Positions 1 to 64,000 of a DNA stretch of 64,000 bases are shown one piece after another (positions within the stretch are counted from its first letter, which is position 1; each line of letters opens with the position of its first letter). This DNA is from Candidatus Heimdallarchaeota archaeon. Lineage in GTDB: Archaea; Asgardarchaeota; Heimdallarchaeia; Heimdallarchaeales; Heimdallarchaeaceae. Under the pieces are notes generated by a model, which worked only from the letters and a program-made list of their open reading frames with translations, did no database searches and was not told the DNA's origin. The position numbers and the translations under genes are program-made. The stretch is from the NCBI GenBank assembly GCA_030603365.1, contig JAUVXV010000016.1, forward strand, positions 26,274-90,273. Direction: 5' to 3'.

Positions 1-315
1 TATATTTGGTAGAATTTCAGATATCTCATTTAGTGGATTTGATATTTCAAAAATTTTCAATTCTATACCAAGTTGTTGAGCTATTAGTTTAGCATCCTCA
101 GTGTGACTTTGATCCAATTCTTCTTCTGGTAAATGGATCAATGTTACATTTTCTTTACTAATAGCCAAAGCTGTTAAATAAGCCACTGCTGCAGAATCAA
201 CCCCCCCACTAAGTCCTATTACGGCACCTTGGACTGATGCTTCTTCTATTTCTTGATTAATGAATCCAACAATTTCATTAATTGCTTTTTCTTCATTTTT
301 AAGAAAGCTATCCAT
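1..315 (-). CDS. nadE: NH3-dependent NAD+ synthetase, N-terminal part (runs off the window edge)
   Basis: Not in the ORF track. Manual translation from ATG at 315 gives MDSFLKNEKKAINEIVGFINQEIEEASVQGAVIGLSGGVDSAAVAYL..., with the PP-loop SGGxDS motif. The frame is open to base 1. Confidence 0.9.
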   Translation of the reverse strand, partial: MDSFLKNEEKAINEIVGFINQEIEEASVQGAVIGLSGGVDSAAVAYLTALAISKENVTLIHLPEEELDQSHTEDAKLIAQQLGIELKIFEISNPLNEISEILPNI

Positions 316-392
316 TTTAAGTCGAATCCTTTTCAAAAACAGTGCTTAATAATCTTATTCTATGAGTAGAATTGTCCAGAAACAGAGAATTA

Positions 393-468
393 TGGAGCCC
401 CGAAGGGGGTTTGAACCCCTGACCTTTACCTTACCAAGGTAACGCTCTACCAGCTGAGCTATCGAGGC
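393..468 (-). tRNA. tRNA-Thr(GGT)
   Basis: Cloverleaf: acceptor GCCTCGA/TCGGGGC, anticodon arm TTACC-TTGGTAA-GGTAA, T-loop TTCAAAC, encoded CCA, no intron. Confidence 0.97.
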
Positions 469-702
469 AAATCAAATGAATTTTCCTCATATATTTTTTA
501 AAGATTATGATATTAAGAAGTTATTCTATTATCCTTAACATTATATTTTGACACTTTTCTTCTTTTTCACTAAGAACTAAACCTTCAACCCTTTTTCTAT
601 TGAGTATATTAGAAAACACCCTTTATGGAAAAATCCACAAAGGGCGAAAAGTCTAAATATACTTTCTTCAAATTCCTAACAAATTACTTGATTTGGGATA
701 AT

Positions 703-1812
703 ATGAAAAAGCGTTCATTAGTATTTATCATAATTTGCTTACTCTCTTTAGCAAATATACTGCCTATTTATTCAGCTACTGAACAAACAAATAGTGAAAA
801 ACAAATAATAGAATATGTTATTCTTTATGATGAGTCTCATGGTCAACTCTTCAACCGAACTCTTATGGAAACTGCTTTAGACTCTCTTTCCAACGTTACA
901 GTTCAAGATTCTGAAGTGGAAATTAAGATAACTGTATTGTTCCAAAAGAATGGGACAACATTTAATTCAACTAATTTGCAAGGTGTTGACCTTCTGATAA
1001 TCAGTAACCCAGGAATAGCTGAAGAAGATGTCATTTCCTCCTCTGAAAGAGATGCCATTCTGGATTTTGTTGAACTAGGCGGATCTTTATTCCTGCTTTG
1101 TAATCCATTAACTCATAATGAGAACATAACGGGTCATACTTCTACATTAAATAATCTCCTTTCTACAAGAAGCAACAGATTAACCTCTGCTAGGTTCTTA
1201 TCAAGCCCAGATCAAATCCATTCTCAAGTGATTATTGATGACTTTAATAGTACTTATGGAAATGATTCTTATATAACAATAAATGAATATAATGTTACTA
1301 AAAACATACTAAGTCGTCAAATTGATTATTTCTGGCAAGAAATGGAAATCGATAATGTGACGATTTATTCTACTCCTATCACTTTAGGGAATGAAAGACC
1401 AGATGACGATGATGATAATGTTGAACTGGCTAAAACACCATTTACCTCATATTCAGTTGATACTGATTATAATATTTTCAGAGATCCTGGAAACGGTTTT
1501 CTTACTTGGCTATTAAGCAAAGATTTAGGAAACTCTAGAATGGTAATGTCAGGTTCTACAATTATGTTTAGTGATTATAAGATATATGACAATTCAACTT
1601 GGATTGAACAGAATCAAAATCTAGATTTATGGAGTAATCTAGTACTTTGGCTTCTGGGATATACGCCTCATCCTGCTAGAGATCCTCCAGCAATTTGGGT
1701 TTTTGAGAATTATGCAATAGTTGTTGCTGTTATCTCTCTAGTTATTTTTGGAGCTTCTGTGCTTATCTATAAATATCGTAATAAAAGAAAATCTTCAATT
1801 AAGATACAGTGA
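703..1812 (+). CDS. Secreted, C-terminally anchored GIFT-domain (GldG/IFT52/Wbp1-OST48-like) protein
   Basis: Signal peptide from MKKRSLVFII (ATG 703 preferred over 625). Motifs ILYDESHGQ, LQGVDLLIISNP and ILDFVELGGSLFLL are typical of GIFT/DUF4350 domains. C-terminal TM helix and basic tail. Confidence 0.65.
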   Translation: MKKRSLVFIIICLLSLANILPIYSATEQTNSEKQIIEYVILYDESHGQLFNRTLMETALDSLSNVTVQDSEVEIKITVLFQKNGTTFNSTNLQGVDLLIISNPGIAEEDVISSSERDAILDFVELGGSLFLLCNPLTHNENITGHTSTLNNLLSTRSNRLTSARFLSSPDQIHSQVIIDDFNSTYGNDSYITINEYNVTKNILSRQIDYFWQEMEIDNVTIYSTPITLGNERPDDDDDNVELAKTPFTSYSVDTDYNIFRDPGNGFLTWLLSKDLGNSRMVMSGSTIMFSDYKIYDNSTWIEQNQNLDLWSNLVLWLLGYTPHPARDPPAIWVFENYAIVVAVISLVIFGASVLIYKYRNKRKSSIKIQ

Positions 1813-1898
1813 GATTAGATGTCACCAATCTCACAGTAGTTTTATTTTATACTTCTTAAAAAGTGGTGTATAAATATTGAAATTCTGTTATTTTACTG

Positions 1899-3173
1899 AT
1901 GGATGTTCAAGAATCTATAGATACTAGTTCTATTATTTCACAACTAATTAATTCGTTATCAAGTGGTGAAATTGATCCAAGTGATTTCAGAGTTAAAACA
2001 AATCAATGTTCTCAAACTATGACTAAAAATCTTTTTAGAGATAGTTTACCTAAATTTAGTTCAAATTTACGTTCAAAAGCTACTGATATATTCATCCGAT
2101 GTTTTTTTAAAGATGATTCATACCAAAACAATGAACTATGGAAATTCGTAGATTACAAAGATTTTTGGATACAATTGCGGAATTTCCATGATTTTGTTTA
2201 TTTTAGAAACATGACTTTTAATGATGTGATTAAGTTTTTTGAAGAAAATCTTGCTTGCTCGAATAGTCAATTAAATCTTAGTTATCTTGAGCAAAAAATA
2301 ATAAAACAACTCGATCAGTCTCCTCACATGCTAAATAAGGATTTAGCACAACAGTTCAATGTATCTGAAAAGAAAATAAGCAATATGGTGAATAATTTAA
2401 AATCTAAAGGCATTTACGTAGGTTGTTTGGTAGATTATCCAGCTTTGGATTCTTGTGAGTTTTTTACCTTTGGAAGTACACCGATTAATAATGAAAAAGC
2501 TGTTTTGTTACAGAAATATGAACTTTTCCCCAATTTTACAATGGGTTATGGTGTCTCTTCAGAGAAACTTAACAATTCCTCCTCATATAATGTAATAAAC
2601 AAAAAAATATCCTGCAATACCAGAATTTTAACCATGGGTATCTCACTAAAAGATTGGAGTAAACATCCAATTAAGAGAAAAAAAAAGATTTCAACAAATC
2701 AGAAAAAAGAGGAATTGACGTTTTATATTACTCCCATGAGCAAAGATTATATTCTACAATTAGTTAGAAACTGTGAAAAAGATTTCAGACGACCCAACAT
2801 TAAAGAAATAGCAGATATCAACAATGTTTCAATAAGAACACTATTCCGAATAAAATCGAAATTAAAGGATATGGGAATAATTGAACCAAGGATTATAGTG
2901 GAAAATGAAGAACTAATGACCATATTAATGGTATCAGATAAGGAACTTATGGACTTACATGATAAGGTACCTTTCATAAAATCGTATGAAATACAAGATA
3001 ATAAAAATAACATTAAATGGATGTCATTTCTTTCAATTTTTCCTAGTGATTTCAATTTTATATACAAAAATATCAATAAATCAGTAGACGTCTTTCAAGT
3101 AATTGAAAAAAGAGTTCTTAATCAAATTAAAAATAATGAAAGGTTGTTATTACATTTAGAACAAAAAACTTAA
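1899..3173 (+). CDS. Transcriptional regulator with two Lrp/AsnC-like winged HTH domains
   Basis: Two HTH segments: KDLAQQFNVSEKKISNMVNNLKSKGI and KEIADINNVSIRTLFRIKSKLKDMGII. Confidence 0.7.
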   Translation: MDVQESIDTSSIISQLINSLSSGEIDPSDFRVKTNQCSQTMTKNLFRDSLPKFSSNLRSKATDIFIRCFFKDDSYQNNELWKFVDYKDFWIQLRNFHDFVYFRNMTFNDVIKFFEENLACSNSQLNLSYLEQKIIKQLDQSPHMLNKDLAQQFNVSEKKISNMVNNLKSKGIYVGCLVDYPALDSCEFFTFGSTPINNEKAVLLQKYELFPNFTMGYGVSSEKLNNSSSYNVINKKISCNTRILTMGISLKDWSKHPIKRKKKISTNQKKEELTFYITPMSKDYILQLVRNCEKDFRRPNIKEIADINNVSIRTLFRIKSKLKDMGIIEPRIIVENEELMTILMVSDKELMDLHDKVPFIKSYEIQDNKNNIKWMSFLSIFPSDFNFIYKNINKSVDVFQVIEKRVLNQIKNNERLLLHLEQKT

Positions 3174-3199
3174 ACAAAGTAAAAAAGGATGTTTATTGT

Positions 3200-5320
3200 A
3201 TGTCAAGTCAGCGCTCACTAAAAGAAATAATTGAAATAATCTCTAATGAAACAAATTTAGGAAAAGAAGAGATTCATCAACTTATAAACGATAAAATGGA
3301 AGAACTTGGAGAATTTGTAACTGAATTGGGCGCGGCTCACATTGTTGCAAGGGAGAAAAATGTAGATCTTTCTTCTGAACCACCTATACAAGTACAATCA
3401 CAATTAACTGTTGACCAATTGGTTCCTGCTATAACCAGTGTTAATATCATAGGACGTATTCTAAGGATTTATGATCAACATTCTTTCAAAAAGAAGGATG
3501 GAACCGATGGGGTACTACAGTCAATTTTAATCGAGGATAAAACCGGAAAAGTGAGAGTTGTTTTTTGGGATCAAATTGTATCTGAATTACAAAATAAGAA
3601 TGTCAAAGTAGGTGACCCAATCCGTATCTTGAATGGTTATACAAAACTAGGACGAGATGAATCAGTTGAAGTACATTTGGGAATTCGTAGTCAAGTTCAA
3701 ATTCGTCCTTCCGGTATTGATGACACGGAACTTCCTGCTACACAGTCTATATTTGTGAAAATAAAAGACATCAAAGGAAATGAGATTGACTTATCTTTAG
3801 TCGCTAAAATAACTCAAATCGACGATTTACTAGAATTTGAACGATCTGATGGAACTAAAGGGAAAAAGAAAGGATTGCTTGTTGGTGATGAAACAGGTGA
3901 AATCTACATAAATTTCTGGAATGAAAAAGTAGATATTGTTGATGATTTAGCCTTAGGTGAGGTTCTAGAAATAGTTGGACTGGCTGCAAAAGAAGGATTA
4001 AAGGGATTTACAGAGTTACATTCAAGTAGATACACAAATGTATCTAAGAGGGATAAAACAAAGGATATCATTGTAAAGAAGGGTTTCATCGGTTCCGGAA
4101 CAGCTGCTGAGGCACAGCTAAAACCAATTGATCAAATTACTAGTGTTGGTAGTCTTGTTTCTACTAAAGGATTGATTGTTAATATAGTTCCTGTACATGA
4201 ATTTACTAGAGAAGATGGCTCTAAAGGAATGGTTAGAAACGTTTCAATTTCTGATAAATCAGGTATAGTTATTGTGGTTTTATGGGATGATAAAACCCAA
4301 CTAGTCAATGAAGAAGACATTAACAAAGTGTTGCTTATATCAAACGGTTATACAAGAAAAGGTAGAAATTCTAATATTGAAGTTCATTGTGGAAATCAAA
4401 CCCAACTCGATATTAAAAGCCCTGATTCAGATGATACCATACAGCACCTTTTTGATTTTATAGATATTAAAGATATAAAAGATGATTTAGAGGTGGCTCA
4501 TGTTAAGGGAGTAGTTATTGATTTACCTGCTGTTCAGGATATTGTGACAAAAGATAATGAAACCGTTCAATTAAGAAATCTTAGAATTGAAGACCAGACA
4601 GCTTCTATTCGAATTACTTGTTGGAGAGAAAATGTATCAAAATTATCTGGTTTAACTGAGGGAGATCATATTGAATTGTTGAATGCTAAGGTCAAAGAAG
4701 ACACTGGATATGGTTCAGAACTTCTTATAACAAGAAATACTATTGTCAAAAAATCACTTTCTAGTTCATCAAATCCTCAAGGATTTGTTTCTAGTTTAAC
4801 AGTGTCTCCAAAGGAATCTAATTTTGAGAAACTCAAAGATATTGAAGATATAGAAGAAGGTGATAATATTACTATCCAAGCTACTGTGATTAAACTTATA
4901 GAAAAACAATTTGTATATCCTCTCTGTCCAGAGTGTAAGAAAAAGATGAAAAAGGAGAATTCTGATTATATCTGCTCAGAACATGGAGAAGTATCTGAAC
5001 CTCTCAACCGAATCCTATTTACATTCATTGCAAATGATGGAACTGGGAATATCAATGTTCTTTGTGCTGGAAAACTCGCGGAAATCGTTTTAGGTATGTC
5101 TGCTAATGATGCTGCGAGAATGGTCGAAGAAAATGAATCTGAAAAAGCTCCCTACTCTTATCTTAAAGCAAAGAATTTCGTCAATTCAGAACTTATTATA
5201 AGTGGTAAAGTTAATAAGAACCCCTATCTAAAGAGTTTGGAAATAATTGCTAACTCTATTGAAAGAGTAAAATACAATGAAGCAACGAGAACAATGATTA
5301 AACAGATTCATACAGATTAA
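3200..5320 (+). CDS. rpa: Replication protein A large subunit (about five OB folds plus zinc finger)
   Basis: Repeated D(K/E)(T/S)G..(V/I)..W OB-fold motifs, C-terminal CPEC...CSEH zinc finger, N-terminal helical domain. Confidence 0.92.
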   Translation: MSSQRSLKEIIEIISNETNLGKEEIHQLINDKMEELGEFVTELGAAHIVAREKNVDLSSEPPIQVQSQLTVDQLVPAITSVNIIGRILRIYDQHSFKKKDGTDGVLQSILIEDKTGKVRVVFWDQIVSELQNKNVKVGDPIRILNGYTKLGRDESVEVHLGIRSQVQIRPSGIDDTELPATQSIFVKIKDIKGNEIDLSLVAKITQIDDLLEFERSDGTKGKKKGLLVGDETGEIYINFWNEKVDIVDDLALGEVLEIVGLAAKEGLKGFTELHSSRYTNVSKRDKTKDIIVKKGFIGSGTAAEAQLKPIDQITSVGSLVSTKGLIVNIVPVHEFTREDGSKGMVRNVSISDKSGIVIVVLWDDKTQLVNEEDINKVLLISNGYTRKGRNSNIEVHCGNQTQLDIKSPDSDDTIQHLFDFIDIKDIKDDLEVAHVKGVVIDLPAVQDIVTKDNETVQLRNLRIEDQTASIRITCWRENVSKLSGLTEGDHIELLNAKVKEDTGYGSELLITRNTIVKKSLSSSSNPQGFVSSLTVSPKESNFEKLKDIEDIEEGDNITIQATVIKLIEKQFVYPLCPECKKKMKKENSDYICSEHGEVSEPLNRILFTFIANDGTGNINVLCAGKLAEIVLGMSANDAARMVEENESEKAPYSYLKAKNFVNSELIISGKVNKNPYLKSLEIIANSIERVKYNEATRTMIKQIHTD

Positions 5321-5343
5321 AATCAAGTGTTTTTGCAATGGGT

Positions 5344-5359
5344 CGAAAAGCTTATTAAT
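5344..5359 (+). promoter_or_regulatory. Putative BRE-TATA promoter of the small ORF at 5388
   Basis: CGAAAAGC-TTATTAAT, ending 28 nt upstream of ATG 5388. Confidence 0.5.
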
Positions 5360-5387
5360 AAACATGAAACAGCTTCAAACGAGCAAC

Positions 5388-5498
5388 ATGGATTTCCTTG
5401 TAATAAAAACAATCACTATTATTATTGTAATATTAGCAGTAGTTTTTGCACTCTTTTACCATGCATTTAGTATAGGGAAAGAAGAAGAAACTGCATGA
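5388..5498 (+). CDS. 36-aa single-TM protein, Ost4-like (oligosaccharyltransferase small subunit candidate)
   Basis: Below the ORF-track cutoff. MDFLVIKTITIIIVILAVVFALFYHAFSIGKEEETA*: TM helix ending in YHA, with its own TATA box. An in-frame upstream ATG at 5364 is also possible. Confidence 0.65.
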   Translation: MDFLVIKTITIIIVILAVVFALFYHAFSIGKEEETA

Positions 5499-5500
5499 TT

Positions 5501-8374
5501 TTAGATTTCCAGTATCATACCTTTCTTCTTATTATAGATTTTAATTCCAGCTGTTATTACTCCTAGAAGTACGCTTGTACTTGCTACCACAGGAATAATT
5601 AAATTCGTTATAGAATTTGCTTGATTATTTTTGTTTCCTACCAAATCTAAAATGAGACTGCTGCCCTGTACTATATCTAAATTTGTAAAATACACATAAA
5701 GATCATTTACTTCTAAACTGTAAAACTCGGTAACATCATTTTGATTATTTGTTACAAGCTTCCATTCATATTTTGAAGTAGCATAACTTTCATTTAACTG
5801 GTATAAAACTGATAAATTTGAGTATCCTTTTGTCTCTGTGCTTATTATAAAGTGGATTGTTATGCTATCTTCGTTTTCTTCATTAGTAGCTTCAAAATTA
5901 GGTCCATTTGTCATGATAACTAATTTGTGATCATTCGTTTCTTCACTTGCTTGTATCTGCCAATAAAAGGCATTTGCATCCCAATTCACAGGAATTCTTA
6001 AAGCTTGGGTTTCAATATACGCATCTAGTATAGGAACCATTTCCTCTTCTATCATGAATGTCCATCTATCGTGGGTTAAAGAATAGTTGATATCATAAGT
6101 TAGGGTTATATTTGTGGCAACAAGAACATCCTCGGCACTTCTTTCTGCTTCAACCAACGTATTTTCAAATTCTATTTCAAAAGTCCTAGTAGCTACAATC
6201 TGAGAAACCTTGAATATTGTACAAGTAACATTTACAAGTAAAAGGTCTAAAGGTAGCTCAGCTATATAGATGAATAGACCATTTGCTTCAGTTATCCCTG
6301 TATATTGGTCGTTATGATTGATCTCTATACTAATTGGAGCATACCCCACGGGTAATCCGCTAGAGGAGATGTTGAAATTCAAAATATATTCAGATGGATT
6401 ATCTGATAATTCATGCTGTAGATCAATAAGAATCTCACTTTCATAGATAGTGATGTTGACGTATTTAGTTATGGTTGAATGGGTTTGTGATTCCGCTTGA
6501 ATTTTCACAATATATTCATTTTGCGTCAAATAAAAGGATGATATTAAAATTATATACTCTTCATCTTGTTTAATAGCTTGAATTATCTCCCCATCTATAT
6601 TTGCATAGATTATAGCGTTTTCTATTTCAGAATATTGATCTAAGCTTAAGTAAGACACTCCGAGCTCTTTAATTGCATATTTCGGAATGTCTATTTGTTC
6701 CTCAACAGTCATTGATGCTGGTTTTCTGAGCAGGTTTATTGTACTGTTTCTATAACCTATATAATCCCCATCTAATATTAGAAAAGTTATATCGATATTT
6801 CCATCTGTAATCCATGGTGGAAACGAGTACAGAATATTATTATCAACCATTTCACATGTTGAACCTCCCGTCTCTCTTTTGGTCCAAAATATGTAAATAA
6901 ATGTGCTAGAAACTGGTTCTTGAAATTCAAATGAAGCGTTTAATACTTCAAATATTGTTGTATTCTCATAGTTTACATCTACTATGTGATTTATTACAGT
7001 AAAATCACATTTAATGGTGAAAATTGCTTCCCGAATTGCAAGAGTTAGTATTTTGTATCCGTTGCTTAAATCATCAACAGATATGATATCTGCACCTGTT
7101 GGATTCCCAAATATTACCCACAAGTCTGGATATGTGATGTTTATTTGATCTATTAACGGACTTAAATCTAAAATATTAATTGAATACAAAAGCGTTGACA
7201 CATTATAGAATAGAATCTGTTTTTCATATGCTATCTCAACTGTTCCAGATGATCTTACTGTAAAATTTCCTTCTATCGAATTATTTGAATTATATGTCCA
7301 TATAATATTGTATTCATATGGTGCATCATCTTCAAATAGAATGACTGCTTCAATAGAACCAGTTCCAGGACCTGTAGAACTTATCTGTATGTCATTAATT
7401 CTTAAGTCAATATCCGAAGGTGTTACAGACGTTTTGACTTGAAATTCATCAATTAAAACTGTACATTCCGATATTTCAGGTGAAATCACATATATACCAA
7501 AAGACTTCATCATAGTTGGTATAAATGGATCACCCTCTGTAAATAGATCTGAAATAGATAGGGAATAATGATTCCATTGATCATTCCAGCTACTGTTCTG
7601 AAGAAGTCTATACACAATGAAGGGAGATGTTGTGTTGTCACCAATTGAAGGAGGATCTATATTTGTATGGTGCCAATGAATTATCATTATTCTACATGTA
7701 TCAAAAACGAAATCAAAAATCAATGAAGAGTTTACAACATTTTGCAAACTTGAATTTGATACAAGAAAATAGCTGTAGGATATCTTTGTATCTGTATTAT
7801 ACAAAGGTAAATCTTTCTGGTATAATGCGTATGTTATAGATTCCATATTGTAAGAATAGAATTTCCATGCATAATTCCCTTCTAAACTATCTGTTTCTTC
7901 TATTCGTTCCAAACCAAGACCTACATTAGTTGCATCCTCTGCATAAAATTTTGATTGTTCTTCAGCACCAGGGTTTTGTATATACTGTGACTCTAAGTTA
8001 GTTACATTGCCTTCAATTGAATATTCTCCATTTCCAGGAAGAGTAATGCTTGAATTATATTCTCCAATAATGCCATTAGTGTTTTCCCCCACATAATTTC
8101 CAGTTACATTAACCTCGGGATTAAAAGCATTCAATGTTTCTTCTAATGTTTCTTCTTCTCCTAAAGCTTCTAAACTTAATCTGTTCTCCTCTGTATTCGT
8201 TTTTTCTTTGGTAAAATCCCCACTAGCATCTAGACTTTTTAATCCTTCTTTCCCACTCTCTATGTACCCTTGTTGGTCTACATAGGCGTTTTCTCCATTA
8301 AAAGTAATTGGGGCCTCTAATACTAGCACCAAATAAAACAGTAAAACTGTTGCAATTATCTTCCTGTATTTCAT
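5501..8374 (-). CDS. Large cell-surface glycoprotein (signal peptide, beta-rich domains, C-terminal TM anchor)
   Basis: N-terminal signal peptide, many N-x-S/T sequons, acidic Ile/Thr/Ser-rich composition, C-terminal TM followed by KKKGMILEI. Confidence 0.75.
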   Translation of the reverse strand: MKYRKIIATVLLFYLVLVLEAPITFNGENAYVDQQGYIESGKEGLKSLDASGDFTKEKTNTEENRLSLEALGEEETLEETLNAFNPEVNVTGNYVGENTNGIIGEYNSSITLPGNGEYSIEGNVTNLESQYIQNPGAEEQSKFYAEDATNVGLGLERIEETDSLEGNYAWKFYSYNMESITYALYQKDLPLYNTDTKISYSYFLVSNSSLQNVVNSSLIFDFVFDTCRIMIIHWHHTNIDPPSIGDNTTSPFIVYRLLQNSSWNDQWNHYSLSISDLFTEGDPFIPTMMKSFGIYVISPEISECTVLIDEFQVKTSVTPSDIDLRINDIQISSTGPGTGSIEAVILFEDDAPYEYNIIWTYNSNNSIEGNFTVRSSGTVEIAYEKQILFYNVSTLLYSINILDLSPLIDQINITYPDLWVIFGNPTGADIISVDDLSNGYKILTLAIREAIFTIKCDFTVINHIVDVNYENTTIFEVLNASFEFQEPVSSTFIYIFWTKRETGGSTCEMVDNNILYSFPPWITDGNIDITFLILDGDYIGYRNSTINLLRKPASMTVEEQIDIPKYAIKELGVSYLSLDQYSEIENAIIYANIDGEIIQAIKQDEEYIILISSFYLTQNEYIVKIQAESQTHSTITKYVNITIYESEILIDLQHELSDNPSEYILNFNISSSGLPVGYAPISIEINHNDQYTGITEANGLFIYIAELPLDLLLVNVTCTIFKVSQIVATRTFEIEFENTLVEAERSAEDVLVATNITLTYDINYSLTHDRWTFMIEEEMVPILDAYIETQALRIPVNWDANAFYWQIQASEETNDHKLVIMTNGPNFEATNEENEDSITIHFIISTETKGYSNLSVLYQLNESYATSKYEWKLVTNNQNDVTEFYSLEVNDLYVYFTNLDIVQGSSLILDLVGNKNNQANSITNLIIPVVASTSVLLGVITAGIKIYNKKKGMILEI

Positions 8375-8684
8375 CCTATTATCTTATGTAAACTATATCT
8401 TAAAAACAGCACAATTTTTTCGAGTAGATTTTTGTTGTGTTAGTTAACAATATAAAAACACTATCTATAGAATCAAACTCTAAGGCTTAGCAATTCGCAG
8501 TAATCTTCTAATCTTTTTCATGAAAAATGAAAAATTAATACTTTCAGTGAACAGCCCCTTCTTTCTATTCTAGTCTACTGAAATTAGTGATAAGAATATT
8601 AGATTTTATCTGTACTCAGTATTAGCTCTGTTTGAATCTTAAAAATTCTCAATAGTTTCGATATGGTTATTTTTATTGAGTAAA

Positions 8685-9716
8685 ATGGAAAGTTGCTTGT
8701 GTGATGAATGTGGATCTCGAATAGTTGAAGAGAACGGGGAGAATGTATGTCAAAAATGTGGTCTTGTACACGATCCTATACTTGAATCTTCATCTTTTCA
8801 ATTAGGTTCAGTGAAAAATGGTGTATCTAGAAAAAACCAACAATATACTTCAATAAATAACAATTTAACTGTTGTAAGTTCTTTAGGTTCATCTATTGGT
8901 TCAGTAGAAGAATACATGTTTAGGGATGCAAATGGGTCTCTTTTAGATGAAACTATGCAATATAAGTTTCGAAAATTTAAAACTTACTATCACATCCCTG
9001 GAGCTATTAAAGGAAAGGAAACTGATTTTAGAACTTTAAAGATTTTAAATGAGGTCTTTTCACGACTTCAAGTTCCAAACAAAATACGAGAAAGGACCCT
9101 CTTTCTCTATCATCAATATAAATCGGAACACAAAAAGAAGATAACAAATCATGTTCTGCTTTCAGCTATGGCACTATTTCTAAGCATACGTGAATCAGGG
9201 ACAAATTGTCCTCTTACACTAAAGGAAATAGTAAATACCTACAGGGAGCTAGGTCATAGAGTTCTTGGAAAAAATCTACTAAGTCTTATGCAAGATCTGA
9301 ATATCAAACCAACTTCAAGTGGGGTTAGAAGAAGTGAAGAATATGTTTTCAGAATATGTTCTCTGATTTGCCGTTGTCCAATAATAAAGGAAAGAATTGA
9401 GAAGAAGTATTCCATAGATGTTTATGTTTATGAGAAAATGCTTCAACTTCTTTGTTTGAAGATACTTGAGCGTATACCATATCCTGATCGCGGAGGAAGA
9501 AGACCCTATCCTCTTTCAGCAGCTTCTGCTTATGTAGCTGATAAGCTCTTATCAAGAAAGATAAAACACTCTTCTGCTCTAACACAAAAACTTGTAGCTC
9601 AATCAGCAAACGTTGCAGAGTTTACAATAAGAGATCATGCTGAGTTTATGTTTTCTTATGATTATGAGAATATTATTAATGATATCAGTGAAAGATTATC
9701 TTCAAGTTTTGTTTAG
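8685..9716 (+). CDS. Divergent TFB/TFIIB-family paralog
   Basis: N-terminal Zn ribbon CDEC...CQKC, two cyclin-fold repeats, C-terminal TQKLVAQSANVAEFTIR HTH. Lacks the canonical B-reader EWR motif. Confidence 0.8.
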   Translation: MESCLCDECGSRIVEENGENVCQKCGLVHDPILESSSFQLGSVKNGVSRKNQQYTSINNNLTVVSSLGSSIGSVEEYMFRDANGSLLDETMQYKFRKFKTYYHIPGAIKGKETDFRTLKILNEVFSRLQVPNKIRERTLFLYHQYKSEHKKKITNHVLLSAMALFLSIRESGTNCPLTLKEIVNTYRELGHRVLGKNLLSLMQDLNIKPTSSGVRRSEEYVFRICSLICRCPIIKERIEKKYSIDVYVYEKMLQLLCLKILERIPYPDRGGRRPYPLSAASAYVADKLLSRKIKHSSALTQKLVAQSANVAEFTIRDHAEFMFSYDYENIINDISERLSSSFV

Positions 9717-9751
9717 AATATTTGTGTTGAAAAAAATAGTTTGGGGTGTTC

Positions 9752-10369
9752 CTAAAAGGGAATAACCCCAACTAGAAAGAATCTAACTCCTATAACTATA
9801 ACAACATGCAGAACAATTACGATAATTAACCGAATTTTAATGCTTTTTTCATTTGACATCTTGAGAAGGTAGTAATTATTTAGTAAATTTATCAAAAGAA
9901 AAGAAACTGATAAGTAAGAGAGAATAGAAAGAGACGTGGTAAACTCTCCTGTATTAATGAATTCGTACAGATTTGAGAAAATGGGTGAAAAACCTGCAAT
10001 TAATGCAATAACAACTAATGTTACAAAACGTATTATCTTGATTCTACGTCTATGTACCTTTAAAGTAGTTTCTTTTTCTTTAAGAGTTTCTTCTCTTATC
10101 CTAATTAGTTTTGATGTTATCATTAATCGTTCTAAAATATCCGTTTCATCCGCATTATCAATAGAAGTGAAGAGATTTGTCAATGCAGGATATTTGAAAT
10201 CAATGGAAGATACAATATCTGTAAGTTCTTCTCCTAATTGCAATCTTGCAAGAATATCTTCTGGAACACCTTCAGTCAAGAAAAAAGCTCTTTCAAGATT
10301 TTCACCACCTTCCAGACGAAATGCAATATTACTTAGAAAATCAAATTCTGTACAATTTAGTTTACTCAT
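9752..10369 (-). CDS. TadC/ArlJ-like membrane platform protein
   Basis: AFRLEGGENLERAF-type cytoplasmic helical domain followed by three TM helices. Translationally coupled behind the TadA-like ATPase operon. Confidence 0.6.
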   Translation of the reverse strand: MSKLNCTEFDFLSNIAFRLEGGENLERAFFLTEGVPEDILARLQLGEELTDIVSSIDFKYPALTNLFTSIDNADETDILERLMITSKLIRIREETLKEKETTLKVHRRRIKIIRFVTLVVIALIAGFSPIFSNLYEFINTGEFTTSLSILSYLSVSFLLINLLNNYYLLKMSNEKSIKIRLIIVIVLHVVIVIGVRFFLVGVIPF

Positions 10370-10370
10370 T

Positions 10371-11183
10371 TTAATCACATGATTCCCTATTTTGCATAAA
10401 ACGAAGTACTAGTGTTCCAAATATTGCATAAAGTAGAGGAAATACGAATATCGTTAATGAATCTGATGGCAAAAGAAATGACAAAACCATGCTTAAGACT
10501 AATGGTAATAAACATGAAATTGCAATAAAAATCACAATATTGTCTTCAATGAGTTTTATTCCATTTCTAACTCTTAATAGAAAATCAGGGTCAGAATCAA
10601 TAAAGGAGTTCTCAGTTTTAATATTCTGAAATGCATTTTCATACTTTTTTGTTTGAAAGATTTTCCCGCTTTCCTGAATAATCTCATCTTCATCCACTCC
10701 CAAATTAAAGTTATAGATCATTTCTTGGAAATACTTCTTGTAATCTTCATCTATACCACTTTTGGATAACAATAATTCTATCGAATAAGGAAAGGATTGT
10801 GTAGATGTCATATTTATTGAAAGAGAATTTATGATTATAAAGGCTGACTCATCAAATTTTTGATGCCTTTCAAGAATTTTTGACCTAATATAATCACCAA
10901 ACACAATTAGAAATGCAATGCTAGAAATAGCACTTATAACCAGTGCTAATATTATGTTTAATTGTGTTATAAAGTAAGTAATAATTGCTATTACTATGAG
11001 AACGATAAGGGTTAAATTCCCTATTACTCTAATGCTAGTGTAATCTTTTTCCAATATAAAAAATCTTGATGAATTTCTTATTTTTCCTAAAACAGCTCTA
11101 TAGAGTATCTTCTTAGGAATGATACTTACATCCATTATTCTTGATCTAGTAGTTTTTTTAGTTAAACCAGTTCCCATTCTCAT
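10371..11183 (-). CDS. TadB/ArlJ-like membrane platform protein
   Basis: Layout of 2 TM, cytoplasmic helical domain (SLSINMTSTQSFPYSI), then 2 TM. Directly downstream of the secretion ATPase. Confidence 0.6.
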   Translation of the reverse strand: MRMGTGLTKKTTRSRIMDVSIIPKKILYRAVLGKIRNSSRFFILEKDYTSIRVIGNLTLIVLIVIAIITYFITQLNIILALVISAISSIAFLIVFGDYIRSKILERHQKFDESAFIIINSLSINMTSTQSFPYSIELLLSKSGIDEDYKKYFQEMIYNFNLGVDEDEIIQESGKIFQTKKYENAFQNIKTENSFIDSDPDFLLRVRNGIKLIEDNIVIFIAISCLLPLVLSMVLSFLLPSDSLTIFVFPLLYAIFGTLVLRFMQNRESCD

Positions 11184-11220
11184 TCACCTATAAACAAGAG
11201 TAATCTCTCTTACCATTTTT

Positions 11221-12612
11221 TTATCTCCAAGTTTCCTCGTATTCTTTGTTCAACATTTTGCTTCTTTTGATGATTTCAGTTAGTTCAGTACTCAAAAATG
11301 ATTTTTCTTTTATACGTTCCAATGTTTGTTCTTCATTCATTGTATCGTCATAAATTTTTCTTAGAAAACCATAATTACTAATTTTATCGTTATCAGGGTT
11401 GACTTCATAAACATCCACTACTTTTCTGACGAACGTACTTTGGGTAATTTCTCTTTTCATTACAACTATGATATTTAATGATAAGAAATCTGTTCTTGCA
11501 ATTTTATGGAGATTTTCCCATCTTCTTAATATCTTCTCAACAGAATCAGAGTGTGCTGTTTGAATCCCCTTTAAACCAGCGTTTAGTGCTTCAAACATCG
11601 CTTGAGTGTGCTCCCTTGATTGAATCTCTCCAAGATATATCCAATCTGGTGATCTGTGAAGCAATTTTAGAATTTCTGTTGTCTTTGTGTGGACAGATTT
11701 ATTAGATTCAAAAGAATCTACTTGGATTGAAAGTTGTTTATAACCCATAGAGGATTGATTTATTGACTCTATTGCATCCTCTATAGCAATTTTTCTCCAA
11801 TGTTTTGGTGTATACAAATCTAACGCATTTGCCAAAGTTGTTTTTCCAGCATTTGGTTCTCCAATAATTGTTATATTCAATCTTTTCTGAATTGCCTCAA
11901 TTAAGAAGGATGCAACATATGAAGGTAGAGTATCTAGGTTGATTAAATCAACTAATGTTAAGGGATTTCTTTTAAGCTTCCTTATATTAAATGTAGGACC
12001 ATTAGGTGATAAAGGTGGAAAATCCATTGAAATACGAGAATGAAATAATCTTGTCTGAAACTCAACTTTTAATGATGGTTTCTTTGTTGAAATAGTAATT
12101 GGGTGCTCTAATTTGATTCTTGTTAATAGAGCTTTTAGTTCCTCTTCCTCTAGTACAACTACAGTGTTACACCTACCGAAAGACTGATGATCCAAATAAA
12201 TGGGGGAATCCTTCTGATCCAAGTAAATTTCATTTACATTATGATCTATTAAGAAAGGAATAATCTTATCGATCTTGATTAAACGGTAAATAAACAATTC
12301 AGCGAAGATTTCAGGATCGATCTTTAGATTATCTATCTCGAGAATTTTCCACATGCAAATTGATTTTACAGTATCTACTAGTTCGTCAAATTTCAAGATT
12401 TCTTTTCCTAGACGATTTTGGCTATTTCGAATCAAAGCGGATAGTTCAGCAAAAAGCAAAGGTTCTTGGTTAAAATCTATCAGAGGTAACGCTTTATAAA
12501 ATAGAACTTCATCTTCTTCAATTAGTTTTATTTTAAAACCTCTAATTATGTATTCTTTCTCTATTTCATTTAGTTTATGTTTTTCTTCCTGTAAACAGTT
12601 ACTACTAGTCAT
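11221..12612 (-). CDS. TadA/CpaF/VirB11-family pilus assembly ATPase
   Basis: Walker A GEPNAGKT, Asp box IEDAIE, Walker B PDWIYLGEI, His box QTAH, and TFNIRK motif. Confidence 0.9.
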   Translation of the reverse strand: MTSSNCLQEEKHKLNEIEKEYIIRGFKIKLIEEDEVLFYKALPLIDFNQEPLLFAELSALIRNSQNRLGKEILKFDELVDTVKSICMWKILEIDNLKIDPEIFAELFIYRLIKIDKIIPFLIDHNVNEIYLDQKDSPIYLDHQSFGRCNTVVVLEEEELKALLTRIKLEHPITISTKKPSLKVEFQTRLFHSRISMDFPPLSPNGPTFNIRKLKRNPLTLVDLINLDTLPSYVASFLIEAIQKRLNITIIGEPNAGKTTLANALDLYTPKHWRKIAIEDAIESINQSSMGYKQLSIQVDSFESNKSVHTKTTEILKLLHRSPDWIYLGEIQSREHTQAMFEALNAGLKGIQTAHSDSVEKILRRWENLHKIARTDFLSLNIIVVMKREITQSTFVRKVVDVYEVNPDNDKISNYGFLRKIYDDTMNEEQTLERIKEKSFLSTELTEIIKRSKMLNKEYEETWR

Positions 12613-12782
12613 TTGATAACCATCTTCTGCAATATCAAATAGACTGATTACTATTTCAACACCACATTTTTAGAGGATTTTTAATATCAAAAAATCTACA
12701 CATTAGTAAAAGTGGAAATCATTACAGAGATTTAAGGTAATACCTTTAAATAGAAAAAACTTATACTTGAAGGTGTGGGAAA

Positions 12783-13754
12783 ATGGAAGACAATTATGAC
12801 ATAATGTGGACAGAGAAATATAGGCCTAAGAAACTTGATGACCTAAGAGGACACAAAGACATTATTTCTAGACTTAAAGGTTTTGTCTCAAGAGGAAATC
12901 TACCTCATCTTCTTCTTGCTGGACCTCCTGGTACAGGTAAAACTACTGCATTATTAGCTCTAGCAAACGATTTATTTGGTCCAAGCAATGTTTCAAGAAA
13001 TCTGTTAGAGTTGAATGCATCTGATGATCGTGGTATTGACGCAATTAGAACTAAAGTAAAGGAGTTTGCTAGAACGGCATCATATGGGGGAGTACCTTTC
13101 AAAATTATCTGTCTTGATGAGGCAGACAATCTGACATCTGCTGCTCAACATGCTTTAAGAAGAACAATGGAAAGATATGTAAAGACAAGTAGATTTGCAC
13201 TAATTTGTAACTATTCAAGCAAAATAATAGAACCAATACAATCGAGGTGTGCAATTTTTAGATTCAACCCCTTAGATGAGAAAAGTATGCTAGACTTCCT
13301 TAAGCATATTTGTAACAATGAAAAGCTTGTATACGACAAAGAAGGGCTTGATACTGTGCTCTATATCTCTGAAGGTGACTTAAGAAAAGCGATAAATATT
13401 ATTCAATCAACCGTTGCTTCAGGAAAATCTATTGAAAAAGTAACCGTACTTCAAACAATTGGTCATGCGGATCCTGAGAGGATTAGAGAAATGCTGAAGT
13501 ATTCGTTAGAAGGTGATTTTTACAAATCAAGGGATGTTCTACAGAAACTTATATTGGAGTATGGTCTTTCAGGAACAGATGTAACTTATCAAATTTATCG
13601 GGAAATACCAACTCTTGAAATTCCAGACTTGCAAAAACTAGAACTGAACGAATATCTTGCAGAAGTTGATTTTAGAATATCTGAGGGGGCTTCGAGCAAT
13701 ATACAACTAAGTGCTTTCTTAGCTAAACTTGTAAAAGAAGGAAACAAAAAATAA
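12783..13754 (+). CDS. rfcS: Replication factor C small subunit
   Basis: WTEKYRP, GPPGTGKT, LELNASDDRG, DEAD and SRC motifs. No intein. Confidence 0.97.
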   Translation: MEDNYDIMWTEKYRPKKLDDLRGHKDIISRLKGFVSRGNLPHLLLAGPPGTGKTTALLALANDLFGPSNVSRNLLELNASDDRGIDAIRTKVKEFARTASYGGVPFKIICLDEADNLTSAAQHALRRTMERYVKTSRFALICNYSSKIIEPIQSRCAIFRFNPLDEKSMLDFLKHICNNEKLVYDKEGLDTVLYISEGDLRKAINIIQSTVASGKSIEKVTVLQTIGHADPERIREMLKYSLEGDFYKSRDVLQKLILEYGLSGTDVTYQIYREIPTLEIPDLQKLELNEYLAEVDFRISEGASSNIQLSAFLAKLVKEGNKK

Positions 13755-13787
13755 CCCCTTCTTCTTCCTTCAGATTGAAATTAGTTG

Positions 13788-14636
13788 TTAATCTATTATT
13801 TCAGTTAAGGTAAAAAAATCGTAAATTGAGGTAACTAGAACCTTATTTTGTTGTAAACTCTTAAGAAGATTATTACTTCTTTTAATGATTTTTTCAATGG
13901 CTTTGCTACTAGTTTTCCATTCAACATTATCATAGAGATGTTTGACTAATATAAGCTGTTTAGGATTAGCAGGTTCTATATTTAGAGCTTTGATTTCTGT
14001 ATTTGTTTGGAGAAGATCTTTTGTGTTTTGAAGAGTTTTTGACAACTTACTAAAATTCAGTATATAGCTGACCACTCTTCTAACTTGTTCCCAAAGAAAA
14101 GAATTAGCTTCAATTTCAAAGATGATTACATCCTCATTAATAATCAAATTAAATTCGTTGATTTTTCTTATTGTATTCCTCTGGTCTAGTTTACAAAATA
14201 GTCTAAAATCGTGTTCCCCTTTAAAAGAAGAGCAAATCTCAGTAATTTCTTCTAGATTCATGTTTGTAATTATTTTAGCATAGTTTAATGGTAAAACATA
14301 CCAATATTTTTTTGACTTGCTATATTTTGGTGTAAAATCATTACTTACCTCGGCATAACTCCAACAGATTATTGATTTATCACTTGGTAAAGTAGCATTC
14401 AGCAGATCCAAAATTATGTTTTTTTCTGAATTAAAAGCAAAGACATTACCTATAGCACTGACAAATCTATCAGTTCTACTAGCACTTCGAAAGTGATTGG
14501 TTTCTGGAGACTCAATATACCCAGATTTTATTAAAGATTCAACTAAAGTTCCTTCTACTGTTTTTAGATTAGGTTGTCTCTGATAACCATGATAATTCGT
14601 TCCATCATAGAACGTTTGTATAGCAAATCTTCTCAT
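13788..14636 (-). CDS. truA: tRNA pseudouridine(38-40) synthase
   Basis: YDGTNYHGYQRQP, catalytic SRTD, GEHDF and FLWEQVR motifs. Confidence 0.93.
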   Translation of the reverse strand: MRRFAIQTFYDGTNYHGYQRQPNLKTVEGTLVESLIKSGYIESPETNHFRSASRTDRFVSAIGNVFAFNSEKNIILDLLNATLPSDKSIICWSYAEVSNDFTPKYSKSKKYWYVLPLNYAKIITNMNLEEITEICSSFKGEHDFRLFCKLDQRNTIRKINEFNLIINEDVIIFEIEANSFLWEQVRRVVSYILNFSKLSKTLQNTKDLLQTNTEIKALNIEPANPKQLILVKHLYDNVEWKTSSKAIEKIIKRSNNLLKSLQQNKVLVTSIYDFFTLTEIID

Positions 14637-14723
14637 CTATAGTATAGTTCTCGGATAAGAAATTAAAAATCTACTGTAGAGATAAGAAAGATTAAAAAAC
14701 GTACTAATTCTCATTAATTCATC

Positions 14724-14801
14724 GCCTCGATGGTGTAGCTCGGCCAATCATTGCGGACTCTCACTCCGCAGACCCGGGTTCAAATCCCGGTCGAGGCACC
14801 A
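14724..14801 (+). tRNA. tRNA-Glu(CTC)
   Basis: Acceptor GCCTCGA/TCGAGGC, anticodon arm GCGGA-CTCTCAC-TCCGC, encoded CCA, followed by a T tract. Confidence 0.97.
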
Positions 14802-14809
14802 ATTTTTTT

Positions 14810-15109
14810 TCAGTTTTCCTCCCATATTTTGAAAAGTTGTTTCAAAGAATGAGCTAGAATATTACTGTCCTGAAATTGATAGATTAGTATTCTACCAAAC
14901 CTCTTTTCTTTTAGTAAACCTACTCTAGTAAGGAATTTTAAGTGCTCTTTAACAGCGGAATGATTTAGATTAATACTTCTTGAAATAGCAGACACATTAA
15001 GTTCTCCGAGTCCTGCTAGCAGTTTTAATATTCTCACTCTACCTTTAGACGAGAAAACATCTTCCAGAGCTATTTTGGGAAGAGTTTCAGTTTCGGTTTT
15101 ATTTGTCAT
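14810..15109 (-). CDS. ArsR-like winged-helix protein downstream of cdc6
   Basis: VFSSKGRVRILKLL...LNVSAISRSINLNHSAVKEHLKFL...EKRFGR wHTH pattern. Starts 14 nt after the cdc6 stop. Confidence 0.85.
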   Translation of the reverse strand: MTNKTETETLPKIALEDVFSSKGRVRILKLLAGLGELNVSAISRSINLNHSAVKEHLKFLTRVGLLKEKRFGRILIYQFQDSNILAHSLKQLFKIWEEN

Positions 15110-15123
15110 TTTTTTGGTCTCCT

Positions 15124-16347
15124 CTATTTCTCAGCATACTCAACTGTTTTCTTCTGGTTCTCAATTGCTTTTACTAAAAACAGTTCAATGTTTTCCACAG
15201 ATATATCTGGTATGCTAATTAGTGTTGTTTTACCTCTCATACCCTCACCTGAGATTTTTGTGCTAATGATATCCTGTTTGGAAAGCTCTTTTAGATAAGA
15301 CCAAACCTGAGTATGTTTTCTCGGTTCTTCCTTATACTCTTCACACACCAATCTATAGGCACCTATAGAATCATTTGTGGAGATATAGGCATTTTTTGTA
15401 TGCTTTAGTTTTCTGATTATAGCAAGAAGAATTAACTTCTGATGAAGAGTTAAAGTTAGAATAATTTCTCTTCGAATTTCAGGGTGAATTAAGGCTTTTG
15501 CTTTTCTTACATGATCGGGATAAACAATAGGAGAACTCTCATCATCGGCACATTGTCCAGCCCCCCAAAGAAGTTCTATCGCATATCTAGCATCACCAGA
15601 CCTACTTGAAATGTCTGCAATTAATTCAGTTGTATCTTCTGTTATTGTGCCATCATAGAATGCTAGTTCTGCACGTGATTTTATAATGTCCTTCAAATCA
15701 TCTTCTGCATATCTATCTAACGATATGTGGTTTGATTGAAAACTACTTTGAGTACTTGCGTCCATTTGATAAATGAAATTAAGATTTCTTGCTACAAAAA
15801 TATAAGACATCCACTGTTTTGAAGTCATCTCACTGATTCTAAGCAAGGTGTAAAGAAAGTCAGTTCCAACTCTTGAAATTAAGTAATCCACTTCATCCAA
15901 AATCAGTAATACTTTTGGAGAATAAAAATCAAGTAATCTGATTAGAAGTGATTGTAATTCTTCAAATGAATAACCTCGTGGTGGTATAGCTTTGTTCAAT
16001 TTACGGGCAAGAGTGCTAACAATCAAATATGGGCTCTTGTAAATGCGGCAGTTAATATATACTAAAAGAAAATTATTGGTTTTATCGATATTTTCTAAAA
16101 GTTGACCAAATCGTTTTGCTAAAGTTGTTTTACCAGATCCAGTAGGACCAGTTATACAGACTTTTTTCAAAGGTCCATCTTGGCTGTCAAAAATTGTTTT
16201 GAAACATTTAGCCAGAGTTCTAAGCTCTTCCTCCCTATGTGGAAGATAAGGTGGAATATACGTCACAGAAAGACAACCAATGTCTTTAAACACAGTTGGC
16301 TTCTTAATTAGTGAGTTGAAATACTCTTCATCTGAAGTATGCATCAT
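15124..16347 (-). CDS. cdc6: Orc1/Cdc6 replication initiator
   Basis: YIPPYLPHREEE, Walker A GPTGSGKT, YINC, LDEVD, GDAR and a C-terminal winged helix. Confidence 0.96.
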   Translation of the reverse strand: MMHTSDEEYFNSLIKKPTVFKDIGCLSVTYIPPYLPHREEELRTLAKCFKTIFDSQDGPLKKVCITGPTGSGKTTLAKRFGQLLENIDKTNNFLLVYINCRIYKSPYLIVSTLARKLNKAIPPRGYSFEELQSLLIRLLDFYSPKVLLILDEVDYLISRVGTDFLYTLLRISEMTSKQWMSYIFVARNLNFIYQMDASTQSSFQSNHISLDRYAEDDLKDIIKSRAELAFYDGTITEDTTELIADISSRSGDARYAIELLWGAGQCADDESSPIVYPDHVRKAKALIHPEIRREIILTLTLHQKLILLAIIRKLKHTKNAYISTNDSIGAYRLVCEEYKEEPRKHTQVWSYLKELSKQDIISTKISGEGMRGKTTLISIPDISVENIELFLVKAIENQKKTVEYAEK

Positions 16348-16739
16348 ATCCTCTCTAACTTACTCAAGGGAATTTACTATTTATACTTAATAGAGAGGCT
16401 TGTCTGAAAGTGATTTTCATCCAAAAAAGAGTCTTTCCACTATGACGGTTTTTGCTGGGTCTAAAATGCAGTTTAGATAACAACACCTAAACTAAAAGTA
16501 TCTGTAAGTGTTGAATGTGAAAGACAGATCATCTTCTAACCTGTCAGTTTTTCTTTAGAGTGTTTTAATAGTTTTATTCAATTAATATGGTAGACCTATC
16601 CGAGAGTGAGTTATGATGTACAAACCAAAATATGATCCTGACGAGGGAGATGGAGATATTCTCCACCCAGCTTGATTCCCAAACTAAAAAAATCTCCAAA
16701 TTTTCATTTTTTTTGACAAAAAATTTCACGAGTATATAA

Positions 16740-16898
16740 ATGAAAGTAGGTGCTTTCAAGAATGGTGATCCTCTTGGACCTGCTCTCCAGTACATGGCTA
16801 TCAAAAAGTGTAAACAGTATGAATTTAGTGGATTAGAAAAGAAGTTAGCAAATTATCTAATGATGCAAGGCACTGATATAATTAAAACAATGCCTTAA
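16740..16898 (+). pseudogene. 52-codon ORF or decayed gene fragment in the cdc6-tRNA-Leu spacer
   Basis: MKVGAFKNGDPLGPALQYMAIKKCKQYEFSGLEKKLANYLMMQGTDIIKTMP*. Preceded by stop-interrupted coding-like sequence. No recognisable family. Confidence 0.25.
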
Positions 16899-16950
16899 AT
16901 CACTTGTCTTTAATCTAATTGACCTTCAGGGGTTGAGATAAATGGTTTTT

Positions 16951-16988
16951 AATCTTACCACAGAGAAATATAATTGCGTGGTAAGATT
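16951..16988. repeat. Palindromic element, copy 1: AATCTTACCAC-N16-GTGGTAAGATT
   Basis: Perfect 11-bp inverted arms with a 16-nt AT-rich spacer. The same arms and spacer length recur at 40510-40547. Confidence 0.9.
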
Positions 16989-17092
16989 TTTTTGTTTGAA
17001 ATTATCTGTGGTTGATCAATTATCTCCAAAGTAACAAAAATCATATGCCGATAAAGTTAAAAATTGGTAGGTTCGGGCTAATACATACTCAA

Positions 17093-17177
17093 GCGGAGAT
17101 TGCCGAGTGGTCAAAGGCGCTAGAATGAGGATCTAGTCCTTAGTGGTCCGGGAGTTCGAATCTCCCTCTCCGCACCA
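17093..17177 (+). tRNA. tRNA-Leu(GAG)
   Basis: 85 nt with long variable arm, anticodon arm CTAGA-ATGAGGA-TCTAG, encoded CCA. Confidence 0.96.
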
Positions 17178-17186
17178 AATTTTGCT

Positions 17187-17363
17187 TCAGCCAAATAAAT
17201 TATCTATAGATGTTGTTGACCAATCTATAAGACTAAAAATAACTCCAAAGATAATCGCGAAGATTAAGATTGCAATACCAATGAGTAAAATTTCCTCTAG
17301 TATGGGTGATCCTCTCTTCTTCTTGAAGAGTTTGAGCTCTTTAAATAATAGTAACCTCAACAT
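17187..17363 (-). CDS. Flp-like type IV prepilin (class III signal peptide)
   Basis: Below the ORF-track cutoff. MLRLLLFKELKLFKKKRG|SPILEEILLIGIAILIFAIIFGVIFSLIDWSTTSIDNLFG*: basic leader ending KRG, Glu at +5, hydrophobic helix, 40-aa mature protein. TTAAATA box upstream. Confidence 0.85.
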   Translation of the reverse strand: MLRLLLFKELKLFKKKRGSPILEEILLIGIAILIFAIIFGVIFSLIDWSTTSIDNLFG

Positions 17364-17576
17364 AATTCTCAGCTATTATACTAATGTTGATATTTAAGCA
17401 CCACAAATAGAGATTACTGTATTCTCCGCTTCCAAGTCTTATTTTCAAATAGTGGACAGCCTGTGCTTAAGTGATTACAACCAACCCAAAATACTCTATT
17501 TAAAAAACTTGGATATGGAAAACCTTTTTTACTATCATAAGGGGGTGCGATATAGAATCCTTTGCCGGGTGTAACT

Positions 17577-18410
17577 ATGGATATAGAGCTTATTGAACTG
17601 TTTCCTAATTCGATAAAATTCATTTTATCAGATGTATCTTTAGCTTTTGCTAATGCAATAAGAAGGATAGGTTTAGCTGAAGTCTCATCCTTAGTTATAG
17701 AGGACGTTTATGTTCTAAAAAATACTTCTCCACTTTTTGATGAGTTTATCGCACATCGGCTGGGATTAATACCATTAAAATATGATATCGATGCTCTTGA
17801 TTTAAATTTCAAGGATGAATGTGATTGTGGTGGAATTGGTTGCAACATGTGTACTGTAACCTTGACAATTTCTAAGGAAACCGACAATCAAACTACCACA
17901 GTAATCTATAGTTCTGATCTGATTTCGTCACAGAAAGGAGTTGAACCAATTAGTTCAACAATCCCCATTGTAAAATTAGGACCAAATCAAACATTGGAAC
18001 TTGAATGTATGGCACAATTAGGCAAAGGAAAAGAACACGCAAAGTGGCAACCTGTTTCAGCTATGGGATACCAAATTTTTCCAATTCCCAAAATAAATAA
18101 GGATAAATGTACAAACTGCCTTATTTGCATAGAAGCTTGCTATAGGGGCGTTTTTCAAAAATCTGGTGAAAATGTTCAAGTAGCTAATCCTCTAAACTGC
18201 ACTTTGTGTGATTATTGTTTAGATTTGTGTGAACCAGGAGCAATTACAATTAACAATGACCCTAGTAAGGTTATATTCTCCTTTGAAACAAATGGTGGAA
18301 TAAATCCAGCTACTGTTTTAACAAAATCAGGTGAATTACTTATCTCCAAAATCGACGAATTCAAAAAGACTTTGGAATCAACAGTTATTGAAAAGGAAAA
18401 AGAATCTTAA
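17577..18410 (+). CDS. rpoD: RNA polymerase subunit D (Rpo3) with ferredoxin-like insert
   Basis: ANAIRRI, NTSPLFDEFIAHRLGLIP, GKGKEHAKWQP and two CxxCxxCxxxC motifs. Confidence 0.97.
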   Translation: MDIELIELFPNSIKFILSDVSLAFANAIRRIGLAEVSSLVIEDVYVLKNTSPLFDEFIAHRLGLIPLKYDIDALDLNFKDECDCGGIGCNMCTVTLTISKETDNQTTTVIYSSDLISSQKGVEPISSTIPIVKLGPNQTLELECMAQLGKGKEHAKWQPVSAMGYQIFPIPKINKDKCTNCLICIEACYRGVFQKSGENVQVANPLNCTLCDYCLDLCEPGAITINNDPSKVIFSFETNGGINPATVLTKSGELLISKIDEFKKTLESTVIEKEKES

Positions 18411-18420
18411 AGTGATTAAA

Positions 18421-18786
18421 ATGCCAAAAAGAACAGGATCAACTGATTCAAATGTATTAGAGTTGATAAATAAACTGAAGAAAAAATCAGCAGAAACAAA
18501 CGCTTCCTTATGGAAGACAGTTGCTAACAAAATAGAAAAACCTAGAAGACAAAGAGCTGCTGTTAATCTCAGCAAAATAAATAGGCACACTAAAGCCAAT
18601 GATATTGCTGTCGTTCCAGGTTCTGTTTTAAGTTCTGGTGATTTAAAGCACAAAGTCACTATTGCTGCCCTTAGATTCTCAGAGGGAGCAAGAGAGAAAA
18701 TCAATTCAGCTAATGGGAAGGTAATTACACTAGAAGAATTACTGGAATCTGGGTTAAAAGTAAGTAAAATGAAAATAATTATCTAA
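18421..18786 (+). CDS. rpl18e: 50S ribosomal protein L18e
   Basis: VNLSKINR, VVPGSVLSSG and AALRFS motifs. ATG 18421 preferred over the longer track ORF. Confidence 0.96.
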   Translation: MPKRTGSTDSNVLELINKLKKKSAETNASLWKTVANKIEKPRRQRAAVNLSKINRHTKANDIAVVPGSVLSSGDLKHKVTIAALRFSEGAREKINSANGKVITLEELLESGLKVSKMKIII

Positions 18787-18800
18787 TTGAGGAAAACAAA

Positions 18801-19274
18801 ATGGCAAAAAAACAGAATAATGTGGCAACAACCCAGGTAATCAAACCTAAAATCAATATTGATGCTGACAATGCTATTTTAGGCCGTTTGAGTTCTGAGG
18901 TAGCTAAATACCTATTAGAGGGTTATGAAGTTAATATTTTAAATTGTGAAAAAGCTGTAATCTCCGGTAAAAAACACTCTATACTAAGAGAATATAGAGT
19001 CATGCAACAAATCCACACTCATACAAATCCAAGAAGGGGTCCTTTTCACCCTAAAAGACCAGATCGTTTGGTTAGAAGAACTGTTAGGGGTATGCTACCT
19101 TGGAAGAAAAGCAGAGGAAGACAGGCATATCACAGACTATTGACCTATATTGGTGTGCCAGAGGAATTCTTAAAGAGTGAAATAATCAAACCTAAATTTG
19201 CAGATGCAGATAAACTTACAAACAAAAAAACAACAATCGGCGAACTTTGTAAAGAGTTCGGATGGCAAGAATAA
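18801..19274 (+). CDS. rpl13: 50S ribosomal protein uL13
   Basis: DADNAILGRL, RGPFHPKRPD and VRGMLP motifs. Confidence 0.97.
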   Translation: MAKKQNNVATTQVIKPKINIDADNAILGRLSSEVAKYLLEGYEVNILNCEKAVISGKKHSILREYRVMQQIHTHTNPRRGPFHPKRPDRLVRRTVRGMLPWKKSRGRQAYHRLLTYIGVPEEFLKSEIIKPKFADADKLTNKKTTIGELCKEFGWQE

Positions 19275-19693
19275 AAAAGGTGAAGAATATGGGTAAAGTT
19301 ATTGTTTCTTCAGGAAAAAGGAAAACAGCTATAGCTAGAGCTACAGTTAAGCAAGGAAAAGGTAGAATTAGAGTAAATGGTGTTCCTTTGGAAGTTCTAC
19401 CAAATGAATTAAGCAAAATAAAAATCAGCGAAATATTTATTATAGCTGGTGAAGAAAAAAGAGACTCGATTGATGTAAAAATCAATGTTAGGGGCGGTGG
19501 TTATATGGGACAAGCTGAGGCAATAAGAACTGCTATTGCTAGAGGTTTAATAGAATATTTTGATGACTTAGGTTTAAAAGAGAAATTTGTTCTATATGAT
19601 AAAACAATAGTTTCAGGTGATCCTAGAAGAACTGAACCAAAGCATTTTGGTGGAAAAAGTTCCAGGTCTAGATTTCAAAAATCATATAGATAA
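19262..19693 (+). CDS. rps9: 30S ribosomal protein uS9
   Basis: GKRKTAIARA, GGGYMGQAEA and C-terminal QKSYR. Confidence 0.97.
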   Translation: MARIKKVKNMGKVIVSSGKRKTAIARATVKQGKGRIRVNGVPLEVLPNELSKIKISEIFIIAGEEKRDSIDVKINVRGGGYMGQAEAIRTAIARGLIEYFDDLGLKEKFVLYDKTIVSGDPRRTEPKHFGGKSSRSRFQKSYR

Positions 19694-19724
19694 CTATTTT
19701 ATTTTATTCTCTTATCATTAAAAA

Positions 19725-20756
19725 ATGACATCTGAATTAGATTGCTCTATAGGTGAAGGAGGGGGTTCAATAATAAGAATCTCTGTTGCTTTAGCTGCAG
19801 GTAAAAATAGTAAATTGACACTATATAATATACGTTCTAATAGATCCAATCCTGGACTTAGAGCTCAACATATTGAAGCAATAAGTGCAATAAAGCAATT
19901 TTCTGGTATGTCTTCGTTGGATTTACAAGTTGGAAATTCTCAACTAACATTAACTAAAGAAAAAGAAGAAAATAATGTCGCTTCTGTTAATATAAAAACA
20001 GCAGGAAGTATAGGTTTGGTTACTCAGGCTGTTATGTTCTATTCCTTTTCTCAAAAAAGAGATCTTGAATTAGTCATAAATGGAGGAGCAACACATGGAA
20101 AATGGGCTCCTTCAATCGAGTACATTCAAAATGTGACAAATAAAATTGTTAGTAAGATGAACAAAAAAATTACACTGTCCTCATCTAGATATGGTTTTTT
20201 TCCAAAAGGTGGTTCTAAAGTACAATGTAATTTTAGTAAGCATAATAATCTAACCCCTCTTAATTTGGTTGAAAGAGGAGAGCTGGAGAAGATTGAGATT
20301 TATTCTACAGTTTCTAAAGATTTGGCTGAAAGACAGGTTGCAGAAAGGCAAAGTAAATCCTTTCTCAAGGAAATTAATATCAGTGTAGAAGTTGTTGAAA
20401 ATATAAACTATGTAGATAGTCTGTGTTCTGGAACTGGATTAACTATAGTTGATTGTTATTCTTCAGGAGCTAGAATGGGTTGTTTTATTCCTGGAGAAAG
20501 AAAACTCCCCGCTGAAAAAATAGGTTCTCTTTGTGCTAATTTGTGGAGAAAGAATTCTAGTAGTTCTGCTTCGGTAGATGCTTATGCAGCTGATCAAATG
20601 ATTGTACCAATGGCTTTAGTTGAAGGTAAATCTGAAATTACAACAACTGAAATAACAAACCATACAAGAACAAACATTCAGTTAGTTCAAAAATTCATTA
20701 AAAGAGATATTACTTTTAGTAGGGAGAAGGATTGCTTTAGTATTATAGTCAACTAA
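19725..20756 (+). CDS. rtcA: RNA 3'-terminal phosphate cyclase
   Basis: GEGGGSIIR, NIRSNRSNPGLRAQH, GFFPKGG, ADQM and catalytic His in TNHTRTN. Confidence 0.92.
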   Translation: MTSELDCSIGEGGGSIIRISVALAAGKNSKLTLYNIRSNRSNPGLRAQHIEAISAIKQFSGMSSLDLQVGNSQLTLTKEKEENNVASVNIKTAGSIGLVTQAVMFYSFSQKRDLELVINGGATHGKWAPSIEYIQNVTNKIVSKMNKKITLSSSRYGFFPKGGSKVQCNFSKHNNLTPLNLVERGELEKIEIYSTVSKDLAERQVAERQSKSFLKEINISVEVVENINYVDSLCSGTGLTIVDCYSSGARMGCFIPGERKLPAEKIGSLCANLWRKNSSSSASVDAYAADQMIVPMALVEGKSEITTTEITNHTRTNIQLVQKFIKRDITFSREKDCFSIIVN

Positions 20757-20915
20757 TCATGATTTCTAACTGAAATTAATAGGAATTCTTTCTTAACGAC
20801 ATATTTATATGATACTAACTGTGCCGGGGTACGACATAAAAAGCATAGTATTCAATTACTATAAGATTAGAAAGAAGTGTCATAATAGTCAAAATAAACA
20901 AATAAAGTGATGTTT

Positions 20916-21917
20916 ATGGGGCATCGAAGGGTCAGTGCTCCCCATCGGTCATCTCTCGGATACCGAAGGGTAAGAGCTAGAAGAATGATCCCTGCACCTC
21001 GAGCTTGGCAAGAATACGAGGGTGCTCCGAAATTGTTAGGATTTCTGGGAATAAAAGCAGGGATGACACATTGTGTGTACATTGAAGATCGACCAAGGAG
21101 TCACTTGGCGAATAGAGAGATTACAACAGCTGTAACTTGCATAGAAACACCACCTATTGTAATATTTAATTTGCGTGGATATAAGAAAACAGCTTATGGG
21201 CTTCAGATAGCTGCAGATCTTTTAGCATCTGAAACTAAAGAGGAACTCAAAAGAAAGATAAAGCTTCCAAAAGAATACAACTTTAAGAAATCTAAAAAGA
21301 ACTTTGACGATAATCTTAACGACATAGTGGAGCTTCGTGCTGTTGTTCATACACAACCACATTTAACTGGAATTGGTATGAAAACACCTCAAATTGCTGA
21401 AATTAAAATAGGCTGTAGCAATATCAAAGAAGGATATGAATATGGTCTTTCTCTATTAGGAAAAGAATTGCTAATAAGAGATGTTTTCAAAGCAGGAGAG
21501 TTTGTTGATGCACTTGGTGTAACAAAAGGAAAAGGTTTCCAAGGTCCTGTCAAAAGACATGGTGTCAAGATTCTACAACATAAATCTAAAGGAACAAAAA
21601 GAGGTGTAGGTTCCATTGGACCATGGACTCCTGCTAGAACCATGTGGACTATACCTAGATATGGTCAAATGGGTTTTCATATGCGAACTGATTACAATAA
21701 AAGAATTATGCAAATTGGTTCTGATGGTGCTCAAATTGTTCCTAAAGGTGGTTTTGTGAGGTATGGTGTGGTTAAAAATAACTATCTTTTAGTAAAAGGA
21801 TCAATTCCGGGATCAAAGAAGAGAACAGTTATGCTGAGAGGACCAGTAAGAAAAACTCCTCAAGCAATAAAGGAACCACAAGTCCTCTTCATTTCAACGA
21901 AGAGTCAGCAAGGTTAG
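20916..21917 (+). CDS. rpl3: 50S ribosomal protein uL3
   Basis: GIKAGMTH, VTKGKGFQGPVKR and GQMGFH motifs. Confidence 0.97.
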   Translation: MGHRRVSAPHRSSLGYRRVRARRMIPAPRAWQEYEGAPKLLGFLGIKAGMTHCVYIEDRPRSHLANREITTAVTCIETPPIVIFNLRGYKKTAYGLQIAADLLASETKEELKRKIKLPKEYNFKKSKKNFDDNLNDIVELRAVVHTQPHLTGIGMKTPQIAEIKIGCSNIKEGYEYGLSLLGKELLIRDVFKAGEFVDALGVTKGKGFQGPVKRHGVKILQHKSKGTKRGVGSIGPWTPARTMWTIPRYGQMGFHMRTDYNKRIMQIGSDGAQIVPKGGFVRYGVVKNNYLLVKGSIPGSKKRTVMLRGPVRKTPQAIKEPQVLFISTKSQQG

Positions 21918-21927
21918 AAAGAGGTAG

Positions 21928-22719
21928 ATGATGATGAATGTAACAAAATACTCAATAAAAGGACAAAAAATAGACGAGAAAGTAGAACTTCCAAATGTGT
22001 TCGAAACAACCTTACGTCCTGATGTTATTAAGAGAGCTGTTCTTGCTGAACAAAGCTGGAAAAGACAACGAAAAGGTGTTAGTCCTTTTGCAGGTAAGTT
22101 AGTTGCTGTTGAAAATTGGGGGCCAGGTAGAGGTGCAGCACGTGTTCCTCGTATAAAAGGATCTCGAACACATAGTGCGCAAAGAACTGCATTTATTCCA
22201 CAAGCTAGAGGCGGTCATAAAGCACATCCTCCCACAGCAGAGAAGAGAATAATTGAAAAGATAAACAGAAAAGAACATCTACTCGCTCTTAAGTCAGCTA
22301 TTGCATTTACAGCTCAGAAAGAAGCAGTAAGTGATAGAGGACACAGATTTGAAGATAAAATGGAATTTCCAATTATTATAGAATCAAAAGCTGAGACAAT
22401 TGAGAAAACAAGTGATGCTCTTCGCTTATTAAACAATCTAGGACTCTCTTTAGAGCTTATGAGAATAAAAATAGGAAAAAATGTTCGTGCAGGTAAAGGT
22501 AAAATGAGGGGTCGTAAATACAAAGTTCCTGTTGGACCTTTAATTATAGTAAAGAACAGAGATTGCTCCCTAATTAAAGCAGGACGAAATATCTTAGGTG
22601 CTGAGGTTATATCTGTTAGTGATCTTACCACTGAGATTTTAGCTCCAGGAACGTACCCTGGAAGACTCACTATATGGACAGAGGATGCAATACAATCCTT
22701 GATTGAAAGATTCGGGTGA
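21928..22719 (+). CDS. rpl4: 50S ribosomal protein uL4
   Basis: WGPGRGAARVPR, RAGKGKMRGR and LAPGTYPGRLTIW motifs. Confidence 0.97.
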   Translation: MMMNVTKYSIKGQKIDEKVELPNVFETTLRPDVIKRAVLAEQSWKRQRKGVSPFAGKLVAVENWGPGRGAARVPRIKGSRTHSAQRTAFIPQARGGHKAHPPTAEKRIIEKINRKEHLLALKSAIAFTAQKEAVSDRGHRFEDKMEFPIIIESKAETIEKTSDALRLLNNLGLSLELMRIKIGKNVRAGKGKMRGRKYKVPVGPLIIVKNRDCSLIKAGRNILGAEVISVSDLTTEILAPGTYPGRLTIWTEDAIQSLIERFG

Positions 22720-22725
22720 TGAAAA

Positions 22726-22986
22726 ATGGATCCATACAAAATAATAAAGAAACCACTAATATCTGAGAAAGATTTTGAGTTAATAGAGACGGAAAATAAA
22801 CTAGTAATATTAGTAGATCTCAGAGCAACTAAACACCAAATTAAAAAGGCCATAGAACAGCTTTATAATGTAAAAGTTGAGAAAGTTAATACTTTGATAA
22901 CTCCAAAAGGGACAAAGAAAGCATATGTACGATTAAGCGAGTTTGATGATGCTGCAGATATAGCATCAAGGATGGGCTTATTCTAA
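22726..22986 (+). CDS. rpl23: 50S ribosomal protein uL23
   Basis: [18 protein letters not shown] motif and operon position. Confidence 0.97.
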
Positions 22987-23000
22987 AAAAGGTGATATGA

Positions 23001-23735
23001 ATGGGTAAGAAAATTTTAGTTCAAAGACGTGGAAGAGGAACATCAAAATTTCGAGCTGCTTCACACAAAAAGAAGGGTAGTGTAAAGTACAGAAAATTAG
23101 CGAAGTTAGAATATACAGGAACCATTACAGGAGAAGTTAAAGATTTTGTTCATGACCCTGGAAGGGGTGCACCAGTTGCAAATATCTTATTCGAAGATGG
23201 ACTTAAGAAAATAATTCTACCTTCAGAAGGCCTAAGAGTAGGGCAGGAAATTGAATATGGTGTAACTGCAGCAGTTCAATTAGGAAATACAATGCCTTTA
23301 CAAGCAATTCCAGACGGTTCCCCTGTTTTTAATATTGAATTAACACCTGGGGATGGCGGTCGGTTAATAAGATCTAGCGGTGGATATGCAACTATTCTAG
23401 GTAGAGACAAAGGAAAAGTTACTCTTCAGCTTCCTAGCGGAGAAATGAAGGAAATTCCACAAAGATGTAGAGCAACAATAGGTATTGTTGCTGGTGGTGG
23501 AAGAACAGAAAAACCCTTTGTAAAAGCAGGAAACAAATTCCATTTGAAGAAAGCAAAAGGTCACACCTATCCCAAAGTTAGAGGAGTCGCAATGAATGCT
23601 GTTTCCCATCCACATGGTGGTGGGGCACACCAAGGTCCTCCAAGATCAACAACTGTCTCAAGGCATGCACAACCTGGTAGAAAAGTTGGTCTGATTGCAG
23701 CTAGAAGAAGTGGTAGAAGAAGAGGTAAGAAATAG
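23001..23735 (+). CDS. rpl2: 50S ribosomal protein uL2
   Basis: HDPGRGAP and VRGVAMNAVSHPHGGG motifs. Confidence 0.98.
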   Translation: MGKKILVQRRGRGTSKFRAASHKKKGSVKYRKLAKLEYTGTITGEVKDFVHDPGRGAPVANILFEDGLKKIILPSEGLRVGQEIEYGVTAAVQLGNTMPLQAIPDGSPVFNIELTPGDGGRLIRSSGGYATILGRDKGKVTLQLPSGEMKEIPQRCRATIGIVAGGGRTEKPFVKAGNKFHLKKAKGHTYPKVRGVAMNAVSHPHGGGAHQGPPRSTTVSRHAQPGRKVGLIAARRSGRRRGKK

Positions 23736-23920
23736 TTCTTCCTACTTTATTTCTTTTTTAATGATAACATTCAATTTTTAATGTTTTTTTAGAAGATCGT
23801 TTATTATATTCAATAGTATATTTCAAGAAAATATGAAAATGTATTTAAACTAACCAAATTTGATGTACAAAAATTAGTCATTATAAAGACATTTAACAAC
23901 ATTATACTGAGGAGATAATA

Positions 23921-24664
23921 ATGGAAAGCAAGAATCTTTATGGGGATTTGGAATTTGTTTTTAATGAACCCCAAAACTTTGAAGGTTGTACATTACTTAA
24001 TGGTTGGCATGGAATTGGTGAATGTGGTTTTATTTCGATGAGTCACCTAGTAGATAAATTGAATGCTGAGAGAATAGGTTATATTATTACAAGTAATATT
24101 CCACAATTCATAACCATAAAGAATAACAGAATAACCTTTCCTTTTGAAATTTATAGAAAAGATGATATTGTAATAATCTTACCAATATTCGAACCTATTA
24201 AGTCTGAACATTTGATATTCACAAAGAGTGTTGTACAATGGTCTATTGATAATAAATTTAAGCAAGCAATACTAGTTGGTGGATTAGATAGAAGATTAAA
24301 AGAAGATGTGGAGCTTAAGGCTATATATACAAAAGCCTTTAGAGAAAAAAGAACCGATGTGGAGATACCTTTTCTTGAAGAAGGTTTGTATGTTACAGGA
24401 CCTTTAGCATATATGTTGATGTTTTATGAATTACACGATTTTGAAGCCTTAGCACTTTTACCATATGCAGAAAGATCTAGGCCAGATCCGGTTGCTGCCA
24501 GTATTGCAGTAAGTGAAATCAATAATATCCTCAATATTGATGTTAATGTTCAAGAGTTATTAGATGAGGCTGAGAAGATAGAAAAGGAAATTGAATCTCT
24601 AATTCAAGCAAGTAAAACACGGAGAGATTCTGATAAGGATGCAGATGAGGGAATGTTTGTTTAG
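23921..24664 (+). CDS. PAC2-family proteasome assembly chaperone (PbaA/B-like)
   Basis: LLNGWHGIGECG, PFEIY and PDPVAA motifs. C-terminal coiled coil ending GMFV, an HbYX-like tail. Confidence 0.88.
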   Translation: MESKNLYGDLEFVFNEPQNFEGCTLLNGWHGIGECGFISMSHLVDKLNAERIGYIITSNIPQFITIKNNRITFPFEIYRKDDIVIILPIFEPIKSEHLIFTKSVVQWSIDNKFKQAILVGGLDRRLKEDVELKAIYTKAFREKRTDVEIPFLEEGLYVTGPLAYMLMFYELHDFEALALLPYAERSRPDPVAASIAVSEINNILNIDVNVQELLDEAEKIEKEIESLIQASKTRRDSDKDADEGMFV

Positions 24665-24672
24665 AAAAACAT

Positions 24673-25785
24673 TCAAAATTCATAATTTATTTCTTCTTCA
24701 TTAGGAGGAAGAAATTCCTTAGCTATAATTATCTTCTGAGATTCCTTAAATTTTTCAGCAGTTTTAACGATATTTATTACTCTTGTTTCCAGTTCAGAGA
24801 TTAAGGGTTCCAAACTTTCAATGCTTTTCATAGATATAAAAAATTCAATTCCGAATAATGCTTTACTTCTTTTAATTTCCTCCTCCGAAATCAAATCTAT
24901 TTTATTAAGAACTCTAATCATAGGAACATTAAGAAATTCTTTTTCAATGTCTTCAAAAAGATTCAACTGTTCATCGGGTGTGATGACTGCATCTTTTGAT
25001 ATATCAAAGATAAAAACTATAATATCAGAAACATACCTTATTGAAGCTATACTTTGTCGTTCTATCATATTTCTCTCTCTAAAAGGCCTGTCCAATAAAC
25101 CAGGTGTATCTACAACTTGAACATTGGTAACAGCTAAATCTCTATGACCAAAGATAATTTGTTTGGTTGTAAACGGATATTCTGCTACCTCTGGTTTACC
25201 AGAAGAAATCTTTCTTACAAGAGATGATTTTCCCACATTGGGCGCACCTGCAATAACAATTGTTGGATATGTAACGTTAAAATCTGGGATGGTTTTCAGT
25301 TTTTTTATAGTTTTTCTTAGATAATTTACATCCCCTCTAGCTTTCTTAATTAGAGAAGCTATCCTACCACTACTTTCTTTTCTGATTTTTGCCATTTCTA
25401 AAGGATGATCAGATAGTCTTAATTTGGACATCTGTTCTTTTTCGATTTCCTTAATTTGGTTAGCGATACCATCTATTCGACCTAAAATCCTCCTAATCTG
25501 ATCTATACTTCCTATTAAATCGCAAAGTTCAATATAGAAAGGATGTATATTTTCAATCCAAGGAAATTGCTTTGTTATATCCAGTAACTTCTCTGATATC
25601 ACTTCTGCTAGTTTATAGATTCGATCTCTTTCAAAGGATGCTATTTTTTCTTCTCTAGTGCGTCTCTTTGAAGTTTTCATTCTCAGTTTTTTGACCTGTT
25701 TAAATGCAATGGAAAGTATCTCATCAACTGAAGGAACATACTTAACCTGTCTAAATGGATTTCCCTTATATTGCTTTTTCATCAC
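24673..25785 (-). CDS. Nog1-family GTPase
   Basis: GAPNVGKS, YPFTTK, DTPGLLDRP and NKID motifs, with a helical N-domain containing HPFY. Confidence 0.94.
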   Translation of the reverse strand: MMKKQYKGNPFRQVKYVPSVDEILSIAFKQVKKLRMKTSKRRTREEKIASFERDRIYKLAEVISEKLLDITKQFPWIENIHPFYIELCDLIGSIDQIRRILGRIDGIANQIKEIEKEQMSKLRLSDHPLEMAKIRKESSGRIASLIKKARGDVNYLRKTIKKLKTIPDFNVTYPTIVIAGAPNVGKSSLVRKISSGKPEVAEYPFTTKQIIFGHRDLAVTNVQVVDTPGLLDRPFRERNMIERQSIASIRYVSDIIVFIFDISKDAVITPDEQLNLFEDIEKEFLNVPMIRVLNKIDLISEEEIKRSKALFGIEFFISMKSIESLEPLISELETRVINIVKTAEKFKESQKIIIAKEFLPPNEEEINYEF

Positions 25786-26903
25786 ACATAATCACTTCCA
25801 ATGACTGATAAATCAATATCGTGATCAAAGTATTTGTCAATGTTCTTTATAACTTCCTTTTTTCTTCTATTATACCCTTCTTGGTATTTTAGAATCATTT
25901 CAATCAAATTTGGCTTACAATCAAGACCACAGATAAGATTACCTGATCTGCAGCCATTCTCTATTTTTTGTAGTTCCTCATCATCTTCTACAAAATACTT
26001 TTTGAACCAATCAAAAACTGTACATATCTCAGGATTTGCTCCAAGTTCTCTTTGTTCTTTAATGGTAGTTCTACCACCGGTAAGAGCTTTCATTATTTTC
26101 TTTTTGATGATTTCAGGTTCATCTCGTAGAAATACACATGTTTCTTCAGCTGATGAAGACATGGGACCACCTGTTAAACCTTTAAGGTATTGGATATAGA
26201 GAGAACCTGGCAATGTTATTTTCCGTTTTCTCGATATATCTCTTGTTAATCTCATATATACATCTTGATCTAATCCAATTGGTACAACAACTGGTAAATC
26301 ATGATCAATAGTAGGTTGAAGTATGTGTGCAGCTTGAATAAATGTATAATAACTTGTTCCAGCATTTTCTTCACCTGTAAGACCAAGTGCAGCTTTTATT
26401 GCGTTGTAGGTTTGATTTATTGAGAAAGAAAGTGCTAAATAATGTATTCTAGGAGTTATGCTTGATATATATGCATGTACATTTTCTGGGTTAAAACCTA
26501 TTGCAAAAATATCAATTGCATTTTCAATGGCCAATTTATATGTTCCTTCTAAAGAATCGACCTTTCGAAATACATACTTTTCATCATCTGAAAAAGGTAG
26601 AAAATATTTACAATTATACTTGTCTTGTAAATATCGTATTAAATCAAAGAGAATGAGATGACCAAAATGTAAATCATTAGACGGTCCTCTACCGCTTATA
26701 ATAGCAAAAGATTTATTCTTCTCAACCCTATCTAAGATTTTATCAAAATCTCTGTGGGCAAAAACAACACCCCTTCTAAAGAATAGGTGCTCTGTTCCAA
26801 TTCTAGGGAGTATTTTCTCTACTTTGGAAATGCCAAATTCCTTGAGTATTTGATTATAATCTTCTCTTTTTTCAATATCATGGGGTTCTGTACTTTGATT
26901 CAT
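25782..26903 (-). CDS. trpS: Tryptophanyl-tRNA synthetase (archaeal/eukaryotic type)
   Basis: FFRRGVVFAHRDF, GRGPS..LHFGH, DDEK, PIGLDQD and MSSS motifs. SD GAGGTG at 26914-26909. Confidence 0.96.
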   Translation of the reverse strand: MNQSTEPHDIEKREDYNQILKEFGISKVEKILPRIGTEHLFFRRGVVFAHRDFDKILDRVEKNKSFAIISGRGPSNDLHFGHLILFDLIRYLQDKYNCKYFLPFSDDEKYVFRKVDSLEGTYKLAIENAIDIFAIGFNPENVHAYISSITPRIHYLALSFSINQTYNAIKAALGLTGEENAGTSYYTFIQAAHILQPTIDHDLPVVVPIGLDQDVYMRLTRDISRKRKITLPGSLYIQYLKGLTGGPMSSSAEETCVFLRDEPEIIKKKIMKALTGGRTTIKEQRELGANPEICTVFDWFKKYFVEDDEELQKIENGCRSGNLICGLDCKPNLIEMILKYQEGYNRRKKEVIKNIDKYFDHDIDLSVIGSDYV

Positions 26904-26974
26904 TGTTACACCTCATAGAAAAAAAACTACAATTAAAAGCTTGATTATATGGTACTGGAATCACCCCTAATTCA

Positions 26975-27031
26975 CTATTTAGGGAAAACAAACCAAGAAA
27001 AGCTATTTCCAGTCCAAGTTACCACACTCAT
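26975..27031 (-). promoter_or_regulatory. Putative Trp-containing leader peptide (uORF) upstream of trpS
   Basis: MSVVTWTGNSFSWFVFPK* has 2 TGG codons in 18. TTATAAA lies 20 nt upstream of its ATG. Nested stems and a U8 tract precede the trpS SD. Confidence 0.45.
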
Positions 27032-27051
27032 TTATTTTTAAGAAAAAACTC

Positions 27052-27058
27052 TTTATAA
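27052..27058. promoter_or_regulatory. Putative bidirectional TATA box
   Basis: TTTATAA/TTATAAA lies 22 nt from the + strand ATG at 27081 and 20 nt from the - strand uORF ATG at 27031. Confidence 0.5.
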
Positions 27059-27080
27059 GAATATCGCCCAAAGTAAAACA

Positions 27081-28499
27081 ATGGAAAATTGGCTTGATAC
27101 TTATTTAAAAATGTTAAATTCTAAACCCTTTGCAATTGAGAAAAAAAAAGGCTCTCTAATAGGTTTCAATGTCAATATTGACAAAATTATTGCAATAAAC
27201 CCAGCAAAAATTTTACAAGTAATACCTACAGAAATAATTCCCAAGCTTGATTTCGATAAAACCCCTCCCTCTTCTGTTGAAACTCTAATTGATTTCTTCT
27301 CGTGTTTGTTTCATTCAATTAAACATGGAAAAGCTGATGAGGTCTTAACAGAATCTCAGAAATTATCAAATTGGATAGAAGAAGTTTTCGAGATTATGAA
27401 AGTAAAAATTGGCGGTCAAGCTGGAATTATAGCAAATCTATTTAGTAAACTAGGCTTGAAGAAAATTTTACTGAGTTTACCAGTTTTGGATAATTCTTTA
27501 ACCAGTTTATTAGAACCGAATATTTTGACAATAACAATGGATAAGTCTGGTCATTCTATTACCCCAATCTCCAAGATAAATAATACAGAAGACGAACCAA
27601 TTATTCATTATGTGTTTGAATTTACACCAGGAACTTATGTAATAGGTGATCAGAAGATTGTTTGTAAAAGAGATAATCGATTTATCTTATCTTATGATAA
27701 AATAAATACACAATTGAGGTTTAATGAAGGTTTTATGGATTATTGTGAGGAATTTCTTTCTGAATATTCCCTAGCAATAATCTCTGGATTCCATTTAATT
27801 AGTCAACAAGAAGGTTCCTCACAATCCTTCTATGATATAATCGCGCCTGTAGAAACGATGCTTAAAAAATGGAAGGTAACCAATCCTCTTCTCTACCTAC
27901 ATCTAGAAATTGCTTCTACAAAAGACGTTAAGCTGAGAAAAACTATAATTGAAGTTTTATTCCCTTTAGTTGATTCAATTGGTTTAAATGAACAAGAATT
28001 AATCTCATTTATTGAAATAATCAATCCCAAATTTGCAAGCGAATTAAGAAAAAACATGAGTTCTGTTATGTTTTTTAAAGCTTTAAATGAGATTTTACAA
28101 CACTATCCAAATATTAGAATCCATTTTCATTATCTTGGTTACTTCCTTATCCTTTCTAAACCAATTGATTACAAAAAAGCACAAATGAGAAAGCAAGGAC
28201 TTATTCTATCTTCGTTATTTGCTGCAAGAAACGCAGAAGGAAGAGAATTTACCACTTTCGGTGATATTCATAATGTTTCTTTAAATATAGCAATTAATGG
28301 ATATGAGGATTTGAAAAAGCTTCACAATTATTTACAATCTCACTTTTCAACAAAAGAAAGCCTACATGAAGATGGTTTATTATTCACCCCTTTCTTTTCT
28401 TTGATAGGCATACCTACTATAATTGTAGACAATCCTAAAGAATTGGTGGGTTTGGGCGATACTATCTCCTCTGTTTCTATTCTTTACGAGACTCAATAG
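27081..28499 (+). CDS. ADP-dependent glucokinase/phosphofructokinase
   Basis: GFNVNID, IGGQAGIIAN, RDNRFI, SIGLNEQEL and catalytic VGLGDTISS motifs. Confidence 0.93.
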   Translation: MENWLDTYLKMLNSKPFAIEKKKGSLIGFNVNIDKIIAINPAKILQVIPTEIIPKLDFDKTPPSSVETLIDFFSCLFHSIKHGKADEVLTESQKLSNWIEEVFEIMKVKIGGQAGIIANLFSKLGLKKILLSLPVLDNSLTSLLEPNILTITMDKSGHSITPISKINNTEDEPIIHYVFEFTPGTYVIGDQKIVCKRDNRFILSYDKINTQLRFNEGFMDYCEEFLSEYSLAIISGFHLISQQEGSSQSFYDIIAPVETMLKKWKVTNPLLYLHLEIASTKDVKLRKTIIEVLFPLVDSIGLNEQELISFIEIINPKFASELRKNMSSVMFFKALNEILQHYPNIRIHFHYLGYFLILSKPIDYKKAQMRKQGLILSSLFAARNAEGREFTTFGDIHNVSLNIAINGYEDLKKLHNYLQSHFSTKESLHEDGLLFTPFFSLIGIPTIIVDNPKELVGLGDTISSVSILYETQ

Positions 28500-28606
28500 A
28501 AAGTAATCGTGTTTTTGATTGTAAAAAAGGAATTCTTGTGTTTAAATAATTTCTTCAATATAAAATACAGAAGAAGATGTTATTCAGAAAATGAGTAGAT
28601 GAGTAA

Positions 28607-30013
28607 ATGAGTACAACACAAATAGTAAACGATTATAATGATGTTTCAGACATTGATCAGGATAGCAATATAGACATCAAAGTGTATGAATTGGCCTCGA
28701 AAGAGGTTGAGAAGAATGTTTCTCACCTAATAAACGAGCTTTATTCAAAAGGTGTCATCTTTTCTATTAAAATATCTAAAGAAAAAACCCATCTTATCAT
28801 CTACAGTTTAAACAATATATATCGAAACGAAGAAACAAGAGAAAATCTACTGAATCATCTTCAATTAGCATACTCCTTAAAGGAAATAGAGAATACAGAG
28901 GATTTCTTTATACCATCTATTAAAAAAGTAGAGCAAGATGGAAAATTTGTTGTATTAAGTTACTCTAATAACAATCCAAGACAATATTTCTTTACTTGTT
29001 TACTATCTGCTGTTAACTCGAACATACAATCTTTAAATAGAAATTTTAGCAACTTTGTCAAAGATTTAGTACAAGCAAATATTTTCTCTATTATATTAAC
29101 TCAATTTGCTTCTAGAAATAAAGCTGATCAGATGTCTAATATGTGGGGAATTATGTTTTTAGCAAAAAGTAGTGACAAAGAGTTGCTTAAGAAAAAAGAA
29201 CAAACATTTCAGAGATATATTAAGGCAAACACAACAAAACTAAATTGCCAACTCCAATTTCTCTCAAAAAGAGAAATAATGAGACATCAAATAAATTTCA
29301 GATTATATGTTCCTTGGATTAAACACTTAGGCGTGCTTAATGATATTATGCCCGTACCTAAATTACTGAACCTAGTTATGCAAAAACAACGCATTGTTGT
29401 TCCATTTCCTACAATAGAAAAGGTGGAGGAACCTTCTTTACAAGCTACAGTAATATCAAAACCCAATCTGTTGAAAGAGACCTCTTCTCAAAAGGTATTT
29501 TCATCAAGAAAACCCTATCCTAGCATTAGAGCAAACATACCTTCTGGAATTGTGAATAAAAGTACAACCATACAGAAACTTCATGATTCTATGAAACAGC
29601 TTACTCCTAGTAATATTGAAGATTTTTCAGTACCTACTCCAAGAACAATGAATGCTGTTTTCGATATTGAATACTTGAAAGTTAGAATAAGTAAGATCTT
29701 TAAAGAGTTTGAATTCAAAGAAACTTTGATTTTTGAAGAGAATTTTGATTTGGTTTTGAGAAAAGAGACTTATTATGTGTTCATTAAATTCTTCAAAGAT
29801 GTTTTAAATCAGAATGGTGCTTATGAAATCGTAGAAACTCTAAGCTCAATAGCAGGTTTAAGAAATAAATTTCTTTGTATAGTAGTAGCAGATGTTTTGG
29901 AAGAAAATGCCAGTAAACTTCTGAATGAATATAATATTCTTCATTTAACTCTGACTGATATTTTAGTTAATGATTCATTAAAAGCCAAGCTTTATGGAAT
30001 AATTTTAGCTTAA
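28607..30013 (+). CDS. Hypothetical protein with C-terminal Mrr/restriction-endonuclease-like fold (probably inactive)
   Basis: The C-terminal FDLVLRKETYYVFIKFF...CIVVADVLEENASKLLNEYNILHL follows the Mrr_cat pattern. A Pro/Ser/Thr-rich linker precedes it. Confidence 0.5.
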   Translation: MSTTQIVNDYNDVSDIDQDSNIDIKVYELASKEVEKNVSHLINELYSKGVIFSIKISKEKTHLIIYSLNNIYRNEETRENLLNHLQLAYSLKEIENTEDFFIPSIKKVEQDGKFVVLSYSNNNPRQYFFTCLLSAVNSNIQSLNRNFSNFVKDLVQANIFSIILTQFASRNKADQMSNMWGIMFLAKSSDKELLKKKEQTFQRYIKANTTKLNCQLQFLSKREIMRHQINFRLYVPWIKHLGVLNDIMPVPKLLNLVMQKQRIVVPFPTIEKVEEPSLQATVISKPNLLKETSSQKVFSSRKPYPSIRANIPSGIVNKSTTIQKLHDSMKQLTPSNIEDFSVPTPRTMNAVFDIEYLKVRISKIFKEFEFKETLIFEENFDLVLRKETYYVFIKFFKDVLNQNGAYEIVETLSSIAGLRNKFLCIVVADVLEENASKLLNEYNILHLTLTDILVNDSLKAKLYGIILA

Positions 30014-30092
30014 AATTCGTGGAAAAATAGCGTGTTAGGTCTTCTTAGAAGATTCAAACTAATTATAATTTGTTTTCAAGAATTGTCTAAGG

Positions 30093-30153
30093 AAATAAGT
30101 AAAAAGCTTCCGTATTACAGAAGCTTTTGAGGAGAGTAAATAAGTAAAAAGCT
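30093..30153 (+). repeat. 16-bp direct repeat AAATAAGTAAAAAGCT x2 with internal inverted repeat
   Basis: Copies at 30093-30108 and 30138-30153. AAAAGCTTC/GAAGCTTTT arms at 30102-30110 and 30120-30128. Confidence 0.8.
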
Positions 30154-30528
30154 ATGGGGGAACCAGATATAAAAATAAAATCTTACATCGCAGGTCTTGT
30201 ACATAAATTTCTACCAAAACATGAAGAAACAATACACAGCGGTCTATTTCTAATGTCTTCTAAACAAAAAGATTTCAATATTTTTGATTGGTATTTTAAT
30301 GGATATTCTGTTATTTCTGAAACCATTTCTTCATATTTACGACATTTGTGTTACAACAAGACTGTAGAATTTACAAATGACGGGATATACTCTCTTGCAA
30401 AAAATCAAACTATTATATCAGCTGAAGAATTAGCTAATGCAATACAGCAGGTGGAAGATAGTTTGCTTGATTATAAGTCGAGTATAGATATAATTAGAGA
30501 TGCAGAAAAAATATTTTCTTCTGCCTAG
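30154..30528 (+). CDS. Small hypothetical protein, possible DUF4065/YwgA-like winged helix
   Basis: 124 aa. FDWYFNGYSVISETISSYLRHL loosely resembles the F..Y.YGP.S..L motif of that family. Confidence 0.4.
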   Translation: MGEPDIKIKSYIAGLVHKFLPKHEETIHSGLFLMSSKQKDFNIFDWYFNGYSVISETISSYLRHLCYNKTVEFTNDGIYSLAKNQTIISAEELANAIQQVEDSLLDYKSSIDIIRDAEKIFSSA

Positions 30529-30552
30529 ATAGAACTTGGTTATTAGCTTCAA

Positions 30553-31929
30553 TTAATAGGATGTAACTGACACATCGGGTTCTTTATCAAGTGTTTTAGG
30601 TCTTATTTTCTTCCACATGTCTCTGAGTTTTTCTGCATCATTTGGGTGAGCATATGCTCTAACCAGCGTAAACAGTGTTCTATAAGCTTTAGGTCCTGAA
30701 AATGTAGTAATATACGATGTAGTATTAAGGGCTTCATTTAGAGTAAATGAATTTGTACCAGGACGAATACGATCGTATGGATCATAAATGTATATGTTTG
30801 AAGCTTGAAATTCTTGCTCATTTATTGTAGACAATTTATATGTTGAATCAACTTTAATATTATATTTGATTTTAATTTTGTTTTCCTTAGCGTAATTTTT
30901 CACTTTTTTAATGAAAGATTCTTGTGCGGTCAGACTACATAGCTCTTCAACACTGATCCCTAAACTATCTGCAGTTGATTCATCAATAATTTTCTCCCAA
31001 ACAGCTTTATATAAACGACGATCAAAAAGATCCTTTGCTAGTGATTTGGCGACAGCTAAGTCTTCTGATTCTTTGGAGAAGATTTCTCCAAGAAGGGTAT
31101 ATTCGTTAAGGTATGTATATCTGGCTAAATCGTTTGTACGTTCAATAAGTTCCAGGGGCTCACAAGCCTCTCCAAGCATTTCATGTATTGTAATATCAGC
31201 AGCTCTTGCTGTTTTATGAAAATATACATTCTTATATTCAAAAAATCTGCCGATGAGAGAAGAATAGATGTCATCTAAGCATTTCCAATTATAATGAATA
31301 GCTTCTTTATCGAGATGCATCTGAATTGATGTATTATTGATAATCCGATTTACTGCTATTATTCCAAAATGAAGAGTACCTGCAAAAAAGGAGTCTCTAA
31401 GCATGAAATCTAACCGATCAGCTCCAAGTGCACCTTGAATTAGTGGATGGACAAGATAGTTCTCACCATTCCAGATTTTCATTAATTCCTCTGGATTAGT
31501 AAACTCCTCAATAATTGGTTTGAGGAATTCAGAAAAAACCATTTTATCTCTATGAACATCATGTCCGTGAGGTGCATCAGGATATACTCTCTTGAAAACA
31601 ACATCATCATAAGTGTGGCTGAAAGGACCATGACCAATGTCATGTAGAAGTGCTGCAATTCTAGCAGTTTGAGTTATTTCTACTACATCATCATGCTCTC
31701 TGAAAACTTCTTCTGAATATTTACCTGCTAGATGCATGACCCCAGTGCTATGTGTAAATCTAGAATGAATAGCTGAAGGATAAACTTGTCGAACTCCTGA
31801 AAGTTGGCTTATCCAGCGTAATCTTTGAAATATAGGCGTATCTATTATTTTATTTTCTATTTCTGTCATACGTACTTCATCGTAGATGGGATCTCTGATA
31901 GTACGAGTGAAGTTTAATACGTCTCTCAT
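30553..31929 (-). CDS. HD-domain phosphohydrolase, SAMHD1/COG1078-like dNTP triphosphohydrolase
   Basis: RDPIY, FQRLRWISQL, HSRFTHS, LLHDIGHGPFSH, ADRLDFMLRD and VYFHK motifs. Confidence 0.92.
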   Translation of the reverse strand: MRDVLNFTRTIRDPIYDEVRMTEIENKIIDTPIFQRLRWISQLSGVRQVYPSAIHSRFTHSTGVMHLAGKYSEEVFREHDDVVEITQTARIAALLHDIGHGPFSHTYDDVVFKRVYPDAPHGHDVHRDKMVFSEFLKPIIEEFTNPEELMKIWNGENYLVHPLIQGALGADRLDFMLRDSFFAGTLHFGIIAVNRIINNTSIQMHLDKEAIHYNWKCLDDIYSSLIGRFFEYKNVYFHKTARAADITIHEMLGEACEPLELIERTNDLARYTYLNEYTLLGEIFSKESEDLAVAKSLAKDLFDRRLYKAVWEKIIDESTADSLGISVEELCSLTAQESFIKKVKNYAKENKIKIKYNIKVDSTYKLSTINEQEFQASNIYIYDPYDRIRPGTNSFTLNEALNTTSYITTFSGPKAYRTLFTLVRAYAHPNDAEKLRDMWKKIRPKTLDKEPDVSVTSY

Positions 31930-32069
31930 AGTAATTCCTCTATAATACTTATTGTTAATTAATTTAATAACCTTTTAATCTTTTTGCTCCAAACTAAAAT
32001 TACGACAAAAATGGTTGTGGGCTGTGAAAACATGGTTTTTTATCAAACAATTGATGGGTTTGTGGGTGT

Positions 32070-32146
32070 TGGTGGACCGACCGGGATTTGAACCCGGGGC
32101 TACTTCGGTGCGAACGAAGCGATCTCCCAGACTGATCTACCGGCCC
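32070..32146 (-). tRNA. tRNA-Ala(CGC)
   Basis: Acceptor GGGCCGG/TCGGTCC with G3:U70, anticodon arm CTTCG-TTCGCAC-CGAAG, encoded CCA. Confidence 0.97.
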
Positions 32147-32238
32147 AACGAAGCATTACGAATATTTATTTTGGAAAGAAATTAATAAAATACGATAATA
32201 TGATATTGAAAGAAGAGAGTGGCAAAATAAGGAAAATT

Positions 32239-32652
32239 CTATCCAGAACCCTTAGCTCTCATGATTTGTCTTTTACCTATGGCCTCCCAATATTCAACTT
32301 CTGAACCTTCTTGAATCTTGCTTTTAATATCTTCATCATCAGGTATTGCTGCTTCAAAAGTATCATAAGTTTCAAGATCCATCAGTTGAACACTATCTGT
32401 AGATAATGATAAAACTTGAGCATTTCTTTTATCAATTATGGGAGATTGAAGTTTAAAATCACCAGGAATAGCGATTTCTGTTTTACTTCCTGTGAAAATG
32501 TTCTCTATTTTCATTCTACATTTAGCATGACCATGTTTTCCACTTTTTGATTTCTCTATTGAACGGACTAAGTAAACATCATCATTATGAATAATGTGAT
32601 GGCCTTCTTTAATTTGACCTGCTTTTATTGGTTTTACATCGTGTTCAGACAT
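32239..32652 (-). CDS. eif5a: Translation factor aIF5A/eIF5A
   Basis: Hypusine loop SKSGKHGHAK and VQLMDLETY motif. Confidence 0.97.
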   Translation of the reverse strand: MSEHDVKPIKAGQIKEGHHIIHNDDVYLVRSIEKSKSGKHGHAKCRMKIENIFTGSKTEIAIPGDFKLQSPIIDKRNAQVLSLSTDSVQLMDLETYDTFEAAIPDDEDIKSKIQEGSEVEYWEAIGKRQIMRAKGSG

Positions 32653-32799
32653 TTGATTATATCTCCTACAAGTTCTTTTTTCTTTATGATTTATTTTATA
32701 TTACTGTGATATTTTTAAAGGATTTTGGTTACAATAATCTAAAGATGATATCGTTTTAATAGATTTTTGAAAAATAAAATAAAAAAGGAAATGAATGGA

Positions 32800-33243
32800 T
32801 TATCTTTGTGGTTTAGCTTTCTTTCCTATAACAATTTGATTAATGGCTGTTCCATTAACATGTGTAACTTGCCATTTTACACCAGGAATATCACCCATTG
32901 CTCCCTTTTGAGCACCACCTATACTACATACTAGAACTTCATCGTGCTCATCAATGTAAAGAAGACCTCCATCATGTGGAACAAAGGCACCAACCTGTTT
33001 CCCGTTTTTAGTAAGTCTAACCCTTACACATTTTCTCATTGCAGAGTTGGGTTGTTTACTTTCCACTCCATATTTTTCTATAACAATCCCTCTTGCAGCT
33101 GGAGCTCCCTCTAATGGATCTGTTTTCTTGTCCAATCTTAACATTCTTCTTTTATAATGGATATCTTTCCAACGGAAGTGTTTTCTTTTGTTAACTAATT
33201 TTCTTGCTGCGAATTCTCCTTTCGGACTTTTTGATCCAGTCAT
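32800..33243 (-). CDS. rps12: 30S ribosomal protein uS12
   Basis: [15 protein letters not shown] and GDIPGV motifs. Confidence 0.98.
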
Positions 33244-33320
33244 ATTAAATCACATTTTTTTAAGCCAATTAATCTAACCTTGTTAAGCTTAAGCTTTAGT
33301 TAGATTTTCCTCCTTAGTTT

Positions 33321-33335
33321 TTAATAAAAACCTTC
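33321..33335 (-). promoter_or_regulatory. Putative BRE-TATA promoter of rps12
   Basis: GAAGGTTTTTATTAA on the - strand. The same AAGGTTTTTAT core lies upstream of rpoA1. Confidence 0.5.
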
Positions 33336-33399
33336 TGTTCAATTACTTATACGCTATTTCCAAATTAATTTAAGAAATTAAAAAGAAGAATGAATTTAT

Positions 33400-37316
<3,917 letters not shown>

Positions 37317-37375
37317 AAATATGTTAGAATCTCTACACTAATCACGTGACTCTATCCCACGGGTTCGAGTATTTG

Positions 37376-37388
37376 ATAAAAACCTTTT
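37376..37388 (-). promoter_or_regulatory. Putative BRE-TATA promoter of rpoA1-rpoA2
   Basis: AAAAGGTTTTTAT on the - strand upstream of rpoA1. Confidence 0.5.
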
Positions 37389-37732
37389 GATTCTTAACCT
37401 CTTTATTGTTTCAATAACAATTAGACTAGCCCTTTATACTATAGTTCAATTATAATGAAAATAACAATGAAACTTATTATCCCGATTTTCCTTATTACCT
37501 ATTTTTTTAGTATTTTGTAGTATATAGATGCCTCTAGCTTCATATCTAAAGTCATAGAGAGATTTTATGTAATGAACTGTTGTTTACTCGTTCGATTTAT
37601 TCTGGTTTGGTAACAAACCATTCACTAGTATACATATTACTTGATAAGGTGCTAGAAACAGCTGTAAAAAAATGTAAATTCTTAGAACTTATATAGCCTT
37701 AAGCTAAAATGTCAAATTGAAAGTGAAAGAAG

Positions 37733-38683
37733 ATGAATACCACAGAAGAGAAAATCAATATTATTGATGGTAGAAAGTTTTCACAAGAATATACTGATAA
37801 AGTATTAAGACCTCGTTGTAAAATATTTAAAGAAAAATATAAGAGAATACCAAAATTATCCACCATAATAGTAGGTGATGATCCAGCTTCAGAATCTTAT
37901 CGTAGAATAAGAGAGAAATTTTTTGTAAATTTGTGTGTAGATTCAGAAGTTTTTAGCCTTCCTAAGGAAACAACAGAAGAGGAACTTCTAGACTTAATTA
38001 CCAAACAAAACCAAAACAATGATACTGATGGAATACTTGTCCAATTACCTTTACCAGATCATATAAATGAAGACAAAGTTATAGAAAACATTGCACCAAA
38101 TAAAGACATTGAAGGTCTATCACCAGGAAATGTTCATGCTTGGACAAAATCTACACCCAATCTAATACCAGCAACAGCTTTAGGTGTTCTTGCGCTTTTA
38201 AAACATTATCAAGTACCATTACAGGGAAAACATGCTGTAGTTGTAGGTAGAAGCATGATTGTAGGTAAACCTGTTGCCCATCTTCTCTTAAGAGAACACG
38301 CCACTGTTACAATATGTCACTCAAGATCAAAGCCTCTCGAAAAATATACTCTTGACGCTGATATTCTAATAGCAGCTGTAGGGCGTCCTCATCTTATCAA
38401 GAAAGGAATGGTAAAGAAAGGAGTGGTTATTGTTGATGTTGGTGTTAATTTCGAGGATGGCAAGTTACTAGGAGACACAGATTTTGACGATATAAAAGAA
38501 GACGCAAGTTTAATTTCTCCAGTACCTGGAGGAAGTGGTCCTGCAACAGTTTGTATGTTAGCAAGCAATCTACTCTTAGCTTTTGAACTAAAACAAGCAA
38601 AGAATGATAAAAAACTTCAGAAATGTCTAAGAACATATTATGAAAATTATGAAACATTAGAAAACAAAGACATCTGTGTATAA
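37733..38683 (+). CDS. folD: Methylene-THF dehydrogenase/cyclohydrolase
   Basis: GILVQLPLP, VVGRSMIVGKP, ATVTICHS and SPVPGGSGPAT motifs. Confidence 0.96.
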   Translation: MNTTEEKINIIDGRKFSQEYTDKVLRPRCKIFKEKYKRIPKLSTIIVGDDPASESYRRIREKFFVNLCVDSEVFSLPKETTEEELLDLITKQNQNNDTDGILVQLPLPDHINEDKVIENIAPNKDIEGLSPGNVHAWTKSTPNLIPATALGVLALLKHYQVPLQGKHAVVVGRSMIVGKPVAHLLLREHATVTICHSRSKPLEKYTLDADILIAAVGRPHLIKKGMVKKGVVIVDVGVNFEDGKLLGDTDFDDIKEDASLISPVPGGSGPATVCMLASNLLLAFELKQAKNDKKLQKCLRTYYENYETLENKDICV

Positions 38684-38727
38684 ATGACAAACAAAGTTAT
38701 TTAGAATAAAGAAGGTTATTTCACTTG

Positions 38728-39075
38728 ATGAAAGAAGTAACCTTAACAAAATCTTTTGAGATACAGGACCAAAAATATGAATTAATTATAGTTTCACTAG
38801 AAAATGCTGTATCTCTATTTATCTATGAAGATACTCCCAAATTTGGTACTTTTGGGGTTTCAGTTCCTGCAACAGAATTAATGTCTGCATCCACACTATA
38901 TATCACTGGTCAAAAGAATGAACAATATGTAAGGATGATTGGAGAAAGACTTGCAACACGAATGCAAAAACTAGTATTAACTTCACTCAATGTTCAAGAC
39001 ATTAACAATGAAATATTACTGAAAATATTTGAAAATATTGAAAAGGAATTGATTATAAAAGAGGAAAAGAAGTAA
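38728..39075 (+). CDS. PAC4 (PSMG4)-like proteasome assembly chaperone
   Basis: FGTFGVSVP...STLYITG...IGERLATRMQKLVLTSLN follows the PAC3/PAC4 pattern (recognised by eye). 115 aa. Confidence 0.65.
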   Translation: MKEVTLTKSFEIQDQKYELIIVSLENAVSLFIYEDTPKFGTFGVSVPATELMSASTLYITGQKNEQYVRMIGERLATRMQKLVLTSLNVQDINNEILLKIFENIEKELIIKEEKK

Positions 39076-39097
39076 AAAGCACTAATCATTAATGCTT

Positions 39098-40426
39098 TTA
39101 CTTCAAAATTGATAGTCCAGGATATAATGGAAACTGCTTGGTAAGTTCTAGAATGTCTTTTTTGACTTTCTCATTTACTTCAGGATCGCCTTTTGCCTTA
39201 ATAACCTTAGCAAGACCTTCAGCAATAACTTTCATCTCAGATTCTTTCATTCCTCTTGAGGTTATAGCGGGGGTTCCTAATCTTAAACCAGAAGGATTGA
39301 ATGGACTTGAAGGTTCATAGGGTACTGTATTCTTGTTCAAGGTTATACCACCTTCATCTAAAGCGGTTTGAATAAGACCACCTTTACCAATTAAATCTTC
39401 AGGACGCAAATCGATGAGAATGAGGTGATTATCTGTTCCGTTTGTAACTAGTTTAATATCAAGTGCCATTAATTCATCAGCTAATACTTTTGCATTTTTA
39501 ACAATTTGTTTTGCATAATCTTTAAACTCAGGTTTCATGGCTTCTGCAAATGCTACAGCTTTTGCTGCAGTAGAGTGATCGTGAGGACCACCCTGTAAGC
39601 CTGGAAATACTGCTGAATCTATCAATCGAGCCAGCGTAAATGGTTCTCCTGTTTTTGTTTTCTTTTTGGGGTGATGTATTTCATGTAATCTATCTTCAGT
39701 CTTACACATTATGATGGCTCCACGTGGTCCTCTAAGACTTTTGTGAGTTGTAGTCGTTACAACATCAGTATAAGGAAAAGGACTTTCATGTGCTCCACCT
39801 ACAACTAAACCTGAGATATGTGAAATATCTGCAAGTTGGTAAGCATCAACCTCTTCTGCAATCTCTTGGAAAGCTTTGAAATCTATTTTTCTAGGATAGG
39901 CAGTTAAACCAGATATGATCATTTTAGGTTTTTCCTTTTTAGCTAGTTCATGGATAACCCCCATATCTAGCATTTCTGTTTCCTTATCAACATCGTAGCT
40001 AACACAAGCATAGTTCTTACCAGAGAAGTTTACATGACTTCCATGGGTAAGATGACCACCTGAAGTAAGACTAAAACCTAAGAATTTATCTTTTAGATTT
40101 AATAAAGCAAAGAAGACAGCTTGATTAGCTGGAGAGCCAGAATAGGGTTGAACATTAGCATGCTCGCATCCAAAGAGCTTCTTGGCACGTTCTATTGCTA
40201 GAATCTCGACTTCATCCACAATTTCATTACCACCATAGTATCTTTTCTTAGGGTAACCTTCAGAGTATTTATTGGTGAAAACACTACCCATTGTCTGAAG
40301 AACAGAGCGGTAAGTGTAATTCTCTGAAGGAATTAACTCTATCCCTTCTTCTTGACGTTTTAATTCTCTTAGAAGCATATCAGCGACATCAGGATCAGAG
40401 TTTTCAATATCATTCATTAAATTCAT
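39098..40426 (-). CDS. glyA: Serine hydroxymethyltransferase (bacterial-like)
   Basis: LIPSENY, NKYSEGYP.KRYYGG, GGHLTHG and the PLP lysine in TTTHKSLRGPRG. ATG 40426 has an AGAGGA SD. Confidence 0.97.
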   Translation of the reverse strand: MNLMNDIENSDPDVADMLLRELKRQEEGIELIPSENYTYRSVLQTMGSVFTNKYSEGYPKKRYYGGNEIVDEVEILAIERAKKLFGCEHANVQPYSGSPANQAVFFALLNLKDKFLGFSLTSGGHLTHGSHVNFSGKNYACVSYDVDKETEMLDMGVIHELAKKEKPKMIISGLTAYPRKIDFKAFQEIAEEVDAYQLADISHISGLVVGGAHESPFPYTDVVTTTTHKSLRGPRGAIIMCKTEDRLHEIHHPKKKTKTGEPFTLARLIDSAVFPGLQGGPHDHSTAAKAVAFAEAMKPEFKDYAKQIVKNAKVLADELMALDIKLVTNGTDNHLILIDLRPEDLIGKGGLIQTALDEGGITLNKNTVPYEPSSPFNPSGLRLGTPAITSRGMKESEMKVIAEGLAKVIKAKGDPEVNEKVKKDILELTKQFPLYPGLSILK

Positions 40427-40509
40427 AATTAATCCTCTAAAGAATATCACAAGGTTTTCTTTAAATATTTTTTTCAAGCACACTTGTCCAAAAAAACACA
40501 ATTTCTGAA

Positions 40510-40547
40510 AATCTTACCACAATAAAATAAATTCTCGTGGTAAGATT
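40510..40547. repeat. Palindromic element, copy 2: AATCTTACCAC-N16-GTGGTAAGATT
   Basis: Same 11-bp arms and 16-nt spacer length as 16951-16988. Arms extend to 12 bp here. Confidence 0.9.
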
Positions 40548-40583
40548 TCCACACCCTCTGTCTTTCGCTCTTTTTTCTTTCTT

Positions 40584-41864
40584 CTAAAATGGTATTACTC
40601 TTTCATACCCTGTTTTTTCTCTCTTTTTCGTTGCATCTATTATTACTTTGATTGATGTATTATCTTCCCTTCTTCTTGATGGATCCAGTGATGACCCTTT
40701 GACATTTTCCAGAATTGTTATGTCGTTGGCCCCGGCTCTGGTTATTCTCGCCCATTCTACTGCTTTACTATCACATATGTCTATATCCTCGTCTACAATT
40801 GTACACCATTTCAATGAAGGATGTGCTTCAAAAGCTGCTAAACCTACTTTTTGTCCATCTATGTCAGATTGAGTTGTAACTGAAATAACAGCATTTAGCC
40901 ATCCACACCCACTAGGAGTTAAATAAACACCATGTACCTTAGGGATAACTTTACTCACACGGTTATGAATCTCTGCTTCTCGTGGAAAACCCATAAGGAT
41001 AAAGTGTTCCTCATAAGCAGGAAGGATAGTTTGAAAAGTAGGGTCATCTCGATAAAGAACGTCTTCAAATTGAATGATGGGTTGGGAGCGAACGTCGTCA
41101 GGGGTACCAGTAATATCAACAAAAGGTCCTTCAGCTACCTCCTCATTAGCAAGGATCTTTCCCTCGAGAATGAATTCAACATCAGCAGGAACAGGAATAC
41201 TATACCGGGGAGATTTAACAACGGAAAGTTTACCGCGTAGAAGAGCATTTGCAATAGAGAGTTCAGATTTGCCAGGAGGAGTAGGAGAAGAAGCTGCTAA
41301 AGCAAGAATGGGGTGATAACCATTAACTACAGCAATGGGTGTATCCAAATCATTCTTCTTGTTTTCTTGGAAAATTTTGTACAAATTCCGAGGGACGATA
41401 CGAATGGCCCCTTGTTGGTCATTGAGAACCATAATACGATGAATACTCATGTTGGGAGCGTTAGTATCAGGAAACTGTGCAAAAACAATACCTGAAGTAA
41501 GATAGTTCCCTCCATCAACAGAGAAGAATTTGGGAATAGGAAGCTTGGAAAGATTGACAGGTTCTTTGTTAGAGAAGGTAAGACTGGCTTCAACAGGTTG
41601 AGGTTGTTGAGGGTTGAGAAGTGATTGTTGAAAGAAAGAGTAGTAATCCTTGGGTTCATCTAAAACAAGTTTAAGTTGCTCACGAGAGGAGAGACTATTA
41701 CCAAGAAGGGGAAAATTGGAACCTTCAACATTAGAAAACAAAATAGCTCTATTGTAGTTTGTTTGAAGATGTTCAGTAATCTCATAATCAAGCTTAACTT
41801 CATCAGGAATTTCAACAAGCAAATCAGATTGTTTGAGGGTTTCAAGATAGGGTCTTAAACTCAT
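40584..41864 (-). CDS. UbiD-family prFMN-dependent decarboxylase (possibly anhydromevalonate-phosphate decarboxylase)
   Basis: DGGNYLTSG, NMSIHR, EGPFVDITG, VDEDID and GSSLDPS motifs. ATG 41864 is preferred because the track start overlaps the tRNA. Confidence 0.9.
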   Translation of the reverse strand: MSLRPYLETLKQSDLLVEIPDEVKLDYEITEHLQTNYNRAILFSNVEGSNFPLLGNSLSSREQLKLVLDEPKDYYSFFQQSLLNPQQPQPVEASLTFSNKEPVNLSKLPIPKFFSVDGGNYLTSGIVFAQFPDTNAPNMSIHRIMVLNDQQGAIRIVPRNLYKIFQENKKNDLDTPIAVVNGYHPILALAASSPTPPGKSELSIANALLRGKLSVVKSPRYSIPVPADVEFILEGKILANEEVAEGPFVDITGTPDDVRSQPIIQFEDVLYRDDPTFQTILPAYEEHFILMGFPREAEIHNRVSKVIPKVHGVYLTPSGCGWLNAVISVTTQSDIDGQKVGLAAFEAHPSLKWCTIVDEDIDICDSKAVEWARITRAGANDITILENVKGSSLDPSRRREDNTSIKVIIDATKKREKTGYERVIPF

Positions 41865-41956
41865 AAAATCACAGTTTCCTCTGAATACAAAAAACATAAG
41901 ATACAATGATTTAAATATCTTGTTAGAAAGAAATCGATAGAAAATTACGCTACTTG

Positions 41957-42041
41957 GCGGGGATTGCCGAGTGGTCAAAGGCGCTAGATTCAGGTTCTAG
42001 TCCTTAGTGGTCCGGGAGTTCGAATCTCCCTCCCCGCACCA
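41957..42041 (+). tRNA. tRNA-Leu(CAG)
   Basis: 85 nt with long variable arm, anticodon arm CTAGA-TTCAGGT-TCTAG, encoded CCA. Confidence 0.97.
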
Positions 42042-42079
42042 AGAATAAATAGTTTTTGAGAAAAAATGAGGTGCAAAAA

Positions 42080-42574
42080 GTGAAAATAGGAATCATGAGT
42101 GATAGTCATGATCACAGATCAAATATAAAGAAAGCACTAGATTTGTTCAAAGAAAAAGAAGTTGAAGTGATTATCCATGCAGGAGATTTAATCTCTCCTT
42201 TCTGTGTTGAGATGTTTGAAGAATTTAAAGGAAAATTCTATTTGTGTTCAGGTAATAATCTAGGGGACACTGAAGTAATAAGCAATATGATGAAAAAAGT
42301 AGGATTCTATTATGAGGATGTGGGAGAGTTTGAAATTGAGGGTAAAACTTTTGCATTGTATCATGGAACAGATGAATTACTATTGAACTCGCTAATTTAC
42401 TCCAAAATACATTATGATTATATTATAACAGGTCATACCCATAAAAAACTCCTACAAAAGGTTGAAAACACAATAATAATCAATCCAGGAGAAACGTTCG
42501 ATTTATACGAAGACCCAAAAGTAGCAATCCTTGAATTAGAAAATAGAAAAGTCGAATTTTATTCATTGAAATGA
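42080..42574 (+). CDS. YfcE/MJ0936-family metallophosphoesterase
   Basis: SDSH, HAGD, GNN, HG, GHTH and NPG motifs. GTG 42080 follows a GAGGTG SD. Confidence 0.92.
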   Translation: MKIGIMSDSHDHRSNIKKALDLFKEKEVEVIIHAGDLISPFCVEMFEEFKGKFYLCSGNNLGDTEVISNMMKKVGFYYEDVGEFEIEGKTFALYHGTDELLLNSLIYSKIHYDYIITGHTHKKLLQKVENTIIINPGETFDLYEDPKVAILELENRKVEFYSLK

Positions 42575-43770
42575 GAAAGAGAGATTTGAATCAAATGATG
42601 ACTTCTCCCAAGTTACCTTTAATCACAGGAGAAATCAAAGAATACCTAGTTGAACTACTGGGAGCTGAAGTGGTTGAGAAGTATTTACAAGCTGTTTCTA
42701 CTCCTATGGAAGAATATACGTTACATATATTTCAGCAATATGAATTAACAGAAGTTATAATAGAAAAAATTGAGGAATCAAATTTTAAAACCTATCATCA
42801 CCCAGAATTCTCTAATTTAATAGTAACACAACCAAAAGGTCCTTTCATGGTTGACTACTCTGAAAACTTGAAAGAAATTACTGTTGATAATCGAGCTGCT
42901 GAAATGATCTATCAAGGTTCCGATGTTTTTGTACCTGGAATTAAAAGAGCAGATAAAGTGAAAGAAAACGATTTTACGTATATAAAAAATCAAAAAGGGA
43001 TTCATGTGGCAAAAGCTAAAGCTCTGATGAGCCAAAATACAATATCAACAGAAAAAAAAGGAATTGCTGCAAAAAATCTAGAATCTCCTTACAAAGTTCC
43101 AAGTGTAGAACAGTTAGGATTTCAAGATTTGCCAGTTTATTTCCAAAGTATACCTGCTTATCTAACTAGCTTAAATTTGGAACCTCAACCTGGGGATAAG
43201 GTACTTGATTGCTGTGCAGCTCCTGGAAACAAAACTATTCATCTCAGTGAATTAACTAAGAACAGTGGGGAGATAATTGCTGTAGATAGATCTAAGAGAA
43301 GATTATATAATTTGAACGAGAAGATAATTAAATTCGGGATTAAAAATATCAAAACTGTTCCAGGAAATATCATTGAGTTAAGTAAAGAATGGAATGTTAA
43401 ATTCGATAAAATACTGGTTGATCCTCCTTGTACTGCCCTTGGTTTTAGACCTAGATTAGTTCTTGATATAGAAAGAAAAACAATAGAGTCAACTGCAAAT
43501 TATCAAAATGCCATCCTTTTTGCATGCAATAAATTATTGAAACCAGGTGGCGAGCTAATTTATTCAACATGTACAATAACAAAAGAGGAAAATGAGGAGG
43601 TAGTGAATCGAGCCATGAATTTAGGTTTAAAAATTATTGAACAGAACTATAAGACTGCAACAACAGGATCAATAAATACCGATACTTCTCTGCCTGTACA
43701 AAGATTCATACCAGGACAAAATAAGACTTTAGGATATTTTATTGCGAAGTTTAGAAAGCAAGAAAGTTAA
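42571..43770 (+). CDS. PUA-domain RsmB/NOL1 RNA m5C methyltransferase (NSUN6-like)
   Basis: PUA domain (GSDVFVPG), LDCCAAPGNKT, DPPCTALGFRP and YSTCT motifs. Confidence 0.9.
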   Translation: MRKRDLNQMMTSPKLPLITGEIKEYLVELLGAEVVEKYLQAVSTPMEEYTLHIFQQYELTEVIIEKIEESNFKTYHHPEFSNLIVTQPKGPFMVDYSENLKEITVDNRAAEMIYQGSDVFVPGIKRADKVKENDFTYIKNQKGIHVAKAKALMSQNTISTEKKGIAAKNLESPYKVPSVEQLGFQDLPVYFQSIPAYLTSLNLEPQPGDKVLDCCAAPGNKTIHLSELTKNSGEIIAVDRSKRRLYNLNEKIIKFGIKNIKTVPGNIIELSKEWNVKFDKILVDPPCTALGFRPRLVLDIERKTIESTANYQNAILFACNKLLKPGGELIYSTCTITKEENEEVVNRAMNLGLKIIEQNYKTATTGSINTDTSLPVQRFIPGQNKTLGYFIAKFRKQES

Positions 43771-43811
43771 TACCGAACCTTTTTTAATTTCTGCTCTTTC
43801 TTTAACATGAA

Positions 43812-44666
43812 ATGAGTTTTTTAAATAAAGACACATGTATTTTGATTACAAGCTCTAGACACAAAGATAGTAAACAATTAGCTGTATCTTTTTATGAAAA
43901 ACTAGTGAAAAAAGGATATCTCACATTTCTTGATACATTCCTTGCTGAGAAAATTGAGACCCCAGAACTATCATGTCCTGATAAAAAACCCAATCTAATT
44001 TTTGTTTTTGGGGGAGATGGAACAATACTTAAAACCTTTGAAATTTGGAAAAATATTCCAATATTTGCTGTTAACTGTGGAAAAGTTGGTTTTCTTACAG
44101 AAATTGACCCAGATGAAATTGATGAATCTTTGGAAGCTCTAGAAAGAGGTGAAGGTTTTGTTGAAAGCTATTACACTATTGATATAACCTCAAAAAAATC
44201 AGCAACCGTTTCAGCAGTAAATGATGTTGTTATAACTTCTGATGTAATTGGTCGATCAATTAGTCTGAAATTGTACGTAGATGATCAATATTTTTACACT
44301 CTTGATGGAGATGGGTTGATTATTGCCACTAGTATAGGTTCCAGTGCTTATGGTCTATCAGCTGGAGGCTCTTTGATTGTTCCTGCTGTAGAAGCAATAA
44401 TAACAGTACCAATCTGTCCTTTTTCTAGAAGAGTAGTACCTATGGTTTTTCCTTTAACTTCCAAATTAAAAGTTACTAATCTAAGTAAAACCAAAAATGG
44501 GAGTGTTGTAATTGATGGAAAGGTACATTATAACCTCAGTTACAAGGAATCTATTGAAATTAAACAATCTGAAGATAAGATAAATTTCCTTCGATTCGAA
44601 GATAATTATATAACAAGGGTTAGGGAAAAGCTTCTAAGATTTAATCCTGATGATGTTGATGAATGA
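43812..44666 (+). CDS. nadK: NAD kinase
   Basis: GGDGT, GKVGFL, VND and DGLIIATSIGSSAY motifs. Confidence 0.95.
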   Translation: MSFLNKDTCILITSSRHKDSKQLAVSFYEKLVKKGYLTFLDTFLAEKIETPELSCPDKKPNLIFVFGGDGTILKTFEIWKNIPIFAVNCGKVGFLTEIDPDEIDESLEALERGEGFVESYYTIDITSKKSATVSAVNDVVITSDVIGRSISLKLYVDDQYFYTLDGDGLIIATSIGSSAYGLSAGGSLIVPAVEAIITVPICPFSRRVVPMVFPLTSKLKVTNLSKTKNGSVVIDGKVHYNLSYKESIEIKQSEDKINFLRFEDNYITRVREKLLRFNPDDVDE

Positions 44667-45177
44667 AAATAAGGATAAAGATAAACAAAACTATTTCATA
44701 GTTGATTCAACAGCAATTATCCATCATTTTGCGCTTGAAGGAGAATTAGGAGAGAACGATTTTCTTGTTATTCCTGAACTACTTGAAATAGAATTAAAGT
44801 CATTTGAAGCTAAATCTGTTTTAACCTTATTAAGTGCAGAAGGAAAACTAATACAAGTTAGTCCTTCTTCGCAATCCATGGAAAGAATCACAGAAATTGC
44901 CAAAAAATCTGGTGATTTTTCTGCTTTATCCAAAATTGACCTCCATGTGCTAGCTCTATCACAAGATTTTCCTGATTCTGTAATTTACAGTGATGATAAT
45001 GCAGTTCAGAATGTTTGTGCATTCATAAATACTAAAGTGATTTCACAACATTTCAAAATAAAACAAAGGAGGGAATATTTCTGGCAATGTACTGTGTGCA
45101 GAAGCAAATATTCTCAAAAGAGAGAAACTTGCATAGACTGTGGTAGCCCATTAAAACGTTTTTTTAAAAGAAAATAA
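44659..45177 (+). CDS. nob1: Nob1 rRNA-processing endonuclease
   Basis: PIN domain (VDSTA, LSKID, SDDNAVQN) plus C-terminal CxxC...CxxCG Zn ribbon. Confidence 0.9.
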   Translation: MNENKDKDKQNYFIVDSTAIIHHFALEGELGENDFLVIPELLEIELKSFEAKSVLTLLSAEGKLIQVSPSSQSMERITEIAKKSGDFSALSKIDLHVLALSQDFPDSVIYSDDNAVQNVCAFINTKVISQHFKIKQRREYFWQCTVCRSKYSQKRETCIDCGSPLKRFFKRK

Positions 45178-45208
45178 AGTGTGCAGGATTTAAAAACTGA
45201 ACAAGACT

Positions 45209-46312
45209 CTAGGATAATGCCTCTAATGCTTCAATTATTGCAAGTACAAATCTATCGTTAATTTCACTGTCCCCCAAGGTTACAACAAAAGATTTCTCAT
45301 AATCTTTGAATTTGTGAGCTTCATCAAAAGTTTGCACAATTATGCCTTTACTACAAAGTTGTTCGTAGAGCTCTTTTATGTTATTTTTATATTTGATAAA
45401 GAGAAAATTAGTATCACTTCGAAATATCTTCAAGCCACTCAGCATTTTTAGATGATTTATCACTCTTTTTCTTTCAGCTATAAAGGCATTAATTAATTCA
45501 ACGAACTTGTATGGAGCCTGCAAAATGTGTTTAGTAGCTAAAGCATGAATCGGTGGAATTTCTTCAATAAAATATTGTTCTTTTAGCAGATTTATGAAAC
45601 CAGGATCGGCAACAAGATAGGCACTAGAAAGAGAACCCAATCCCCAAGCCTTGGAAAATGACCTAACTATTACTAGATTATCAAAAAACTGAACTTGATT
45701 AACCAAACTATATTTTCCGAATTCAACATAGGATTCATCAATTATTATGGGTATGTCGATTTCTTTTGCCAATGTTAAAACATCATTCTCTCGAAGTTGG
45801 TTGGCTGTAGGGTAATGGGGTGATGAGAAGACTATTGCTTTTGATGAACTTGTTTCTATTTTCTCTAAAACAGCGTTTATGTCTAATTCAAAATCTTCCA
45901 TCAAACTTACCATATTAATTTTAAGTTTTTGACTCTGCGCAATAGTAGAATAAATATCCTTATCAGGAGAAATTAGGATGATTTCATCTTTTGGTTTAGT
46001 TATTGTTGATAAAACTCTTTGAATAAGCTGATTATGTGTTAAACCAGGATATAGAGAAGGTGTTTTAACACCTGTAAACCGTGATATTTCTTCTACGAAT
46101 GAATAATAATCAATAGGATAACTATCTCTAGGGTCAATTGACTCTATATCCTTTACAACAAATTCTTGAATTAAGGTTGGAGGAATGAATAGGTTATCTC
46201 CAAGACTTAAATCAGTGATCTGATCAAGTGTAAGATTATACTTGTCTGCTATCTGTTGATGCTTCCTATTTCTTTCAAGTGCAAAACCTGTAATAGAGAT
46301 TTTATTAGACAT
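45209..46312 (-). CDS. HisC/CobD-like PLP-dependent enzyme (divergent)
   Basis: IDESYVEF, RSFSKAWGL (PLP Lys) and SDTNFL motifs. Several other active-site motifs are altered. Confidence 0.8.
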   Translation of the reverse strand: MSNKISITGFALERNRKHQQIADKYNLTLDQITDLSLGDNLFIPPTLIQEFVVKDIESIDPRDSYPIDYYSFVEEISRFTGVKTPSLYPGLTHNQLIQRVLSTITKPKDEIILISPDKDIYSTIAQSQKLKINMVSLMEDFELDINAVLEKIETSSSKAIVFSSPHYPTANQLRENDVLTLAKEIDIPIIIDESYVEFGKYSLVNQVQFFDNLVIVRSFSKAWGLGSLSSAYLVADPGFINLLKEQYFIEEIPPIHALATKHILQAPYKFVELINAFIAERKRVINHLKMLSGLKIFRSDTNFLFIKYKNNIKELYEQLCSKGIIVQTFDEAHKFKDYEKSFVVTLGDSEINDRFVLAIIEALEALS

Positions 46313-46512
46313 CTGTATTCCTTCGTACTTTAAACTAACAATTTATGCTAACGCAGTTAAAAAAACCTATTGGTAACTAGAGAGTAATAACTGAATTCCT
46401 CTAGTTTTATTGCAGAAACATATATATTTTCGTGAAAAAAAGAGTAAAACTAAAAAGGAATTAAGAACTGGGTTAATTACTCATACCAGACAGTAACACA
46501 AGGTGAAATTTG

Positions 46513-47403
46513 ATGGTTCATAAATTTACAGTAGAATTTCCAGAAAGAATTTGGAATGCTATTAGAGAAAAAAAGGGGCCCGGATCAATTAAAGATTTCC
46601 TGATTAAATTAATTGAAAAGGAATTTGAATTAAGAAAAATAAAAACACTAATTTTAGCTGGAGGAGAAGGTGCCAGATTAAAGCCATTAACGGAAACCAT
46701 TCCTAAAGCAATGATTCCTGTGGGGTACAAACCTTTACTTGAATATAATTTGGAGTTGATATCTAAAAGTGGAGTAAACGATGTTATCCTTCTAATAGGA
46801 AAACTAGGAAACCGAATAATGAAGCACTTTGGGCAGAATTGGAAAGATTTGAATTTAAGTTATGTAAGTGAAACAACGAATCTAGATACAGCTGGGGCAA
46901 TATATAATGCTCGTAATCTAATTTCAGACACATTTGTTGTTATGCACTCCGATATTCTAACCGATATCAACCTTAGTAGTATCATGGAATATCATAAGAA
47001 ACATAGGAAAAATCACATTGCAACAATTTGTGGGATTGGTGTAAATGACTATTACCAATCTATGGGAAAGACAACTGACAAAGGTCTCTTTTCAGACTAT
47101 GGCGTTTTTTATGTGGATGATTTTACAAGTAATCTGGTCATAAGATTCGAAGAAACCCCCACAAAAACACAACAAAGCGGTTTTATTAATACAGGTATAT
47201 ATGTTTTCGAACCAGAAATTCTAGATTATCTGTCTGATTCAGAAGGAAAATCTATCTCTGGGGATATCTTACCTATACTTATAGGAGAGAAAAAAGTCAA
47301 AGCATATTTGTGCCCTAAAAATGCTTTTTGGATTGATGTAGCCCATCCTGATCGCTGGAGTAAAGCTTGGGATGTTTTATTTTCAGGCGCATTCAAAATT
47401 TAA
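46513..47403 (+). CDS. Ribbon-helix-helix domain fused to a sugar-phosphate nucleotidyltransferase domain
   Basis: N-terminal HKFTVEFPERIWNAI...IKDFLIKLIEKE (beta-alpha-alpha), then ILAGGEGARLKPLT..PK, NTGIYVF and WIDV motifs. Confidence 0.8.
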   Translation: MVHKFTVEFPERIWNAIREKKGPGSIKDFLIKLIEKEFELRKIKTLILAGGEGARLKPLTETIPKAMIPVGYKPLLEYNLELISKSGVNDVILLIGKLGNRIMKHFGQNWKDLNLSYVSETTNLDTAGAIYNARNLISDTFVVMHSDILTDINLSSIMEYHKKHRKNHIATICGIGVNDYYQSMGKTTDKGLFSDYGVFYVDDFTSNLVIRFEETPTKTQQSGFINTGIYVFEPEILDYLSDSEGKSISGDILPILIGEKKVKAYLCPKNAFWIDVAHPDRWSKAWDVLFSGAFKI

Positions 47404-47536
47404 AAATCAAATTGTTTAACAGTATAAAATTCTATAGAATTATATACTGCTTATGTAAATCAATAAAACTCGAAAGTGCAAATATTTAAGAATTTAAGTA
47501 AAAAAAGAGCACAAGCAAAAAAAAGGTGTCAGATTT

Positions 47537-47836
47537 ATGGATATTAATCGCAGTATTAGAATAGCCGTCGACACAGGAAAAGTTTCCTATGGCGCAGATT
47601 CAGCAAGACAAGCTTTGCTAAATAAGCAAGCAAAGATAATTATTATAGCAAACAACACTCCTCAAGATATCAAAGAAGATATTTATAGATATGCTAAAAT
47701 TTCTGAATTACCAATATTAGAGTTTCCTGGGTCATCTCTTGATTTAGGTGCAGTCTGTGGTCGACCACATTTTGTAGCTGCTTTAACAATAATCTCTGTT
47801 GGAGATAGTGATATCATTAAAGCAGTTAAGAAATAA
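47537..47836 (+). CDS. rpl30e: 50S ribosomal protein L30e
   Basis: AVDTGKV, DLGAVCGRPH and GDSDI motifs. Confidence 0.96.
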   Translation: MDINRSIRIAVDTGKVSYGADSARQALLNKQAKIIIIANNTPQDIKEDIYRYAKISELPILEFPGSSLDLGAVCGRPHFVAALTIISVGDSDIIKAVKK

Positions 47837-48044
47837 TAGGTTATGGAGGACAAAGTAGATGAAATCGATTAATCGTTTTCTTTGCTCTAATATCTTTTTA
47901 GAAATTATATTAGTAAGCGAAAATGATTCAAACTTATGTTCAAATACACTTTTAAACATTTGAATACTAAAATTAGCTTGAATCAAGTGAGATAAACGTG
48001 TTAGAATAACGTGATGAAATTCATTTAAATCGCAACTTCAATAT

Positions 48045-48494
48045 ATGGATGCACAAAAAATGCCTGCTGTCAAACTTTCGCAAACTGAAATGCAATATAT
48101 AACAATTCTGCAAGGAATCGTAAACGTTCAAATCAATGATTGTATAGTTGATGATGAAGAGAACAAAGTTATTTTTGTTGTTGCAGAAGGACAAGCTGGT
48201 TTAGCAATAGGAAAAAGAGGGATTAACATTAATAAACTAAAAGAGATGATTTCTAAAGATGTAGAGATCATAGAACATTCCTCTAATCCTGCAAAATTCA
48301 TCAAAAATTGTTTCTTGCCTATAATAATCAAGGATATAACCTTTCTAGAGAGAAAAAATGGAAAGGCTGTAACTGTTGAAGTTGATAATAAAGACAAAGG
48401 AAGAGCTATTGGAAGAAGTGGTAAGAACATCAATAAAGTAAAGATGTTAGTTCTTAGGCAGTTTGATGTTGTTGATGTAATGATAAAACAATAA
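48045..48494 (+). CDS. nusA: Archaeal NusA (two KH domains)
   Basis: GLAIGKRGINI and GRAIGRSGKNI KH loops. Confidence 0.95.
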   Translation: MDAQKMPAVKLSQTEMQYITILQGIVNVQINDCIVDDEENKVIFVVAEGQAGLAIGKRGININKLKEMISKDVEIIEHSSNPAKFIKNCFLPIIIKDITFLERKNGKAVTVEVDNKDKGRAIGRSGKNINKVKMLVLRQFDVVDVMIKQ

Positions 48495-48598
48495 GGCTAT
48501 TTTCTTGCTTCTTTAATTTTGTCAAAAACTTTTAGAGATACAACGTATAATATTTCAATCAAGAAAGATAGAAATAGAATTAAACAAGGTTAAGCTAA

Positions 48599-49000
48599 AT
48601 GGGAAATCCTATAACAGATGATAAAAAGAAACTGGGTAAACTAATAGACCTTATTCAAAAGGAAGGAACTCTTTCAGAAATTTCAGAGAATGAAATAATA
48701 TCTCTTTTTGGAACTCGCGGTGAAAAAGCTATTGGCATTCTCAAAGATAACAAATTGCACAAACATGTTCTAAATGAGAAAATAGCTATTTGGGAAGTAG
48801 AAGGTAAGAGTCAGAATTATTTGATAATTGAAGACAACTTTTGTGAATGTACAGACTTTCAAATTAGAGTTTTAAGTAGAGGAGAAAAAACACTATGTTA
48901 TCATCTTCTCGCTAAGATTGTGGGCGACGAGTTACATCTTTATAACATTCAGAAAATATCGAATGAAGAATATGATAAACTAATACTCCCTCGTACTTAA
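48599..49000 (+). CDS. SWIM zinc-finger protein
   Basis: FCECTDF...CYHLLA, the CxC...CxH motif. Confidence 0.85.
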   Translation: MGNPITDDKKKLGKLIDLIQKEGTLSEISENEIISLFGTRGEKAIGILKDNKLHKHVLNEKIAIWEVEGKSQNYLIIEDNFCECTDFQIRVLSRGEKTLCYHLLAKIVGDELHLYNIQKISNEEYDKLILPRT

Positions 49001-49036
49001 CTGATTAAAAATGTAAAAATTGAAGAAAAGGTATTT

Positions 49037-52000
49037 TTATGCAACATCCTCTAATTCGATATGGGGTGCTATACCTAAACTCATTAATTCTTGCATTAGC
49101 AACTTAAATGCATAACTTATCACAACCCTTGAAACAGTGGTTTCTTCTTTACAAATTGGGCAATGATATCGATCTCTATTTCTGTCATACATTGCAAGGA
49201 ACCCACATTTTGAACAAATTAGAGCATCAGTTTTATCTGATTCATCTAATAACCTTTCTTTTAGTAGGATTGAGGTTCCGTGACCAATAAGACAATCCCT
49301 TTCCATCTCACCAAATCGAAGACCTCCTTCTCGAGCTCTTCCTTCAGTTGGTTGTCTGGTAAGCATTTGAATAGGACCACGTGCACGAGCATGGATTTTA
49401 TCTTGTACTAGATGGTGAAGTTTCTGATAAAATTGAGAACCAACAAAAATGGTTCCTTCTAATCTCCTACCAGTTTTACCATCATGCATTACTTCTCTTC
49501 CAAGTGGGTGCATATTCATTTTCATCAGGGATTCATGTAATCCGCTTAATTTAGTTTTACTGAAAGCGGTTCCATAGATTGAATCTCCAGAATTTGCTGC
49601 GATTTTTCCAGAAAGCAATTCCATAAGCATTCCTATTGTCATTCTTGATGGAACAGCATGTGGGTTGATAATTATGTCTGGTACTATACCTGACTCTGTA
49701 AAAGGCATATCCTCTTGAGGAATTATCAGTCCTATAACACCTTTTTGTCCATGTCTTGATGCAAACTTATCTCCAATTTCGGGAACTCTCTCAGATCGCA
49801 CTTTTACTTTGACCAATCTATTTCCTTCATTAGTATCGGTAAGAACAACAGTATCAGAAATACCTTTTTCACCATGTCTCATGGCTTTACTAGTTTCTCT
49901 TCTATTTTGAGGAGGAACTTCAAATTCAGTATACTCTTCTAGAAATCTTGGTGGGCTAGTACGACCTATTAAAACTTCACCTCGACCCCCATCAACAGAG
50001 ATTTCTGGTTCAATAATTCCATCCTCTCCGAGATGAACATATTGTGATTCATCTTTATAACCCCTAACTGTATCATCAGGAATTTCAAAAGTATCTTCTT
50101 GACCATTAGGATATTTTCGTTCTTCTGCATCATATGTTCTAAAAAAAGTGCTTCTTCCTAAACCTCGTTCTATTGCTGCCTTGTTAATTAACAAAGCATC
50201 TTCCATATTGTACCCTTCATAAGATAAAATAGCAACAATGAAATTCTGCCCTGCTGGACGGCTTTCAAAATGAATAGAATCCATTCCATGAGTCTTGACT
50301 AATGGCTTTTGAGGATAATGTAAGATATGTGCTCTTGTATCCATACGATATCTGAAATTAGCTGCAAATATACCAAGTGCTTGTTTTGCCATTCCTGCCT
50401 CATAGACATTACGATCTGAACGATTGTGCTCTGGAAATGGAATTAACGAAGCACAAATTCCTAAGATTGTGCTTGGTGTAATTTCCATATGAGAAGACTC
50501 TGAAACTAAATAATCTTCATCTATAGCAATGAATAGGTTTTCTTCTTCCTCTGCATCAACATATTCAACTACTTGATTTCTTATTAGATCACTCCATGAC
50601 CATTTACCACTTTTTATCCAATTGAACACTTCTTTGGTAACAGCTTGTGTGCCTTCATTGACAATTATAAGGGGACGACGAACTCTACCTGCATCACAAT
50701 TGACCATAATTTCGTTTATATCAGTATAATATGAAATATTGATTTCGTGATGAAGATCACCTGATCTACGTTTTTGTATAATCTTCTTGCGAAATTCTTC
50801 ACCATCTTGAACAACACCAAGAAAACTTCCATTCAAGAATATCTTACAATATGCAGCATCTGCTACAAGTTTAGCAAGAGGAGAGTTAGGTTCAATTAAA
50901 TCCTTAGGTTCAATTTTGTTAAGACTTAAATCATTAACAAGTTTCTTTTCAACTTCGTTATTATCTAAACCAACACTGATGTAAGCTTGAAGAGCAAGAT
51001 TCTTTACTAGACCACAATTTGGTCCTTCTGGTGTTTCGTTTGGACATATTTTACCAAAGTGTGTTGGATGGAGATCTCTTGCTTCGAAATGAGGTTGACT
51101 TCTGCTTAAAGGACTTACGACTCTCCTGAGATGGCTTAAAGCTGACATATAATTTGTTCTGTCAAGAAGTTGGCTTACTCCTGATTTTCCACCTGTCCAA
51201 TTACCTGTAGCTAAAGCATGACGCAATCTTTCTGTAATAAGATCTGCTCGGACTGCTGTTTTGAGATTGGGTTTTCGTCCTCGAACTGTAACTCTTTCTA
51301 ATTGATATTTAATATCACGACATAAAGCATGGAATGCGACTCTATAAAGCATTAAGAGCAAATCACCTGCTAGTTTTAACCTTTTATTTGCATAATGATC
51401 TTTATCGTCTTCTTGTCTAACACCTATTTCAAGTTCTAATAATCTTTGAGCCATTCTTGCTAAGAAGAATGCTTTCTTTAATCTTGAATCTTCGTCGCTT
51501 CCAAGATGGGGTAAAAGATATTTATCTAAAACCTGTATTGCACGATTAATACGATATTCCTTGGTTTGCCCAACAGCAACACGTTTTCCTATATAGTCTA
51601 AAGATTCTTCTGTAGTATCAATTTCAGAAGATTCCCTCATCAAAATAGACATAACTCTAGCACGAAGCTTTGGAGTTGGACTTATTGCCATTGCGATCAT
51701 ATCATCTCTTTCGATTCCCAATGCTCTCATTAGCAATATTAGAGAAATTTTTCGTGGCATACTTGGAAAACTGACCCTCAATTGACCATCATTTGTGTGC
51801 TCAACAGTTACTGGTGCTCTAAAACCATGTACGACGCTGAATACTTTAGCTTCACTAGTGACATTTCCTTTGCTGGTTAGTTTCTCAATTAGAATTCGAT
51901 TGGGAGCTAAATCTTCTTGAGTAACAATAACTCTCTCACTTCCATTAACTAAGAAATAACCTCCAGGATCTTTTGGATCCTCACCCAATTTAACTAGAGA

Positions 52001-52435
52001 CTCAGGAGAACGGTTATATAATTGACATCTTTTGGATTTCAACATTATTGGAAGGTATCCAATAAAAACATTGATTGTTTCCAAGGGAATCTCAACACCA
52101 TCAGTCCCACCTTTTCGAATAGGTGTCATGTGAAGATTCAATCTAGATGCATAAGTAAGATTACGAATTCTTGCTTCCATTGGATAGATAGAACTTTGAG
52201 ATCCATCTGCTTCTCTAATTGTAGGTTCTTCAACTTCAACTCTTTCAAGTTTAACATAAAATTCAGAATCTTCAGGCTCTATGACTTTAATTTCCTTAAT
52301 AACGGATTGAAGACCATTTTCAATAAAATCGTTAAAAGAATCAAGATGCTGACGAACTAAACCTAATTCTTCAAACATCGAGTTAACTAGAACCCATCGA
52401 CTGTTGGCGTCTGCTTTACTTTTCTTTTTGGCCAT
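49037..52435 (-). CDS. rpoB: RNA polymerase subunit B (unsplit Rpo2)
   Basis: GDKFASRHGQKG, GGLRFGEMERD, ETPEG and C-terminal Zn motif. 1132 aa. Confidence 0.98.
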   Translation of the reverse strand: MAKKKSKADANSRWVLVNSMFEELGLVRQHLDSFNDFIENGLQSVIKEIKVIEPEDSEFYVKLERVEVEEPTIREADGSQSSIYPMEARIRNLTYASRLNLHMTPIRKGGTDGVEIPLETINVFIGYLPIMLKSKRCQLYNRSPESLVKLGEDPKDPGGYFLVNGSERVIVTQEDLAPNRILIEKLTSKGNVTSEAKVFSVVHGFRAPVTVEHTNDGQLRVSFPSMPRKISLILLMRALGIERDDMIAMAISPTPKLRARVMSILMRESSEIDTTEESLDYIGKRVAVGQTKEYRINRAIQVLDKYLLPHLGSDEDSRLKKAFFLARMAQRLLELEIGVRQEDDKDHYANKRLKLAGDLLLMLYRVAFHALCRDIKYQLERVTVRGRKPNLKTAVRADLITERLRHALATGNWTGGKSGVSQLLDRTNYMSALSHLRRVVSPLSRSQPHFEARDLHPTHFGKICPNETPEGPNCGLVKNLALQAYISVGLDNNEVEKKLVNDLSLNKIEPKDLIEPNSPLAKLVADAAYCKIFLNGSFLGVVQDGEEFRKKIIQKRRSGDLHHEINISYYTDINEIMVNCDAGRVRRPLIIVNEGTQAVTKEVFNWIKSGKWSWSDLIRNQVVEYVDAEEEENLFIAIDEDYLVSESSHMEITPSTILGICASLIPFPEHNRSDRNVYEAGMAKQALGIFAANFRYRMDTRAHILHYPQKPLVKTHGMDSIHFESRPAGQNFIVAILSYEGYNMEDALLINKAAIERGLGRSTFFRTYDAEERKYPNGQEDTFEIPDDTVRGYKDESQYVHLGEDGIIEPEISVDGGRGEVLIGRTSPPRFLEEYTEFEVPPQNRRETSKAMRHGEKGISDTVVLTDTNEGNRLVKVKVRSERVPEIGDKFASRHGQKGVIGLIIPQEDMPFTESGIVPDIIINPHAVPSRMTIGMLMELLSGKIAANSGDSIYGTAFSKTKLSGLHESLMKMNMHPLGREVMHDGKTGRRLEGTIFVGSQFYQKLHHLVQDKIHARARGPIQMLTRQPTEGRAREGGLRFGEMERDCLIGHGTSILLKERLLDESDKTDALICSKCGFLAMYDRNRDRYHCPICKEETTVSRVVISYAFKLLMQELMSLGIAPHIELEDVA

Positions 52436-52529
52436 TTAAACACCTTAACCAAACAAAAATTAATGTCCTCGCATTAAGGGGGTTATATGATATATTAAAA
52501 ATCTTATGAATCACGACTACATTACTATG

Positions 52530-53939
52530 TTAATTCTTGTTATTGTTTACGTGAAAAATAAGAGACCACGGATAACGGATAGCTATCTTATTTACTACAT
52601 TTTTTACTTTTTGTTTTTCAGCCGTATCTTCATAGAAGAGTAAAATGACTTTTCCCCCTCTACCTCTCTTCATTTTCTGGTAAACTGTTTTGGGAGAGTT
52701 TACTAAGTCAAAAACTATTATGACTTCAGTCTCTGGAAGATCTAAGTCTCTCTCTCCTACTGGAGATAAAATAAGAGCTGATTGAGTTGTTGACTTTTTG
52801 AAAGCGTCAATAATTTCTCCCTTATTCTTTATCCTTCCTGTAACTATAAATGTCTCAAATCCTTTGTTTTTCAATAATTCACATAAAGAATCTACTGTAG
52901 AAAGGAAGGAACATAAGACAGTTACCTTTTGATATCCTTTTGCTATATTCATAACCTCTAATTCTTTGCCACATATTTCTGGTAGATTGAAAGATTCTTT
53001 CTTCTCAAAATCATATCTATAGAGATAGTTTCGGTAAGAACTCGCAGGCATAGAATAAACATATTTACGCAATAGCAAAAGGCGATTGAGTTCTTCCACC
53101 AATTCGGTTTCAACAGAGATAAGTGGTAAACTATTGAAAAAATCCTTTTTCAATCTTGCCAAATCTTTTGGGGAAGATTCCCCAACTTCTTGAATAATTC
53201 TCTCTCTTGTGAGTTTTATTTGATCAGTTATCAAATTAATAATTTCTGCAGTTTTCTGATCTTCTACTGGGTGTATTTGAACTTCTGTGTTTTTGATGTA
53301 TTCTTTAATGTCTGTATCCTGAAAGTCTTCAATTGTAATCGTAGTACTTCTAGGAATGAAATCTATTAGAGTTTTCAATTCATTTCGAAGCTGTAATTGG
53401 TTTTCATCAAGTACTATATGTTCATCTCTTAATGTACCACTCATCCCCACCAATCTTGTATGGTCTAACATTGGCAACAGGGCATTCCATGGTACGCACA
53501 ATACTCTACGATGAGAAACTCGACGAACAATTTGGTCTACTTCGTTCACAATCACAATATCAATGTCTTCTGCTAGCTCAGGATATTTCTTCAAAGTATT
53601 AGAAAAAACAATTGGTAGAGATAAGATTATTCTGTTGTTTTCAATAATGTACTTTCTGTAACTTGCATTAGTTCCACTTTTAATGGATACAAGTTTATCT
53701 ATTCCTCCATACTCATATTCCAAATATTGAGCAGTTTCCTCTAAAGATGAATGTGTCTGAAGAAAAACAACAACTTTTTTCTCCTTGAAAGTTTCAGTTA
53801 AAAGTCTGTACATTAGAACTCGTTTACCCATACCACAATCAAGTTCCAGAATAATACTTTGATCTACTTCTACAAGGGAAGAGATTTTATCAATAATGAA
53901 GTTCTGGTATTCTCGTGATTCAATGGGCAAACTAATCAC
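52530..53939 (-). CDS. Hef/FANCM-like SF2 helicase core with deviant motifs
   Basis: REYQ Q-motif, DCGMGKR (I), NEVD (II), MSGT (III), VGERDLDLP (V), YQKMKRGRG (VI). No nuclease domain. Confidence 0.75.
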   Translation of the reverse strand: MISLPIESREYQNFIIDKISSLVEVDQSIILELDCGMGKRVLMYRLLTETFKEKKVVVFLQTHSSLEETAQYLEYEYGGIDKLVSIKSGTNASYRKYIIENNRIILSLPIVFSNTLKKYPELAEDIDIVIVNEVDQIVRRVSHRRVLCVPWNALLPMLDHTRLVGMSGTLRDEHIVLDENQLQLRNELKTLIDFIPRSTTITIEDFQDTDIKEYIKNTEVQIHPVEDQKTAEIINLITDQIKLTRERIIQEVGESSPKDLARLKKDFFNSLPLISVETELVEELNRLLLLRKYVYSMPASSYRNYLYRYDFEKKESFNLPEICGKELEVMNIAKGYQKVTVLCSFLSTVDSLCELLKNKGFETFIVTGRIKNKGEIIDAFKKSTTQSALILSPVGERDLDLPETEVIIVFDLVNSPKTVYQKMKRGRGGKVILLFYEDTAEKQKVKNVVNKIAIRYPWSLIFHVNNNKN

Positions 53940-53997
53940 TCTTTTATCAAGATTTTCATATTTAAAGCAAAAGATGTTACATATAAATCTGTGAAGT

Positions 53998-54810
53998 TTA
54001 AATCAAGTTTTTTCTAATTTGATCCTGCAGTATTTCCATCATTTTAGTGGCAGGTTCACTTTTTCTATACAAATCCAAACTAATCGGTGAAATGCTTATA
54101 CCATTCATCTCTGTGACTGCCCAAGAATCTGTATTTTCAGTAAATGATTTCTTTTTTTCACCCCATAACCACAAATAGGGAAGATTTCTGGGGTCTGATT
54201 TTTCTACCATGTAGTTGTCATATTTGTAAAGAGTAGGTGAAGTAATAAAGACCTGAGTGTCTTTTGTAATCTCTTTTGGATAGTTAACATTAAGGAAGGC
54301 TAAATTTTCTGGCCAATCTAGCTCTAGAACTATTTTCACAATTTCTGCAGATATTTTAGCAATGTTGTCAAAGTCGATACCTCTCTGATCCATCAATTGA
54401 GCGTCATCTGTAACATCTGTAGAAAAAGCAATTGCTGGGACTTGATTAAATGCGGCCTCAAAAGCTGCTGCACATGTTCCACTTGTAAGAATTGAATGAA
54501 TTGAGGAGTTATCTCCATAATTGATACCACTAATAACTAGATCAGGTTTTTTCTTTAGAACATGAAAACCAACAAACACATTATCAGCAGGTGAACCAGT
54601 TGTGCTATATCCTACTGAACCATCTTTGTAGTTGATTGTGAAGAATCTTATCGGTTTATGAAAAGTAAGTGATTTCGAAACAGCAGAGCTTGGTTCTGCG
54701 GGTGCAAAACATACCACATTTGCTATTTTGTTTACTTCTTCTCTTAATGAATTTAGCCCTTGAGACTTGACACCATCATCATTGGTTAATAGAACTAGTT
54801 TATTTTTCAC
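53998..54810 (-). CDS. surE: 5'/3'-nucleotidase SurE
   Basis: LLTNDDG, GSPAD, SGINYGDN and SGT motifs. Confidence 0.95.
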   Translation of the reverse strand: MKNKLVLLTNDDGVKSQGLNSLREEVNKIANVVCFAPAEPSSAVSKSLTFHKPIRFFTINYKDGSVGYSTTGSPADNVFVGFHVLKKKPDLVISGINYGDNSSIHSILTSGTCAAAFEAAFNQVPAIAFSTDVTDDAQLMDQRGIDFDNIAKISAEIVKIVLELDWPENLAFLNVNYPKEITKDTQVFITSPTLYKYDNYMVEKSDPRNLPYLWLWGEKKKSFTENTDSWAVTEMNGISISPISLDLYRKSEPATKMMEILQDQIRKNLI

Positions 54811-54923
54811 GAGAATAATCTTTTAATTATGTTTGTTAAGTTTATCTTTAACAAAGAAAATTTGATAAATCATAAGTTTAAAAATCTAATAATTCCAGAA
54901 ATTAACTAGAAGGTGTCAATTTA

Positions 54924-57629
54924 ATGACAGAAAAATATGTTTACAAGTTTTTTAACAAAGAAATCTGTGAAGGGAGCGCAGATATGAAAAATTTACTTGG
55001 TGGAAAAGGAGCTAATTTAGCAGAAATGACTTCATTAGGTTTACCTGTACCACCCGGTTTTGTAGTTTCTACTCAAGCCTGTCTTCATTTTTTGGCAAAC
55101 AATGAAGCTTATCCTGCAGGTTTAGAAGAAGCAATTGATGAAGCATTAGTAGCTTTGGAAAACCACATGGGAAAGAAATTAGGTGATAACGAAGACCCAT
55201 TGCTTGTATCTGTTCGTTCAGGAGCAAGAATTTCAATGCCAGGTATGATGGATACAGTATTAAATCTAGGTTTGAATGATGTATCAGTTGAGGGATTAGC
55301 TAATATTTCAAACGATTTAAGATTTGCATATGACTCTTATAGACGTTTCATGTACATGTATGCTGATGTGGTAAAAGGTGTTAGTAAAGAATATTTTGAG
55401 AAAGAATTGGAGAAACTCAAGCATGAGTTGGGTATAGAAAATGATACAGACATACCAGCTAGTGAACTTAAGAACTTAATTCAAAAATACAAAGTAATCT
55501 ACAAAGAACATCTAGGAGAAGATTTTCCTCAAGATTCAAGGAAACAATTAGATGATGCTATACGAGCTGTTTTCAGAAGTTGGAATACAAGGAGGGCAAT
55601 TGATTATAGAAATCATCAAGGTATTCCGCATGATTTAGGGACTGCCGTTAATGTTATGACAATGATTTATGGTAATCTTGGTGAAACTTCAGCAACAGGA
55701 GTAGCATTTACACGTAATCCATCTGACGGTGAAAAGAAATTGTATGGAGAATATTTAGTAAATGCACAAGGAGAAGATGTTGTTGCAGGGATTCGTACTC
55801 CCATTCCTATTGAAGAGCTTAAAATTGCAATGCCAGAATCATATAATCAACTTTTAGAGATTTCTGAATTGCTAGAGGAAAGATATCGAGATATGCAAGA
55901 TATGGAATTTACAATTCAACAAGGTAAACTCTACATGCTTCAGACAAGAAATGGAAAAAGAACTGGTATTGCAGCTAGTCAGATAGCATATGATTTGGTA
56001 AACGAAGGTCGAATATCTAAGGAAGAAGCAATTTTGAGGATAAGCCCAAGTGATGTTGAAAATGCTCTATTCCCATCAGTAGATTGGGGAAAAATTGATC
56101 CAAATGCTCCAGTTAAACAAATCAAAGAGAGTATAGCAAATCAGTACCTGGGTTCAGGTTTAGCAGCAGGAGCTGCAGCTGCTACAGGGTTAGCTATTTT
56201 TGATGCTGACAGAGCAAAAGAAATAGCTGACAAGCATCAAGATGTGATTTTGGTAAGAGTTGAGACGAATCCATCTGACTTTCATGGCATGGTAGCAGCA
56301 AATGGGATATTGACAATGAAAGGGGGTCTGACATCGCACGCCGCAATTGTAGCTAGACAAATAGGAAAAGCTTGCATTGTAGGTAGTGAACGTGGTAACG
56401 TAGAAATTGATGAAGAAAATAGAGAACTTCGTGGAAATAGTATTACTATTAAAGAAGGTGATTGGATTACAATCGATGGTACCGATGGTTCAATCTATCG
56501 AGGAGAACTTCCAACCACACCTGCTGAATTACCAACAGAAATGACAAAAATCCTTGAATGGGCAGATGAATTTGCAAAATTGCGAGTGATAGCAAACGCC
56601 GATAAACCAGATCAATTCAGAACTGCAATAAATTTTGGAGCACAAGGGATTGGGTTAACAAGGACTGAACATATGTTTTTTGATAATCTAGACATTGTTC
56701 AAGAGATGATACTAGCTCGTACAGAAGCTGAACGACAAATAGCCGTTGACAAACTTGAACCTTTACAACAAAAAGATTTCGAAGGATTATTTGAAGCAGC
56801 AGAAGGTAAACCAATTACTATACGTTTAATTGATCCACCATTGCATGAATTTTTACCAAGCGAAGTTGAGCTATTGAAAGAAATTTATGAAGCTCGTCTG
56901 GAAGGTAAAACAGAGGTGGAACTAAAAGAACAATATGAACTACTTGAGCAGGTTAAGTTGATAAAAGAGCAAAATCCTATGTTAGGTTTAAGAGGATGTA
57001 GATTAGGCATTACTATGCCAATGGTTACCGAAATGCAGAGTAAAGCAATTTTTAGAGCAGCTGCTAAAATCAAGAAAACTGGAAAAGAAATAATGCCAAA
57101 AGTAATGGTGCCACTAGTAGGCTTTGCAACAGAATTCCATAATCAACGTAAAATTATTGATGCTATGGCTAAAAAGATAATGGAAGAAGAGTGTATTGAG
57201 TTTTCATACAAAGTAGGTACAATGATTGAAGTTCCTCGTGCAGCCCTAACAACAGCTGAAATAGCTGAAGGAGAGAAAGGTGTGGAATTTATCTCATTCG
57301 GAACAAATGATTTACACCAAATGACACTAGGATTCAGCAGAGATGATGCAGGAACGTTTATAGATATATATATGCAAGAAAATATTATAGAAGCAGACCC
57401 ATTTGTAACAATAGACCAAACAGGTGTTGGACGCTTAATGGAGATGTGTGTGAAGGAAGGAAGAGAAACGAATCCAAAGTTGGAGTGCTCTGTGTGTGGT
57501 GAACATGGTGGGGATCCCAAATCTATTGATTTTTGCCACAGAATTGGTCTTGATTTCGTTTCTTGTAGCCCTTACCGTATCCCTATAGCTAGATTAGCAG
57601 CAGGTCATGCAGCTTTAAAGAATAAATGA
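54924..57629 (+). CDS. ppdK: Pyruvate, phosphate dikinase
   Basis: GGKGANL, SVRSGA..SMPGMMDT, phospho-His GGLTSHAA, RTEHMF and CGEHGG motifs. Confidence 0.98.
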   Translation: MTEKYVYKFFNKEICEGSADMKNLLGGKGANLAEMTSLGLPVPPGFVVSTQACLHFLANNEAYPAGLEEAIDEALVALENHMGKKLGDNEDPLLVSVRSGARISMPGMMDTVLNLGLNDVSVEGLANISNDLRFAYDSYRRFMYMYADVVKGVSKEYFEKELEKLKHELGIENDTDIPASELKNLIQKYKVIYKEHLGEDFPQDSRKQLDDAIRAVFRSWNTRRAIDYRNHQGIPHDLGTAVNVMTMIYGNLGETSATGVAFTRNPSDGEKKLYGEYLVNAQGEDVVAGIRTPIPIEELKIAMPESYNQLLEISELLEERYRDMQDMEFTIQQGKLYMLQTRNGKRTGIAASQIAYDLVNEGRISKEEAILRISPSDVENALFPSVDWGKIDPNAPVKQIKESIANQYLGSGLAAGAAAATGLAIFDADRAKEIADKHQDVILVRVETNPSDFHGMVAANGILTMKGGLTSHAAIVARQIGKACIVGSERGNVEIDEENRELRGNSITIKEGDWITIDGTDGSIYRGELPTTPAELPTEMTKILEWADEFAKLRVIANADKPDQFRTAINFGAQGIGLTRTEHMFFDNLDIVQEMILARTEAERQIAVDKLEPLQQKDFEGLFEAAEGKPITIRLIDPPLHEFLPSEVELLKEIYEARLEGKTEVELKEQYELLEQVKLIKEQNPMLGLRGCRLGITMPMVTEMQSKAIFRAAAKIKKTGKEIMPKVMVPLVGFATEFHNQRKIIDAMAKKIMEEECIEFSYKVGTMIEVPRAALTTAEIAEGEKGVEFISFGTNDLHQMTLGFSRDDAGTFIDIYMQENIIEADPFVTIDQTGVGRLMEMCVKEGRETNPKLECSVCGEHGGDPKSIDFCHRIGLDFVSCSPYRIPIARLAAGHAALKNK

Positions 57630-57649
57630 AACGAATAAAATTCCTCTTT

Positions 57650-60600
57650 TTACCTTTTTTTATCAATCAACAGATTAATTTCATCTTCCCATTCTTTGTG
57701 AGGAGTAGTTAATTTTTTGTTAGAAAGAATTTTAATGATATTGTTAATCGATTCTTTTGCAATTCTTCTCATGTAAGGATTGGTATTAGGAAAATAGAAT
57801 AATGCTTCTTCATGTGTTGAAATCCATTCACCTTTAGAATAATTTAAAGCATTTAAACCCAATTTACCTTGTTCAGAATATGTTCTAGTTCTTTGTGAAT
57901 CACGGCCCATATAATAAGTAATTTCTACTTTTTCCTCTTTCAATAATCTAATATCCTCAATCACAAGTTCCCAATCATTATCTTTGAGAGCCTTAGGAAA
58001 AGTCAGATATTTACAATTGTTGTTTTCTATCATAGTTTGAATTGTACCAATTACAGCATCAGTAAATTCACACCACAGTGAATAATAATCAAGAATAAGA
58101 TAAATATACATCCTCATTAACACAATAGGATTATCAAATCCAATTCTAGGATTAAATTTCATTTGTGAATTATCTTTGAGTTTTTCCAGAATTGATGAAG
58201 AGTTTGGATCACTACCAAAAACCCTATACAATTTAGCTCTCCAGTATTGTCTAGCGAGATTTGCCCCTTTTCCATCTGATTCTTTACCTCCCAAAAATCG
58301 AATGTTTAACCTATTAGCATCTTTCTCATATTTGATAGGAAAATTTCCAAGCATTTCTTTTTTTAAGTGAGGATACTTCCTAATAACATCATTAATGTTA
58401 ATGTAGACATTTATAGGTGGCATTTCATTTTCAGAGTTTATTGGTTGACCGCCTGTTGGGGGTGAAATAGGATATGTAATAAGTTCATTTTTAAGATTGA
58501 TGTGATTGCTATTGTCATCCAACAAAACCACTAGTCTTTTTCCTGAACCTTTGTTGAATAATCCTTGAGGGAGCCTATGGGGTTTATTCGCTTTCTGTAA
58601 TATTAGAGTAGTTGCGATAAGAGAATATCTTGAGATATTTTCATCATCCTTAGAAATTGTTTCTATAAGTTTATCAAAGATTTCAGCTTTGTTTTTAAAT
58701 TTCACAACATCCAAAAGTATTGTGTCCCCATTAAAACCTAGCATGTTATCATATAGCTTTTTGAGAGAACCAGAGAGTTTAATATTCTTTCTAACTGCAA
58801 AATTGTCTAAGGCTTCTTGAAATGGTAAATACCAGTAATGTATTTCTGTATAAGGAATTACGGAATATAATTTTTGGATTTTCGATAACCAGTTTGTATA
58901 TTTGTTAATGTTCTCAGCAGCAATTTCAACGTAGGATTGAATCGTATTATTCTTAAATGCCTTGAAATCCTCAAATTGTTTAACCAATTGTTTGAATAGA
59001 GTATTCAAAATTTCATTGTATTTCATGACGATGATTTTCTCATGGTTAGAAGCGATTTTAGTTATTTCTCGTTCATTTACCTCCATCAAAACATTGTCAA
59101 CTAAAGATTGTAGATTTTGATAGACAAGTCTAACATTTTGATAATTCAAATTCTCTTTATCTATCATCAATTTGTCAAGAATTTCAGAAGTAAAACCTTT
59201 GATCGATATCATTCCTTCCTCAACACAAAGTTTGAAACTATCTGAATGTATTGGAACTTCAATCAGCTTTTTTTTACTATTGCTAATTTTGAGATTTAGA
59301 ACCCTTACAACATTGTTAGAATCATCTAATGTTGCACTATTTTGCATTAAGGCAAGTAGTCTATGATAGTTCATAGTTCCATTGAATATAGCATTTACAT
59401 AACTTAGAGGTTTTCCTTTTTCTAAGAGTGTTTCTTTAACTAAACTATGCATAGTTCCATCCGATTTCATTTTTCGGACAAAATCGTTACCCAATATATT
59501 TAAGGTGAAAAGAACTCGCTCACTTAAACTATTTGCTATTCTTAATGCTAGTACTGAATCATTATTTGGTAGATATTTGGCGAGATATATTTGAAATTTA
59601 ACTCCATAACATCCCTTAACGTATTCTAACATTTTCTTATCCAAATCTTTGATATGCAAATTTCTGTTCAAATTGTAGATAGCGTTTTGTAATTTCGATT
59701 CTACAACAATAAACTCTAAACCTCCCCCCGTATCTGCTAGAATGAAATCATCAAACGAATGTTTGAATTTTTGCATGGAATTAGGTGCAATATATATTTT
59801 AGATTTACTAGAATGATGGGAAAGTCTTCTCAACGAATCTCTGTCTCTGTTGATTTTACACCAAGCTTCCATAAATGTTTCTCCCATATTTGTTGAATCA
59901 AGCCCCAATATCGATTGTTCGTATCCAGATATAGCTGCTAAATACTTGGCATAGGTTCTTGCTTGTTTAGAGGTAAGTTCTGGGTATATCTGCGAATAGA
60001 ATGCTTCCATTAAATCTAGCTGTTCTCTCATAAAAATTGCAGTAATTTTCTCTTTATCTACATTTTTTGTATATAATTTCAAGTAATTTCCATACAAAGC
60101 GTTATTTCCTTCTAAATTTTCTATCTGTTTTATATTTGAAGAGAAAATTATCTTAGGTACAGTATTTGATATTGATGCAAGACATCTTACACCTGTAATT
60201 ATTCTGTTAATCTGTGATAATATTTCATCCCATTTGTCTTGGTTTTTTATGTTTCCCTTGTTATCAACAAGCTCATTCCAGTGTGCATTATCAAAACATG
60301 TTGCTCTAATCAATTCAATGATTTCTAATTTTAAAATCGCTGTCTTAGATGCTTCATCTCCTTCACCCATTATTTCCAGAGTATTTTCAATAAATTCAAG
60401 TGTAAAACTTTTTTCTAAATCTAGTTCTAGTGGTAAAATGGTTGTATTATCCAAGGTTTTGATTTCAGTTGTATACTTGTTGTCTAGTACAATGTTAGGT
60501 AATAAAAACGCGTCACTTTTTCTTTTCGCTACTATTCTATCTTGATTTTCTATATAATCATAATTAGTTGGATCCTTTTTACTATTCACATTATTATTGT

Positions 60601-63268
60601 TATATTTAGATATTAATTCTCCATGTTTTTTTTGTGAACGAATATCAAGATATATGCTACTCATTTCATTTGTTGGACTACGTTTATAGATTTGCTCCTC
60701 AATAAAGTATTCGCCCAAACCCGAATAATCATTGGAAATAGCTGTTAATAGGTTGTGTGCAAGTTCGAGCGAAATATGAAAACGTTCAGCAAAAAGATTT
60801 GCAGAGACTTGAATCTCTGGGGTGATCTTACTGATTATATAGTTGAGAAGTTTCAGTTTATACTCATCATATTGTTCTTGAGATAAATCTTCTTCAACGG
60901 TTTCATCCACGGTTAGATCAGGAATCTGTTCTTCTGTCTCAGACTTATTAGTCCTGAAGAAAGACTTGATAGTCTTTTCATGTTGTTTGTTTTCGGTTTT
61001 CCTTAAGAAATACAGAACTACGTTAATATTTAGAAATAGAAAAAGAAGAACTACAACTTTGAAGATTTCAAGTATATAACCATTACTTGCGAGATAGAGT
61101 AGAAGCAATACACTAGAGGGAATATAAAGAATTAAAATAACTATTCCCACTAATTGTGAAACCATAAACAAATCCTTATAGAACGTGGAGGTAGATATCA
61201 AGAATAGTGTAGAAAGAGTTACGAATCCTGAAACAAAAACGCATATTGTGAAAGAATAAAACCCCCATTTTCCCAAATCAGGATGGAATAAGTTTAAGCT
61301 GTAACTAGTGGCAATAGTAGCAAATTTATCTGCGATTCTACTAAGAGTTTCAACTTTCAAACAAAGATAACAAAGGGATAGTGGGAGTAACCACAGTCTG
61401 AAAAGAGATTCTTTTACTTTCAACCACCATTTCTTGGGAAAACGTGCGATTTTCTTAAATTTTGTTAGTTCTCTTTCTTCCTCTTCATTCTCTCGAGCAG
61501 TTCTTCCCTCTTCTTTTCTTTTCAGCAATCCTTGACTAAAAATACAACCGAAAAAAAGCAGGAGACAACCAAATTCCAAGTACATGATTGTTGATTTTAC
61601 AGGAGAAAGAGGTTTACTACCAAGATATTCTGGATTGTCAAATGGATTTGTACTACTTGTATCGTTCAAATATTCAGAAAGATTGTATTTGAGATCATTT
61701 AGTGTAATAGTAAGTCCATCACCATAAATAGATAAAATGACTGTAACCTCATACAAGTTGGAATAAAGGGTTTGTTGTTCATTGATATTAACCTGCTTTT
61801 CATTAGAGATTTGAGTATAAATTATAGTTAATAGACCAATTTTTACGAGAACATTTATTTGTCTAATTGCATAACCAAACTCACTAAATAAAGAAAATGA
61901 AAGAGAAACATTACAATGTAGATAATCTGGTATAACTTTACAGAAATCTTTGAAAGTGAGAATTAAAGGCTCAGATGAGGGGGTGGAACAACTCTTAGTC
62001 TCAACCAACATTCTTTCCAAGCTCCCCTGTTCATGGAGTTCTGGTAAAGGTTCTATGTTGACATAGCTAGAGTTTAGAAGGTAAAAAACTCCTTGTTCTT
62101 CCGCAAATCCTTGAATGCTTAGGATTAGAGAGTCATCTGAATGAGTTAAAGGGCATTTTGTGGTTATGGTTCGAGGAGAATTAGGTTGACCATATGCTGA
62201 TATTTCCCCTGAAATCAATGTTTTTGCCCCCAGCTTAATCTCATAACTTACTGAAGTTGCTACTGAACTTCGATAACCATAATCTACTGCAACCTCTAGA
62301 ATTTGTTCAGAGTAAGATATTACAGGTTTTAAAGGAGTTAAATCAAAGGAGTGATCAAATTCATTGCTCCCCCATGCATACCAACTATAGGTATTTTCAG
62401 GAAGAAAATCTTCAAAATCTATCCCTTTTCCGGAAAGTTGTATCTTAGAAAATTGTATCTCCCCCATACATATCTCAATCACAAAATCAATCGTTAAGAA
62501 GTTTATTCCAGAATCAATTGCTATTAAAAAGGATTCAGTTGTCAGTTGATCTTCTCTAAACTCTGAAGTACTCCTAAGCTGATCGTTAACATATATTTCG
62601 AAATGTTGTTTATAAGCTGTAAAATCATTGGTTTGAAAAGAAAGTGTAAGATTGACATTATCAAAATTTCCCGAATTGTTGAAAACAGTAGTAACAGTTC
62701 GAATCACGCTTGAGGATGAGCATCCCAGAAATCTTAACCAATTAGGAACAATAGGAAATAAGGAAATATTCTCATTTATTATTACTGGTTCTATTCTTTC
62801 CACTTTTGAATAACTGAAGATTCGTACCGAACCTGATTCATACCACAACGAAGTTTGAGCTTCAACAGTAATTATTAAAATCATTGTTCCACTAAAGCTT
62901 TCAGGATAGGAAAAGAGTTGCGTAAGATTATGTCCTAGATGATCTTGGAATAAACGTTCAATAACAAAGGTAACTTCAATTTCTCCAAAAATAAAACTAA
63001 TTCTTATACCTTCATTATTGGTTTTATCACCAGAAGTAGTGAAAAACAATGTTAAGCAATTAAAATTATCTAACTCAAGTTGAAACTGAAAAGATACTTG
63101 CTGTTTAGAGTAAGTAGAATTATAATCAACAATAATGTCTGGAAAGGAAAAAAAAGATGGGTTTTTCCGTTCAATATTTTCTGTATGAAATGAAGAACTT
63201 ATACAATTTAAGAAAAGTGAACCAATGAATATTAATGTCAGCGAAATCCCTAATCTGCTTTTTTTCAT
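57650..63268 (-). CDS. 1872-aa receptor-like membrane protein: ectodomain, about 5 TM, winged helix, large cytoplasmic region with PD-(D/E)xK motif
   Basis: Signal peptide, about 530 aa of beta-rich ectodomain, five hydrophobic segments, a wHTH-like segment, then MGETF...SFDDFILADTGGGLEFIVVESK. Confidence 0.65.
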   Translation of the reverse strand: MKKSRLGISLTLIFIGSLFLNCISSSFHTENIERKNPSFFSFPDIIVDYNSTYSKQQVSFQFQLELDNFNCLTLFFTTSGDKTNNEGIRISFIFGEIEVTFVIERLFQDHLGHNLTQLFSYPESFSGTMILIITVEAQTSLWYESGSVRIFSYSKVERIEPVIINENISLFPIVPNWLRFLGCSSSSVIRTVTTVFNNSGNFDNVNLTLSFQTNDFTAYKQHFEIYVNDQLRSTSEFREDQLTTESFLIAIDSGINFLTIDFVIEICMGEIQFSKIQLSGKGIDFEDFLPENTYSWYAWGSNEFDHSFDLTPLKPVISYSEQILEVAVDYGYRSSVATSVSYEIKLGAKTLISGEISAYGQPNSPRTITTKCPLTHSDDSLILSIQGFAEEQGVFYLLNSSYVNIEPLPELHEQGSLERMLVETKSCSTPSSEPLILTFKDFCKVIPDYLHCNVSLSFSLFSEFGYAIRQINVLVKIGLLTIIYTQISNEKQVNINEQQTLYSNLYEVTVILSIYGDGLTITLNDLKYNLSEYLNDTSSTNPFDNPEYLGSKPLSPVKSTIMYLEFGCLLLFFGCIFSQGLLKRKEEGRTARENEEEERELTKFKKIARFPKKWWLKVKESLFRLWLLPLSLCYLCLKVETLSRIADKFATIATSYSLNLFHPDLGKWGFYSFTICVFVSGFVTLSTLFLISTSTFYKDLFMVSQLVGIVILILYIPSSVLLLLYLASNGYILEIFKVVVLLFLFLNINVVLYFLRKTENKQHEKTIKSFFRTNKSETEEQIPDLTVDETVEEDLSQEQYDEYKLKLLNYIISKITPEIQVSANLFAERFHISLELAHNLLTAISNDYSGLGEYFIEEQIYKRSPTNEMSSIYLDIRSQKKHGELISKYNNNNVNSKKDPTNYDYIENQDRIVAKRKSDAFLLPNIVLDNKYTTEIKTLDNTTILPLELDLEKSFTLEFIENTLEIMGEGDEASKTAILKLEIIELIRATCFDNAHWNELVDNKGNIKNQDKWDEILSQINRIITGVRCLASISNTVPKIIFSSNIKQIENLEGNNALYGNYLKLYTKNVDKEKITAIFMREQLDLMEAFYSQIYPELTSKQARTYAKYLAAISGYEQSILGLDSTNMGETFMEAWCKINRDRDSLRRLSHHSSKSKIYIAPNSMQKFKHSFDDFILADTGGGLEFIVVESKLQNAIYNLNRNLHIKDLDKKMLEYVKGCYGVKFQIYLAKYLPNNDSVLALRIANSLSERVLFTLNILGNDFVRKMKSDGTMHSLVKETLLEKGKPLSYVNAIFNGTMNYHRLLALMQNSATLDDSNNVVRVLNLKISNSKKKLIEVPIHSDSFKLCVEEGMISIKGFTSEILDKLMIDKENLNYQNVRLVYQNLQSLVDNVLMEVNEREITKIASNHEKIIVMKYNEILNTLFKQLVKQFEDFKAFKNNTIQSYVEIAAENINKYTNWLSKIQKLYSVIPYTEIHYWYLPFQEALDNFAVRKNIKLSGSLKKLYDNMLGFNGDTILLDVVKFKNKAEIFDKLIETISKDDENISRYSLIATTLILQKANKPHRLPQGLFNKGSGKRLVVLLDDNSNHINLKNELITYPISPPTGGQPINSENEMPPINVYININDVIRKYPHLKKEMLGNFPIKYEKDANRLNIRFLGGKESDGKGANLARQYWRAKLYRVFGSDPNSSSILEKLKDNSQMKFNPRIGFDNPIVLMRMYIYLILDYYSLWCEFTDAVIGTIQTMIENNNCKYLTFPKALKDNDWELVIEDIRLLKEEKVEITYYMGRDSQRTRTYSEQGKLGLNALNYSKGEWISTHEEALFYFPNTNPYMRRIAKESINNIIKILSNKKLTTPHKEWEDEINLLIDKKR

Positions 63269-63501
63269 GCTCTATATAGTACATTTGTAGTTTGATTTAT
63301 AAACTAGAGAAAGAATCTTCCCATATTCTACGGATATTCTTTATAACAAAAGAAGTCACAAAAGGAAGAGATATTTAAATTGCTATAAACTAGGAATAGT
63401 TGTTCTAACTTCCTTCTTCTTATTTAAAACTAAATAATCTATTAAATAATATGATTTCTAACAAATATTCGCTATTAAGAAAAAGAAAAGGAAAGAAAGT
63501 T

Positions 63502-64000
63502 TTATGGCCAACTTGGGGGATGATCATCTGGGTCTGTTGGGTCGGTTGGTGGAACTCTGGGGGGATACTGTTCTTCATAGTCATCAAACGTATCGTCATC
63601 AGTATCAGCATCATTGGGTTTCGTTTGGTAAACATCTTTTTCACCTGCATCATCATAATCTCCATCATCATTAAGATCAAACCATCCATTGATTTCCTCT
63701 AAATTCGTCAATCCATCATTATCATCGTCATCATCAGCGTCTGAAGCATCTAAAGGATCAAGATTCCAGAAAATTTCATCCCCGTCATTGATGAAATCCC
63801 CATCAGTGTCTGAATTATTAGGATGGGTACCAATAAAACATTCATCTATGTTTCTTAGGCCATCATTATCTTCATCTAAAGCACCATTAGAGACATTGGG
63901 GTCGTAACCATAGAACACTTCCCATGCATCATCACAACCATCATTGTCAGTATCTGTGTCATTTGGGTCAGTACCATAAGTATTGACTTCCTCTCCATCA
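63502..64000 (-). CDS. C-terminal part of a calcium-binding repeat protein (bacterial TSP3-like DxDxDG repeats)
   Basis: The frame is open to the window edge (DGEEVNTYGTDPNDTDTDNDGCDDAWEV...). Tandem D-x-D-x-D-G...E...TDP repeats, Pro-rich C-terminus with no TM. Confidence 0.85.
   Translation of the reverse strand, partial: DGEEVNTYGTDPNDTDTDNDGCDDAWEVFYGYDPNVSNGALDEDNDGLRNIDECFIGTHPNNSDTDGDFINDGDEIFWNLDPLDASDADDDDDNDGLTNLEEINGWFDLNDDGDYDDAGEKDVYQTKPNDADTDDDTFDDYEEQYPPRVPPTDPTDPDDHPPSWP

Follow-up and report, generated by a model that had tools for sequence, protein, structure and literature searches.

A headless pilin-like mini-protein linked to a divergent secretion ATPase and two cryptic platform proteins across Asgard archaea

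A 58-residue open reading frame (ORF) in a Candidatus Heimdallarchaeota genome encodes, with a probability that we put at roughly two in three, a headless type IV pilin-like subunit that is assembled by a nearby secretion ATPase and two platform proteins. The ORF lies in the window, by which we mean the whole 64,000-nucleotide stretch of contig JAUVXV010000016.1 that was analyzed. A compact module comprising the ATPase, two cryptic platform proteins, the 40-residue pilin, and usually a paralogue of transcription factor B (TFB) is present in approximately 80% of 400 Asgard genomes. In the mechanism that we propose, the prepilin would insert in the membrane with its basic 18-residue leader on the cytoplasmic side, the single A24 (FlaK/PibD-type) peptidase of the genome would cut after Gly18 to leave a 40-residue hydrophobic helix with Glu at +5, and the ATPase together with the GspF-like platform proteins would extract this helix from the membrane and polymerize it. 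Such assembly would yield a thin Flp/Epd-style filament or else a short pseudopilus. We infer the cleavage, the polymerization, the acting peptidase, and the biological role (adhesion or cell-cell contact), and we conclude that Asgard archaea probably build a thin Flp/Epd-style surface filament. We know of no report of such a pilus from cultured Asgard archaea. The features of the window and of the related loci are collected in Table 1.

Table 1. Coordinates of the mini-prepilin gene, its neighbors, and related loci. Plain numbers are window positions; L, loci of other genomes; C, other contigs of the same genome.
Feature	Location	Strand	Remarks
Mini-prepilin gene	17187..17363	-	58 aa; ATG at 17363, stop at 17187-17189
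Predicted leader of mini-prepilin	17310-17363	-	Residues 1-18
Predicted mature 40-aa helix of mini-prepilin	17190-17309	-	
Antisense ORF	17143-17397	+	Sole longer ORF over the mini-prepilin gene; also crosses the tRNA gene
TTAAATA, TATA-box-like element	17391..17397	-	~31 nt upstream of the mini-prepilin ATG; sequence reading
tRNA-Leu(GAG)	17093..17177	+	Convergent with the mini-prepilin gene, 10 nt from its stop; ARAGORN
RNA polymerase subunit D gene	17562-18410		Divergent from the mini-prepilin gene; RNA_pol_A_bac, RNA_pol_L, and Fer4 domains
Divergent T4F-type secretion ATPase, predicted assembly motor	11221..12612	-	463 aa; Pfam T2SSE 67.6 bits
Platform protein 1, cryptic GspF/TadB-like membrane protein	10371..11183	-	270 aa
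Platform protein 2, cryptic GspF/TadC-like membrane protein	9752..10378	-	208 aa; 8-nt overlap with platform protein 1
Divergent TFB/TFIIB paralogue	8676..9716	+	Travels with the ATPase cluster; zinc ribbon and cyclin folds
TFB paralogue, other copies	L049:6776-7834; L068:10513-11523; L069:2978-3994; L073:10586-11563		
tRNA genes flanking other mini-pilin genes	L050:10296-10380; L055:8838-8922; L049:6134-6211; L056:10158-10235; L028:1206-1279		
Cdc6/Orc1 and wHTH pair	14810-16347	-	
Cdc6/Orc1 and wHTH pair, other copies	L071:15401-17267; L073:637-2147; L074:3052-4613		
~950-970-aa protein	5501-8374	-	
~950-970-aa protein, other copies	L049:11857-14730; L050:2423-5341; L055:983-3877; L056:1578-4424		
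130-155-aa protein	L069:4233-4649	-	
130-155-aa protein	L073:9957-10352	+	
130-155-aa protein	L074:7645-8109	+	
ParA/MinD-like ATPase	L073:9223-9888	-	221 aa
A24 peptidase gene	C13:76654-77472		
SecE gene	C14:88924-89082		
Canonical archaeal type IV pilus locus	C17:139157-147511		Window's genome (G000), outside the window

The motif KKKRG↓SPILEE (the arrow marks the predicted cleavage site), read directly in the sequence, divides the protein into a leader of 18 residues and a mature part of 40 with Glu at +5, and the overall layout is a basic leader followed by SPILEE, approximately 25 hydrophobic residues, and a 12-residue tail. The preliminary description of this DNA had singled out the ORF for its class-III-type site, Glu +5, and short mature part, and all three are confirmed. 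The agreement is far beyond what chance would produce. The frame is open, with 56-68 codons and no stops, in 24 of 24 sampled genomes of the genus. Over a 40-codon core compared among 20 orthologues plus paralogues, the differences at codon positions 1, 2, and 3 numbered 1404, 390, and 3983, respectively, dN/dS was 0.064, and two of the three antisense frames always held stops. The mini-prepilin ORF is a real gene under strong purifying selection. Long antisense "shadow" ORFs mask the mini-pilin gene because tRNA sequence is translated. The ORF had been described as missing from the ORF track, which is true of the track for this window, whereas several public annotations of metagenome-assembled genomes (MAGs) do call the orthologues, as "hypothetical protein." Near-identical database proteins, all of them named "hypothetical," come from Candidatus Heimdallarchaeota/Heimdallarchaeaceae MAGs, which confirms the earlier guess that the host is an Asgard archaeon. 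The genome carries three mini-pilin paralogues, namely the window copy and two on contig C14 with 92% and 85% identity, and no pilus genes were found in the neighborhoods of the C14 copies.

The position given for the gene, between tRNA-Leu and the RNA polymerase subunit D gene, is correct, as is the distance of 4.6 kb to the end of the ATPase gene (position 12612). The TTAAATA element is a putative promoter, read from the sequence, that would give a very short leader ahead of the ATG. The tRNA-Leu(GAG) gene is a context marker that stands outside the pilus system; it also flanks the mini-pilin orthologue in loci L050 and L055. Mini-pilin genes of Heimdallarchaeia are repeatedly flanked within approximately 50-250 nt by tRNA genes, the tRNA being Leu-GAG in family f1, Glu-CTC in f7, and Cys beside one paralogue.

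The gene and its ATPase are distributed together. Of 400 Asgard genomes, 337 have a mini-pilin homologue, for the most part one copy each; 76 of 85 genera are represented, and within the class 71 of 83 genomes. Orthologues of the ATPase (E ≤ 1e-45) occur in 316 of the 400, usually adjoining the mini-pilin gene. The per-family tallies from the two phylum searches are nearly identical. A search for conserved small ORFs of the G↓SPxxEE type and for their co-occurrence with the ATPase had been proposed as a check on the original idea, and these counts uphold it. The distance between the mini-pilin gene and the orthologous ATPase gene is 0.36-16 kb in most lineages across the phylum: 0.4-0.8 kb in f4, 1.4-1.5 kb in f7, 1.7 kb in two closed f1 genomes, 4-7 kb in the genus of the window, 10-16 kb in f5, and 0.36-2.3 kb in f11, f12, f14, f19, f26, and f27. 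The operon order ATPase, platform 1, platform 2, mini-pilin, with short gaps, is found in genome G094 and in the closed 1.4 Mb genome G303; in both, the mini-pilin gene has the same orientation as the platform 2 gene and begins 36-45 nt downstream of it. Divergent pairs occur in f14 and f19, and in f7 the mini-pilin gene lies upstream of both a TFB-like gene and the ATPase. Among lineages the mini-pilin gene shifts its place with respect to the ATPase but keeps close to it.

Eight genomes of genus g17 have both the mini-pilin and the ATPase and three have neither, the single genome of the neighboring genus g18 lacks both, and genus g25 (four genomes) lacks both while its sister genus g24 has both. 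Because the genes are linked, fragmented assembly of a MAG can make both seem absent; absences that recur within whole genera carry more weight. The claimed link between the mini-pilin and the operon at 9752-12612 is supported by these data, the genes being neighbors in most Asgard lineages, forming an operon in several, and being missing together from two clades. The notion of a dispersed pilus system is upheld as to the ATPase link and needs revision as to its scope, for the arrangement is phylum-wide and not peculiar to this genome.

We considered whether the mini-pilin could instead be a small membrane protein of another kind (a SecE-like subunit or a small hydrophobic toxin, for example) that lies near the ATPase only because a core-gene region near cdc6 is conserved. 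The genes for Cdc6, a winged-helix (wHTH) protein, and the TFB paralogue are likewise found in the mini-pilin/ATPase neighborhood in many lineages, so some of the synteny may stem from the conservation of a core region, and the protein has a weak match to the SecE family (PF00584; 18.8 bits and E 1.6e-3 against a cut-off of 22.7). SecE identity was rejected: the genuine SecE of the genome is encoded on contig C14 and scores 36 bits. An unrelated protein would also have to account for the co-oriented position directly downstream of platform 2 in G094 and G303, for a proximity that survives the lineage-specific rearrangements, and for the joint absences in two clades, and we regard it as very unlikely.

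The same genome harbors a canonical type IV pilus locus of the archaeal kind on contig C17. It contains a 285-aa Pilin_N pilin, a FlaI-like ATPase (422 bits with the FlaI model), two T2SSF genes that Pfam recognizes, and another three class-III proteins, whose sites are of the KKGQ type, for a total of four class-III proteins. This cluster is complete and pilins can be shared between machines, so the mini-pilin might be assembled there. That assignment is highly improbable, given that the C17-type ATPase is on another contig or far from the mini-pilin gene in every genome examined, that G073, G074, G077, and G082 keep the C17-type ATPase while lacking the mini-pilin gene, and that the C17 locus has pilins of its own.

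The putative motor is encoded nearer at hand. With the ATPase of the window as query, matches in the PDB ranked in the order afGspE (2.4e-30), FlaI (5e-19), and CpaF (4.6e-13). The protein scored 103 bits on the NCBIfam FlaI model, far under the 550-bit cut-off, and no NCBIfam equivalog was passed. By sequence comparison it is a divergent archaeal secretion ATPase and not specifically TadA; the label "TadA-like" that it had been given is not sustained, as its similarity to TadA/CpaF does not exceed that to FlaI or afGspE.

The two membrane proteins encoded beside the ATPase have no Pfam (PF00482 included) or NCBIfam match, and hhalign comparison of their alignments with the Pfam-positive T2SSF proteins of the genome gave no significance at Neff ~3. 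The AF2 model of platform protein 2 (pLDDT 86.2) has an N-terminal domain (residues 1-112) whose best match among 48,161 chains was PilC (2whn_B; Z 9.7, rmsd 2.2, 89/103), followed by the 3jc8 PilC model (Z 9.2), EpsF (2vma; Z 8.9), and TcpE (4hhx; Z 8.3). For platform protein 1 (pLDDT 77.8), VIA-align comparison of the central domain (residues 102-212) gave middling matches, with Z values of 6.3-7.1: SpoIIIAB (Z 7.1), the PilC N-domain 2whn (Z 7.0, 95/103), EpsF (Z 6.3), and TcpE (Z 6.3). Its Atlas feature matches fell in T2SSF clusters in 25 of 30 cases, with a best score of 0.94, and its orthologue in G094 matches ArlJ/FlaJ at E 6.2e-7; a Foldseek search of platform protein 1 against the PDB returned helical-bundle noise only. 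Both platform proteins have GspF/PilC-like predicted folds, and an arrangement of two separate platform genes with one T2SSF-type domain each is present by predicted fold, not by Pfam. A single A24 peptidase gene was found in the genome, as a sub-threshold FlaK-like match. Genus g25 keeps the A24 gene while lacking the mini-pilin and the ATPase; the peptidase therefore does not co-vary with the system, and its co-distribution was set aside as uninformative.

To define the family, site statistics were taken over 115 non-redundant mini-pilin members. Position -1 is Gly in 93 and Ala in 14 (Gly/Ala in 107 of 115), position -2 is Arg/Lys in 92, and position -3 is Lys/Arg in 81; position +1 is Ser or Gly, +2 is Pro in 106, +6 is Glu in the window protein and in 106 members and Tyr in 7, and +11 is Gly in 112. 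Glu +5, present in every aligned member, is the sole invariant column of the wide mini-pilin alignment. The leader (median 18 residues) varies between members, whereas the start of the mature part is almost unchanging; mature lengths have a median of 41 residues, compared with 40 for the window protein. An exhaustive profile search of 1.84 billion representatives returned 61 clusters, nearly all with lengths of 46-110 residues.

Formal models fell short of an assignment. Pilin_N (PF07790) scored 20.2 bits on the window protein against a gathering cut-off of 25.2, and in a scan of the genome it matched all three paralogues below threshold at 15-19 bits. Neither Flp_Fap (PF04964) nor Class_IIIsignal matched the window protein or the other two copies in its genome, the Epd pilin family PF04021 gave no match on the mini-pilin genes, and a PDB sequence search with the mini-pilin family profile returned nothing at E ≤ 10. 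Profile comparison went further: hhalign of the mini-pilin profile A1 against the N-terminus of a 139-aa canonical archaeal pilin gave a probability of 90.9% and E 1.2e-6, and the same profile finds the N-termini of canonical pilins of 140-180 and ~1000 residues at E 1e-5 to 1e-6 in related genomes. By these comparisons the mini-pilin has a weak but reproducible homology with the N-terminal part of canonical archaeal pilins.

The seven Tyr+6 members resemble the bacterial Flp motif and reach 26 bits on Flp_Fap, for which the cut-off is 32.2; one of them is named "Flp" by IMG. A contig scan with the Tyr+6 subfamily returned bacterial Flp loci only. An Asgard genome of family f19 has a closely similar Tyr+6 form, with the motif RA↓GSVVEY, beside the orthologous ATPase, and the Tyr+6 variants are therefore considered orthologues and not bacterial contaminants. 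The Flp-likeness that had been proposed holds for size, the missing head, and Glu +5, and does not extend to membership of the Flp family by Pfam.

Counting against the pilin reading, no curated family model is passed by the mini-pilin, and its Ser/Gly at +1 and Pro at +2 set it apart from the genome's canonical pilins, whose site reads RA↓VSP. The tail beyond the helix has only approximately 12 residues, and a protein with so short a tail might stay in the membrane throughout. We weighed the possibility that it is an uncleaved single-pass subunit or regulator of the ATPase-platform complex, a small signal-anchor partner that does not polymerize. Linkage and co-distribution with the ATPase fit any stoichiometric partner equally well, and the atypical +1 and +2 residues, the short extracellular tail, and the failure of the curated pilin models are all in keeping with such a role. 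What a signal anchor does not call for is a [KR][GA] pair ahead of an invariant helix, a variable leader, and Glu at +5, which are the needs of a processed pilin. The homology to pilin N-termini and the multiple paralogues, typical of major pilins (PMC4858521), also speak for processing, and on this balance we hold a non-polymerizing partner to be unlikely, though worth keeping in mind, and favor the headless pilin-like subunit.

Several other genes accompany the module. The TFB paralogue was undetected by the Pfam TFIIB model and scored 51.8 bits, under the cut-off, on the NCBIfam TFIIB subfamily; a profile of eight orthologues matched human TFIIB at 1.9e-12 and Pyrococcus TFB at 4e-6. Three canonical TFBs are encoded elsewhere in the genome. 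The paralogue adjoins the ATPase in f1, f7, f9, f11, f12, f14, f27, and f33 and is 2.9 kb away in f19, and it may be a dedicated transcription factor for the ATPase/mini-pilin locus. A Cdc6/Orc1 gene and a small ArsR-type wHTH gene lie close to the cluster in distant Asgard families, so the whole module may sit in a conserved origin-proximal region. Beside the cluster, Heimdallarchaeia conserve a protein of approximately 950-970 residues; it has a signal-like helix at the N-terminus and a membrane anchor at the C-terminus, matches no Pfam family, and could be a surface protein related to the mini-pilin system. In other Asgard families a neighbor of the ATPase is a 130-155-aa protein whose hydrophobic N-terminal helix follows an acidic residue; this protein may be a minor pilin, and no counterpart was seen in the window. 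The closed 1.4 Mb genome encodes a ParA/MinD-like ATPase just upstream of the T4F ATPase; it recalls TadZ/CpaE and is absent near the operon of the window.

Searches of the literature library used, for the mini-pilin motif or for Asgard Flp pili, found no description of the family. A recent (2026) census reported a rare or scattered occurrence of type IV filament systems among Asgard archaea, with core components that seldom adjoin one another (PMC13705601), and a compact module may therefore have been missed. It was probably missed because three of its parts fall under family-model thresholds and the pilin gene falls under common ORF cut-offs. If the system is confirmed, a near-universal surface or secretion machine would be added to what is known of Asgard archaea, cryo-ET and proteomics would have a concrete target in the new Asgard cultures, and the question of how an archaeal Epd-like ancestor gave rise to bacterial Tad/Flp pili (PMC6668835) would receive a new deep-branching data point. 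A more far-reaching scenario is that the Asgard mini-pilin, ATPase, and split platform form an ancient, vertically kept T4F lineage that is nearer to bacterial Tad/Flp pili than any other living archaeal relative, with the Flp motif still present in one Asgard family, and that under dedicated TFB control it makes thin filaments for the cell-cell contacts of these syntrophic relatives of eukaryotes; taken as a whole we consider this scenario speculative and doubtful.

Among known systems, the canonical Pilin_N (PF07790) pilins share with the mini-pilin a homologous leader and N-terminal helix with an SP(I/V)(L/I)..ILLIG core, and the mini-pilin presumably uses the same single A24 peptidase. It differs from them in having one residue fewer between the Gly/Ala and SP, two Glu in place of small residues, which puts Glu at +5, no globular C-terminal domain, and a score under the Pfam gathering threshold.

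Bacterial Flp/Tad (type IVc) pili, exemplified by Caulobacter PilA and Aggregatibacter Flp1 (Pfam PF04964), have a mature subunit that is a single helix of 40-50 residues. The Asgard system resembles them in its small single-helix mature subunit, Gly at -1, Glu at +5, and a platform split in the TadB/TadC manner, and the f19 orthologues and metagenomic relatives of the mini-pilin read G/A↓GSxVEYGLI, the Flp motif. Unlike Flp, the window protein has Glu and not Tyr at +6, and so lacks the G↓XXXXEY motif, and it has no PF04964 match; unlike Tad loci, the system showed no secretin or TadE/F genes, nor was a TadZ gene seen in the window, and the Asgard ATPase is closer to afGspE and FlaI than to CpaF.

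The EppA-dependent (Epd) pilus of Methanococcus maripaludis, archaeal T4F "system 1," has MMP1685 (arCOG06620) as its major pilin (PMC4858521, PMC6668835, PMC13705601). The preliminary statement that most archaeal pilins carry a globular head is qualified by this system, in which small, headless, stand-alone major pilins with paralogues are already known (PMC4858521, PMC13705601). The Asgard system differs from Epd in that the mini-pilin has neither Gln at +1 nor a PF04021 match, no dedicated EppA-type second peptidase was found in the genome, which has one A24 gene only, the divergence of the platform proteins puts them beyond Pfam T2SSF, the mature pilin has fewer residues (~40), and a TFB paralogue travels with the cluster. 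Common to both are a small headless stand-alone pilin with paralogues and Glu +5, and one ATPase with two separate platform genes of one GspF-type domain each, for the Asgard proteins by predicted fold. A short pilin and two single-domain platform genes are the defining features of the Epd/Tad clade (PMC6668835). The protein would work like an Flp/Epd mini-pilin but fails the formal family models, and we therefore file its system as a putative Asgard-wide variant of the Epd/Tad-type filament system.

What the first reader, a model, noticed from the sequence alone, without database searches (positions are those of the whole stretch)
26909..27058. Candidate tryptophan-sensing leader peptide / attenuator upstream of trpS
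Seen on the - strand, in order: TTATAAA, 20 nt, then ATG of MSVVTWTGNSFSWFVFPK* (27031-26975, Trp at codons 6 and 13). An outer stem ACUGGAA/UUCCAGU (27013-27007 with 26960-26954) starts immediately after the first Trp codon. An inner hairpin CCCUAA/UUAGGG holds the stop codon in its loop. A U8 tract (26926-26919) follows, then SD GAGGTG and the trpS ATG. Established: Trp-codon leader peptides control trp genes in bacteria, archaea couple transcription and translation, and they terminate at oligo-U tracts. Inference: a leaderless uORF could sense Trp-tRNA charging and gate read-through into trpS-nog1, a mechanism scarcely documented in archaea. Caveat: the Trp codons are not tandem and a short ORF can arise by chance.
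Basis: partly seen in the sequence, partly recalled or inferred. Interest (0 to 1): 0.75.

Follow-up and report, generated by a model that had tools for sequence, protein, structure and literature searches.

The report
Trp-codon mini-ORF switch before trpS

Summary
In relatives its start is ATG, TTG, CTG or AAG, its stop wanders (12-38 codons, as chance predicts) and its second Trp codon is often missing.

Three things are conserved across an order of Heimdallarchaeia:
- A TATA box followed by an invariant 21-nt core.
- In another frame, UUG-GAC-UGG-NNN-stop. The stop identity varies, and a distant family supplies SD plus AUG.
- A third frame free of stops and of UGG, running from the core to the trpS start codon in 33 of 36 leaders.

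In this family, tyrS, pheS, ileS and thrS leaders share the syntax GAA, own-amino-acid codon, 0-2 codons, stop, plus a long overlapping frame ending at the gene start. The tyrS leader matches a trpS leader with UGG replaced by UAU.

Best reading (inferred): when Trp-tRNA is scarce, the ribosome waiting at UGG slips one base back into the long frame, translates the leader and promotes trpS expression.

Earlier agents of this scan noted similar synthetase leaders on other DNA. I found no paper describing this in archaea.

The parts
27051..27066 (-). BRE-like CGATATTC plus TATA box (TTATAAAG), about 22-27 nt upstream of the conserved core. The same AT-rich box lies 22 nt from the divergent ADP-PFK ATG (27081, + strand).
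   Evidence: Invariant or nearly so in 23 genomes, including three where ADP-PFK is not the neighbour. The transcription start is inferred, not mapped.
27022..27029 (-). SD-like element GAG-N-GUGG at the predicted 5' end of the RNA, 5 nt before the UUG. This is the same spacing as GAGGUG to the ATG at trpS itself.
   Evidence: Invariant except N. It is complementary to the 16S 3' end GAUCACCUCCU with one bulge. The variants GUGAUC in relatives improve the match.
27003..27017 (-). Mini-uORF UUG-GAC-UGG-AAA-UAG (frame 2). The sensor Trp codon is at 27011-27009.
   Evidence: The stop lies one codon after UGG in 22/23 same-genus and 2/2 sister-genus leaders, as TAG, TGA or TAA, with a free codon before it. 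In family f3 the same frame has SD plus ATG.
26878..27018 (-). Long overlapping frame (frame 1, -1 relative to the mini-uORF): 46 sense codons, with no stop and no UGG. It ends at TGA 26880-26878, 23 nt past the trpS ATG.
   Evidence: Stop-free from the core to the trpS start in 33/36 leaders of three families; the other frames carry 1-7 stops. UGG count is 0/1171 codons against 28 in the other two frames.
26975..27031 (-).
   Evidence: Present. Its start codon, stop position and second Trp codon are not conserved.
27008..27017 (-).
   Evidence: MFE and RNAduplex predictions; pair counts.
26950..26960 (-). 3' arm of P1 (UUCCAGUACCA, two CCA facing the two UGG).
   Evidence: CCA at 26958-26956 is invariant in 23 genomes. 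The partner strand differs between clades but still pairs.
26937..26945 (-). 3' arm of helix P0, pairing with the SD-like 5' end (27029-27021).
   Evidence: Predicted in most clades with different partner sequences. The duplex z-score is 0 to -2.6, so support is moderate.
26965..26984 (-).
   Evidence: Present here and in the closest kin. In other clades the 5' arm sits elsewhere while the 3' arm UAGRG is kept.
26919..26926 (-). U8 tract inside the long frame.
   Evidence: U-rich in all relatives, but U5 or longer in only about half. pheS, ileS and thrS leaders also carry U6-U7 tracts. A role as an archaeal terminator is inferred.
26901..26914 (-). trpS SD GAGGTG and ATG.
24673..26903 (-). trpS (26903-25782, PF00579) and nog1 (25785-24673), overlapping by 4 nt.

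Best explanation
The trpS leader is a ribosome-read sensor of charged tRNA-Trp. It belongs to a family of synthetase leaders in Heimdallarchaeia.

Shown:
- A conserved promoter and a 5'-terminal SD-like element.
- A mini-uORF, UUG-GAC-UGG-NNN-stop.
- An overlapping -1 frame that is free of stops and of UGG and ends at the trpS start.
- A long-range helix able to sequester the mini-uORF.
- The same syntax with the cognate codon in tyrS, pheS, ileS and thrS leaders.

Inferred mechanism:
- With ample Trp-tRNA, the ribosome reads UGG, terminates one codon later and leaves. The leader folds, and trpS is made at a basal level from its own SD.
- With scarce Trp-tRNA, the ribosome waits with GAC in the P site and UGG in an empty A site. 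The P-site tRNA slips one base back (G-GAC to GGA) and translation continues in the long frame across the whole leader.
- This would open the leader structure, shield the U-rich tract from premature transcription termination, and deliver ribosomes to the trpS start (translational coupling), raising TrpRS.
- The loop is homeostatic, because the signal is the product of TrpRS itself.
For: - Conservation of the core and of leader length (129-130 nt in 22/23).
- The frame-2 stop one codon after UGG changes identity, and SD plus ATG are present in family f3.
- The long frame is stop-free in 33/36 leaders. The chance per lineage is 0.004-0.36, and the product over about 15 lineages is near 1e-16 if they are treated as independent. 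Its stop lies -8 to +23 nt from the trpS start.
- No UGG occurs in the long frame.
- Sister leaders conserved in 25-30 genomes each: ileS and thrS, tyrS, pheS.
- The tyrS core nearly equals the f3 trpS core, with UGG replaced by UAU.
- In thrS relatives the long frame's apparent ATG is GGG or GCG, so that frame is not self-initiated.
- The cognate codon is depleted in the long frames: Ile 2% against 18% and 6.5%; Thr 0.3% against 3.4% and 5.7%; Tyr 1.4% against 3.9% and 6.3%.
- In f3 a GC-rich, covarying hairpin starts 5 nt after UGG, the classical place for a -1 frameshift stimulator.
- Shift direction tracks sequence context: G-GAM-U gives -1 (Trp, Tyr, Phe) and GAA-A gives +1 (Ile, Thr).
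- Leftward slippage at a hungry codon is known in E. coli (Gallant and Lindsley 1992, cited in PMC8211752).
Against: - There are no transcript, ribosome-profiling or peptide data; these are uncultured organisms.
- The slip site is not a canonical X-XXY-YYZ heptamer. tRNA-Asp re-pairs with GGA only at two positions, one of them a wobble.
- In this genus the mini-uORF must start at UUG behind an imperfect, bulged SD placed at the very 5' end of a predicted transcript.
- A downstream stimulatory hairpin is clear in f3 but weak here.
- Modelled accessibility of the trpS SD does not change consistently when the first 36 nt are masked.
- Phe codons are only mildly depleted in the pheS long frame.
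- The genomes are related, so the combined probabilities are overstated.
- Here the long frame ends 23 nt inside trpS, which is far for reinitiation.
Confidence: 0.5

Rival explanations
1. Stall-only attenuation without recoding. A ribosome paused at UGG of the mini-uORF keeps the 5' 22 nt out of helix P0/P1. This frees the 3' strand for another pairing that changes termination at the U-rich tract or access to the trpS SD (ermC or trpL logic).
For: The mini-uORF is the 5' arm of a conserved long-range helix. In one clade the freed strand overlaps a small hairpin followed by a U-run.
Against: It does not explain why one frame is kept free of stops and of the cognate codon up to the start codon in five different synthetase leaders. 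No conserved pair of competing helices was found.
Confidence: 0.2
2. One reading: a leaderless 18-codon uORF (frame 0, Trp codons 6 and 13) with an outer stem, an inner hairpin and the U8 terminator forms a classical transcription attenuator.
For: All elements exist. In this genus frame 0 has an ATG, TTG or GTG near the predicted 5' end. A +1 slip from the first UGG would also enter the long frame.
Against: - The first base of the start codon is free (A, T, C), and one relative has AAG. The stop position is random and Trp codon 13 is often absent.
- In family f3 frame 0 has no start codon in 4 of 8 leaders.
- The first UGG also occurs in tyrS and pheS leaders as part of UUG-GAA.
- The fold is not better than shuffles.
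Confidence: 0.07
3. Reinitiation cascade with opposite polarity. After normal termination of the mini-uORF the ribosome restarts at the overlapping CUG/AUG of the long frame and then at trpS, so ample Trp-tRNA raises TrpRS and stalling lowers it.
For: The stop lies 5-7 nt after the CUG/AUG. That codon is AUG in part of f3 and in f5.
Against: - CUG is a poor start codon, yet A and C have been exchanged several times.
- ileS and thrS long frames lack any conserved start.
- In f5 the short ORF ends far downstream.
- Depletion of the cognate codon in the long frame argues for translation when that tRNA is scarce.
Confidence: 0.08
4. Not read by ribosomes. The invariant core is a binding site for a protein or tRNA (autogenous TrpRS binding or T-box-like pairing of UGG with the CCA anticodon), or a DNA operator just downstream of the TATA box.
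For: The nucleotide-level invariance includes positions that would be synonymous. The core sits where archaeal repressors usually bind. An invariant CCA lies 55 nt downstream.
Against: - There is no Rfam or T-box match and no second copy in the genome.
- It does not explain the variable-identity stop, the SD plus ATG in f3, the long open frame, or the codon swaps in tyrS, pheS, ileS and thrS.
Confidence: 0.07

Closest known systems
prfB (release factor 2) autoregulatory +1 frameshift of bacteria
   Same: A very short zero-frame ORF ends in a stop just after the shift site. The slowly decoded A-site codon reports the activity of the gene's own product. An upstream SD-like element is present, and the loop is homeostatic.
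   Different: Here the hungry codon is a sense codon (UGG). The shift would be -1. The new frame does not encode the product but only leads ribosomes to a separate trpS start. The domain is Archaea. Frameshifting is not shown.
Ketolide-induced frameshifting in the ermCL leader that activates ermC (reviewed in PMC5009743)
   Same: Ribosomes leave the leader ORF's frame, translate on into the spacer and thereby switch on the downstream gene.
   Different: The trigger there is an antibiotic in the exit tunnel, not tRNA charging. Here a whole frame is kept open up to the start codon.
Classical leader-peptide attenuators of synthetase genes: E. coli pheM-pheST; predicted Streptomyces trpS and leuS attenuators (PMC1262725)
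   Same: A cognate-codon leader ORF in front of the matching synthetase gene, sensed by the translating ribosome.
   Different: Those have several cognate codons and a terminator/antiterminator pair. Here there is one codon followed by a stop, no conserved competing hairpins, and an extra long frame.
T-box riboswitch before trpS of Bacillota
   Same: Same gene and same signal (tRNA-Trp charging), read through a UGG triplet in the leader.
   Different: A T-box binds tRNA directly and needs Stem I and the T-box sequence. There is no Rfam match here, and the features point to translation.
fucA1 -1 programmed frameshift of Saccharolobus solfataricus, the only one demonstrated in Archaea (PMC8211752)
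   Same: Archaeal ribosomes can shift -1, including by P-site slippage next to a slowly decoded codon.
   Different: fucA1 joins two halves of an enzyme at a canonical heptamer and is not a sensor.

Membership tests
Classical leader-peptide transcription attenuator (trpL / pheM type) | Translated short leader ORF with its own initiation signals | tested here: inconclusive
   In family f3 there is SD plus ATG. In this genome there is only UUG behind a bulged SD-like element. No expression data exist.
Classical leader-peptide transcription attenuator (trpL / pheM type) | Run or cluster of cognate codons in the leader ORF | tested here: not met
There is one UGG in the conserved frame.
Classical leader-peptide transcription attenuator (trpL / pheM type) | Conserved mutually exclusive antiterminator and terminator hairpins, with the terminator followed by a U-run | tested here: not met
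   RNAalifold gives -0.15 kcal/mol and four pairs. The U8 is not conserved. One clade has a small hairpin plus U-run.
Autoregulatory programmed frameshift (prfB / antizyme type) | Short zero-frame ORF with a stop at or just after the shift site | tested here: met
   The stop is 0-1 codon after UGG in 30 of 36 leaders, and its identity varies.
Autoregulatory programmed frameshift (prfB / antizyme type) | Alternative frame kept open from the shift site onward | tested here: met
   It is stop-free in 33/36 leaders and ends -8 to +23 nt from the trpS start. Unlike prfB, it does not encode the product.
Autoregulatory programmed frameshift (prfB / antizyme type) | A-site codon whose decoding rate reports the product's activity | tested here: met
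   UGG before trpS, UAU before tyrS, UUY before pheS, AUU before ileS, ACA before thrS.
Autoregulatory programmed frameshift (prfB / antizyme type) | Slippery P-site codon that allows re-pairing, plus stimulators | tested here: inconclusive
   G-GAC to GGA re-pairs partly, and G-GAA to GGA (f3, tyrS, pheS) re-pairs better. The SD-like element lies 8-9 nt upstream. The downstream hairpin is clear in f3 only.
Autoregulatory programmed frameshift (prfB / antizyme type) | Frameshifting actually occurs and responds to the signal | not testable with these tools
   This needs a reporter, in vitro translation or mass spectrometry.
T-box riboswitch | Stem I with specifier loop and the conserved T-box sequence | tested here: not met
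   cmscan of 26500-27500 at E up to 10 gives no T-box or any hit in the intergenic region.

The most novel reading that the evidence does not exclude
Asgard archaea regulate several aminoacyl-tRNA synthetase genes with 'hungry sense-codon' frameshift sensors. A tRNA-Glu/Asp in the P site slips -1 or +1, according to context, when the cognate codon in the A site stays empty. The shifted ribosome then translates a stop-free leader frame that is coupled to the synthetase start. This would be the first natural use of hungry-codon frameshifting as a regulator and the first regulatory frameshift in Archaea.
Probability: 0.45. Interest if true: 0.9.

Novelty: new variant of a known kind. Interest (0 to 1): 0.8.

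Why it matters
Ribosome-mediated amino-acid sensing by leader ORFs is textbook bacterial biology, but I found no paper describing it in Archaea.

The 2016 frameshifting review states that no examples are known of hungry-codon frameshifting giving trans-frame proteins with a starvation-specific function (PMC5009743). The 2021 review of archaeal recoding lists a single programmed frameshift (PMC8211752).

If correct, this is a compact, modular sensor in which swapping one codon retunes it. It sits in the closest prokaryotic relatives of eukaryotes. It would explain how these organisms match synthetase levels to tRNA charging. It would also give gene callers a rule for finding such leaders.

It is directly testable with reporters, because the whole device is about 130 nt long.

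Tried and rejected
- Rfam at a permissive threshold: nothing in the intergenic region.
- Single-sequence fold: not significant. RNAalifold: no consensus.
- Search for the core elsewhere in the genome: only chance-like matches with 2-3 mismatches, mostly inside ORFs, so this is not a regulon motif.
- C/D-box, H/ACA, tRNA-like and anticodon-arm-mimic readings: inspected by eye against the alignment and dropped, because the defining boxes or loops are absent or not conserved. ARAGORN finds no tRNA here.
- Masking the first 36 nt to mimic a stalled ribosome: no consistent change in predicted accessibility of the trpS SD.
- Trp-poor TrpRS as supporting evidence: 1 W in 373 aa against a 1.1% genome mean, which is not significant.
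- leuS of this genome: no long frame. valS, metS, proS and others: unclear.
- A loose genome scan for UUGGAM, codon, stop, long -1 frame returned 36 hits. Only trpS, tyrS and pheS look real; the rest appear to lie in upstream coding regions.
- No motif was seen upstream of trpS in two sister genera of the family, in family f4, in some f3 genomes, or before the second TrpRS copy of two genomes.

Full report
**What is at the site.** On the - strand the window holds trpS (26903-25782, PF00579) and nog1 (25785-24673), which overlap by 4 nt. An ADP-dependent PFK/glucokinase gene runs the other way from 27081. The fold of 27031-26904 is no better than shuffles (z = -0.92). Rfam finds nothing in the spacer.

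**Who it is.** Close TrpRS relatives carry titles of Candidatus Heimdallarchaeota, and the family includes Ca. Heimdallarchaeum endolithica and aukensis. The order holds 47 species genomes and the class 83.

I compared 23 same-genus genomes whose TrpRS is 72-91% identical and, in the 19 relatives where it is adjacent, whose neighbouring PFK is only 38-64% identical.
- The TATA box is kept at a fixed distance from the core.
- The block from the T-G at 27030/27029 through UUGGACUGG is invariant, except for one free position and three others that vary in a few genomes.
- Leader length is 129-130 nt in 22 of 23.
- The block stays with trpS in three genomes where PFK is not adjacent.

- Its first base is A, T or C, and the triplet is AAG in one relative.
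- It ends after 12-38 codons, which is what a stop frequency of about 0.076 per codon predicts.
- Trp codon 13 is present in 10 of 20.
- Conservation begins at T-G, as expected for a pyrimidine-purine initiator about 26 nt from the TATA centre, so the RNA may begin at G27029 (inference).

**A different short ORF.** I number columns from G27029 as 1 (window coordinate = 27030 minus column).
- The frame UUG(13)-GAC-UGG(19-21)-NNN-stop(25-27) has a stop at that exact place in 22/23 same-genus and 2/2 sister-genus leaders.
- The stop is TAG, TGA or TAA, and the codon before it varies freely: AAA, TAT, CAA, CAT, CGA, AAG, AAT.
- Family f3 (TrpRS 34-41% identical) has a related core. There this frame carries an ATG 2-5 codons upstream in 7 of 8 leaders, usually behind GGTG or AGGTG. 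The stop lies 0-1 codon after UGG in 6 of 8.
- In this genome the only start is UUG. It sits 5 nt after GAG-N-GUG, which pairs with the 16S 3' end with one bulge, at the same spacing as the trpS SD to its ATG. UUG appears to start trpS itself in several relatives.

**The long frame.**
- The third frame (CUU-GGA-CUG..., -1 relative to the short ORF) has no stop between the core and the trpS start in 33 of 36 leaders of families f1, f2 and f3.
- The three exceptions each have a single stop: just before the start codon in two (L053, L055) and five codons before it in L009.
- In the same stretch the other sense frames carry 2-6 and 0-7 stops, and the antisense frames 0-6.
- The frame is 26-53 codons long, and 70 in the f2 leader. 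It ends -8 to +23 nt from the first base of the trpS start. In one clade the end is an ATGA overlap.
- Dinucleotide shuffles keep it open in 0.4-36% of trials per lineage. The product over about 15 diverged lineages is near 1e-16, although relatedness inflates this.
- It contains no UGG in 1171 codons, against 5 and 23 in the other frames.
- It has no conserved start. Column 18-20 is CUG here and AUG in some other lineages.

**RNA structure.**
- MFE and duplex predictions place the first 22 nt (SD-like element plus mini-uORF) in a long irregular helix with columns about 66-93. The partner sequences differ between clades.
- For the central eight pairs, 86% of cells pair, against 18-41% for slid controls. 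Because the 5' strand never varies there is no two-sided covariation.
- Duplex energies give z between 0 and -2.6, so support is moderate.
- In four f3 leaders a GC-rich hairpin with compensatory changes begins 5 nt after UGG.

**Sister leaders.** After an earlier scan note suggested frameshift-type sensors before Asgard synthetase genes, I checked other synthetase genes of this genome.

| Gene | Short ORF (cognate codon in brackets) | Long frame | Genomes |
|---|---|---|---|
| ileS | SD, then AUG-GAU-CGC-GAA-[AUU]-CGC-stop | +1 frame, 34-80 codons, ending +5/+8 of the start | 25 of 30 |
| thrS | ...GAA-[ACA], 1-2 codons, stop of varying identity | +1 frame, 33-37 codons, ending +1/+10; its apparent ATG is GTG, GGG or GCG in relatives | 20 of 25 |
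| tyrS | AUG-(AUG)-CCC-UUG-GAA-[UAU]-NNN-stop; stop one codon later in 22 of 25 | -1 frame, 28-38 codons, ending -9 to +20 | 24 of 25 |
| pheS alpha (PF01409) | UUG-GAA-[UUY]-(NNN)-stop | -1 frame, 29-32 codons, mostly ending in an ATGA overlap | 28 of 30 |

- The tyrS core is almost the same string as the f3 trpS core, with UGG replaced by UAU.
- Cognate codons are depleted in the long frames: Ile 16/781 against 140/779 and 51/782; Thr 2/668 against 23/668 and 39/690; Tyr 10/693 against 28/714 and 44/700; Phe only mildly, 37/731 against 61/759 and 94/755.
- The first UGG of UUGGAM is therefore part of a shared UUG-GAM module, not a Trp sensor.
- Direction follows context. Sensor codons that start with U have G-GAM-U and a -1 long frame. 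Those that start with A have GAA-A and a +1 long frame.

**Interpretation.**
- The data show a translated-looking mini-ORF whose single Trp codon is followed by a stop, plus a frame that selection keeps open to the trpS start.
- The simplest mechanism that uses all these features is a slip of the P-site tRNA when the A-site UGG stays empty, followed by translation of the leader in the new frame and coupling to trpS.
- Passage over the U-rich tract (U8 here; U6-U7 in pheS, ileS and thrS leaders) could also suppress premature termination.
- None of this is demonstrated. The slip site is non-canonical, and start-site and translation data are lacking.

**Breadth.**
- Other families of the class have their own versions.
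- In f5/f6 a conserved ...ACCAAUGG... lies behind GGAG and ATG codons. It is followed by a hairpin and a U-run, and by a -1 frame of 41-86 codons that starts at the AUG overlapping UGG.
- In f7 a second TrpRS gene is preceded by a 16-codon ORF with two Trp codons. This matches an earlier scan note.
- No motif was seen in some genera and in family f4.

**Literature.**
- Classical attenuators are predicted before Streptomyces trpS and leuS and are known for E. coli pheST (PMC1262725).
- One programmed frameshift is demonstrated in Archaea (PMC8211752).
- Frameshifting in the ermCL leader can switch on ermC, and no examples are known of hungry-codon frameshifting yielding starvation-specific trans-frame proteins (PMC5009743).
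- Four full-text searches found nothing on archaeal synthetase leaders of this kind.
- Earlier agents of this scan reported comparable leaders on other DNA. I treated these as leads and tested the idea here independently.

Noticed in passing
G000 contig C14, leader before the tyrS ATG at 306567 (locus L184:250-370): The tyrS leader is homologous to the trpS leader of a sister family, with the sensor codon UAU in place of UGG. It has a stop one codon later and a -1 frame open to the tyrS start, and is conserved in 24-25 genomes.
   Followed up: yes
G000 contig C1, leader before the pheS-alpha ATG at 509134 (locus L215:110-237): UUG-GAA-UUU-stop with a 30-codon -1 frame ending in an ATGA overlap with pheS. 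A conserved U7 tract lies inside it. Conserved in 28 of 30 family genomes.
   Followed up: yes
G000 contig C1, before ileS (GTG at 201599, - strand; L123) and thrS (ATG at 289965; L124): SD-led short ORFs end GAA-AUU-CGC-stop and GAA-ACA-NNN-NNN-stop, with +1 frames open to the gene starts. The cognate codons are strongly depleted in those frames.
   Followed up: yes
window 27052-27083: The divergent ADP-PFK/glucokinase ATG (27081) lies 22 nt from the same TATA-like box read in the opposite direction, as expected for a leaderless mRNA from a shared bidirectional promoter. The arrangement is kept in 20 genomes.
   Followed up: partly
G000 contig C8:10098-10160 (locus L081:1440-1560, - strand), about 16 kb before the window: The 16S rRNA gene has an extra stretch of about 32 nt between the conserved CCTGCGGA and GGATCACCTCCT near its 3' end. 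This may be an expansion or a small insertion next to the anti-SD.
   Followed up: no
loci L099, L103-L115 (families f5/f6 of the class): A different conserved trpS leader: GGAG, ATG codons, ...ACCAATGG..., then a hairpin GCTAGTGG/CCACCAGC and a U-run. A -1 frame of 41-86 codons starts at the ATG that overlaps TGG.
   Followed up: partly
loci L110, L116-L119, L121 (family f7, second TrpRS type): A 16-codon SD-led ORF with two Trp codons lies inside a helix whose 3' strand (CCUCCUAG) can also pair with the trpS SD. It has a different architecture from the one in this window.
   Followed up: no
G000 contig C1:136602-137534: A second TyrRS-like PF00579 gene (35% identical to the first over 144 aa) has no leader of this type. 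Two relatives (G003, G006) also carry a second, f3-like TrpRS gene without the motif.
   Followed up: partly

What the first reader, a model, noticed from the sequence alone, without database searches (positions are those of the whole stretch)
57650..63268. Giant receptor-like membrane protein wired to a cytoplasmic PD-(D/E)xK nuclease
Seen: signal peptide; about 530-aa ectodomain of repeated beta-rich segments; about five TM helices with basic residues after TM1 and TM5, implying a cytoplasmic C-terminus; a winged-helix-like segment (VSANLFAERFHISLELAHNLL...LGEYF); then about 1000 aa containing NMGETFMEAW...HSFDDFILADTGGGLEFIVVESK (about 59690-59890). Established: a GE helix followed by D...ExK is the catalytic signature of restriction-endonuclease-fold nucleases, including polymorphic-toxin and anti-phage effectors. 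Inference: a one-polypeptide transmembrane sensor-effector in which an extracellular cue (virus, neighbouring cell, glycan) activates an intracellular nuclease. I do not recognise this architecture from any described system. No small immunity gene follows it, since it converges on ppdK.
Basis: partly seen in the sequence, partly recalled or inferred. Interest (0 to 1): 0.8.

Follow-up and report, generated by a model that had tools for sequence, protein, structure and literature searches.

The report
Membrane-tethered swappable homing nuclease cassette
In a family of Asgard archaea close to the ancestor of eukaryotes, one receptor-like membrane protein is fused to many different DNA-cutting enzymes, and each fusion sits in a mobile cassette that has replaced the end of a conserved housekeeping gene, so this looks like a re-targetable selfish 'gene drive' anchored in the cell membrane rather than an antiviral sensor.

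Summary
The 1872-aa ORF is real and its anatomy is as described, but it is a natural chimera inside a mobile cassette. Residues 1-909 (repeat ectodomain, 5 TM helices, wHTH-like segment) form a chassis found only in Heimdallarchaeaceae, fused elsewhere to at least seven unrelated tails, including Pfam-confirmed LAGLIDADG homing endonucleases and RING fingers. Residues 907-1872 belong to an undescribed ~950-aa family with invariant E1130, D1173, E1190-x-K1192 that also occurs free-standing. The cassette (~9.7 kb, continuing on contig C1) is inserted in ppdK: it supplies a foreign 3' half (93-96% identical to a distant lineage carrying the same nuclease; matching dS) and leaves the host's old ppdK end displaced beyond the cargo. 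The same end replacement recurs at fumB, tRNAs, the 16S flank, ABCE1, aspS and atpD, with no integrase seen. Best reading: a homing-type, site-specific nuclease tethered to a membrane module; the recoded target may replace an immunity gene. The PD-(D/E)xK fold was not confirmed structurally and no activity is shown; receptor gating is inference. The scan noted similar integrase-free LAGLIDADG cassettes in other Asgard genomes (unchecked notes).

The parts
57650..63268 (-). 1872-aa chassis-nuclease fusion gene
   Evidence: no Pfam, PADLOC or PDB sequence hit, tail no NCBIfam hit
63188..63268 (-). signal peptide or N-terminal anchor (aa 1-27)
   Evidence: hydropathy; cleavage not tested
61619..63187 (-). 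ectodomain (aa 28-550), four ~125-aa beta-rich blocks, internally repeated
   Evidence: hhalign block 2 vs 4 Probab 94.6; sequon enrichment; no named fold
60995..61594 (-). five TM segments (aa 559-758), positive-inside pattern puts the C-terminus in the cytoplasm
60662..60883 (-). wHTH-like segment (aa 796-869), conserved in nuclease-fused forms, absent from RING and Zn-ribbon forms
   Evidence: alignment; fold not tested
60542..60550 (-). 9-bp in-frame junction GAAAATCAA (codons 907-909) where chassis and tail part company
   Evidence: crossover with paralog L001, with free-standing P0026/L072 and with L034/L056
57650..60550 (-). family 'B' nuclease-type tail (aa 907-1872), 88% identical to free-standing P0026
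59693..59890 (-). PD-(D/E)xK-type motif: E1130, D1173, E1190, K1192
   Evidence: invariant or nearly so in 27 homologues; fold unconfirmed
56269..57629 (+). foreign replacement 3' half of ppdK, co-transferred with the nuclease
   Evidence: 93-96% to L072 vs 66-73% to congeners; breakpoint 56258-56269, 27/236 vs 206/226 informative sites; dS 0.18 vs 0.23 for the nuclease
54924..56258 (+). host (vertically inherited) 5' half of ppdK
   Evidence: 77-88% to closest congeners, groups with them in the 5' tree
57510..57535 (+). inferred insertion or cut point (57522/57523, ppdK codon ~866-867, just after the conserved CGExGGDP motif); the displaced old end on contig C1 starts here
63502..64000 (-). 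3' end of a co-oriented secreted S8 protease with TSP3 repeats (about 641 aa; rest on contig C1, which overlaps the window end by 124 nt at 100%)

Best explanation
The gene is the core of a ~9.7-kb mobile cassette that spreads by homing. Shown by sequence: the cassette (nuclease fusion, S8/TSP3 protease, a 236-aa membrane protein, a truncated TFIIB-like gene) sits inside the 3' end of ppdK, ppdK is restored by a foreign 3' half, and the host-type old end (aa 868-901) lies beyond the cargo, in front of the gene that follows ppdK in cassette-free relatives. Inferred: the cytoplasmic tail is a large site-specific endonuclease that cuts cassette-free ppdK near the conserved C-terminal active-site codons; repair from the cassette-bearing chromosome copies it, with co-conversion upstream and the displaced end as the second homology arm; the recoded replacement end is not cut, so no immunity protein is needed. 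The membrane module is a reusable chassis that has captured different resident homing nucleases in frame after its linker, and each capture re-targets the cassette to a new housekeeping gene. More weakly inferred (about 1 in 3): the chassis holds the nuclease at the membrane and couples cutting to cell contact or DNA entry, possibly through cleavage by the adjacent S8 protease.
For: Paralog in the same genome 75% identical to residue 909, then unrelated. At least seven unrelated tail groups on the chassis; tail classes scattered over the ectodomain tree (quick tree). The same nuclease occurs free and fused at the same site: LAGLIDADG_2 at ppdK (free L096/L105/L106/L113, fused L007; Pfam E 1e-19 to 1e-21), a second LAGLIDADG-like type at glmS (free L206-L210, fused L041/L045/L047/L054), family B at ppdK (free L072, fused here). 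Patchy occupancy: ppdK 16 of 20 relatives empty, fumB 7 of 28 occupied, glmS 11 of 23. Mosaic ppdK with matching dS. Displaced old ends at ppdK, ABCE1, aspS, atpD, fumB, tRNA-Met/Leu and the 16S flank. At fumB the seven remnants start at one point, four resemble their own lineage's empty allele at 91-96%, and replacement ends group together at 86-90%. In the minimal elements the B gene is the only gene between the duplicated ends; no integrase family hit. Purifying selection on all modules, omega 0.15-0.29. Precedents: co-conversion up to 2 kb by free-standing T4 endonucleases (PMC2790892); C-terminal duplications of cob and atp6 next to free-standing endonuclease ORFs in fungal mitochondria (PMC6279837).
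Against: No activity data. The PD-(D/E)xK fold is not confirmed by any structure or profile search. At ~950 aa the tail is far larger than known homing endonucleases. The precise crossover at fumB and the tRNA 3'-end duplications also fit site-specific recombination. Which nuclease made the ppdK cut is not settled, since a LAGLIDADG also lives at this site. No displaced end was found for LAGLIDADG at ppdK or glmS, nor in L072 (short contig). A nuclease tied to the membrane must still reach the chromosome; release is not shown. The paralog's class-A motif has Ser at the Glu position.
Confidence: 0.62

Rival explanations
1. Domesticated sensor-effector: the chassis is a true receptor and the captured nuclease now kills the cell or a neighbour on an outside cue (abortive infection or contact toxin); the homing traces are only the history of how the tail arrived.
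For: Chassis variants end in RING-H2 or Zn-ribbon domains, so it can carry signalling outputs. Fused forms stay intact under purifying selection over dS above 1.2. Co-oriented secreted protease upstream in several cassettes.
Against: Tails stay with target genes while chassis clades change. Whole chassis-plus-tail cassettes are bracketed by target-end duplications, so they moved as units after fusion. LAGLIDADG enzymes are site-specific, poor general toxins (established knowledge). No PADLOC hit; no small co-oriented immunity gene after most fusions.
Confidence: 0.15
2. Hitch-hiking fusion: the nuclease homes on its own and the membrane module is cargo; the in-frame fusion only gives it a promoter and start, and protease trimming frees it, as with fungal intron ORFs fused to upstream exons. 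The ectodomain works separately (adhesion, glycan binding) and does not control cutting.
For: Free-standing forms occupy the same sites. Split or frameshifted versions exist (L053, L054, L065, L074). A 9-bp microhomology can arise by chance in these A-rich linkers (251 copies in the genome). Fusion of intron ORFs to upstream exons is described (PMC8393795). This is compatible with the homing part of the best explanation and differs only in the role of the chassis.
Against: About 25 fusions of many tail types all join after the wHTH-like segment and linker, in frame; that segment is kept only in nuclease fusions.
Confidence: 0.13
3. The family-B tail is a new single-protein site-specific integrase or transposase that inserts a circle carrying the gene end (Campbell type).
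For: tRNA 3'-end duplications of 36-97 bp and a sharp crossover at fumB with host-type remnants are what integrases leave; the protein is large enough to hold more than a nuclease.
Against: The foreign tract in ppdK runs 1.26 kb upstream of the duplication point, which needs homologous recombination. No conserved Arg/His/Tyr set of tyrosine recombinases in the alignment; no family hit. LAGLIDADG tails are interchangeable with it on the same chassis and site.
Confidence: 0.1

Closest known systems
Free-standing homing endonucleases of T4-like phages (Seg, MobE; intronless homing; PMC2790892)
   Same: Nuclease gene beside a conserved gene, patchy among relatives, with co-conversion of the neighbouring gene (1.26 kb here, up to 2 kb in T4).
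   Different: Archaeal chromosome; 950-1500-aa tails; fused to a membrane chassis with cargo; old gene end is displaced and kept; activity untested.
Fungal mitochondrial endonuclease ORFs with C-terminal gene duplication (cob, atp6 in PMC6279837; Allomyces atp6 and Ophiostoma rps3 from my own knowledge)
   Same: Element brings a replacement gene end, pushes the original end downstream, needs no integrase or intron.
   Different: Here mostly PD-(D/E)xK-type motifs, many targets including tRNA, the 16S flank and 5' ends (atpD), and a shared re-targetable membrane chassis.
PD-(D/E)xK homing endonuclease I-Ssp6803I (own knowledge)
   Same: Restriction-like motif used for homing; tRNA-Met gene as a target.
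   Different: Small, intron-encoded, cyanobacterial; no sequence similarity detected.
Polymorphic toxin systems (Zhang et al. 2012, cited in PMC6393860)
   Same: Constant N-terminal membrane or trafficking part with exchangeable C-terminal nuclease domains.
   Different: Tail is on the producer's cytoplasmic side, no immunity gene or orphan toxin-immunity array, tails linked to chromosomal target genes.
Integrative elements at tRNA and gene ends (tyrosine integrase islands; Tn7 at glmS); Heimdallarchaeum aloposons and HeimM2 (PMC8813620)
   Same: Target-end duplication restoring the gene; same host family; giant genes at tRNA sites.
   Different: No integrase or Tns genes seen; the passages read from that paper describe other elements (ParA-like ATPase, 3000-6000-aa twins).
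One-component membrane regulators (ToxR/CadC) and PA-TM-RING ligases (own knowledge)
   Same: Ectodomain-TM-wHTH or ectodomain-TM-RING layout.
   Different: Reverse order to ToxR, multi-pass, no sequence similarity; resemblance only.

Membership tests
PD-(D/E)xK nuclease superfamily | Conserved E (helix) ... D ... (D/E)xK residues | tested here: met
   E1130 25/25, D1173 27/27, E1190 26/27 (Asp in one), K1192 27/27
PD-(D/E)xK nuclease superfamily | Motif residues on helix 1 and a two-strand hairpin | tested here: met
   AlphaFold model (pLDDT 75.7): E1130 in helix 51-65, D1173 just before strand 100-105, ExK just after strand 110-115; nearby loops are low confidence
PD-(D/E)xK nuclease superfamily | Alpha-beta-beta-beta-alpha-beta core matching solved structures or profiles | tested here: inconclusive
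PD-(D/E)xK nuclease superfamily | Metal-dependent phosphodiester cleavage | not testable with these tools
   needs protein
Free-standing homing endonucleases | Optional, patchy gene beside a conserved target, empty alleles in relatives | tested here: met
Free-standing homing endonucleases | Co-conversion or replacement of the flanking target gene | tested here: met
   ppdK mosaic; fumB
Free-standing homing endonucleases | Cuts empty allele, spares own allele; biased inheritance | not testable with these tools
   needs cleavage assay or crosses
LAGLIDADG homing endonucleases (this window's tail) | LAGLIDADG motifs or Pfam match | tested here: not met
   no hit for P0002; met for the L007 tail on the same chassis and site
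Polymorphic toxin systems | Constant N-terminus with variable C-terminal nuclease-type domains | tested here: met
Polymorphic toxin systems | Cognate immunity gene directly downstream; orphan cassettes | tested here: not met
   convergent housekeeping genes or RNA genes follow most fusions
Polymorphic toxin systems | Toxin domain exported to a target cell | tested here: inconclusive
   topology cues put the tail in the producer's cytoplasm; delivery by fusion or vesicles not testable
Integrase-driven genomic islands | Target-end duplication (attL/attR) | tested here: met
Integrase-driven genomic islands | Tyrosine or serine recombinase gene in the element | tested here: not met
   all cassette genes accounted for without one; no family hit or RHRY pattern in the tail; a very divergent recombinase cannot be excluded
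Described anti-phage systems (PADLOC 2.0) | Profile match to a system component | tested here: not met

The most novel reading that the evidence does not exclude
A contact-gated, re-targetable gene drive: a receptor-like Asgard membrane protein holds an interchangeable homing endonuclease at the inner face of the membrane and releases or activates it (perhaps through the neighbouring S8 protease) when a partner cell or incoming DNA is met, cutting the cassette-free allele of an essential gene; swapping the tail plus a matching gene end re-programs the target.
Probability: 0.3. Interest if true: 0.92.

Novelty: new variant of a known kind. Interest (0 to 1): 0.8.

Why it matters
It would add a large new family of site-specific nucleases with readable targets (ppdK, fumB, tRNA-Met, the 16S flank, ABCE1, aspS, atpD), show that housekeeping genes of Heimdallarchaeaceae are mosaics made by these elements (a caution for marker-gene phylogenies of eukaryote relatives), and give a testable handle on how uncultured Asgard archaea exchange chromosomal DNA, because homing needs two alleles in one cell. 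A membrane receptor chassis whose outputs range from homing nucleases to RING-H2 fingers also links selfish DNA to the origin of receptor-type signalling proteins.

Tried and rejected
Pfam, NCBIfam, PADLOC and PDB sequence searches of the protein and its tail: nothing. First AlphaFold model (12 sequences) was poor in the motif region and its search uninformative; the second was better but matched no solved or atlas structure; this does not exclude the fold. hhalign of tail cores with Hjc and with each other: not significant, B vs C best at E 0.02. The D..DxK spacing near residue 1128-1151 of the paralog is not conserved; its conserved class-A motif is G-x-D..(E/S)xK near 1178-1191. Reverse-transcriptase reading of the FDD motif rejected: spacing is wrong and the second Asp varies. 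glmS 3' ends are too scrambled to show a clean tract and no displaced glmS end was found. The search for related loci with the alignment failed; one search was a mis-set threshold and shows nothing. The careful tree did not finish; the quick tree is quoted. No complex prediction was sent. Paper searches found no description of this architecture, within a library lacking most subscription journals.

Full report
OBSERVATION. The frame 57650-63268 (-) is intact, 1872 aa, and converges on ppdK with a 20-bp gap. A hydrophobic N-terminus is followed by a ~520-aa ectodomain whose second and fourth ~125-aa blocks are homologous (hhalign Probab 94.6; controls below 0.4), five TM segments, a conserved 75-aa helical segment and an Asn/Lys-rich linker. 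Positive-inside counts, sequon distribution, the 5-or-7 parity in relatives and RING-H2-tipped relatives all put the tail in the cytoplasm. No library names the protein. The host is a Heimdallarchaeaceae archaeon: a 44%-identical homologue carries that name, and two family members are closed genomes of 3.08 and 3.33 Mb, which I take from memory to be the Heimdallarchaeum genomes of PMC8813620.

A CHASSIS WITH SWAPPED TAILS. The same genome holds a 2268-aa paralog, 75% identical to residue 909 and unrelated after it. The N-terminal module is in 29 of 31 genomes of the family and in none of 52 other genomes of the class searched. After the linker it carries at least seven mutually unrelated tail groups of 400-1560 aa: five with D..(E/D)xK-type motifs, two LAGLIDADG types (one Pfam-confirmed at E 2e-19), besides short RING-H2 and Zn-ribbon forms and an ectodomain-plus-one-TM form. 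Tail classes are scattered over the ectodomain tree; this protein, its paralog and the LAGLIDADG fusion L007 form one clade with three different tails (quick tree).

THE TAIL. A profile search of 1.8 billion representatives found only 13 relatives; genome searches added about 20 more, nearly all in the family. Many are free-standing 900-1000-aa proteins that start with a coiled coil; two tip giant surface proteins of 2979 and 4628 aa. P0026 is 88% identical to residues 907-1871 but begins with ~100 other residues weakly matching that coiled coil (E 0.002), and it lies at the same place, converging on ppdK. The crossover is the in-frame 9-mer GAAAATCAA, which is also where the paralog and L034/L056 diverge; whether this is a hot spot or repeated use of A-rich microhomology is open. 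E1130, F1172-D1173, E1190 and K1192 are invariant or nearly so, and the AlphaFold model places them on a helix and a following hairpin, as in restriction-like nucleases, but no fold or profile search confirmed the fold. So 'works like a PD-(D/E)xK nuclease' is likely; membership is unproven.

THE NEIGHBOUR IS THE TARGET. In 16 of 20 relatives ppdK is followed directly by a conserved 316-aa gene; four carry a free-standing LAGLIDADG gene there, the one that L007 carries fused to the chassis. The window's ppdK is a mosaic: 5' half congener-like, 3' half 93-96% identical to L072, whose 5' half and surE are only 64-77% identical. The switch maps to 56258-56269 (27/236 vs 206/226 informative sites), and 5' and 3' trees disagree with full support. 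dS to L072 is 0.18 for the 3' half, 0.23 for the nuclease and 1.95 for the 5' half: nuclease and gene end arrived together. The window end overlaps contig C1 by 124 nt; C1 completes an S8 protease with TSP3 repeats, adds a 236-aa membrane protein and a truncated TFIIB-like gene, and then shows ppdK codons 868-901, congener-type, followed by the 316-aa gene. The cassette is thus ~9.7 kb, inserted just after the conserved CGExGGDP codons. Its far end joins the remnant at a short microhomology with the chassis of the paralog's cassette.

THE PATTERN IS GENERAL. Displaced gene ends bracket other chassis cassettes at ABCE1 (237 bp), aspS (114 bp), atpD (5' end, the paralog) and the sequence just beyond 16S rRNA (26-103 bp), with second examples of the first three in other genomes. 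Free-standing B genes alone are bracketed by 36-97-bp copies of tRNA 3' ends. At fumB, 7 of 28 genomes carry a B gene; all remnants start at one point, four match the empty allele of their own lineage at 91-96%, and the replacement ends resemble each other across lineages. The second LAGLIDADG type is at glmS in 11 of 23 genomes, free or fused. All modules are under purifying selection (omega 0.15-0.29).

MECHANISM. Shown: modular fusion, insertion into gene ends, replacement, displaced remnants, co-transfer, patchiness. Inferred: a site-specific cut in the empty allele followed by repair from the cassette, with co-conversion as for free-standing T4 enzymes (PMC2790892) and end duplication as in fungal mitochondria (PMC6279837); self-protection by a recoded target, which would explain the lack of an immunity gene. 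Which enzyme cut ppdK first (B or the LAGLIDADG) is not resolved. The role of the chassis is the least certain step: gating by contact or DNA entry, plain hitch-hiking, or domestication as a sensor-effector remain open; an integrase-like role of the tail is a smaller possibility.

NOVELTY. Homing with end replacement is a known kind of mobility. I found no paper on a membrane chassis with interchangeable homing-type nucleases or on this giant nuclease family. Unchecked notes of this scan report integrase-free LAGLIDADG cassettes that replace gene ends, some with membrane ATPases, in Thorarchaeota and Lokiarchaeia, and two notes describe the paralog; I reached the homing reading before seeing them and did not test their loci. 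Verdict: real, new variant of a known kind, interest 0.8; the contact-gated version would be a new kind of system (probability 0.3).

Noticed in passing
G000:C3:49636-52353 (L090:5637-8354): Free-standing 905-aa family-B nuclease of the same genome, inserted in the 3' end of the fumarate hydratase beta gene with a displaced old end before the alpha gene; a possible duplicate of the alpha 3' end lies downstream.
   Followed up: yes
G000:C1:65635-81181 (L001): The paralog's ~15-kb cassette is bracketed by the atpD 5' end and also holds a kinase with two unknown genes that recall a defence operon (not tested); the paralog's motif has Ser for the Glu.
   Followed up: partly
L048:4142-6859, L062:8266-10989, L063:4855-7557: Chassis variants ending in a Zn ribbon plus RING-H2 finger (Pfam zf-RING_2 E 1e-9): candidate multi-pass membrane E3 ligases in an Asgard archaeon.
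   Followed up: partly
L060-L063, L071 (e.g. L062:6133-8076): RING and Zn-ribbon chassis variants lie beside ~650-aa TnpB/Cas12f-like genes (Pfam TNB E 1e-4, IS607 TnpB E 0.014), some within 68-106-bp direct repeats: a third kind of mobile nuclease next to the chassis.
   Followed up: no
L082:1-8940, L092:2057-15943: Family-B domain at the tip of 2979-aa (open) and 4628-aa secreted-looking giant proteins, so other surface proteins capture the same tail.
   Followed up: no
G000:C15:89116-90957 (L002:6117-7958): Ectodomain-plus-one-TM form (613 aa), present in most family genomes; possibly the housekeeping ancestor of the chassis.
   Followed up: no
L037, L049, L074 (e.g. L037:9422-15176): 16S and 23S rRNA genes are divergently oriented in L037, and class-B fusions converge on the 16S 3' end with short duplicated flank sequence.
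   Followed up: partly
window 8676-9716: 346-aa ORF related to the cassette's TFIIB-like gene (26-48% in two stretches).
   Followed up: no
L144-L173 (glmS 3' ends): The last ~90 nt of glmS are scrambled among relatives whether or not the nuclease is present, as if repeatedly converted.
   Followed up: partly
L042, L045, L047, L050, L053, L054, L064, L069 upstream genes: The 7-TM chassis subfamily is usually preceded by a divergent secreted beta-helix (NosD-like) gene, the 5-TM subfamily by S8 protease or TSP3 genes.
   Followed up: partly
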